Shown: positions 1 to 54,003, counted from the first letter of the whole stretch. The stretch is DNA of 54,003 nt, filler included, from Bipalium vagum (GCA_037834085.1; 3 parts of 3 records of this genome joined end to end with filler, not necessarily neighbours in it), one strand, 5' to 3'. The notes: generated from the sequence alone by a model not told the origin. Translations and numbers: made by a program.

Positions 1-550
1 ATGAAAGTCAGAGGCTGCAATGTCTGGCGAGTAAGGCGGATGCGGTAAGAGTTCGATTCCGTCAATATTTTTAGGGTCTCCATTGATTTCCGCGAGGTAT
101 GCGGTTTAGCATTGTCCGCTTGTAGCAAAACTCTTTTCCGGTTGATTAAATAAGGATACTTTACTTTCATAACATCATGAAGATTTTTTATTTGTGATGA
201 GTAAGTGTCCGAGGTTATACTTTGACCATCTGAGAGAAGTTCAAAAAACAACATACCGTCACAGTTCCAAAAAGCGGAAATCATAACCTTTTTGTCAAAT
301 CTTCGGAGTTTACGATACGAAAGAGTTGATTCATTTGGAGATAGCCATTGCCATTTTTTGTTGGGATTGTTTAATAATATCCATTTTTCATCCACAGCAA
401 CAATAGTTTTAAAAAACCTATCGTCTAATGGGTTATTTAAGAGCTATTGACAGACTTGAAGTCGCTTGGTTGCCTGAGCTTTTGTCAACTCAAAAGGATC
501 TATTTGAGGAGCTCTATATTTTTTACCCATTGCACGAAGATGGCAATAGT
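1..550 (-). mobile_element. mariner (DD34D) transposase remnant, degenerate, runs off the window edge
   Basis: Minus-strand translation gives IVAVDEKWIL, KKVMISAFWNCDG and LPHPPYSPDIAASDFH (the mariner YSPDLAP motif), with stops and frameshifts. Confidence 0.9.
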
Positions 551-631
551 ATAATTCCGGATTTTTTAATAAAAAAACATTTTTAAAGTTTTATTTAAAA
601 AAACATTTAATAAAAATATTTTCCATTTACA

Positions 632-985
632 GATATGACATTGGACCATCTTTTAGGCAACGAATAGATTCCACGAACAAATTCTGGTTCTTTTAAAGAA
701 ATTAAGCTATCAATCCTTTTTGAAGGTCTTCATCGCAACTGAACCGCTTCCCAGAAAGCGCGGATTGTATCGAGAGTAACAAATGGAAATCCAAAGGTGC
801 AATATCTGATAAATATGGTGGGTAATGTAAGACTTCCCAGTCTTCACCTTCTAAGTAACTATTTACAATAAAATGAACATGTAGTTTGGCGTTATCGTAT
901 AGTAAAATTATCTTATCATGTCTGTCCGTCCATTCTGATCTTTTTTCTTTCAGAGCTCGCTTCAAATGAATTAATTGGGAATGGT
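632..985 (-). mobile_element. second mariner transposase C-terminal remnant
   Basis: ORF 702..965 contains IILLYDNAKLH (HDNARPH-like) and VLHYPPYLSDIAPLDFHL (HPPYSPDLAPSDFHL-like). Confidence 0.85.
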
Positions 986-999
986 TCCAGATTCAGAGA

Positions 1000-1760
1000 A
1001 CAGGAAATATCAGTGTCAGTAGTGATATAATAAAACGAAAAGAATTAGAATTAGCAAATCATTTAGGAAATCATGATTTTAAAGCATTAGATGATTGGCT
1101 TAATTCTTTTTTTTCCAGACATAAGATATAAACGAAAAGAATTATTGGAGAATCTTAAACCGTAGTTAAAAAGATATGTTCTTAATTTTAAGGAATTGTA
1201 TTGTGATGATTATTAATAATATTAAAAAATCAATTCAAAATCATTTGTTGTTTAAATAATCTGCAGATAAGTTGTTTTGAAATACATTTTGAAAGCGTGT
1301 TTATTTCTTATGATTTCAGACATCAAAAATGAAATTGCCGTAGCTAATATGTATGTTAAAAAGTTTTTAAAAAAAGATAAAATGTTTATAATTATGATGA
1401 AACTGGACTGTTCTGGAAATGTTCATTAAGCAGAACATATAAAATTTCTAAAGATGATAAGGCGAATGGTAAGTTTCCTAAAGATTGAATTACTATACTT
1501 TTTGGGCAGGCCGAAGAAAACTCGTCGTTTTAAAAATTTTGATATAGAAAAATTACTTATTTTTTATCTTTGGAATACCAAATCTTTGATGATAGTGACA
1601 AATTTTCAAGATTGGTTAAAAGTTTTAAACAGTATGATGAAAACAGAGGATCGGAAATTTTATTATTGTTAGACAACTCACCTTTTCACCCAAAATATTT
1701 TATCGCACAAAATTTTGTTGGGTTTGCTAAAGGCACAAACCCTAAAGATTGTGAGTGATA
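1000..1760 (+). mobile_element. pogo/Tigger-like transposase remnant
   Basis: Fragments FKALDDWLNSFFSRHKI..RIIGES (end of CENP-B-type HTH), VYNYDETGLFWK (first Asp of DDE_1) and LLLLDNSPFH (second Asp), interrupted by stops. Confidence 0.8.
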
Positions 1761-3424
1761 ATAATAATATAAAATGTACTTTTACTATAATAAAATAATA
1801 TTCATAGTAATAATTTATCAAAATCTCTCAGTCGAACACAACATAAAATAGTGAGGAGTTAATGATTTCGAGCAAAAGTTACACATTTTAGTTAAGAAAA
1901 ATAGTAAAAATTTTGAGGGGGAACCCTTCCACTACGAATTCACAATACGATTTTGCGTACTAAGAACACGTTTTGCGGAAGAATCTACAGCTATAATTGT
2001 ATATCAAAGCGAAAAGAATATTTTATTAGGGTAAATCACCAGAACTCTTAATTAATTTATTTGATATGTTTATTTATATATGTTCGAATTATATTGGATT
2101 ACCTGATCGGAGAGATAAGTCTTCTTGTGATACTGAAGTATCATTTTTTGAAAATTGTCATTCGTTGTGATGGAGGGGTCCCTTAAAAAAATCTCCTTGT
2201 TTTTCATTGACGTAAACAAATATTTTGAAGGAATATATTCAACTACTGCTAAGGAAATGGTCCTCAGCATCAGTTGAGAAATATACGCTCTCTGGTGATT
2301 TTTACAGCTGACCGGTAACTTTTTTCAATGTTCGAAATTTAAAAAATCAGAGCTGCAACCTGTGTGAAAACTTTTTGAATGCTTAAGAAATTAACTCAGA
2401 AATAGGTACCGCCCTGCTGAGTTATTTTTATGTCAACATTTTTATATATGAATTAGTCCATTCTAATATCAATATCCAGTTTATTGCTTCAGGGTAGTCC
2501 CCTGATAACTCTCTCTTCATTTTATTCCTAATATAATTCCACAGTTTATCTTTTTTCAGCTTATGAATCGGTAAATATTCCAATTGTAAAATATTTTATT
2601 CTTAATTCATAGGTTAAGACCAATTGATAAACGTAATTGTTAAAAGTAAAATTAATTCGACCAAACATTATTGTCGTAGCTTACATTAGAGAGAATGTTA
2701 ATCCAGAATATTTATTGGCATATGTCTTTGTCTTTATAGTCTGGTGCTAATGATCATACTCTATGAATAAATACTTTTATTATACTTTTCTTCACAGAAA
2801 CTATTGCTTGAAGTATGAAAAAAGTGAATGAGTAAAAAAGGAAAAAATTACATTATCAAAGACAAATAACATACAGTAAATGGAATACAGTAATTTTCCT
2901 AATGATATGTTCTCGAGATGATTTTCTTTAACAGATAAGCTTAACTCAATTCTTCGTTGAAAAGGCAATATTGCAGCTTGAAGCTCTTGAGTAGTTAAAG
3001 GGGAACATTCTTAGTTTATTCTTTTTTTCATTTCAAGTAGAATTTTCGGTTTTCGTAATGGAAAACACTTGTCATTAGAATATTCCAAAAACAATAATTA
3101 ACTGTTGTAATGCCTAGTGAAGAAAGAGAATGAGATTTTTTGAAAAGAGAGAATGAATTGACAGACAACATGTTTAGTTCCTCAGCTTTGATGTAGCAGA
3201 TATATAACCTTGTTTACGTCTTTTTCTATGTATATATTGGTCTTTAATTTATTATCTCTTCTTTTTTGAAAATACTATCTAGAAATGACAGTTTTTCATC
3301 TTTTTAATCATTGTCCGTGCTTACAAGATACTTACAATGTGCGCTCTAGTTGGAATATTAAAAAAACTATACTTTATATACTTTTTATACTATTATACTT
3401 TAAAAAAGTAACCTTAGCCTGTCT

Positions 3425-4152
3425 GTCAGGAAATCCTCGCTTTTATAATGTTTTCTTTTAATTCAACTAAACTCAACTTGAATCAAAACTCCCACGACAA
3501 AACCTTATCTGCTCTCTAACTGAATCAAAACCCCCACGATAATACTTTATCCGCACCCCAATTAAATAATAAAAAATCACAGTAAAACTTTATTATAATA
3601 TCAAATTGAACTGCTCACACAAATCACCAAAAATCACAATCAACTCAAGAATCAATACTATTCAAAAAAGTCAAAACTGATCAACTGTCTGAAAATCAAT
3701 TTAACACAAATCAACGTTAAAATAACTTATGATTAAGAATAATATTTTATGTAAATGAAATTCAAAAGAATACTAAAAACTAAGAACAAAAAAAATAAAA
3801 TCAAGAAATCAAGGATAGCCTAACCTGGATTCCCAAGCTGGTTGGGTTCCCCTTTATAATCCTGTTCCGTTGTGATCACATACCTGGGCATAAAATGATT
3901 TACTGTAATAAATGGCAACTGTTTTCCAAAAATAATAATAATTTCGCCTTTTTTACTCTGGTTTATCGTGGCCTTTCCAGGAATAGCCATCCCTTTATAT
4001 AGGCGTGGAGATTGGATACGATCACCAATCTCCATGCTCGAATGACGATTCCGGACGACTGTTACCCAGAATGGCCCTTAATCTCCACGCCGATACAGAA
4101 CAAAATTTCAATTCTCCGACGATGGAGCTAAATTAAATATTCTTTTTTAACA
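3425..4152 (-). repeat. possible solo LTR or other repeat-derived segment
   Basis: Bounded by TGTCA...TAACA. Contains internal direct repeats of about 35 nt (3478-3512 and 3521-3555), a GC-richer block, and a TATA-like CCTATATAAAGGG on the minus strand (3991-4003). No target-site duplication found. Confidence 0.3.
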
Positions 4153-4274
4153 CTCCGTTGATAGAGATAAATTATTATTGATTTTTTTTCGTTTTTTATT
4201 TTAAAAATATTTCAATTATTATTAAAATTATTATTATTAATTATTGTCATTATTATCATTTATTATAAATATTA

Positions 4275-5365
4275 CAGGGTCATTCATAAAGGACTGACAT
4301 TTTTATTTATCAATAAAACATATTTTTACAACATTTTGAAACAGATTTAACTTTATTCAAAAATACGAGCGATGAGGTTATTTGTGAAACAAGAGAAATA
4401 ACAAAAGAGTATCTAGTCCGTACAAGCACAGGCGGACTCTTGTTATGAAATATTTTATGACATTTTGACATTGACCCTTGGAAATTTCAGCCATCCTGTT
4501 TCGAATTTCGTCTTTTAGCTCATCAATGGTTTGACGTTTGTTGATGTATACCATCTTTAATATAACTCCAAAGAAATTAATCTAGCGGCATCAAGTCACG
4601 CATCAAGTCAAGTTTCCTTGGCAGAGTTACATGCTGCACCGTCTTGTTGAAAGCAGATGCCATCCACATCCACACCATTAATTTCATGCAATATAAAGTT
4701 CGAGATCATCTCACGATATCGAATACTATTGACGATCACTGCTTGTCCACATCATTTTCAAAAAAATAAGGTCCAATTAGTCCTCCAGCCCAAAATCCAC
4801 ACCAAATCGTGACCCGTTCAGGATAGATTGGAAGTCCATAGATCGCTTTTGGATTTTCCGAATCCCAAATTAGACAATTTTGTCTATTGACATTGCCGCT
4901 GAGATCAAAATGCGCCTCATCGCTAAAGATGATTATTTTCGAAAATCTTTCATCATATTGTTCATGTTTTAAAACCCAACTTGCAAACTCTCGACGGCTT
5001 TCATGATCTTGTGGTTTCAATTCTTGTGCCAATTGAATCTTGTAAGCATGCAAATTCATATCTTCCTTTAAAAATCGTTGAAGAAAACTTTTGGAAATTC
5101 CAATTTGTTGACTGCGAATAGCAATTGATGTGGAACCATCTTTTTGAACACTGACTTACAGAGGCTGTAATTTCAGTCGTACAAGAAGTACGTATATGAC
5201 CACAGGATTTTTCGTTAAGAACGGAACCACTTAATTCAAATTTCTTGTTTAAATTTTGCATTTTGAAATATCAATATTTATAGATATTATTAAAACAAAT
5301 ATATAGAATTTTTCCAATAAAAATTATAGGCAATTTATAATGTCAGTCCTTTATGAATGACTCTA
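4275..5365 (-). mobile_element. Tc1/mariner-superfamily DNA transposon (maT/rosa-like DDD type) with both TIRs, transposase decayed
   Basis: 27-bp TIRs CAGGGTCATTCATAAAGGACTGACATT (4275) and AATGTCAGTCCTTTATGAATGACTCTA (5339-5365, 25/27 match), flanked by TA. Transposase motifs IIFSDEAHF..SGNVNRQN, VTIWCGFWAGGLIGPYFFE and FQQDGAAC. Confidence 0.92.
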
Positions 5366-7135
5366 TATTATCCCCAGAATCCAAGATATATATTTCTTAT
5401 GCTTTAAATGATTTAGATTTTCAGTATTTTTCTTATTTAAGTCAACACAAAAAAACGAAGATCTTTTACTCAACCAGATAAAAACTTTAAAATTACAGTA
5501 ATTGTTAAAATGAAATTTACACCAGTTTTCCATGCAAAATCCTACCTGAAAGATTTTATATTTTTCGAAAAAATGAAACGTTATTCTTTAACAGCGCTGA
5601 GCAGTCAATAAAATCATTTTTTTTGTGAACTTCAGACAGACCTCTTCCATTTCTGTTATACATTGAAACTTTTCCGTCGACAAAACGTGGCCGATTTTCA
5701 ACTCATTCACATTAATTTTTTTGATGAAATAATTGATCAAGTCATATATTATTTGAAACAGACTCTCAAAATCAATTAATAATACACACTTGAAACTCTC
5801 TGAACTGGTGAAAATAATCAGTAAACAAATCTTGATTAAAAGGTATATTATCATGAAACCTGCAATGAGAAAGTGACAGAAAGTCTTGTGAGTACTGGTT
5901 GAAGGTATCAGTGAGGTATAATGACAACATTGAACAGAATACCACCTGAATAATTAAGTATCATCGAAGTATACTGTTAAGTACCTGTTTCTCAGCCCTC
6001 GTATCAGAAAGAGATTGATAGATCTCATCCATTGTTTTGTTATTGACAGTAGTCAAGTTGGTTACAAATGGATTTAGAAAATCTGTTAACACTGATTGTG
6101 TAATAAGAACTCATCGGCCAACCTGATCTATTTGATACATACCATATGTTATACTTAGAGTAAAATCTAATTAAGGTTTTCATTGACAATCTGAAGAAAG
6201 TTAAGAATAATTTTTTCAGACCCACGAAACTCATGTCACTTGAGAACAATTGATCAACCTAAAGTTTATTTTATGAACATTTCCAAGGTTATTGGTTAAA
6301 TTAATTGAACTGAATGATGTTACAAACGGCCTTAATTGAAGTCTTTCGATCACAAATGAAAGTTAGCACTTATCTTAAATTTTTGTTTAAATGCATCATA
6401 TGATATACTTTTTATTATTTCATAAAATTGAAATATTTTACTACTGAAGAAGTCTCTAATCAGTTTCATGGACTTAAGGGGTTCATAAATCTTCAAAGAA
6501 CCAAGTTTTTCTCGAGAAATGATAAATTAAGAAATGAAGTTCTTGTCGTTTTATCAATCAGAAAACATTGATTTGTTTCATTGATCTTTAATTTGTTTTA
6601 ATTTCCACAGAAAATAGAGATTTTTATTTCCAAAGGCGTCCATTCAAACATGCTTCAAAAAATTCCAGCCAGAAAAATTGTAAATAAATCAATTTTAACA
6701 GTTTTCTTTACCTGAATTAATTCGATGTATCTGATCTCAAGCCCGGCGACGAAATGCTTTGTGTGACTTGAGAACAAATGTTTTTATCAAAAGGTTCTGA
6801 ACTCATTCCCTTAAGAATTCTTTTCGGTGATTAGATAACGAAGAGATAAATAATAAAATTCTCATAGTTTTTTTTTTGTTTATTTCATTTGACATATTTT
6901 TGGCATTCGATTTATTATTTATAATTAATCATGTTTTAATGAATAACTTCTTATCAACAGTCACACTATCCACTGATTTTGATATTAGATCAACTGGTAA
7001 TACTAAAAAACCCTTTCTGACGTTCTTCTACTTTGACAAAATTGCGAATGCATTTTATTTTACGTTTCGAATAATTTATTTTTTACCTTCCGAAAGATTT
7101 AAACATAAATATTTGTGCAACATGGGTTTGAAGGT

Positions 7136-7287
7136 NNNNNNNNNNNNNNNNNNNNNNNNNNNNNNNNNNNNNNNNNNNNNNNNNNNNNNNNNNNNNNNNN
7201 NNNNNNNNNNNNNNNNNNNNNNNNNNNNNNNNNNNNNNNNNNNNNNNNNNNNNNNNNNNNNNNNNNNNNNNNNNNNNNNNNNNNNNN
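7136..7287. other. assembly gap (N run)
   Basis: Run of N bases. Confidence 0.99.
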
Positions 7288-8182
7288 TAATATCCCTAAT
7301 AAATGACTTCTCTTTTTCACGAAAATGAAGTTTTTGATGTCTTAATAGGGTTCTTCATTCTCTAATGCCCAAATTGTATCAATATGTATTATTGTTGGTC
7401 ACTAATGCTGCCCCAGTTAATCACTTTCCGTGAACCCTGATTTGACTTTGTTAATGTCAATGTGGGTCATAAATGCAGCCCTCGGAGTGGAAATATTGAA
7501 CTTAAAACCTAATTGTTATTGTGGAAAAATTTGAACTGTGGCCAATTTTATATATTATTCAACGATAAATTTGTATGAGTGGGTCTCCTTTTTTCTGGAA
7601 GACGTTCCGGATTCCATGGATTTGAGGTTGCTACAAATGACATCAAGAAATTTGTTGCTAACCCAGGAACCCAGTTGTCACAATCGGTGAGACAGTTACT
7701 TATTTATATATATTAATAATACTACTACTTTTTGGTATCGCTATCATATCTCCTTGTTGTCGTCATTGAAGTTTATGAAGTATTTTATTTTTTAAGACTA
7801 CTAATATTCCTATTTGATTATTTAAACATCTTTCATACTAATATTTTGCTTTATCGATAAGTAAGTGAGAGGAATGTGTGGAGAGAAACATATTGCCGTT
7901 ATATTTTGGATCTAGTCGCGTTGGAGTACGATTTTGGGAATTGTTAAATATTTTGTGATTTATTGCGCGACATTTGAGAATCGTGTTGTACAGATCAGTA
8001 AATAATCCAGTTGGAAGATCAAGAAATTATTTAAACAAATTAGCGGACCGATTTCGAAAGCAACACCATGAGGAGTTATATGATGAAGAGACAAATGAAG
8101 ATCAAGAAAGGTTGTTAACATTGCGAACTTATCTAATCCTGTCATTCAAAAAGAATATTTCTTTATTAATGGTATTAATTTA

Positions 8183-8185
<3 letters not shown>

Positions 8186-8240
<55 letters not shown>
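8186..8240. repeat. (TTA)n microsatellite
   Basis: Pure ATT/TTA run. It produces the spurious poly-Tyr in ORF 7974..8309. Confidence 0.95.
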
Positions 8241-10472
8241 CATTATTTTAGAACTCAAAATTTTTATCAAATAAAAATTTTTTTCTACAGTTATGAGAAT
8301 TTTTTTTAATCTCGGTCGATTCAGTTCAGTTCTTTTCTACTAGGACCTTCTTTTTCTGATCTTCTTTCCTTAAGCATAAAATTTATTTGGTCTTGAAGAA
8401 AGATTTCATGAAAAGATATTGAAACTTATGGATTAACATATGCAACAGTCATCTTTTGCATTCTTCCGCAATTGATTTGAAGGTTGTCTTGGTATAACAA
8501 TTGAATGACATCGGAATAAATATCCATATTAAATAACTCAATAAAAATAAAATAAAATGGTAGGGTAACAGTGATTAGGTTTGTAACAGATTCAGAATCA
8601 GCACTTAATTAAAGAAAGTTGTGATACCAATGAAATAAACTTGAGCCAATAACCAAACTGTTTCTTTTTGAATATTTCTTTTTAAATTACTCTTTATTCA
8701 TAAGGATCGATAAATAATGTTCACGAGGTAACATTTACCTTTTCGAAAATATGAAGACAATTTTATTTGGTCATCATTACAGAATGCAATATTGAAAATG
8801 TATCATCAGATTCGGGAACGATAATGAAATCAATTTGGTAATATGTGACATATAAGGCGAACAAATCCCATTTCGTTTTCTCTTATGTCATCATTGTCAA
8901 GTAGTAATATACAATAAAAAAGATAACATGATACAGTGAAAATATGCAATTTCAGTGTTAGGAATTTGCCAAAGTAGCAAACAGTAACCTACAACAACTG
9001 TCTTGGCAGTTGCTGGTTGCAGCAGATAAGATCAAACTCTTATCCCACCATCTTATCTTTCAATAATCTCTGTTGCCACCCATCTGTAACAAAGCCAAAT
9101 CTCTTCTCATTCCCTGAAACTTCGACTGAGTTGATGGAGACTTTAATTAATTAGAAGCTGTTTTCTTGCCTCTCAATCATTTGAACTATTTCCACAGAAA
9201 TTGCGTGTGTATCATTTTCCGGATTTCTATTTTGGTCATTAAGAGATGTTAAGCACAATATGATTATTTTAATTTGGCATTCTTTTCTTACATCGTACAA
9301 GTTCATCAGGGTATCAGTCAGAAAATAAATCACGGGTGGTAGGACCATAGGTGAAAAATCAATGTTTTCCTTTTTATTATATTCAATAATGACTTGATGT
9401 TCTGAGACCAGTTTCAAAAATTTTTGTTTTTCTCTGGAACTCTCATTTAAAATTTAAAATAAAATTGTCCAATCATAAAATTTTAAATTTAAAAATTATT
9501 TGCAATAAACAAATTAATTTTTAAATTTTTTTTGGAAGAGTAGTATCTATTAAGTATCACACCACAACACACACAGAATCAATCGTTTTTGGAAATTTCG
9601 CCCCACACACTACTGTTGCGTAACCAATAGAAATAAAGCGAGATGGTTCAATTTGTTGATTTTTTTCTGGACTTTTAGAAAATATTTCTGTTGTAGCTCA
9701 CATATTTAGATTTGTTACAGAAAATGATGACCCTCCATTTGATATTAGGCTGACAGGTTAAACTTTCAATAAATATTGTTATTTTTTGATTTTTCATATT
9801 TTCTTATTCACTTGTTTATAAATCAATACAGATCAAAATTACAAATTATTCAAATCAGATGTTTTTAAGGTGCTGAAATAATTTAATTCCATGTTGACAA
9901 CACCAATATCATATAACATTACATTCAATATAAAATCACGAGGATTACGGAATTCGAAACGAAACTCAAATTACATTACAATAGTCTTAGTAACAAGTGA
10001 CTAAAGAAATGTTTAAGCACATCCTATATATTCGAATTTACTTATAGGAACTTTTTTAAAAATTATTGATCTTTATAATAATAAATTAAAAATTAAATTA
10101 ATTAACTTACCTAAATTGGACTACTTAATAAAAACTAGATGTCCCAAATATATATAAGAATACAGAGCGAAACATGAGTAGAAAGACTATATTAATTAGT
10201 AAATAATATTTTTATCACTTTACACTAAATAGTAAACTCTGTTACCTTATCAGACTAAAGTTTCTACGTAGCAACTAAAGATTAGGTAATAAAACCAAGA
10301 TAAGATCACAACTAGCCTGATTATGACATTAAATAACTACCTCATGTCATTCATGAAGGGGAACAATAATCGCCAATACACAAAACAAATAGAAAGTAAT
10401 AATCATTTTATTTCGATATTTACAGGAGAAAATAACTCAATTGGCAGTTCTCAATGAAAGCTAAAAATAAAA

Positions 10473-11436
10473 TCACTGTATCATTAAGCAGGACGATTTA
10501 TGTTTTGTTAACAGCCCCATCCTCGAAAACGTTTTTTGGCATAATTCGCATTGATATCTTTTGACTTGTGAATGAGTCTGCATATGAGCTCTCAGATTGG
10601 ATCGATCTGCAAAAGCCCGGTCGCAGTCGTTACATGAAAATGGTTTTTCTCCGGTGTGAGTTCTCATATGACCAGTTAATAACCACATGCGGGAAAAGGC
10701 TTTTCCGCAGATAATACATTTACATGGTAAGGTATGAGTTCGAACATGCATTTTGAGGGCACTGAGAGAAAAATATACCTTGTTACACTGTCGACAACTG
10801 TATTGGTGAGTTTCAGAACTACTGGTATTGATATTGTCTTCTACCAAGGTAAATGAATCGTTCAATATACCATTACACTTCTTGGACTGGTGACGCTTGA
10901 GTCCAGCTTCGTTACAGTATCGTTTACCACAAGGGTTGCAGCAGTATGGTTTTGTTCGAGAAACTTTTTTTGATCCATTTGAATCTTCGGAGTCAACTGA
11001 TGAACACCGCCGAGAAGAGGCTGGAGAAATAGATGCAGAACTCAAATTTAATGGTTGTGCATCTTGAAAGTCTGGTGTGGTTAAATTGTGGGCTGTGTCC
11101 ATCAAGCGATCTTCATATTTTTTACAAAGGTTCAAAAATGATAACCAAATGTATGGATATGCTATAGACTGATTTAACATATTTTGTGTCAAAGGAAGAA
11201 TTTTCTGAACTGATTCATTTGACTTCATATTTGTGTATTGATTCTTCTCAAAGAAGTCTTGTACAAGTTGCTTTTGTTGCATAATTTTATAGTTTATCGG
11301 ATTCCAAATGGATAAAGGATTTACTGAAATCAAAGTTATAATCAAAAATTATTTAATAAAAACAATTCTTACTGTTATGAATTTCTCTCCGTGGTTCGTG
11401 CATAAAATGGACATTAAAAGGTTTATCAGAAAACAT
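10473..11436 (-). CDS. snail: Snail-family C2H2 zinc-finger transcription factor, about 304 aa, exons 11436-11373 and 11323-10473
   Basis: Five fingers with Snail-diagnostic sequence: [70 protein letters not shown] 49-nt GTAAGA..TTTCAG phase-1 intron (11372-11324) joins an ATG exon ([21 protein letters not shown]) in frame. The ORF-track start at 11345 is a non-ATG codon inside this intron. Confidence 0.93.
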
Positions 11437-11485
11437 TATTTATGATTTAAAATCTTCAATAATTTCCTAAATACGTTCAAAGCAC

Positions 11486-11596
11486 TTATATAATGAGAAA
11501 AAATAATTAACTTAAATCTGATTGATCAATTTCACATTCAAAGGTTTCTATTGGGTGTTCCAACACTAGACGGAAATTTGATTGGCTGGACAGGTG
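11486..11596 (-). promoter_or_regulatory. putative snail promoter: TATA-like element, CCAAT boxes and a CAGGTG E-box
   Basis: TTATATAA at 11486-11493, about 50 nt upstream of the ATG. ATTGG (CCAAT on the minus strand) near 11550 and at 11581. CAGGTG at 11591-11596. These are short motifs in AT-rich DNA, so support is weak. Confidence 0.35.
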
Positions 11597-13216
11597 CTTA
11601 ATGAAGAAATGATTGCGCAAGATATGATGAATGTCTTAAGTGTAAGTGACATCATAGTTAACAAACTTGTTGTCAGCTGTCAGATAATCTGACATCTCAG
11701 CAACCTTGGTAACTGATTGGGATTTATTACATGTAAGTTTCATTAGTTTTCCTTTTACCATCTTTTCATTTTGAGTGTTGACACTTGATCCAATATTAAA
11801 GTAAATAATTATGCATCACTAAGCGTGAATAATCCTGATATACCATGGCTTACAAATGATAACAATTTTCAATGAAAATCTTTTTTTCCCTTCAAAAATA
11901 TTTAATTATTTTTTGAGTCTGGGTCTGGTCTTTGTGACTAAAATGTTTAAGATAAACTGGAATATACCAATGAACATCATTTAGTTTGTAGGTTTAGCTT
12001 ATTATTAAACAAGCTATCATTTTAAGAACGAGGAATATTATTCACTTGTGACGATGTATATTTCTTATCAATATATTTTTTATCATACATCGCCTTTTCG
12101 GAAAGGAAAAGTTCTCTTTTGGAAACATTGCATCACATTTTCTTACTTTTATGTCTTTCAGTTTTAGTGTAACGTTCTTGAACTATTACTAAATGTTGCT
12201 ATTTCTTATTGTTGCTATACGATTATTGAAAACCTGGAGGTCGATTCAACCCGTAAAGTATGTTGTACCACCCATGCAAACAAGTATAATTATACATCCT
12301 CAAAATTGCAGTATTTAATTGAAACTTTGACTTCCCAAAGAGACGTACAACACACGAAAGCAACAGACAACACATTTAATCAATCCCATAACTACTGGAA
12401 ATAAAGTATTACATAATACCTTGGGAGGTCATGATGATCAACTTATCAACAATTACAAACGCAACATAAGTAACATGTCAAACAATTTTATCGGACTTCA
12501 TATTATACTAAAAGTTGCAAGTGAACGAAAATTTTTTATTTTTTTTTATTTTCATTAAAAAAATTGAACAAGGTAAGTCTTATTACATAATTCCTAGATT
12601 CTTATAACTTGTCTTATAAAAAAAATAATAAATAATATTCTTCAGTGATTTTGTAACCATTTTAAAAAGTTTTATAATCCCTTTTTCATCAGAAAGGGGT
12701 AGCACTATTCTTTAATACACAATAAAAATATTGATTTTAATTTGATTTTAATGTCGCATTTAAAAGTTTTTTATAATTCTGAATATTTCTTGTGGTAGTC
12801 TGAAAATCATTAGAAAATGAGACTGTTTAAGTCAATATAGTTCCAGAATATTACTGTACAGATATGATAAAATATTGTTTTGGTCGATTTCCAAACAATT
12901 TCAAAATGAAATAGCATGTCATAATTAAAGCCATTGTGTTCAAAATTTTTTATAGAATGCCTTAGACTTAAGGAAAGTATAATGGTGAAGGATTTCCATT
13001 CTGTTTTAGAAGAGACTAATATCACAACTGCTATTACGTTATCCATTTAAATAAATAAAAATATTTCGTACTCGAGAAAGGAACTTATAAGCAGATTCAA
13101 AATTTCATCCCTTTAAGACATGAAGTTCTTTTTGAATGGAATAACAACTAAAAGAAACATACTTTATTGTATCCTTTTGATCTTTTACCTTCATTTAAGA
13201 ATAAACTTATTGTATA

Positions 13217-13220
<4 letters not shown>

Positions 13221-13293
<73 letters not shown>
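13221..13293. repeat. (TTA)n microsatellite
   Basis: Pure trinucleotide run. It produces the spurious poly-Ile in ORF 13120..13344. Confidence 0.95.
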
Positions 13294-13499
13294 GTACATA
13301 CCACTAATATAACAGTATTAATAAATAAAAACTTCACTTTTTAAAATGAAAATAGGATTTATAAACTGGTCCGTAAGCTGAAATAAAAATAAAATGAAAG
13401 GAAAGATTTAAACAAAGCCCTTTAAAATTCTGTTCTCATTTCCCTGATGGTCTCAATTTTGATGATTGGAGAAGTTACAATAAATAATTCATTAAACAA

Positions 13500-14130
13500 T
13501 ATGTGTAATCGGGGCTCATTCAGAAATCAAATACTTTTGATATGTTCAATAATGTAATTATATGTGAACCGAGATCAGGTTTCAAACAGCGTGGTAACAT
13601 GAAAAGTAGATCCCCTGTTAATCCTTTAAAAAGGAATGTCTGGCTCAACGAACTTTATCTCTTAGTTAATAAACAATATTTTCTCCACCACGTAACCCGT
13701 TGTTGAATATCATGGAGGAATAAATAAAATTGTTGGGTAATGTTTTAGATTTCGAAGCTTAGGAACGGATCAGAAATAGGACCAAAAAAATTTAAGTAAC
13801 GTTTTACATAAAATTTTTCGGTTCAAAATATAGTAAAGCACAATTTTATGAAAGTTCCCCAAGACACCTACTCGATTAGCAAGATAAATATTTATTCATC
13901 ACTAATATCCACTGTACAGACGGAATTTGGTTCCACCAGATTTTTACCACTTTAAATACCTTAAGAAGAACGTGAAAGGCTAAAAATTTGCTTCCAAGGA
14001 AGAACTTATAGATTCAGTGATCGAATTTTAAACCATAAATCTCCAGAGTTCAATAAATCTGCTTTCAGAGACTTGGTTGATCTCTGCCTGAAATGTGTTG
14101 CTGTATATGGTAAGCAAATAGAAAAAGAAA
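13500..14130 (+). mobile_element. degenerate mariner transposase remnant
   Basis: C-terminal fragments YPLYRRNLVPPDF / HFKYLKKNVKG*KFASKEELIDSVIEF...CLKCVAVYGKQIEK match the mariner C-terminus. Confidence 0.7.
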
Positions 14131-14225
14131 TCCTTTGTAATTGCTTGTTATATATATATATAGATAATGTAATATTCTTGCACCTCTTTCTACGTGAGTC
14201 TCACTATTATTGGGCGCATTACGTA

Positions 14226-14746
14226 TAAGAGGACCCAAAAAACAGAGTTTTAGTAACATTTATATTTTTTGTAAAATATATTCTATACAATGAAATAAAT
14301 TTTGCCCTGGTATTTATAACCAGACATATATATCGAGATTGTGGAGAAAGACAGACCCATTGATACTGTCTGCTACATTCACAAAATTTAAAGGACGAAC
14401 ATCAACATGAAAACTTCACCATTATGCGGGACAACACTAGCCCTCATATAATCCATTTACCAATTGTTTCTTGGAACAGAACGTAATCAAGTATATCACA
14501 AAACCGCCTTGTTGTCCTCACATGAACATGGTGAATCGCCTCATACTTCAGAATTTCGAGTCAAAGAGAAGAATGAAAACATTCAAGTCTATGGACAAAT
14601 AAAAATGTTCCTAGAACAGTTCTTGTATGAGCAAACAAAATACAGTTTGAACCGATTGAGAGACGACCTGAACAGCAGAATTTTATGCCACGGTAAATAT
14701 TGATCATAATTTTGTTTTTTAAAAACCATGTTTTTTGGGTTCCCCT
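14226..14746 (+). mobile_element. internally deleted Tc1/mariner element with degenerate TIRs
   Basis: Left end TA|TAAGAGGACCCAAAAAACAGAG versus right end CCATGTTTTTTGGGTTCCCCTG|TA. Internal IMRDNTSPH resembles the DNAxPH motif. Confidence 0.65.
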
Positions 14747-16418
14747 GTATATGAAAATATATTTGATATTAAATATATATAATCAAAAAAATTATAAATA
14801 TAATTAGTTAATAATTATTTAATTATTAAGTAAAAAATTAATTAATTATTAAAAATAATACCAATAATCAATTTATTTAATGTTCATTACATTAATTGAT
14901 TTTAATTTTTTCTTGTTCATACCAATAGTACGCGTCGCTTTTGGCTAGGATGTTATCACATCTCGGTCGATCTTCCTGGTTTGTTCACTTTATCACTTTC
15001 CATTGAATTCTTCACCTTCCAAAAGACGTTTCCGTAAATGGATCAAGACAAAAGATATTAGTCAAAGGAAACTTTCCAGGAAAAAGAAACAGAAACATTT
15101 ATCAATCCCACACATTCGACGTGCACCAGCAAAATGCAAATCGTATTTTTTTTCAAATTCTTGATGGCTAAAGTCAACAGAATCGAAACCAACTTCTACG
15201 TGGCTATCATTAATTAAAGCAGAACATGGATAAATCCAGTACAGTAACAACAGTTGGTCTACTTTCCATTAAGACCATCACAGAACCTGTCGACGATTGC
15301 TAACAGGAAACAGTTGCGCCGACATAGTAAGTCCAAATGCGACGTATCTCTTCAAATCAATGCAACAAGTGACTGCATTTATCCATTCTGGTGGGATCAC
15401 TGCAGCCAGAACGACATGATGATCCAGCATCAGTGGGTAGCGTCAATCAGCGAAAACAAGAACAACAGATTTGCATAGCAACTCATTACTGTCACAAGAA
15501 ATGGAGTTATTCGAATGCATCGAACTGATGGAACGGGAACAGTTGTTGCCAGCAAATGGTTTCAATAAAAGAAAATTCAGGCCCAAATTTTTGTCGGTGC
15601 AAAAAATAATTTGAATTGAATTTCACGGTCGATATGGTTTCCAGTTCACTTTGTGCCAGGAGACTTGGAGTGGGAAATGTTTTCCCACTGATGATCGTTC
15701 GGGTGTTTTTGTCAGGAAAACGAAAGAGGAGCATCTGTGGACAACTTGGAATGTGTGGAATATCACATCCAATCGCGAAATATTACACTCGGAAAATGAC
15801 GGGAATTTTCGCATTATGGTAAATATCGATTGGATTTGAATTCAAAATTAGAAACGGTTTTTTTTTCTTGGTTATACAATATTGTTATAATTCATCATGG
15901 TTATTAATAATAGATGGGACTAATCGAAGAGGGTTGGAGGAAACAATTAACCACCCAGCGGTAGATTGAAGAAGCTCACGTTAGCAAAAATTTACTTTGA
16001 ACCTATGTTCCGATGGTAAAGTCGTAAAGTCGAAGTCTTCGGTTTTCGAGCTTTCAATGAATTTGGCCTTGCAAAGTTTATTATCACAATTTCTAATCAT
16101 CTTACGCATAAATTATTCATGGCTGTCTAGACTAACGATCTTCCTGCAGATTTTATTATCATTATTATTTATTTATTACTCTTATTAAGTAGAGGGAAGT
16201 GGTAAATATTTATTCGTTTGATTATGATTTTTAATTATTCTTATTATTAATTATTATTATTATAATTATAATATTAACAAATATTGAACCTTTTGAGGTT
16301 GGCCGCATTTTTTGATTTTTGAAATAATTTAAGAACTTTTATAAATAAATCACATAAAAAATAAAAATAAAAAATAAAATAAATAATAAAAATAATAGCA
16401 ATAATAAAATAATAAAAA

Positions 16419-16658
16419 NNNNNNNNNNNNNNNNNNNNNNNNNNNNNNNNNNNNNNNNNNNNNNNNNNNNNNNNNNNNNNNNNNNNNNNNNNNNNNNNNN
16501 NNNNNNNNNNNNNNNNNNNNNNNNNNNNNNNNNNNNNNNNNNNNNNNNNNNNNNNNNANNNNNNNNNNNNNNNNNNNNNNNNNNNNNNNNNNNNNNNNNN
16601 NNTTAATTAATTAANNNNNNNNNNNNNNNNNNNNNNNNNNNNNNNNNNNNNNNNNNNN
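16419..16658. other. gap plus artificial scaffold linker (44N-TTAATTAATTAA-44N at 16559-16658)
   Basis: The 12-mer at 16603-16614 has stops in all six frames and is centred in exactly 100 nt. The same structure occurs at 35722-35821. Confidence 0.95.
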
Positions 16659-16732
16659 ACATAATAAAAATAAATTTCATTTATGTTCGTAATATTCAAT
16701 TTATTTTATTTTAATTTTTATAACTTCACTAG

Positions 16733-19700
16733 TTAAAAACGGACGAAACAAAACTTAGAGATAAGTTTCATCAACTGGAATCCATTAATTTGACTCTGAC
16801 GAAAGAAAATAACGAATTTAAATCAATTCTTGATCAAGCTGAATTTGAAAAATCACGTCTTTCCGGTGAAAAGAAGGCATTGGAACTGGTAATATTTTCT
16901 ATGGTGTAGATAATGTTTTGATGTTTTGCGTGAAGGAAAAGCATGGTATTCGAGAAGAATTGTTGCGAGTTGAAAATGAAAAGGAAGAACTGAATCAAAT
17001 GAAAGACGGACTGCATCAATCAATACAAAACGTTGAAAAATCTTATGAAAATTTACAGGACGAGTTATCAACATTAAATTACGAAAAAGTACAGCTGGAG
17101 GATTTGAATTCTTCTTTACAAAGAGAAAGAAACGTTCTGTCGACAGAGTTGCTTCAGGCTCGACGAGATGCAGAGAGACTATCGGCTGCCGTTCAGAAAT
17201 CGATGCAAGATAAAGAAACCATGTCAAAGGAGAAGGCTGATTTAATTTCACAGGTGAATTTTAATAGTGCAATAGATAATGAATATTTAAAAATAGGTAA
17301 TGATTTTTAGTATTCATAAATTTTCAGACCACAAGTCACAATATCATATCATTGATTTTGTTGCTCTTTTAATTGCTCTTTCTAAAGATTTTAATATTTA
17401 GTTGAATACATTTGAGAGAGACCTGAGAGAGAACTCCGAAACGATCTACAATCTCCAAGAGGACAAGGAGCAAATGGATGAATTGCTGTATGTAAGTCAG
17501 CAGAATATTTTACAATTGGAGGCAAAGGTTGAAAATTTGGAAGCTGCTCTTCAGGAAATAGAAAAGAAAAGAACAGCTCTCCTTGGTACGTGTCATTTGT
17601 TACTGGTTATTTTTTCACAGACATGAAATTTTAGAAGAAAAGCAACGCATTCATCACGAATTTGATATCGAATTGCAAAAGGTTGCCAAATCAAAAGATT
17701 CTTTGCAGGTAATAAAAAATATTGATTTTTTGTAAATTTTTTATCAGTACATTCTTAAATATCATCATTAAAATTATTATGACAGTACAATAGTATTGTT
17801 ACTATGTCAACGTTGTTATTGTTTTAATTATGACACTTGAAGGAAAAGAATTTCATTATCCTTTCTTTCCATAGTATGGTATTTTTTCCTAATAAATAAA
17901 TAATTTTTATTTGTAAAATAATTCCATCTGTGTGATTATATTTGTATTAAAAAATTGAAAAGTATAATTCATAATTATAGTAGTATAATTTTAAATAAAT
18001 TTTGTAATATTATAAATATAATTTAACCAATGAAAATTAATTCTTCAATTTTCTATTATTACTCAAATGACATTCATTATTTATTGACATAAAATGATCT
18101 AATTTCTTATTATTTACTATCTATAATATTTAACAAATTGACTGTCGGAAAAATTATTGCGGTGAATTAATTATTATTAATGTTTCATTTGAAACTGATC
18201 ATATGTGCATTCGCTTAATGGAAGCATATAACAATTATTGTTAGGAGACCAAAATATATTTTTCGGAGACGTCGAATCATACATATTTAACCAAATAAAA
18301 ATAGAGATAAACATGCTCATTCCTGGCCCTTCAATATGGCAAAACGTCGACGAACGTGTTTAGAGTTTCGTGAAAAACAAAGTTTATGAAAAATTATGTA
18401 TTATAAAATGTTTAATTGTCTTTAATTGCATAAATTTATTGTTCCAAACGATTTAAAATGTGGATAATTATAAAAGATCATGTATTCATGGAAATATTAT
18501 GTTTGTGACAAGTATAATTATTTCGGTTTAGTGAACATCTCCTAATTTATCTGTGTTCTATTTTTTAATGATTCTTAATATATTCAAAATTATTTCAGCA
18601 ACTCTTTTTAATAAAATTCGATTTTAAACAGTTTGACGTATTGATGAAAACAATAAAAGAAAGAATATTTACGTTTTAAAAATATTACTTAAAAATAAGT
18701 AAAATTTCTTATTTAAAGTTTAAGAAATTTAAGGTTTTCTAGAATTTTTACTTAACTATACAGTTAAATTTCTTCAATATGAAAACCACCATACCAGTTT
18801 TATTATTTCATCTAAAAAAATTATATCAGAATACGAAAAATAAAATTTTTCATTTATAACATCTGTTTATTATGAAAATTTTCATTTCTTTGAAAACCAT
18901 TAAAATCTCTATTTTCAATTACTTTGATTTTTCTTTTTTGATAATACATCAATTAATCCAAATATTTTTTAGTCTTACCTGGAAGATTATTTTGAAAGTA
19001 TTCAAGTTCTTCTGCACATTTATAGGCTTCGAATCTTACTACAAGTGTATTTTTGAACCTTGTCACAGAATCACCATCATTTTCTTTCAATTTCTCCGAA
19101 CTTTCCTTTTTTACATCTTTAGATCAAATAAAAGTTCATTTATTTTCTGATTAAGGTAAAAAAACGGAAAACCCTTTTATTCAGTGCTTTTTCATAAAAA
19201 AATAAAGGAATTGATAATTAGTGACTTCACTTATGATAACGCATATCAAAAAGAACTAGATCCCACAATCCTTACTTCTTTCAGAAAATAATTGTTTAAT
19301 TTCATGAAATTTATCTTACTTCATCACCATGTTTGGTTTAAGTCTCTATTACCTGATTGCTTTGAACTTACCTCTAAAAAGTATCGAAGATAAAGTTAAA
19401 ACTGGAACTGATGAATATATTAATAATACAAGGTTATTCTTATTTCTAATTTGCTTAGTAGCTTATCTTGTAAAGTGAAAAGGCTTTTGAGACGCAGGTC
19501 ACATACAAACCGCTAACTTATTCTTAGTAAAATTTTATGATTTTTTTTACTTTAAAAAGTTTCGTTTTGAAATAAACAATAATCAAAACATATTATCGAT
19601 ATTAAATAGAATCAATAAAATAATATTTTCAATTCATTGATACTTTATTTTGATAAATAAATATTAAAAATTATTATTATTTCAGTTAAAGCTTAATGAA

Positions 19701-22700
19701 TGTGAAAAGGAATGGAATAAAGTATTGCGAAATGAAAAACAAGCTCGAGAAGACGATATTGAACGTCTAATTGCTGAGCGAGAAGAACTAAGAACAGAAT
19801 TTCTAAAATATAAAGAAGATACTAAGTTAAAGTTCCAAGAGGAAATTGATGAGTTGCGAAATCGACTAAATCGTGATAAACAAGAACTTGCTCAGGAGAT
19901 TATTTCTATTCAACGGTACGAATTTTATTTAATATATAATTCATCACATTAACAATATTTTACTCATCAAACAATTATTATTCATTTAACAGTAGTTTCG
20001 TCGTCTTTCTTAATTAAATTATTTTTTATCTAAATAAAATGTATTGTTCAATTTACATGAAGGTTAACCATAAACTTTATAAAAAGTAAAAATGATTATT
20101 TGTACAAATGACTCAATAGTTCGGTAATTTTTTAAAATTTATTTAAGGTTGTATTAATGTTGTTTAGGATCATTTATTTCTGTACAATTTTAAAAAATAT
20201 TTTGCGTGCTACATGACAAAATGTGTTTATTGAAAAAAGTGGGTACTCTCTAAAGAGTTCTTTGTTGCGAGCTTAAGGTTTCATTTTTTAATTTAAAGTG
20301 CCAACGATGAATATAAATTTATCGAAGATGTTTATGAAAACGGTACTTAAGCTTAAAAACATTAATGAGAATTGTTTCCGCAATTCAAAACCACAAATTT
20401 TGTTGTGAATAACACAAAATATTGAAAACCATAAGAGGTATTTGAAACTGGTTTGTTATTCAATGAAGACAACGAAGTAACCTAAAAATTTTTTCGATAT
20501 CTAGCTGACGTAACTCAACCAAAATCCCAAACCGCTTACGTGACATGGGAAAAATTCCTTATGACAGAAAGAAAGAAATTTTGATTAAAAAGGTACTTCG
20601 TACATGACATAGTTGAATGTGAAAGATAATGTTTAGAATGGCATTTATTGTGTAATCTTTGAAACGTAAAATTTTTTAAATTGATACTTTAATTTTGTTG
20701 TGGTAAGAAAAGTGATCGCACCAACTGAAAAAGTTTAATAATAACCGAGGATACCACGAGATTCAGTCATTTGTGGATTAGTAGAACTAGAAAATTTCTT
20801 AATGACAAAATTCTGACTCTGGATCCACTGTTTTTAAATGGCTTGTATAAAAATAAAGCACCAGAAAATTAGAACCACCATTAAATTTTCGAATCAAAGC
20901 ATAGTAACATAGTGTGGAGTTGAGTAAAGCTGATTGATGGTAAATCTTATTGAGCGGAAACTATGAACGTTAATTAAATTTTACACTGTTCAAAATCGTT
21001 GTAATAAATATCAAGCCATTTATATTCAAATATACAAGTTTATTAAATAAAACATTTTTCATTGAAATTTTTGAAAATGATCAACTAAAACTCTAGGTCT
21101 AAAATTCGAAGTTAACTTTTTAACCTAAAATTACTTGACTAATTAATAATCATTTCTTAAGCCCATTTATTTATCAAAGAATTGTATAGATTGACGTTAT
21201 ACATTTTCAATCTTTGTTTTTATAATTTGAATCCCACTTGACATAAATCAATATTCAGGGAACGTGATGAGTGTTTGTTAGAATCTGAGTTGGAAAAGCA
21301 GCATATAATTAACGTTTTGGACAAGGAAAAGTTGTCTTTGATAGAAAAGTGTTCTCAACTGGCTGATATGTTAAAGACATCGGAAGCTGAGCTTGAACGA
21401 ACTCGAAATGAATGTGAAATTCGAGCTCAACAAGACCAAAGTATCATTCAAACCTTCAATAGTGATCTGAAAAAATTTCGACTTCAATTCGAAGAAATTC
21501 AGTAATTATATTTCATTTTTTGCTTTAATTATTAATTAATAAAAAAATGTTTCTAATAGTGTCTTACTGATTTCAGACTTATTAACATTTCATTTTCTTA
21601 CTTCGCATAGCTTTGTTTGAAATTAAAACTATACAAACATTTGCCTTTTAAAACAAAACAATTACCTAAACATTTATGAATTATTTTTGAAAATCTTTTC
21701 TCAATTTATTTTCTAACATTATTATTTTGAGATTTCAGTATTAAAGTTTTTTTTACAAGGAATTTAATAATTAAATTCAATATTTAAATTAACGTAATGT
21801 GCAACATTGATTTACTGAATTTATTTAAAAAATGAGTTAATGGTATTTTAATTAATCGTTTAAATAAATTATAAGTGAATTTAGACGAAAATTTACTCTT
21901 AAATAACATAAAAAATATTTAAATTAAAGTTATGATGTTAAATTTACTATTCATTTTATGTTTTGATAAGTAAACCGAACAGAAAACCAAAAATTTTAAA
22001 TTAATGAGTTAAAATCTTCGTTAGGTTATAAAATATTTTAATAAAATAATTTTTATTTTTATAAAATATAAAAATGTTTTTTACTGTTTCTAATTTCATT
22101 ACTAAATAACCCAAATTTATAAAAACTAAACAATCGAATATATTTTTACTGCCTAGTACTCTCATGTTATATTCAAACAATTGAATACCATCTGATTTTT
22201 CGGTAAAAAAAATTAAAGATACTTTTGAAATCCTTGGTTCTTTATACCAGAATGAAATAATAAATCAAATAGGTTGGAAATTGTTTACAAAATATATCTA
22301 TAATACATGAGATGAATAAACACAATAATGGGTTTTCTCTTAAATTCTCCATGAAATTGTTAATTTCAGCATTTCCTGAATCTTAACTATTTAGTCTGAA
22401 ATAAGTTCAAGAAATAACGATGAAAATCTGTTCTATTTGATATTGTAAAAATAATGAAAATACATAATTTAATACACATTTTTGTTCCAAACTTTAAAAT
22501 TTCGAAACCATATTCTACTCTGACTATCAATGAGCCTTTCTTCTGGTTGGTTTTCAGAATTTTAAAAAATTAGATATCACTGATTTTTTAATTAAAATTT
22601 CCTGCCTTTTTATTTATTGGAAATTCATAATTAAATTTCAAAGCTCAAAATTTAATGTCACATATTTTATGATGATGTCATTTTTATCGATAAAGGTCAA

Positions 22701-25700
22701 GGTTAAGTTGACAAAATATAAATGATGAAATAGCAATTAAATTTATATAAATATATCTTTTTCTTAAATAGGGATTTTGTCTGTTTAATGTATATATAGT
22801 GTATACAAAAAATGGTTGTATAAATTATTTTCGAAGATTTTAAATAAAACTTATTAAAATCACATTTATAAATATTAGGAATCGATTTTGATGTGGAATA
22901 TTAATAAATGACAAAAAAGAAATATATTTAATTTCCAAATTATTTTTATTATCGAAGCTTTAAAAAATAAAGACAAATTAAATGATTTTTGTTTTCACTA
23001 AATAAAGGAATAAATTACAATGGAACTTTGAGGAGTGAAATGTAATGTAAAAATATAATGAAAATTATACTTGGTTCTTTAGTGGTGTCGTTAAATCAAG
23101 AGTCAATTGTATTAACTGTTTTTAAACAAATAATGAATATATGAATATACATATATGAATATATTGTATATAATTTTTTTATAAAATAATTTAATTTGTT
23201 AAAGTATTTTTTCTTTCCTCAGTTTCTTATCTTTGATATTTCTGACATTATCAGGAAAAATTTCAAAACTCTAACTTTTGGTAACATTATCTGATCTTTT
23301 CTGTTTTGAAACTTAATTTTTGAGATTTTTTGTATTTTATTAAATTAAATTGAAAAAAAAAACATTGTTAACATTTCAGCATCGATCATGATCGAGAAAT
23401 AAAAAATTTACAATATTCACACAAGGATTTGGAAAATCAAAGATTTCAAGATAGTAAAGAAATTGAAGAACTGAGATCTCTTTTGAAAATTGCCGAAGAA
23501 ACTCGAGATAGCTTGCGACAAGATCTCACTGAATGTATGGCCAAATGTCGTGAAAGTAGCTTTGCATTAATTTTTAAATTAAAAATTTGACCATTTTCAC
23601 TTGAAGTCGATGATCAAAAAGAAAAGTTTCGCAGAGAACTAATGGATGAAAGACGAAATTTGTTGGGAGAGAAAAAAGAACTAGAAATCCTTCAATCGTC
23701 GAATAAAGAAATCCGTGAAAAGTTGAAAACCTCTGAAATACAGAAGATCGATATTCAAAGGCAATTACAAGATCTACAAAATAATTTTAAAGGTTTTACA
23801 ATTTTAAAAAATATTATTCATATTTTGCGTGATGTAAAAAATATTATTTATTAAATAATAATAATAATAATAATAATAATACTAATTTTTGTTTTTATTT
23901 AATTTTTTATTCTTATTAATATTATTAATTAATATAAATAAAATATATTGCTTCTATATTTTATTTATATTTTTAATAATATCAGAAATTTCAAGAAGAT
24001 CAACTTTTCATTAAAATATTTTTTTCGTCTCTTGACATTTTCTTTTTCTGTTTAATATTTACTAATGATCTTTGAGTAAACTTGTCCTTTATTTGTGGGA
24101 CACATTTCAGACACAATAGTTAATTTCAGGAAATTCGGAAATATTTATTTTTATGGGAAATATAAAAGAATACGTATTGTTGTTTTTTATTTATCTCAAA
24201 TCTCATAGACTGATTTTGTGAAGCAAAAAATGTAACCCTTTTAGTTTATGATTTCATTCTGAACATTATCATAGAATTACGCTTTGTGATAAGTAATTAT
24301 TTATTTATTTCCCTAATTTTATTTTAAAATCATCAACACTCGTTTGTCTTAATTTTGATAAGTATATGAAAAACGAATTCTAAATTTAATTAATAATAAT
24401 TATCATCATTATTCCTTAATTTATATATATTGTATTATTCAAGATGCTAATTATTTATTTCTCGGACATTAAAGAAGCGAGACTTGTAATACTTTTCCTT
24501 TAAAAAATCAATCGGGAGAGATTTTAATGATTTAGGAGACAAGATCTATCATACATGGGCAAAATATGGTAAGGAAATAATAATGTTAATTAATTAACAG
24601 TAGTAGTATTGTAAACAGTGAACGTGAGATGGCCGTAGACATTTTACAAAGTACATCACATGTTATTTTAAAGAGATTCGGAGCCTAATCAGATTTTCAT
24701 TATGTTTTTAAAATAAGTTGATTAAAAACAAGAATATTTTTATTATTTTAGCTTTCGTAGATTGAAGAACATTGAATAAAATAAAAATAAGAAAATAAAA
24801 TAATAAAGAAAAATAGGAATATTTATAATTGGTTTCTCTAAAATATATTTCGTTGTGGAAGAATGACGGGTTTTTTTTAATGAAAATTTAAAAATATTTT
24901 TAAAATAAATTATCTTCTTTTAAAACCAATCATTTTAAGTCTTTATTGGTTCGATTTTTCTGTATCAAACCTTGGCAAATAATTAATTCGATTGAAATAA
25001 AAATTATTTTAATATGCATATGAGAAGAATTCACGAAAATTAAAATAATTAGTTATTTGAAGCTTTGAACAGGTAGAATAAAATTTAAGGAAAAATGATT
25101 TATTTACTAAAAAAAATTGAAAGTAGTTTATAATCATTTTTATTGAAACTCTTTCAGGGAAGAAAATAGATTAATAATCAATTGTAATTATGTTTTAAAA
25201 CATTTGAAGCTTGAAAAAGATGAGAATTATTAAAAAGAAAAATAATCGAAAATGAAGCAGATTTTCTAAAATCGTAGAATTAATTCTCGAAGAAATAATG
25301 GAAAATTGATATTTATAAAAAAATATATTTTTCATATTTTATTTTTGTATTAATAAATTCTTAAAGTTAATTAAATAAGATACGTTTCGGAATTGATTTC
25401 CATTATGAGGAATTAAATAAATTTTAGAGATGGATTATAATGAAAATATAATATATTTAATATTGATTTCAAAAGATTTTACATATTGAATCTATGAAAA
25501 TAAATCTCTTTAATTTTATAAAAAAATTGAAAAAAGAACTAAAATTGATTATTAGTGAACAATAAAAAGTACAGGAGTGAGCCAAAACATTACTGGACCA
25601 AATAAAATTCCGAAAAGTTGAAGTGGGCCGTAATCCTATTCGTATGTAGTTATTATATAATTATTTATAAAATTTATAAGAAAAAATAAATAGAAAAATA

Positions 25701-28700
25701 ACTATTCAAAATTATATTTAATAACTAAATTTACTTATAAAATTCAAAGTAGTTTCATATGTTTAAAAGGGAAGTAAATCTTCATACTAAAACATTGTAT
25801 AAACTTATGATTTCATTCATGTATTTGGAGAAGTCTTTTCTGTTGCCTTTGACATTATTCAAAAGAGAAAAGTGTGTTAAATTCATTAATTTAATTTGAT
25901 TTTTATAAGATTTTTAGTAAAGTAGCTTCAAATTTCACGTTGTTATTTTTTCCTTGTATAATGGTCAAATAAAATAACTTTTATAAAATCATTATCTTGC
26001 AGTTTTGGAAGAACAGAAGTTTCTCATTCAAAAGGATTTGAAAGATACAAGATATAATTTGCAAGAGGTCTCAAAATCTAGAGCGGATATTAGTCGCGAG
26101 TTGGACGATGTAAAAAATCAAGTTAAAAAACTCAATGCCGAACGCGGAAAATTAGTCAACGAAGTCGGAGGCTTGCAAGAACGTATTCTGACAGACGAAG
26201 AAAAGGAGGTTGAAGCAAGAAAGTAAATATATATTATTTTTTAATAATTAACTTATTTACACAAAATTCTTATTAAAATAGTAAATGATTTGTTTTTAAA
26301 AGTCTAAATAATGAATTTTTATGTATATTATATAGTTTTATTATTTTTTTGATATTTATATGATATTATAGTCATATTATTAAGTTGGTTACTGTAGGTG
26401 ATGATGTAAACGAATATTTCTTACAGAATTCTATGGTATGTATTGCAGTTTCAGAAATTAATCACTGTAAAATTTTATTTCCAGCAAAAAATTTATAAAA
26501 TAAATAAAGTTTTGAAATTGTGCAATTAAAAATAAAATTTTTTCAGAGAAAATTTGGAACTGAAGCAGAAACTCATAGAATCTATATCGACAAAAGAGGA
26601 ATTGTCAAAACAGCTATATCAAATTATGAGAAAGAATGATGATTTAGAAGATCTTTTAAATAGTAAAGATAAATCTCATAGACAGTATTGTGATGAAATA
26701 TTGAATGATGGGAAAAAAATTGAAGAAATTAAATTGAATCTCGAAAATCAATTGGAAATTAGTAATTATGCCATTAAAGAACTCAGATCATCTTTGAGTT
26801 CAAGGGAAGGAAGAATTAGTGATCTGGAAAATAATATCACCATCATTGATCAGAAGAGAAAGAACGCCGAATCACGATTGGCCACTATTCACAGTCACTT
26901 GAGAAAGCTAATTGGTTTTAAGCAACAAGCGACACAATCTTTCCAGATTCGTTCTCCCAGCCCCGGCAGACAATCTCGGTCTGTATCACCGGAAAAAGGT
27001 TTGTTCTTTTAATTATTCTTGAAAAAATATTATTAAAATATGAATACAAAGACATTTATTCTTCAAAGTATTATGATATAAATAATTTACTGAAAAAATA
27101 AATAAAGAAAAATGGCTAAATACTTTATTGAAGAATTTAAAGAACAATTTTTAATGTAATTGTGAGATATTTAAAATTGAAAAATATTGGGTAGCAAAAT
27201 TTTTTATCGTTATTCATAAAAACATGAAAATTGAATAGAAAAGTAGAATAAATGTATTTATTTAAATCACTTATGTACCATTACATTAATAATCCGTTTC
27301 CATTTTGACGTAGTATCATTTTATCCAAATACTGAAAAATCTTCTGAATTTTCTTGAGAAAAATTATACCAAATATTCCTTATATTCCAGTATTCTTTTT
27401 TAATCCAACATTTTAAAATATTTTGAAACATATTTGTCATCCATGTTTCATGTTTATAGCGCAAAACGAAGCTATTAAAAATATTTTTACTTAATTTTAT
27501 CACTTTTCTTACTTTAATTTTAATACATTTTAATTCAAAACATTTAATTAAATATAATATTCATTTTCAATGTTTTTATAAAATACGAAAAAACTGTTTC
27601 TATCACCAAATACTTAATTGTTATTTTTTTAAATAATTGGTTTTCTTAAAAATAATTTCAGCTCTTTTGAAATAAATAATCAAAGAAAATCCAGTTTTTT
27701 CAATTCCTGTTGATATGAGATTTATATAATCTCAACAAAATAATCTCTCAAAATAAGTTTCTGTATAATATAAAGGAAAGACTTATTTAAATATCTCTTT
27801 GATGCAGACTAATTATTAAAAAAAATGAATTATTTTTCTCATTAAATAGTATCATGAATGATTTTTAATAAATATCATGTATGATCTATAGAAAAGCTTC
27901 ATTAACCATTTTATAATAATTTGTAATAAGATCTTATGAGTTTTAATTGTCAAAGCAAAAAGATTGCTCACATCTTTTGTTACTGACCAAGAGAATCATA
28001 AACTTTTCGACTTTAATTAATATGTCAATCAATTACATTTAAAATAAGACAAAAAACTAAGGAAAATTAAATATCTGTTGTACAATAATGCTTATCTCAC
28101 GAAATTTACTACTTTTACATGTTTTTTCTATATATAATATAATAAGAAATGAATGTAACATATTACAAAAGATTATATTGGAGAGAGTTGAAATTATTTT
28201 TGGATTTTATTATTACATAATTGTACAAATTTATTTTTAATAAGTTCAAACTTGAAAAGTAATAAAGAATGTAATATTAAATAAGTCTGTTGAATTTAAA
28301 ATAATTTTTGTAATTCAATATTAAATGAAATTAGTGTACTCGTAAACAAACTTTACACCAAATTTATCTTAAATTAATGAACTTTGTTTTAATTTAGCTG
28401 ATCTCAACTTTAATAAAAATATGGTAACAGTTAAGTAGCTTTACAACTTTAAAGTGTAAAAAAATCTTTGAATATATATTTTTGTTTAGCTGAACTATTG
28501 TCACATGTAGGTTGAAATGTAATATTTAAATTTTTAATGTAATTATTTTTATTTTAGATTATGTATAATTATCTGGCAGTGACAGATTTATCTTTGAAGA
28601 GCAATTCAAAATCAAAATCGTTGAATTGAAATATAAATTTAACTCATCCATACCAATTAAAAGAATATAAAAACGGGAAATGAATCCACCAAGTAGATCA

Positions 28701-31700
28701 ACGTAATATTTAACAGATTCCTTAAAATTGGAAGTGTCTTTAATGAAGGCATTGTCAACCAAGGAAGGGTGGGAAAATTTTGAATGAAAAGATTAATCAA
28801 CTGATGCAAAAAAGTCCAACACACCACTTAGACTGCTATCCAATGAATGTAATGCTTCACATGAAGCAGTTCATAAAGGAATCTCCATATTGGATCAATA
28901 GTTGACAGAAGATGATTTTGACAGTTTTTTAAGGAATTCCTAGTTCTAATTACCTGTTATACAAATCTTTGTAGCCTTATTTTGTGAAGTGGCGAGGCTA
29001 AATTTCATTATGACGACTGTGTGAACCAATACAACAGATTTTGTTGGTGCTCAGACAACCTCATTTGATAGTGGAGAAGTCGGTCAACTAGTCAGGTGTT
29101 ATAACCTAGGCTTGTGTTTATATTGATTAATGAAGATCCGAAAATAACAGTAAGGGAGATTGAAAAAGAAACTGGTCTATTAGAATCACTATGTGCAACA
29201 ATCATCAGAGAATATCTGGAACTGAAAATGACACCATCCAAATTTGTGCCTATGCAGCTCAGTTCGACCCAAAAGAGATCCGTCTGGACCGAGCCTTAAT
29301 GTATATAAATAAATTACATGTATATAAAAAATATGTATTACTTGTTCTGCTTAATTGCGAATGTTCACTAATGTGTGTTTTGAGGTGATGCTGTGTCTTC
29401 CTTATGTACAGGTATATATAATTTATTATTAATAACTTTTATTATTTTATTTTTATGTTACTAGTTTTAAAAATTATCATTCTATTTCAACGGGATTCTT
29501 TAAAAGAATTATATAAAAAAATGAAAAATAGTGACTACTATTTCCTTCTGTCAAGGAAATGAGATATTTTATCATTTTGATTTTGTATATTTAATGTATA
29601 TTCGTATATTTTGTATATTCATAATTATTAAAACTTAAATAGGTCGAGTTTCTAGCAGAAATTCAGGAGAAATGAGTTCTTTATCTGATGATCGACGAAA
29701 GGTTGGGAGATTCGGGGATGTTAATTATTACACGGAATCGGTTATTCCTGGCTCGGATTTGGAGCCAGAAGCGGTTCGATTGGCTTTACGAGATGTAACA
29801 CAGCACATTGTTACCATTGAAAAAGAAAGAGATGATATGGAAATAAGGGCGAAGAATGCAATTTTAAAAAGTGAAGATGCAACCATTCAACTTGACGAAG
29901 CTTTGCAGAGAATAAACCAATTGCAAAAGAATTTCGGAGAAGTTGAAGAAGGTAATTAAAAAAATCGTTTGAAATTTTGAAAATGAAGTTCAAATTTTAG
30001 ATAGAAAAGGAGTAGATAGTCGACTGACCAGTGTCCAAACTGCTTTGATGATGCAAGAGGAGACCATTCACAGAACGGAGCGTGAAAGGAAAGGTTTGAT
30101 TGATAAAGTTGGGAAGCTGGAAAGGCAATTGTCCCACGTTGAAACGGAGAAAAAATATTTGCAAGTAAATAGTTTATTTTTATCTCTCTTACCTAAAACG
30201 TTCAAAAATTGATCTTTAAACTTTGAATATTCATTTTTATGATATTATTGATTTGTTTTATTTTTATCGTATTTTTATTTGTATTTTTGCATTTCTTTTA
30301 AAATCATTTAAGCATTGATTCTTTATGAAGGTTGTTTTCTTGGATGGAAAAATGAGACTTTGTTTCTTTCATTTAATTTGTGAGAAAGCTCCATTGAAAT
30401 CGTTTTAAAATGATATAAAGATAAAAAAATAATAACAGTAAAGTTTTTTAAAAAATATTTTTCAATCAATCTTTCTATTTTGGGCAAAATTTACAATATG
30501 CAAAATCCTTTACTAAAACGATGTCTGACAGGACAGTTCTCTAGCACTCATTTACTCCAGGGAAAAGAACATTTTTGAACATTTTTGAACATCTTTGATA
30601 TTGTGTATTGGAATTTGTTATATTATTTTTCATTTTTTTATTATTATATTTTATATATTATATTTTGTGTTATATAATTTTTTCATTTATCCTATACTAA
30701 TACAATTCTAATACAAAACAAATAAATTAAAAATAATAAGAATAAAAAGCAAAAATAATAATAATAAAATACCATGTTTTCATAATATTATATAAACTCT
30801 ACACAATAAATAGTTTCTAGTTAATAAAATAATTTTATTTTAGCTTTTCTCAAAATTTAGTCCTTCTCCTTAAATAAACCGTAATCATTAAAAGATTTAA
30901 AAGATTTGATACTAAATTAATTAATAAATCCATATTATATGTTAATAAATATTATTATTATTATTATTATTAATTTTTTTTATAAAAGATATTTTTAATT
31001 ATATACTTATAATTTGGAGCTTCTCAAATTTATTTAGTGAAAACTCCCGGTTGCCTTAATTATAGAATATATTATGTCAAAACATTAATTTTTCATTATC
31101 TTTTACGAGTTTATTTAATTATTTTTTTATGTTGTGTTTGGAAATGAAAATCAATTATTTAAAATCTATTTTCCTTTTTTAATAATGTTATATATTAATA
31201 GTATTCTGTACCATTTTAGTAATACAGTCTGTTAATGGACATCAAAAGTTTTCTTATCTGGGACATAATATAAAAGCACGTAACATTTTCTGCAGCCTTA
31301 AATTAATATTTTTATTAAATTAATATCTAAGAGATGGTTATCGCTTTTCTACGGTATTGAAATATTTTCCACGGCAAACTATTATTTAATATTTTCCCTT
31401 TATAACGAGTCAGTCACTAAACAAATGTGAAAACAGAATTTTGATCGCAATACTTTCGCAGACTGAACATAACCGAAATGTCATGGGGCCATATCGGAAT
31501 TTTGATCTTGACCTATTTTTTTTTACAAAAGTTTTACAAACAATAATTATTTTGTAAATCACAAAAGCACCTAAATTTTATAACTATCATAATCATTCCT
31601 CCGTTATTACAACCCTTCCATGATATTGTGTATATTTAATTTTCTGTTAATAACATTTCGTGAAAATGTGTTTCATTTTTTCTACTTAATTTATGTTATT

Positions 31701-33865
31701 ATATTTATTATTATTATTATTATTAAAATTATTATTATTATTAAAATTATTACTTATTATTAAATATATAATAATAATTATAATCATAATTTATAAGTGT
31801 TTTATTAATTTCTTAAAATTTAAAAATGCGTACTTACAGATATATGTCTAAGTAGTGTATAACAAATAAAATTCAATAAGAATATTTACTGAAAAACAAT
31901 ATTTTAGAGATTTTTATTAATAATTATAAAACATTACCAACATCATTAGTGTAATTATAAATTTTGAGATCATTGATTTATGAGAGAATTTTTAATTTTT
32001 TAAATAATTAAAATATTTTCTGCCTGCACTGTAGTATGATAATTATTATAATTATTAAGTAATTATTTGAATTTAATATTTAGTATTTTTAAATATATTT
32101 TTTTAGTAAATACATTAAATTTATTGTTTTTATTTTTGTTAATTATTTTATTTTACTTATATTTTTTGATAAATATTTGTTATATAATATAACTGACCAA
32201 CATAAGTTTTGGAAAGACATCTGATTTTTAATTTTTATTAATTATTTCAATTCCTAAACATTTTTATGTGGATTCCTGCGCGTTATTCACTTTTCATCTT
32301 CAGTCACAATCCATTTGACCAATGATTCTTTAAAATGAAGTTTAATGGAATAGACAATTCTTCTAATATTTGTATAAGATCTGTTTCTACAATAGCCTTT
32401 AACATTAGCATTTCATCGTAAACATCTTTGATATTTTTAGTGCTACGGTGGCATTTGATTCCAATTTAAACTCATACAGCATACAATGCAGAATATGAGC
32501 GTCATTTAGGAAATGTTCATTCATTTCTAAATACATTAAATAACTTTAATACGAAAGTTTGTTAAATTATTGTTTATACTTGACATCAATCTTTGATTTA
32601 AATTGAATTTCAAAGTTTTGATTATTATGGACCATATAAACAATATTAAATATTATTAAAAACTGACTTTAAATTTGAAAACCCTAATATAATAATAATA
32701 ATTATTATAAAATTTTTTTAATTATCAGTTTTAATATAATTTTTACTAGTTTTTTCAAAATATTTCAGACTTTTTAAATTCATCAGTTCTCCATATAAAA
32801 ATAATAATTAATTATCCTGAAAATTATAATTAATAATAATTATTTAATTAAGTATAAGTAATAATAATTTATTTATTGTATTTGAAAATTACAAAATTTA
32901 TACAAAATTCTAATTAGTATTTTTCAGGAGCGTGTTGATAAATTGAGAAATGCAGAGTCCTACCATGAAGAAGAACGGAGAAATCTGATTAAATCGGTAG
33001 ACGATGCTGAAAATCGATGCACTCAGTTGGAATTGCTTCGAAGAGGATTGGAAGGAGAATTACAACGTCTGAAAATGGGATTTAACGATAAGGAAACCGA
33101 GAATCAAGTATGATAGCTCAAGTGGTTAAAAATGAAACTTGCAACGGTCTTTTCTTGAATTCTAGGTGCTACGGGATCGTATCGACTCTTTATCTAAACA
33201 AATTTCGGATCTGGAATCAAAAGCTCAAAGTCTGCAATTAACAGTGGACAGATTGTCCACCAATCTTGCAAGAACTGAAGAAGAAGAGAATAGCCAGAAA
33301 GACAAAGTTCACAAGCTCAATTTATCATTGAGTGAAAATATCAATAATTTGCAATATATGCAAGAAAAAGTTGTGCAATTACAGAGTACATTGACCAATT
33401 CTGAACACGATCGACGACTCCTTCAAGTAGAATTGTTGTTTGACTTTCCGTCTCATTGTGACTTGTAGGAACGATTGGAATGTCTTAAACACAACCTTTC
33501 AGAATCGAAATCTCAGAACCACACGGTTCTAGATCAAGTCAAATCTAACCAGGAAGAATTGATGGAATCAGAGGCCCGGCGGAATGAGTTGGAAGGAGAG
33601 GTAAAAAGATTGAGTCAAATTTTAAACCAACGACAAGAAGTTGAACAAGATCTGCAATCGAAATTAAATCGATTAACAAGTAAATATATTTTGGAACAAG
33701 AAAAGTTATTTGGGTCGAAATTTAGTGGAGAAAAAATTATTAAGTGAAAGATTGAGTGGATTGTCTAATTCACTTGCAGGACTTGAGTCCGAAAGGAAAG
33801 ATATAGAAAAGGTACATATAAAGTCGGAAAAAGAGAAGAATTCCCTGAAAAAAGCACTGGATAAG
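16733..33865 (+). CDS. CROCC: rootletin (ciliary rootlet coiled-coil protein), 16 internal exons, both termini missing from this scaffold
   Basis: Phase-consistent GT-AG exons: 16733-16888, 16936-17253, 17402-17585, 17635-17708, 19686-19915, 21259-21501, 23380-23555, 23607-23792, 26003-26222, 26547-26998, 29643-29951, 30001-30164, 32928-33107, 33166-33426, 33469-33679, 33726-33865. Long coiled coil with rootletin-like segments RSPSPGR, DLEPEAVRLALRD, DRKGVDSRLTSVQTALMMQEETIHRTERERK, LQLTVDRL, LTNSEHDRRLLQERL and LKKALDK. Confidence 0.9.
18795..19116 (-). other. candidate antisense exons nested in a rootletin intron
   Basis: A 138-nt AG/GTAAGA-bounded open segment 19116-18979 (VKKESSEKLKENDGDSVTRFKNTLVVRFEAYKCAEELEYFQNNLP, phase 1-1) is followed by a phase-compatible 17-nt exon 18811-18795. 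No recognisable homology. Confidence 0.3.
29100..29300 (+). mobile_element. mariner N-terminal HTH fragment
   Basis: INEDPKITVREIEKETGL..TIIREYLELKMTPSKFVPMQLS resembles the second HTH plus the WVPHEL linker. Confidence 0.75.
32270..32525 (-). mobile_element. internally deleted mariner remnant
   Basis: HILHCMLYEFKLESNATVA (first HTH) followed shortly by WIVTEDEK* (IVTGDEKW-like). Confidence 0.65.
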
Positions 33866-34543
33866 GTGATTTTTTATATTTTATTATTTACTATATATGA
33901 AAAAATTATATTTAAAGTCGAAGGAATATCTAAATTGATTAAAACCAGTTTTATATAAAAAGTAATGTATAAAATTTTTTCCTGTGTTTAAAAAATTTAA
34001 GAAAGGAAAGTTAAATTAATTAATTAATAAAATTAGTAAAAAAATTAACAGAATTTATTTAATTTTCTTCATTTGTTGTTAAGTTTGAACAATTTAAAAC
34101 TTTATTATTTTAATATATGCACATTTCATACAAATCTCCAGTAATTATACAAAAGAAAAGTGGTAAAAAGTATGATCTGAATATGTTTTTAAAAATTAAT
34201 GTTTAATATTGGCCTAAATTAATTATAAAGGTTCTGTTTTTAGGAAATTAAAAATTATTTGTGGAAGCATAAAAGTAAAAAAAGAAAATTTCTGTCTAGC
34301 ACTTGAAGGACACGAGAATTAAAAAAAGAAAGAATTATTGTTTGTATCTTTATACAGTACGATCATACGTTATTGCCACACCTACAAATATGACAATATT
34401 TCCTGGTATTTGTATAAATTTAACTAAGGCTTTGTAATCTAATTCAAAGTTTATAAATAATTACTTTAGTTAAATATTTCCAACTGAAATTTATGACAAT
34501 TAGAATTTTATTCAAGAAAGAATGAAAAATGTACTTTTACATA

Positions 34544-34969
34544 CCATAGATATCCGAATATAAGTTGAGGGGAAAAATGGGAAATTCTGTGAAAAACCGT
34601 ATGACTCTTATATAAGTCGAGGTAAAAATATATGTCTGGGTAGTTTCCTCTTTCGTACATTTGGAAAATGACATAAAATAACAAGGAAAAAATGTCAATC
34701 TTTTGATACTTTATTGCAAAATATTCGTAATAATATTTATATATTTTTATTTACAAACATAGCACCATAGGTAACATTTATTCAAAATCACAATATTCGG
34801 AATCTGAGTCTGATTGAAGAAGTTGCAATGCCTGCTCATTAGTCATATGGTCTGAATAGAAGTCGTCATTACATTGGTTAAAACTGCTATGACTCTTATA
34901 TAAGTCGACCCCATTTTTTTCATCAAATTTCATAGAAAAAAACCTCGACTTATATTCGAGTATCTACGG
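34544..34969. mobile_element. MITE / non-autonomous pogo-like element, 426 bp
   Basis: 27-bp TIRs CCATAGATATCCGAATATAAGTTGAGG and CCTCGACTTATATTCGAGTATCTACGG (23/27 match), TA flanks, and subterminal repeats TATGACTCTTATATAAGTCGA near 34600 and 34888. Confidence 0.85.
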
Positions 34970-35721
34970 TAATATTTTTTTGATTGTTGAGAGTGACTAA
35001 AGAGTCATTTTTAGTCAGAAAACATGATTGTAAAGTAAATAATTTTTTTTGTATTTAACATAATTACGTTCTTTAAACATATGTCTCATTTATCTAATTT
35101 GAAGGACAGTGTTATTAATAAAGCCAACCAAGAGATATTTTGTGCTTTTTAGAAACGGTTTCCTAACTGCAACCACTATTTCATATCATTGTATTAGCCA
35201 GCACTTTGTCAGCATGATTATTTGTGATTCTAAAAAAGACTTCTTGAAATTAAAGTCTTCTTCATTTACAATTCAAACAGCGCCATAAATGCGATTTTAT
35301 TTGCATATTAAGAGATTATAATACAAAAATAACAACTATCTGATGAGTTCAATATATTTTTTATTAAAAAGTAGATAAATTTAATAAATTTCGAATTTCA
35401 GATCTACTAGGACTCATCTAAAATAAAGATAAAAACTAAAACATTCAATTGTAAATTATATATCATACAATCTTTAACATTATCGCATTTTTATATTCTC
35501 TTAAAAATATTCAAAACATTTCGCTTAGTGTTTTAACTGACGTTTATTTGGATTAATTTTGAATTTTAATGAATTTAGAAATTTAATATTTTTCAAACTA
35601 AAACTTTAATAATTTTCATTTGTTAATATATCAGGCTGTGTAGCATGAAATTTGTAGGTAATGAAATTGCCAACTTTAATTGTTGTTTATTTGTTATCGG
35701 CTTGATATTTTACCATTCTGT

Positions 35722-35821
35722 NNNNNNNNNNNNNNNNNNNNNNNNNNNNNNNNNNNNNNNNNNNNTTAATTAATTAANNNNNNNNNNNNNNNNNNNNNNN
35801 NNNNNNNNNNNNNNNNNNNNN
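35722..35821. other. artificial scaffold linker (44N-TTAATTAATTAA-44N)
   Basis: Exactly 100 nt, with the six-frame stop 12-mer at 35766-35777. Confidence 0.95.
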
Positions 35822-36040
35822 TTCCTTATATCACCAATAGGTACAATTCAAGTTATGTCCGAAATGTATCTGTCAGTACCGTCAAGAAAATTCTGAAAAA
35901 ATATGGTTTTCTAAATTATACAGCAATTAAGAAGTCTTTTTTGAAAATGCATCAACGACTCAAAAGACTTTCCTGGGTTAAGACTTACAGTACTTGGGAT
36001 GCAGATAAATGGGAAGATGTGGTATTTAGCAATGAGTGTT
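35822..36040 (+). mobile_element. Tc1-family transposase fragment
   Basis: VSVSTVKKILKKYGF..AIKKSFL..RLKRLSWVKTYSTWDADKWEDVVFSNE is a Tc1 HTH-to-catalytic-domain segment. Confidence 0.85.
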
Positions 36041-36377
36041 TTATTTTAAAATTTTAATTTTAAAAATGTACAAGCTCCACACATTAAAAGTGTACAGGTC
36101 AAAGATTCGCTTTTAAAACCATATTTTTAGAATTTCAATTAGATAGACAGAAAAACAGAAAAATCGTAAATAAAAATAATACACTAAATTTTGATTGAAA
36201 TTTTTTAAAAGTTAAAATAAAGTTTTTCTTATGGATTATTAATATATTTTTTCATTATTAAAATGTTATATAAAAACAAGATTTGGAATTATTTATTGCT
36301 CATTTCAAAAAAAAACAAAAAAGAATTGAGTTTATTAATCATAAAAATAATTTTTTGTTAAAAATATTCATTTTCAA

Positions 36378-36700
36378 GAATTATTAATGATGGAAAAATA
36401 AATATTTGGTGAAATAGAGGAAATGCAAGTTTTCGACAATTTAAGAAAGCATTTAGTCGGTAATGTTTATGTTATCTATCGCCTTGAAGAAGACGCAGAA
36501 AAAGTGGTCAATGAGCTAAGCTATCGATGATTTGATAAAAGGCGATCTTCGATGAATTTTCTTCTGTTACGGATTTTTGTGATGCTCACTGTGCACAGTA
36601 CCAGCAGAATATGTGCATCGTAATTTTATTCACTTTAAAAAGTTAACCCGAGATGCAGAGAATCAGTTAAGATCTTACTTAAGGATTAAGAAAAGGTAAA
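36378..36700 (+). pseudogene. U2AF1: U2AF small subunit (U2AF35) pseudogene fragment, intronless
   Basis: FGEIEEMQVFDNLRKHLVGNVYVIYRLEEDAEKVVNELSYR*F, then after frameshifts SSVTDFCDAHCAQY and NFIHFKKL. This matches the U2AF35 UHM and second CCCH finger, with stops and a deletion. Confidence 0.88.
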
Positions 36701-37559
36701 GATCCAAGTGAAATTCGGTTTAAGAAGACGAAATGATGAAAGGTGTGATATTTACGAGTTACAAAACTATGACGGTATTCATAATCTGCCAAAACTTTGG
36801 AAGTATGTTGTTATGAATGATGGGAATTATTCTACATAAAAAATTTTTAATGTAATTGTTTTTTTTTACTTTATATATATCAACTTTTTAGATTTCAAAA
36901 TGGCAAGATCAAGCTTGTAGACGTAATAATATAACACGTTGTTTTATATCATTCTTTTGATTTTTATTTAAAACATATTAACTTTTCTTATGTTATTTTT
37001 ATAGAAAATAGGTTCTCAATTGAAAATATTATAATGATTAATTATATTTTTGAGAAATTAATAATGTTGATAAAATTATTGCTTAGCTTTCGTCATAAAT
37101 TTAGAGACATCACTGGTTTTATTTTGAAAAAGAAGTAGGAGAATTCTTTCAAGCTGTATTTCAAATAACATATGTTTACAATACAATTACCAAAGAAAAG
37201 ATCCTTAATGAAATTATTAGGTCTAGCATTGTAAGATATAACCTTGAACGTGACAGCAATGCGATTTTACCAGGTCTAAATACAGTACTTGATCTATTAT
37301 AGAATTGATGTCTAATAGTGTGGTATCATTATTTATAGATGGTATATTCGGAATTTTCTACCAATGAAGGACAATTAAACTCGGAAACGCTAAGAGTTAG
37401 AACTACATTTCTTTTATTTTAACAAATAATTTAGAAAAAATTTGATGTACATTCAAAACACTAGCTGAATATTTGTTTTTTAAAAAATTTTAAAAACTAA
37501 TTTTTTTTAAACTGAAGTCTTTCGGTAGTAATTGGATTTAATAACCAAAAAAATTCCTA

Positions 37560-38113
37560 ATGAAAATTAAATTGATATTATTTTTGTTTTGAAAGGGTTT
37601 TTTTAACTGACGATGTAACATGACCAGATCCTTTTTGCACTGAATCCAAGAAAGGAACATGGAACATATGTCCTGGACCCTAAATTTACCGGCCATTAAT
37701 CCGAAAGAAAATTTATGAGGAGTGATTTTCTGTCAATAAAGTTTATGAAGGCTAAAGACAATTTCAGTTCATTAAGGAGCTGAAATCTGCTCTTCTCCGT
37801 TCTTGGAGAACATTGAAAACCCAGTGAATTCTATGTTACATAGAATTTCTCAAGTTATTAATTATCACGGATGTACCATTAAATTTTATTAATTTATTTT
37901 TATTAAACTTTTTCACGTTCAAAGTTTAAAATTCATTTTTTCAGTGTCAATAAATATTATTCGTTTAATTTAACTCAGTTCTTATTTTCTTGTAATTAAA
38001 ATTTTCGGTGTAAATTCAAAAATAAGCTTATAAATTTTTAGTTAGTGTGAAAGCTTAGTATTTAGCAGGATATATAAGATTTCTAGGTGAAGGAATAAAT
38101 TTGTTTCGCAGTG
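37560..38113 (+). mobile_element. Tc1/Tc3-like transposase C-terminal remnant and right end
   Basis: KVYEG*RQFQFIKELKSALLRSW..VNSMLHRISQVINYHGCTIKF. Ends in CAGTG|TA, the usual Tc1-type terminus. Confidence 0.7.
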
Positions 38114-38949
38114 TATATTGAACATTAATATTTTGATTTCATTGAAATTAATTAATGGTAAACATTATAAATGTACAATTATAATTATTTTTTAAAACCC
38201 ATCATTAATAAAATTTCGAAATCAGACAAAATTGAATCTTTTACTTTTATTAAGCGTCTGGATGAAATGAAGATGAGACCAACAGCCTACTTAGAAAAGC
38301 TTTTAGTTATTGATTGTTGTTAATTAATTTATTTAACATATTTCTAAGAATAAAAAGAATGATCCTAGAAAAGCAGTCCATTTTCTTAATCGAAATGTAG
38401 CCATTATATCATTAAAGAATTATTTATTTCTATTTAAGGATACTAGATTTTCAAATATTTTAGAAGATTTATTCACAATCCCAAAAGTAAGAATTCATTT
38501 AAATAGTTTTATTAAATAATAAAAATTTTCAATTATGTTTCGATTTTTTAGAAAAATATTTACATTAGATGAATTACAGATACGCAAGCAACTCAATATG
38601 TATTTCGAACTGACAAGGGTATATAAGCTAGGTGTGATCTGGCACTTTCATGATAAAATTTAGCTTTGTTTTTATACGTTCGAAAGATTGAACAAACACC
38701 TGAATATTTGAAAAATGATTATTTCAATTTAAAATTTTCCAGTATAAAAATGAAAACGAAACGTGATAATTTACTCGTCATAGTTTTTAATGATTTTTTG
38801 GTGAATTATCTCAACAACAGTTCACAAATCAACTTAGTCTTTTGCAGATAAAACCCACTATATATTGTTGATTCAAAGAATTTGATACTATCATAGTTTA
38901 CTTTAAATTGTGCCAATAAATATTAAACCCGTTTTCGATTTATGAGTAC

Positions 38950-39225
38950 ACGGTATATATTTCTTTTCAAGTTCAAATCTTCTTTTTTATGATCTTTATC
39001 GAGTGAAGGGCTTATTCATCTTTTTCTGCTATTTTTAACTATGGCTGTTGAATAGGATTTGTTGGACCTTGTTGGATTTGTCTTTTACCAATTTGCAAGC
39101 TTAATTCAGATATTATTTTTGATGAGGCTGATTTTTCATTAAGAGCATTTCAAATAATAGCTCGCACTTATTGATCTTAATTTTTTGTTATTTTTATTGT
39201 GACCTATGACTCCATAATTTTTCTT
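38950..39225 (-). mobile_element. Tc3-like N-terminal fragment
   Basis: Minus-strand VRAII*NALNEKSASSKIISELSLQIGKRQIQQ resembles the Tc3 second HTH, heavily decayed. Confidence 0.5.
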
Positions 39226-39802
39226 TTATATTGTGACATTAGTAATAGTAGTATTAATAATAGCATTTTTCTATTTCATAGGAAAATAATGCTTGCAAAC
39301 TGTTTACTGATAATTTCGACTTTTTAATTGCATCTCATCATTCATATAAATGAAAATCTTACGATTATTTTTTTTTCTATTATTTTTTCAGTTAACTAAT
39401 TCTATTAGTATTTTCTTATTATATGGACCATATTAATATATTTAATAAAAACAATTTCCACAAGGTTTTTTAATAAACTTAGTTTGACTTTATTTATTTA
39501 TTACATAGTTTTTTATTAATTTAATAAAAGTTAGATTTTCAAATTTTCAAAACTCGACTATTAGATTTAGAGTCAGATAATTCTTACTTGATTAATATTA
39601 ATATATTAACAGAAGAAATGAAGTAAAAATATTTTTTATTTCTAGCAAAAAAGATTACATTTCATCCTTTGAATTTCAAAATTAAATAAATTACTTTTAT
39701 CTTAATTTTAACATTTCTGCATTTACATTACTATAAATATTAAATTTACTAAAATCTTAATTTTCTTTTCGATTTCCTCTAATTTAACTATTTGATATTC
39801 AG

Positions 39803-40772
39803 AAATCCATTGGTGATTTTGAAACTTGGGTTTGTTTAATGAGTTAAAATTGATTCATGATTGTTTATTTGAGATAGCATCCAGAGGAAACAAGAATGAT
39901 GTCAGTGGTATTTTTATATTTGAACCATAAATCTTTTTCATTATTAAACTTTAGGGATATGGCTATGTTCCCACTAAAATTATTAGGAAAGTAAAATTAT
40001 ATATTTATACAAATATTATTTTTAAAATTTATTACGAAATTTTTGTTTTTATCTATAAATTGTTATTTTATTTCTGTTCTTAACTCTTTAAAAAACAGAT
40101 GTCAGAAAATCTCTTGGTAGAATCTATTCATAATTTATTAATTGCACGGTTTTTTAAATTAATTGAATATAATTTAACTAGTACATTTTAAATTTTCATA
40201 TTTAACTCACGTAATTTATTTTAATTTTATTTTCACAAATTTATGTATGATATTTTAATTTTGATTATATATTTTAGAGAAAATTAATACTGCAGCATCT
40301 TAATGAAGTAACACATTAATAATAAATGAGAAATTTTCAATTTTTTATTTTTCAGGATGATGGATCAGATTTTATGGTTTATTTATTTATTTTTTATTTT
40401 ATTATTATTTTATTATTTTATTAAGAATTATGAAAAGAAGGTATGATTTATATTTTTTTTATATTAAAAGGTTATAATCCGCAAATATAACAATATACTA
40501 ATCAAATAAAATCTCAAAGAGATACTTTTGTCTAATGCGAAAAATGATTATTATTAGGTTAAACTGTTTTCGGATTATTTAAATTATGATTTTAATTGTA
40601 GTATTATTTTTTAAACTTAAGTTATTATTTTTAGAAAATATCTCACCCGTTAACAGTAAATTTAATACAACTAATTGAAATTATTATGATTATATTTTAA
40701 TCAATGTAGAAGCCATTAGAAAAAGATGAATACAAAAATGAAGTAATTATTTTTAATTTTTCAATTCAATCT

Positions 40773-40843
<71 letters not shown>

Positions 40844-42617
40844 GTCTTTCTTTTTGATAAAAAAAATGAAAAACTTGTGATTTAAATCATTTAAAGCAGA
40901 AGTTTATTGCCAAATAATAAAAATGATTATTTTCCATAACTGTAAAATTCTCATTCTTTCATATTTTCTAAATATAAAAAAAATCTTATGCAATTATATT
41001 TAATTTTTATTAAATTATTCTTATAAAAATAAAATGATTTAACTTAGGTGGATAGTTCTACGAAAGATTCATTTTTCAGGGTATAATTATTTTCAGTTTT
41101 TATTTGCTTTTTGTATAATTAAATTTCGTTTGTTTCAAGATAAATGGTTATACAAAGAATCCAATAATTAAATTAAAAGAATATCAACTTTCTTGGAAAA
41201 ATAAAAATATTTCAATTCTTATTAAGAATTTTAATTTTTGCTAAATTTCTTTTTAGTTTGATATCGTTTTTATAAAACTATTTTGCATAATATATATTAA
41301 ATTTAATATTTTTCCAAGTTTTTACTCATTTTTGGTTTGTGTTTATGTTAATTGCTCTATGAAATGATTAAATTTGTTTTGTTTTGTTCCATTTAATTAG
41401 AAAAAATAAAATGTATAATTATTTATATAATTTGTGGTTTCTACTTTATTGTTTATTTATCATACAGGTCGGTTCTATAAGGAGAACTAAAATGAATGTA
41501 AGATTTTTAAAATAAATAAATCAAAAAATGTAAAACAAATAAAAATTTTTTATGATTTTGCAAAATATATTAAAGAATAATAAAAATATAAAAGTTTTTT
41601 ATAAGTTGACTTTTAAATATTAAAAATTAAAATATTATATCATTTAGGAAAATCTTAAATCTGGTATTATTCATTTAAAGGTAGGTTATAAAATAATAGA
41701 ATTTTCAAATTGTTTATGATAAATAATGTTTTTTGATTGTTAATTAAAAGTTCTCTATTGGTCAATTTAGAACAATTTTTTACAATTATAAATAAGACAC
41801 AAAATCTATCGAAACGGATCTCAAAATTAATAAAGCATTTTGTCATTAAATTTTATTTCTTTACTTTCAATTAAAAAATTATTATGTAAAATTTAATTTC
41901 AGGAATCCGATTTAACGAGAATGGTTAGATATTTTATTCAAAACTTTTCAATAAAATTCTTTAAAATAATTAATTATTATTAAGAAAAATTATTTTTATT
42001 TAATTTAAAAAATATTGATAAATCCTGAAATATGAATTTAAAATAATGAGCTGATTTTATGCAATGAATTATTAAAAATAAATAATTAAAATAAGATCGG
42101 TCTAAACACAAATATTGTATTTACTAATTCCTTTGTTATTTAATGATATGGTAAACTTTAATGAATTTATTTTAATACTAAGTAAACAAATTTCTGCATT
42201 AGGGTACATATTTATTTTATGGAAAATAAATCCTTAATTGAGTAAACGCTTCATCAGATTGTCTTTTATTTCATGTCATGTTTTATTGATGTTATCTGAA
42301 ATCTGAACCTTTTAAAATTATTTAACCTATCTATATATACATCATATTCCCCATATTTTTTATTAAATTTTATTAAAAATTGTTCTATTGAAATTATATA
42401 TTAATCTTTTTCTCTGTTTATATAATTGATTTAAAAAAATTTCATTGAGAATTATTTTTTAAAATTCAGGAATCAACTAATAAAGTAAAATTTATTTCTA
42501 CATTATGATAATTTTGCCTGTTAATATTACTTTTCATTTTAGTTGGATTATATAAAAGATCTTGTTGAGACAAGATATACGATCAAGACAATTAATTATA
42601 TGAATGATAATAAGTAA
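39803..42617 (+). CDS. micro-exon gene (MEG-like): about 15 symmetric phase-0 micro-exons plus a terminal exon, unknown protein
   Basis: Exons, each preceded by AG and followed by GT: 39803-39829 KSIGDFETW; 39878-39907 HPEETRMMSV; 39955-39990 GYGYVPTKIIRK; 40099-40116 MSENLL; 40278-40307 RKLILQHLNE; 40356-40376 DDGSDFM; 40426-40440 NYEKK; 40635-40655 KISHPLT; 40710-40742 KPLEKDEYKNE; 41048-41080 VDSSTKDSFFR; 41468-41497 VGSIRRTKMN; 41648-41680 ENLKSGIIHLK; 41903-41923 ESDLTRM; 42096-42116 IGLNTNI; 42470-42484 ESTNK; terminal exon 42543-42617 LDYIKDLVETRYTIKTINYMNDNK*. Six introns are 47-58 nt, the same size class as in the conserved genes here. Confidence 0.72.
40775..40842. repeat. (TAA)n microsatellite inside an intron of the micro-exon gene
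   Basis: Pure TAA run. Confidence 0.95.
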
Positions 42618-42981
42618 CTATTTATTATTTTTAATGGTGTTTATAAATATGGATTTTACTGAATATATTATATTTTCGTATGTTTTTAATCATTAAAAAT
42701 GAAAATTGTACTTGGGACTTCACAAAACAGAAAATCTTAAGAATTCGAACCAATGAAATATAACAAGAAAAAAATAATACAAGAATGTAAAGAAAATATT
42801 TTTAAATAGCATTGAAAAATTTCAAAAAGAAAAAACTTGAAATTAGAAATTTTAAAAAAAGTAACAGCTTAGTGATATGAAGAAGAAAAAATGAAAAATA
42901 TTTCATAGACACATAAATAATTACTGAAAAAATATTCAATTATATTTAAAATATTTTGAGTTAAATAAAATTTTATATTTA

Positions 42982-43330
42982 TTGGAGAAGAACTGCGCGG
43001 AATGTCTTCTATATTCATTCGATTTAAATCCCACTTCGTTTGGAAATATTTGGAGTGTGTCTTGCTCAGTAGCACAAAAGAATTTAAATACCTTACGCAC
43101 TACCATAACAAAGTCTTGGGATGAAATGCCTTCTGAAATGTTGCGATCAGCAGCTGAAAGTTTTATTAAGCATATAAACCTCTGTATTCATGCTGACCAT
43201 TTTAAAAATTATTGGCTTTTATGTTAAATAAATGTCTTATTTACTAATGCAAATAATTTGAATTAATTTCTTACAAATTCATGCCACATATAGATTTTTA
43301 CCTGTCTCCGCATTTTATTCATATCCTGTA
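42982..43330 (+). mobile_element. Tc1/mariner (maT-like) C-terminal remnant and right end
   Basis: YSFDLNP (SPDLNP-like) and NLNTLRTTITKSWDEMPSEMLRSAAESF..LCIHADHF. Ends in CCTG|TA. Confidence 0.75.
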
Positions 43331-44882
43331 TTTATTCCAATCTTTTTACCTTTATGTATAAGATATAATTCAAATCATTTCAATCTGGATTTTAGATGAA
43401 CATATTTTAATTCTTCTTTAAATCTATTTTATTTTTAGAAAAATAGAAATAAATTTAGACAAAAACAGTTAATATGGGGATTTAAGAAACAAAAATGTGA
43501 TTATCTAGAAATTTCTTTAAACCGAAAAACTAAAACAAATTTACATATAAACGGAAATTTAACTTTTTTATTGTAAAAAAAATGCTTTAGATTAATCAGA
43601 AGCTTTATTGGTTTTAGAAATAGAAATAGAAGGTATAAAAGTAGATGAAAATATAAATTTAAAATATGATTTTTTTCCATTTTATGTTCAAATAAAATTT
43701 CAAAACTGGGTTCAACAAAAAAAGAAAATATATTAACTCCAAATTTTATAAAAAATCTTTTTATTTGATAATGAAAATAATTAGGTTGGATTTCAGATAA
43801 ATTACAAAAAATTAAAATAAAGACTACATAGGTTTTATAACAAGTTAAAGTTAAATAATATTTATTATCAATTAAATGAATTATTTTTGAAGATGGTAAA
43901 ATAATAGAACTTATCTAATTTATGGCAAAGCTTGTGAATATTTTAATAGAAATCCACAATTACGTGTATTAAATTTTCAAAATTCTACATTTGGTTTTAA
44001 TTGGCATAAATTCCAACAAAGTGGTTCCTAACTGCCAATATGAAACTCATTGAAAATAAACCAGTAAAAAAACCAAACCTACTTTGACTGGATATCATGA
44101 CACTGTTCCACTCGTCTGTAAAGAGTTTTGAAATATTTGAAGTGCCTTTTTCTTTTTAACACTGTAGATTGTAATATTTATTTTAAGAGTTTTCCTTGTC
44201 TATTCCACTCTTCCTGGGGTATTTATTTATATATGTTTTTGTGTGTTTTGGTATTGAAACGCTTCAGTACTTATATTATTTTACTTTTTGTATTTTTAAA
44301 TTTATTAAATTAATGTTACTAAGTTTAGAATTTACCTTTAAAATTTTTACTATAAATTTATTTATTGTTATTTCGTATTTGAACTGGATTGAGCCGACGA
44401 ATTGGGAACTAGGCATGAGAGTCTCCACATATATATTATTTAAAGGTAACGTTTATATTTATAATATAGGATTACCGTACTTTGACAATTTTTGTTTGAA
44501 TATTTAGATTTAAGATATTTCAAAAGACGAAATATATATCGAGAACGTTAATGTATATATAATAAATACTACATACTATAATTAAATAGTTTTAGTCTTC
44601 GTCCAAGTAATTAAATAGAAATCGTGTTAATTAAAAATGTGAAAAATTATTTAAAATTCATTTATTTACCTAATAAATTTTTCAAAGGTAATTAAAATAT
44701 TTCTATATAATATGTCCAATTAAAATATTTCCGTGTTTAACTGAATTCTTAATTCGGTATTTAGTTTCATTAAATGATTACATTTAAATAAAAGTAAAAG
44801 TTATTTCATATTCGCCGGTATTAATAACATAAATTCATTTATTTTATTTTGTAAAATCTAGTTAAAATTTTTTTACTTAAGA

Positions 44883-47800
44883 ATGAGCTTATTTGAAAAT
44901 CAAAATGTTCTTAACGTCTATTTTGAAATAATTATTTCACCCACCCATGGACATAATAGTCAGCCTCAGAATAATGAGTTAAGCAACATAAATGGTTGTG
45001 GTGATGTAATGAAGTTTCCGTTATTTCAACGTGAATATTTACGCCACAACCAAACTGTAGAAGATATAGAAAAGAAGTTAGAGAGAGCTTCAGAAAGGAG
45101 AAACAATATTCTTCAAGTTAGATTGATTATAATTGAAAAGTTAATTCAATTTGTTATTTAGGAACTTAAAGAACGAAATGAAAATATTGTATCAAAAGCT
45201 ATGTACTTAGCCAAACAAAAAGAAGAGAAACTTAATCGATTTGCAGCTGACTTGAAAAATAGGTTGGAGGTAAACTTAGCTTTGAAAGAAAGCAGGAGAA
45301 AACACTTCATTGATGAAAAAGTGGAATATGCCAAAAAGAAGGTAAGTAATACATATTTTCATACATTTCCTCTAATTAAAACCTGTGATCGTCTTATTTT
45401 GAAAATAATATTGATCTAAATTTTTTCCCCTTATATACAAATGTTTTTGGCTGAAATTCATCTATTTCGGCAGATTTAAAAAACAAGTGTTAATAAGCTT
45501 TTTTAAAATGATTTTCTTATAATTTATTAAATAAAGGAGATAAGTTGGCACAACGCAAGAAAAATTAAAAATTCTCTAATATTTTTTACCTTTGTATCTT
45601 TTCATTAAAAATTAGTTAAATTGATTAAAATTATAAAAAAATACTAATAGATATGCCAAAAAATCCATTTTTTTAAAATTATAAACAATGTAATTGTTTT
45701 TCAGTTTAGATATTTAAATGGTATTTATATTATAATAAAATCAAGCGAAGATTCAATCCACTTCTGGTATTAGTTAATAAACAATTAAATTGGCTATACT
45801 ATAAGATATCCCCAGTTTTATTTTTGAAACATTTTATGATTGAAGGATAGAAAAAGTTTTAATATGTCATAGTATAATCATAAAAGCACTTAAAAATCAT
45901 TATAATAAAAATGATAAATAAATTAAGATTTCTTATTAAAATTTAAATATTTACCTTACAGTTACTCTGGCAACATATTAATTAAACAAATTTTAACATA
46001 CATTAATAAAATAATTATTGATAAACAAAATTTAAGCTTATTAATATCTAAAATTAAATTAAATTAGTTAACTTTTTTGATCATATTTTTTAGTTTTCTC
46101 TTGGGGTGAAATTAAAATAGATGATTAATTATGATATAATTAAAATACAATCAGGGTTAATTTCAGTATATATATATATATATATACTTATATATGGAAT
46201 TAGGGTTTATTTAAGTATATACAATGTATATTATACATACTTATATATATTGTATATATATTATTTTTTAAGTATACGCTTTTTAAAAAATATTTTTGAA
46301 GACGACAAATTTTATTTATACTACTATCTTGAAACATGTTTCGATCTCTTTTTTCACATCATCTTCAGTCAATTTTATTCTTCTTCGATGTCTATCTTCA
46401 AATGATATCACTATCATGATTTAAAAATATTATCTACATTATTATTGGATAAAAGTAAAAAAACTTAATTTTAAAAACCTTAAAAATATCATTTTTTAAT
46501 ATTTAAAAATTTTTTAAAAAATTATTTCTTTAAAAATAATTATTTTTAACATATTAATTAAGAAAAACATTAATCATCCATTGATTCCTGCTTTCTCCAT
46601 TTTTTGAATTAAGTTCTGGTTTCAGTTTTTAATTACTAATGATTCGCATATTTTTCTTTCTTCATCGTTATCAAAGTTGGTCATTACTACAGAAAACTCA
46701 TTTTCATTGGCATATTTATTTCCTTCTCTTTCTTTGCAGCTAACAGTTTGATCCAAAACTTTGCTTGTTCTACTTTTTTGAGAATGCTCACTAATTCGTG
46801 TCTTTAGGTGACGTTGTGTGTCCCATATGTATAGATGACAACATCCATGACATTGGAATTTGTACACGATATTAGCTTGCATTGGTTTTGAAGTCACTGT
46901 TCTAATTTTTTTAAAAATTTCGTTTTTGCTGTTAGAGATATTACTTTTAAACCTTCTTCATTTATTATCTGTAATATTTTACTTTTAAAATCTTGAATCC
47001 TTCTGAATAGGGAATTTTAATGATTTTCTTATATTCATTTTTTTCTTTCTTCTCGTTGCATTCTTTATTATTCATGAATTTATTTACGGTACCTTCTATC
47101 GTCTTTTCAATTTTCCAATTTGGATACGCATTATTTTGTAATTTTCTCTTTAGTTCATTCAACTCTATATCAATCTGTTTATAATCTGATGTTAAGGACC
47201 AAACTCAGTGTATTAATCATTTCATTAGGCCGCTTTTATACTTTTCCTCTGTTATTTGATGTGTATAAGCCGGTATCTGTTTTTTTTCTATATACTGATG
47301 TTTTCAATCTATTATTGTGCTCTTCTTTTGTTACTAATACGTCTTGGAATAGTAACTTATTCTCACTTTCCTTTACAATAGTGAACTTTATATTAGGATG
47401 GATATTATTCATGTATTCTAGGAATGGTTCAATTTCTTCTTCCTTTTTGAATATTAAGAATACATCGTCAACATACCGCGTATACACTATTGGTGTATTT
47501 TAATTAAAATCATTTATTTTCTCCTCTAAGCTATTCATAAATAAAGAGGCCAGTGTTGGTTCTAAAGGTAATCCCATAGAAACTCCGTCTCTTTGTGTGT
47601 ACCATTCTCTATTGAACAAAAATGAAACGCCTTTGGTACTAAATTCCAATAATTGCTTCATACTAAATTCATCCATGATGTCTTGATCACCTCTATCCTT
47701 TCAAAGAGAAACGCATAAATCAATTGTTTCCGAAATAGGCACATTTGTAAATAAACTGCACACGTCAAATGATATCATATGGTCTTTTTCGTAATTTTTC

Positions 47801-48796
47801 TCATAATTATTTATAAAATTACATAATTCAAAGCTGTCTTTCACCTCGTATTTCATTTTAATAATGGTTTTACCAATTCGTCAATAAATTTTGCTATTTT
47901 ATGTTGAGCACAATTTGTCATCGATAGAACTGGTCTTACCTGCTGATTATCTTTGTGTATTTTTGGCAATCCGTATAATTTTACCGGTTGTGACCCATGG
48001 GATATTAATCTGCTGACTATTTTTTTATATGATTACCTTTTACTAATTTTTGTATATGTTCTGCATTGTAGTAAATAATATTCAAATATGGAAATAGAAA
48101 AAATAAATAGCATAATAAGTGGTTCTTCTACACAATGAATTTCATGGTTAAGGAAGAACGGTCTGATGATAGACATAGATGGTTGTGATTGTTGTAAGAA
48201 ACCAATGAATTCTTATATCTGTACAAGAAACAAAATAAATTAAAATATATGATTAATTGGGAGGGGAACTAAAAATGATTTTAAAAATAAATGGCATAAT
48301 ATGTGTCCACGAATTACGGGTGTTTTGATAATCGATTGTTCAAAAAAGATAATTTATTTGCAATTAGTGAAGAATTAAGCCGCTCCAACATTAATGTGGT
48401 GAAATTAAAATAAATGATTGATTGAGGGGGACCTAAAAAAGATGATCCAAGTTTTTAAAAGTTTGATTTTTTAATTTAATTTTTTAAAGTTAATTCTTTA
48501 TAATTATTATAAAAGGTTATAATTTATAAATTATACATATATATATATAATTTTAAATACATTTACATACCAATTATTTGAAATTGAAATAAAAGGAGTT
48601 TGTATATTATTTTAACTATCTATCGTGTAAATAAAAATACAATTTAAATACTTATTATTTCTGAATTAGTTTTCATTATTTATTTCTATTTTTGTAACAC
48701 TAATTTTTCATCTAGATAGATAAAGTTATAGAAATGAAATCATTGAGAAAGTCAGAAATCAGTGATGCTGTGTATAATAAGGAAAATGGAAATTAA
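44883..48796 (+). CDS. stathmin: stathmin-family protein, about 164 aa, exons 44883-45116, 45162-45341 and 48716-48796
   Basis: YFEIIISP (stathmin FELILSP) and TVEDIEKKLERASERR (SLEEIQKKLEAAEERR), then a helical repeat ending YAKKK|IDKVIEMKSLRK..*. Both introns are phase-0 GT-AG. An acceptor just before the ATG suggests a further upstream exon is possible. Confidence 0.82.
46329..46372 (-). ncRNA. minimal type I hammerhead ribozyme in the PLE 3' region
   Basis: Minus strand reads UUGA-CUGAAGA-U-GAU(GUGAAAAAAGAG)AUC-GAAAC-AU-GUU-UCAA: intact core, stem I UUGA/UCAA, stem II GAU/AUC, and a palindromic stem III region AAACAUGUUU. Confidence 0.75.
46329..48030 (-). mobile_element. Penelope-like retroelement (RT plus GIY-YIG endonuclease), 5'-truncated and frameshifted, in stathmin intron 2
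   Basis: RT motifs YGLPKIHK..VRPVLS, FDVCSLFTNVP, QRDGVSMGLPL, YTRYVDDVF and VYRKKTDTG. Endonuclease NIVYKFQCHGCCHLYIWDTQRHLKTRISEH. The 3' region carries a hammerhead motif. Confidence 0.93.
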
Positions 48797-50559
48797 AATT
48801 ATTCTTATTATAATTGTAAGTAATTTCAATAATACATTTATTAACATCAGTTTTTAACTGAATTTATTGTTGATGTTTTAAAGTTTTAATTTTTATCATT
48901 CAAAATGATTTTGTTAAAACAGTTTCAAAAAATTTTGTAATATTTAAATTTAAATGGAAATTTTTATTAGAATTTAATTGTTAGGACTTTTTCAATGTTA
49001 TTTCAAGAACTTTTAAACGATTGGGAATTGGATGAATAAAAATTTATAAATATCTTCATAAAAATTGTAAATAAAATTATTAATATTCAAATTTCATTAA
49101 TATTTTATTTAGATTTGGTTTTTTAAAGAACAGACTTTATTTGGTCAAAAGTATTTGAAACTTCATTGAAATTTTATTTTAAATTTGTAAAAATGTGACG
49201 AAATTATTTTTATTTTGTTTAGATATTTATTTTGTAATTTAGTATATTGAATAATTTATTGGACATTTCTTGTTTCAATTTTTTTAATGTAAGAAAAAAT
49301 ATTTTATTTTGCTCTGTTTCATATAGAAAATTAATTACGTCAGTTGTATGGTACAAGCTGACTGGAACAATTATGTTTTGCTTTCAGAATTGGAAAGCAT
49401 CAAATAATAAAGATTCTCAGTTAATTTGGTCTACTTTTTATTAATTTATTTTATTTTAGTATTACCTTTACAATCTTAGATTTGAAATAAAAAGAGAAAT
49501 AAGTATTTTAATTTGAATTCCTTTTTATTTTTCTTGAAAGTAATGTTAAGTTATATAAGAATTATACAGCCAAAGTATTTTAATTTTATTTTTAAAAATT
49601 ATTCTGAAATTAATTTCATACAAGATCTAAAAAACTGAAAATTAACTTCTACAACTGTTTTCTATATCTATAAAACAATTTTTCTTATGTGATAATAATA
49701 ATGAAAATGAAGAAAATTCTGAGAAATTAATAATTAAAATATATAACCTGTAAAATAAGGAAAATTATTTTTTAAATTTATGAATATTATATTGAATTAA
49801 TTTTTTTGTGGATTATCTCTGGTAACTGGCATAATTTAAAATTTAATTTATTAAATTCATCAACTTTTCATTAAATAAATTTTTGTATTAAACAGGTTTT
49901 CAAATATTTTAAAGAATTTAACTATTCACTCTTAATAATTAAAATAATTTATTTTACATTAGTATTTATCCTATTTCAAATGTTACTTCACAAATTTATA
50001 TTTTCTGGTATATATTGCGAAAAATATTAAGTTATATAAAAGTAACAAAATAACTCTTCATACAAAATAAATTTTTAACAAAAATCAAACTTAGTCTTGA
50101 ATTTTGAAAAATAATCACGACGATCACCATTTATTTCTAACTCAAACAAGTTACTTTGCAGTAGTCATTGAGTATGTGGGCATTTTGTTGAGGCAGCAAA
50201 GGTCAATACCACTTATGAGGTATTCGTTGTTCTTGGTGATCATGACACAATTAGCTTTCAAACAGAACTGTTGATTGTCTTGACCTCAGCACAGGTAAAC
50301 GATAATTGCGATGAAATCATTTTAAGGATCAATGGAATCTTTTTTTCGTATTCTCCAACTAACAAGAATCCAATTACTGGTAATTAGAATCGGCATATTT
50401 CTATCACTGCAATCATACAGATGACAAGATTGTCCACTTTCCTCAGAAGTGATAGCACCATGTTTTTATTGAAATTTTCTCTCTTTGAATGTTTTCGATA
50501 GCTTTATAAATTTCTATCTTCGTTTACAATTGTTCAATCTTTCTCAGCATATTGCTTAA

Positions 50560-51250
50560 CTTTGCAAACTAAGTTTAAGATAAGGCTAAAGAAGGCCATC
50601 CAAAATCAACTGTGGTGCCAGTAAACATTGATGCCATCCGAGAAATGATAAAGTTTGATCGTCAATTTGACTTACTGCTAAATTCAGACCTCTTTGGGCA
50701 TTAGTATGACTATCATATATTGCATGAACATTTGACTGTGGAAAAACTGTGTGCCTATTGGATACCGCATAAGTTAACGAATGTTCAAAAAGTGGATCGT
50801 GTGAATTGGTCTAGAAATTCTTAAGAAATTCAATTCCGATTCTTCAACAACAGTTTACATCATAGTTACAGGCTATATCTTGGATATATGCGATTGATCC
50901 GGAAAATAAAAGGCAGTCGTCTGTATGGGTCTTCCAAGATGAACCAAAGACACCAGATGTTATTCGTGCTGGACGCACGTCGAAGCAAATGGTCGCCTGA
51001 AAATCTGGGCATATCGCAACTGTGACTTTAGGGGTTTTAAGTATGGTTAATTCTGCATGGTACACAAAAATTTAGTTGCCAGAAGTATTTTGTGAAATAA
51101 GAAAACCAATTCAAACCATTCTCCACCATGGCAAAGCCAGTTCTATCAATTCACAACAAACAAATAATTTTTTGAAAACCAAAAAAAATTATGGGACATC
51201 CTCCGTATAGACCTGGTTTGGCTATTAACTATTTTTTATTTCCATATGTG
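50560..51250 (+). mobile_element. degenerate mariner transposase
   Basis: EGHPKSTVVPVNIDAIREMIKFDRQ, WIPHKLTNVQKVDRVNW, IVTGYISWIYAIDPENKRQSSVWVF and GHPPYRPGLA. Confidence 0.88.
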
Positions 51251-52699
51251 TAGGGCTGACTAGATTGTTGAAATTTCCTTGAGAATCAAGTCTCATTTTA
51301 TTTTAAACATCTGGTCTCTCAAACACTAACTTTAACAAAAACGGTACCAAATACATTTGCATTGACAAACCAAAAAACCAAGCCAACGGTCGCAACCAAA
51401 ATTGTTGTCTCATAAATCATACTTTGTGTTAAAAAAATTTATATAACATTTTTATTCTAATATGTAATTATCTTTATTTTTAGTTTGAAAACAATACCGT
51501 TTTTTCCTTTATAAAATGTGATTATTTTGTGTATTGTATGTATAAAATTAATAAAAATAAATAATGAATTCTTTTTTTTTCCTAAAATATTAATTAGTAA
51601 GTAGAAAAAATAATAACTTAAAATAAAAACAACTACCTAAAGTATACTGAGCGACACAATTCTTACAGTTAGAAGTGTCATTATAACTTCATGAATAATG
51701 TAAGTAATGAAATAAAAGTTGTATAATTATATTTAATATAGTAGCACTTATATTAATTATCACTACTTAGATATATATTAATTTTTGTTTAAATAATATT
51801 TAAATGTTTACTGTTTTTTTAAATATGCTAAACGACACAATTTTTTGGCAAACCTTATAAATTTTTAAATATTAATGATTTTAACCAAAATTTTTTTAGT
51901 CATTTATATGTTATTAATGTTTATCTTACTTTTAGATATTATTATGAAATCTATTGAATTAAAGTGTTTCAATTAGGTTAAAAAAAGAAGGTAAAAGTTA
52001 TGGTGCAATTGGTACGATTTTAGGCATATCCAGATATGCTGCTAAACGGTTGGTGACCTATAAATATGTGGTACACAAAGGAAAACGTGGGAGAAAAAGA
52101 TTATTAAGTAAAAAGTAAAATAATAGTTGTATAAATAATAATATTATCTGAAATAAATAGAAGCTACTGAATGTAGAAAAATAAATATTTGCTTAAGATA
52201 AATAAAAAAGCTCTTAGGTACTACCCAAAATAAATAATCGCTAGCAATATTAGTAGAATTTTGGTAAAATTAGCAAATAATAAAAATTGCTAATGGCTGA
52301 AAACAGGACTATAGAAACCCCTATTCCCCGTCATAAACTCAGACAGGAGATTCTTAAAAATACAAATTGAGATTTCTATTTTGTAAAAAAGAAGTAAATA
52401 AAACTCTCCAAGTTTGGTAGCGAAATAATTTAAATACGAAAGATAAATTAAAGTAAAACGATAAAAAAGGTAAAACAAAAATTAATAGTATAATTAATTA
52501 CTATCGGTAATTAAAAGAAAAGCTTTACATTATTGATTTCTTTTTACATTTCACTATTTCTCTTTATTGTTTCTTGAGAACCCTAATCTCTAGGATTTAG
52601 AGTAAGATTTTTCTAATAGATAGAATCTTCGATTTTCAAAATTCCAGAGCGAGGATAATAATAATTATTTAAAGAGTTTCTTATAAAAAAAATTTATTA

Positions 52700-53470
52700 A
52701 AAAAAGTGCTATTTTAGTTTAATAAACTCTCCTATTATACACACTCCCTTCACAGCTGTGATGAGGCTTTGTCGGACCAGAATACATAATCATCGTTGGT
52801 ATGATATTTTTGAATGAATGGAATTTAAATTTTAGCCAAACATTTCTTTTCATAAATTTCTTTGTTGATTGCCAGGCCATTTGGCCTAAAATATGGTTCG
52901 ACACACTTTTGCTTGAGACGACTATATACATCGTCACCTTTGGTTCAAATTTATTTTAAACTTGAATTTAACTTCCGCTGCAGCCGTACTTAGATCCTTT
53001 GAGTAATAAATGTCATTACGGGAATTTCATTCTTACTTAAAGGGAAATAACTTTCGTCATCCAAAATATAAATTTTCCTCGAGTAATTTTTTTCATTCAA
53101 CGCCATCTTTTTACTTGTAATATATCCGATTCCGTATATGCTGATCACTTGCTCTTCTTCCTGATTATAATAACAGCCTTTTTCAATGCTTTCGAAATAT
53201 ATTGTTGCGTACAACCAAAAGTTGTTGGGACTTCATTTTGATTGATATTGTCTTTATTGTCGAACATGCGCTCTAGGAGTTTAAAACGTTTACCTTTCAT
53301 AATAGTTGGTGTTCTGTCAGATCCTGTTTTACGATTTACTTGTTGACCTCGTAAAATATTATGGGTTTTAGCACATCTTCCAAGAAAAATGATCCAAGGT
53401 GAACTTTTTGCCAACATCAATATATTTTTTATAAAATTGTACAATTCGAATTCGACGTACTTTTTGTTTT
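52700..53470 (-). mobile_element. Tc1/mariner-superfamily (ITm) transposase remnant
   Basis: RKTGSDRTPTIM..FGCTQQYISKAL (HTH region), ILDDESYFPLS (first catalytic Asp) and KFEPKVTMYIVVS, with several frameshifts. Confidence 0.75.
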
Positions 53471-54003
53471 GACGTGATTTCTGAGATAAATTTTGTTAAA
53501 CAAGTCGATATTATTTATTAAATCAATTAAGTAAATACCATCTTATGATTGTTTTTAAACAGAATTGGATATTGTTATATTGCAGAAATTCTATTTGCAT
53601 TCAAAAAAATGCAAAATATAATTGTAACCTGTTACGTTATAAATACCTCGTGATTTTCATCATTATATACATTGATGTCATTGTGATAATGTGACTCATT
53701 ATTTTGCGACAGGGACGACTAAGTCTATGTACATAAGCTTAGAATTTAAAAGGAAAATGTAATTGAACATAGAAAGTACAACACCAGATTCTTAATTTTC
53801 ACTTCTTTCGAAAAGTTACTGATAAGATGTTAAATATTTTTTGATTTCTTTTAAGGAACAACAATATATACTTAATGTAAGGATTAAATTATAATTAATA
53901 TTAAATAATAAATAATAAATATTTTAAAAATAATTTTTAAAGTAATATAATAATAATAAATTTAATCCTTAATGTTTTTTAATTATTTTAATAAATTTAA
54001 ATC

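Follow-up and report, generated by a model that had tools for sequence, protein, structure and literature searches.

Here, we describe a series of 16 exon-like segments on the + strand, at 39803-42617 of the window (the whole stretch of DNA that was analysed, 54,003 nucleotides with filler included), and consider it fairly probable that this series is a real, canonically spliced and hitherto unannotated protein-coding unit. The unit may comprise a complete small gene or just the 3′ portion of a gene. Its reading frame would be divided among at least 16 phase-0 exons, 15 of them micro-exons (15-36 nt) and the last one 75 nt long, with very AT-rich (84% A+T), canonical GT-AG introns of 47-387 nt between them. 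Since all exons would be phase-0 multiples of three, the skipping of any one of them would keep the frame. The case for transcription, splicing and translation, and for the start of the unit, is built on the architecture of the sequence and on its statistical excess. The hidden phase-0 micro-exon gene proposed in the initial annotation withstands enumeration, shuffle, strand, window, codon-position and intron-length tests, with the reservation that about five of the 16 exons are weaker.

The segment series

Reconstruction with a script placed the 16 segments at the coordinates given in Table 1, and the positions, lengths and spacers of the initial annotation were all reproduced exactly. AG precedes each of the 16 segments and GT follows the first 15. 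When joined, the segments make up 459 nt that contain a single stop in frame 0, the terminal TAA, while frames 1 and 2 hold 14 and 22 stops, so that phase 0 is indeed the sole frame that stays open across the joined series. The 15 spacers measure 47-387 nt, and six of them are 48, 47, 48, 49, 54 and 58 nt long. The segments have a G+C content of 0.30 and the spacers one of 0.156, and a skew is evident on the + strand, the exons being purine-rich and the spacers T-rich. With 16-20% G+C the micro-exon region is the AT-richest part of the piece 35822-54003, which is animal-like and ranges from 16 to 36% G+C overall.

Table 1. Candidate exons of the series, their alternatives and one spacer (a slash marks an exon edge; features are counted out of the six splice features defined in the text; support graded as well supported, fair or weak)
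Feature	Position	Strand	Length (nt)	Predicted peptide	Splice signals and remarks	Support
Micro-exon 1	39803..39829	+	27	KSIGDFETW	cag acceptor, GTT donor; 4/6 features	well supported
Micro-exon 2	39878..39907	+	30	HPEETRMMSV	in-frame ATG ATG inside	well supported
Exon 2 alternative	39874-39900	+			different reading frame	
Micro-exon 3	39955..39990	+	36	GYGYVPTKIIRK	ttag/G ... /gtaaaa	well supported
Micro-exon 4	40099..40116	+	18	MSENLL	strict YAG and GTA; ATG right after cag; 3 features, A-rich tract	fair
Micro-exon 5	40278..40307	+	30	RKLILQHLNE	strict YAG and GTA	fair
Exon 5 nested alternative	40296-40307	+	12			
Micro-exon 6	40356..40376	+	21	DDGSDFM	strong T tract, cag/G, GTT donor	well supported
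Micro-exon 7	40426..40440	+	15	NYEKK	aag acceptor, G/gtatga donor	well supported
Micro-exon 8	40635..40655	+	21	KISHPLT	strict YAG and GTA	fair
Micro-exon 9	40710..40742	+	33	KPLEKDEYKNE	strict YAG and GTA	fair
Spacer 3′ of micro-exon 9			305		contains (TAA)23 microsatellite	
Micro-exon 10	41048..41080	+	33	VDSSTKDSFFR	ttag/G ... G/gtataa	well supported
Micro-exon 11	41468..41497	+	30	VGSIRRTKMN	acag/G ... /gtaaga; 5/6 features	well supported
Micro-exon 12	41648..41680	+	33	ENLKSGIIHLK	ttag/G ... G/gtaggt; 5/6 features	well supported
Extra candidate	41797-41841		45		open	
Micro-exon 13	41903..41923	+	21	ESDLTRM	tcag/G ... G/gttaga	well supported
Micro-exon 14	42096..42116	+	21	IGLNTNI	weakest: aag acceptor behind A-rich tract	weak
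Micro-exon 15	42470..42484	+	15	ESTNK	tcag/G ... /gtaaaa	well supported
Terminal exon	42543..42617	+	75		24 codons + TAA; 58-nt spacer before; good T tract, tag acceptor	
Terminal exon alternative	donor after 42563		21		GTTGAG donor; micro-exon instead	

The two alternatives listed in the initial annotation as in-frame, within exons 2 and 5, and its extra 45-nt candidate are all present and open. The five exons that start at 40099, 40278, 40635, 40710 and 42096 display at most three of the six splice features; the first four of these combine strict YAG and GTA sites with fewer extra features.

A search for ORFs of at least 45 aa in 39803-42617 gave nothing meaningful, just two AT-rich chance ORFs, and an Rfam scan of the whole piece 35822-54003 gave no match. 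The region holds no internal repeats besides the microsatellite in one spacer, and the repeat analysis confirms that the segments are not repeats of one another. In the only public sequencing run that matches 39700-45500, a DNA run, all matches at a likeness of 80% or more were low-complexity and AT-rich, and none represented another copy of the exons. A repeat or transposon origin of the islands was ruled out, as the segments are neither mutually repeated nor repeated elsewhere in the genome.

Enumeration and controls

The initial annotation had cautioned that its exons were picked by eye. A reader-independent enumeration was made of all AG..GT pairs of 15-36 nt with at least four of six canonical features, regardless of length class or frame. 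The features were Y at −3 (YAG), G as the first exon base, at least eight T in −18 to −4, G as the last exon base, A at +3 and G at +5; they represent the textbook consensus, but were fixed after the reader's exons had been seen. Eleven such pairs are present in the region. Ten of these are open multiples of three and all ten are among the reader's exons, and the eleventh is nested within exon 12. The ten fall in a single 2766-nt interval that starts exactly at 39803. By comparison, the remaining 15.4 kb of + strand sequence contain six segments of the same class, and the minus strand, over its full length, contains three. When the whole piece was block-shuffled 400 times, the largest cluster of this class on either strand had a mean of 2.2 and a maximum of 5, and 10 was never reached.

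A stricter definition of the sites (YAG, 15-36 nt, GTR) yields 20 pairs in the region, 13 of them multiples of three and 12 of these also open (10 non-overlapping), compared to a single open multiple of three on the minus strand of the region. The mean count of strict open pairs of this kind was 1.8 in Markov-2 shuffles, where none of 5000 reached 12, and 3.8 in block shuffles (P about 0.001). The latter were made within blocks of 12 or 30 nt, by which the G+C islands and the local skew are kept. In 87 other real windows, both strands, the mean was 2.7 and the maximum 8, the DNA available for this comparison being just 18 kb (35822-54003). The excess of stop-free multiples of three over shuffled and other DNA, which the initial annotation had proposed to test by an AG..GT enumeration, is thus present when strict splice criteria are employed.

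The loose criterion (AG..GT, multiple of three, open) behaves differently, as it returns 25 candidates in the region and allows greedy chains of 9-15 in other windows. The caveat of selection bias is therefore justified for loose AG..GT picking, but the cluster persists under the reader-independent enumeration and under all controls. Splice-signal quality, and not the loose open-frame criterion, is what distinguishes the cluster. On the minus strand at 42100-45800, 15 of 23 candidates with poor, A-rich acceptors are multiples of three, apparently by chance. Because of this similar excess in a control, an excess in length modulo three is by itself weak evidence, and it was dropped as a stand-alone argument.

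As a null set for the splice consensus of the 15 micro-exons, 229 open picks were taken from elsewhere in the piece. The frequencies (micro-exons vs null picks) were 0.87 vs 0.36 for YAG, 0.53 vs 0.14 for G as last base, 0.47 vs 0.19 for G as first base, 0.80 vs 0.32 for A at +3 and 0.55 vs 0.36 for the upstream T tract. Codon-position composition, compared with the edge codons trimmed, places the micro-exons near the exons of an adjoining stathmin-like gene. G at codon position 1 amounts to 0.22 in the micro-exons, 0.27 in the stathmin-like exons and 0.12 in the null picks, and T at codon position 2 to 0.27, 0.27 and 0.48, respectively. The codon-position heterogeneity exceeds that of shuffles conditioned on openness (P=0.004). 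Among the 15 spacers, six measure 45-60 nt, an excess over the 1.7 expected (P=0.002), and their size is like that of the 45-nt intron of the stathmin-like gene, in agreement with the short-intron class to which they had initially been assigned. Six of the putative introns thus belong to the short 45-60 nt class of this genome, and splicing by intron definition would therefore be the most likely mode.

Predicted product

The predicted product has about 152 residues, a GRAVY of −0.87, a pI of 8.65 and no cysteine, and charged residues make up one third of it. Its amino acid composition is protein-like, with FYMINK at 0.40 and D/E/S/T/H/Q/V/C at 0.38, near the values of the stathmin-like exons, while translations of the null picks are dominated by I/L/F/K/N. 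The model peptide contains no hydrophobic segment, the maximum 15-residue hydropathy being 0.42, which bears out the earlier observation that a signal peptide is absent from the model. Being hydrophilic, free of cysteine and without a hydrophobic segment, the predicted protein is therefore probably soluble, largely disordered and intracellular, and not secreted. The 24-residue last exon, a very short query, had no match in Pfam, and patterns back-translated from exon 3 and exon 2 gave 0 matches in metagenome contigs.

The 5′ end and the neighbourhood

Micro-exon 1 is preceded by an acceptor and would for this reason not be the first exon of the transcript; further sequence of the unit must then lie upstream. 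A phase-0 exon that opens with ATG and carries a hydrophobic run long enough for a signal peptide is absent from the 1.9 kb upstream. Candidate starts are the cag/ATG of 40099, the double ATG within exon 2, and exons that would lie farther upstream. Trans-splicing of a spliced leader would, speculatively, be in keeping with the cag/ATG layout and with a similar acceptor-like site at the start codon of the neighbouring gene. Symmetric open segments are also seen upstream at 38255-38305 (51 nt), 38439-38486 (48 nt) and 38580-38618 (39 nt). These may belong to the unit, and were left out of the model because they are set amid transposon debris.

The neighbouring gene starts at an ATG of its own, at 44883 (MSLFENQNVLNVYFEIIISP...), and has two phase-0 exons, 44883-45116 and 45162-45344, which are separated by a 45-nt intron (GTTAGA...TTTAG). 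The GTTAGA donor is common to this intron and to micro-exon 13. The designation stathmin-like is weak, and comes from a Pfam match below the cut-off (E 0.022) and from our reading of the motif FEIIISP after the ATG as stathmin-like. A search with its product among solved structures gave nothing, a homologue search with the ORF gave none, and there is no gene call on record for this ORF. An acceptor-like site lies 1 nt before the ATG of 44883 and is out of frame. The possibility that the micro-exons supply the 5′ coding sequence of this gene was ruled out by this out-of-frame site and by the gene's own ATG.

The flanks of the region contain Tc3-type transposase debris, a U2AF35 pseudogene fragment and a Penelope-like element, as well as a mariner-like remnant that was recognised by eye and is without a match in Pfam. 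A reverse-transcriptase fragment has matches at 46-49% identity.

Micro-exon genes and alternative readings

Micro-exon genes (MEGs) were initially reported from Schistosoma mansoni, and afterwards also from Echinococcus and Hymenolepis; they contain several micro-exons divisible by three, so that skipping is in frame, and such genes are difficult for gene finders and RNA-seq aligners (PMC7653826; 10.1101/2023.06.21.545858). In the operational definition of Olson et al. 2020 (PMC7653826), a MEG has at least seven exons, of which at least half are micro-exons, and a run of at least four micro-exons, a micro-exon being shorter than 70 nt and divisible by three. The in-silico model has 16 exons, ten of which were recovered reader-independently. 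Among these known exons, 15 of 16 are 15-36 nt long and multiples of three, and all 15 follow each other in one run; the high-confidence ten taken alone leave runs of three and four (exons 1-3 and 10-13). In schistosomes, MEGs have introns of 0.1-5 kb, encode secreted products with an N-terminal signal peptide and form paralogous families, and the signal peptide is the sole motif conserved across their proteins (10.1101/2023.06.21.545858). The initial description of the locus as MEG-like thus stands as far as the operational definition (PMC7653826) embraces the model, but neither a signal peptide nor introns of 0.1-5 kb accompany it, and the putative gene is MEG-like in architecture only.

Regulated skipping that yields combinatorial protein variants, as in schistosomes, where central micro-exons are the ones skipped, would be a special case of the coding unit proposed here, and is possible though unlikely. 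It is favoured by the fact that every predicted exon is a phase-0 multiple of three, which would leave any subset in frame, by the place of the model within the operational MEG definition (PMC7653826) and by the presence of several in-frame alternative segments. Symmetry allows skipping but does not demonstrate it, however, and the model lacks the signal peptide, the very feature conserved in schistosome MEG proteins (10.1101/2023.06.21.545858). Nor does the DNA run contain a paralogous family, and the short introns would rather favour constitutive splicing by intron definition.

A relic would be more doubtful still, that is, a micro-exon gene functional until recently and now silent or pseudogenised, with its 5′ end lost, among transposons. 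Upstream, neither a first exon nor a well-placed ATG was found, some exons carry weak signals, and the Tc3-type, mariner-like and Penelope-like remnants and the U2AF35 fragment of the flanks would suit such a history. All 16 segments nevertheless are still open and in phase with intact splice dinucleotides, and AT-biased decay would soon have added stops, which in frames 1 and 2 are plentiful. Least probable of all are chance pseudo-exons picked by eye in DNA of 16-20% G+C that is rich in AG, GT, T runs and short open frames; the yield of the loose criterion here and in other windows, the similar excess on the minus strand, the lack of a homologue in searches with short pieces and the lack of a start codon upstream are all compatible with chance, but the cluster was recovered without the reader's choices, outdoes Markov and block shuffles, the opposite strand and the 87 windows, and is enriched in features that the reader did not use, i.e. 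G at both exon edges, codon-position bias and the intron-length class.

If the canonically spliced coding unit is real, it is a gene invisible to ordinary gene finders and read aligners, and MEG architecture, so far associated with flukes, tapeworms and secreted proteins, extends to a short-intron gene without a signal peptide in an AT-rich animal genome. A bolder and distinctly unlikely reading of the sequence is that combinatorial skipping of 15 symmetric micro-exons, set between introns of minimal length, generates variants of an intracellular, disordered protein that is not secreted, in what would be a MEG-type gene from outside the parasitic flatworms. Were this true, micro-exon architecture would be a general route to protein variation, beyond its role at the host interface in flukes and tapeworms. 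As a by-product, the analysis provides a reader-independent criterion (clusters of about 10 per 2.8 kb of open segments divisible by three that show four or more of the six splice features), which could be applied genome-wide to see whether such genes make up a hidden class in this organism.

Comparison with known systems

The likeness to the MEGs of Schistosoma and of tapeworms lies in the run of 10-20 very short exons divisible by three, represented in the model by 15 consecutive micro-exons in a 16-exon unit. The locus differs from schistosome MEGs in its introns, since six of these would be 47-58 nt and the longest 387 nt, vs 0.1-5 kb. It also differs in its predicted product, which is hydrophilic, free of cysteine and devoid of a hydrophobic stretch or of a signal peptide (in a model with an undefined 5′ end), and in that schistosome MEGs form paralogous families whereas no paralogue was seen here in the DNA run.

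Genes of the collagen type, with phase-0 exons of 27, 36, 45 and 54 nt, are similar in stringing together many short and symmetric exons, but the present series has no Gly-X-Y or other repeat, and its lengths of 30, 21, 15 and 33 nt are not multiples of nine. Collagen-type genes would likewise pass the operational MEG filter. Genes with the micro-exon architecture proposed here are rare outside flatworms, a point against the coding unit.

Micro-exons as such occur throughout biology (PMC7653826). Single micro-exons of 3-27 nt in ordinary genes resemble the candidate exons described here in being tiny, often divisible by three and overlooked by annotation. Neuronal and other conserved micro-exons of this size are isolated among normal exons and have long flanking introns. 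In the unit proposed here, by contrast, 15 of them in a row would constitute nearly the whole reading frame.

Candidate upstream exons and length counts

Three open symmetric AG..GT segments (multiples of three in length and free of in-frame stops; see table) lie upstream of exon 1 of the micro-exon locus (39803-39829), near transposon debris, and could be additional exons of this candidate gene. They are statistically inseparable from chance. A possible ATG is located at 38171 or 38535. On the minus strand at 42100-45800, strict YAG..GTR pairs (candidates of 15-36 nt with tighter acceptor and donor consensus) are divisible by three in excess, with 15 such lengths among 23 pairs (8 open). The acceptors of these pairs are poor and A-rich, and the excess was attributed to chance; it cautions against relying in this DNA on mod-3 counts by themselves, which are misleading. 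Within the locus itself, a perfect (TAA)23 microsatellite occupies 40774-40842, inside the 305-nt spacer separating micro-exons 9 and 10.

Features flanking the micro-exon locus

Coordinates of features upstream and downstream of the micro-exon locus
Feature	Position	Strand	Basis
Tc1/Tc3-type transposase debris, first piece	35878-36021	+	Pfam HTH_Tnp_Tc3_2, E 1.5e-6
Splicing factor U2AF 35 kDa subunit-like fragment	36420-36527	+	PDB 1jmt, E 1e-8
Tc1/Tc3-type transposase debris, second piece, C-terminal-like	about 37600-37860	+	by eye only
Open symmetric segment, 51 nt	38255-38305	+	fair splice signals
Open symmetric segment, 48 nt	38439-38486	+	fair splice signals
Open symmetric segment, 39 nt	38580-38618	+	fair splice signals
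81-aa ORF resembling mariner/Tc1-type transposase C-terminus	42982-43227	+	appearance
Stathmin-like gene	44883-45344	+	two phase-0 exons (44883-45116, 45162-45344)
Broken Penelope-like retroelement	46622-47856	-	reverse-transcriptase pieces, then GIY-YIG-like ORF

The U2AF 35 kDa-like fragment is terminated by a stop codon and is probably a processed pseudogene fragment. The 81-aa ORF, which lies downstream of the micro-exon locus and upstream of the stathmin-like gene, had no match in a Pfam search.

The exons of the stathmin-like gene are separated by a 45-nt intron (GTTAGA..TTTAG), and its own ATG at 44883 (MSLFENQNVLNVYFEIIISP...) appears to be the start. Pfam PF00836 scored below the cut-off (E 0.022), PDB and database searches returned no match, and the identity as stathmin, as judged from sequence, is weak. 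The acceptor-like tttttttacttaag 1 nt upstream of the ATG might point to spliced-leader trans-splicing at this gene.

The reverse-transcriptase pieces of the Penelope-like element match Pfam RVT_1 (E 0.0017) and carry a YVDD motif, and the closest database proteins are only 46-49% identical to the element.
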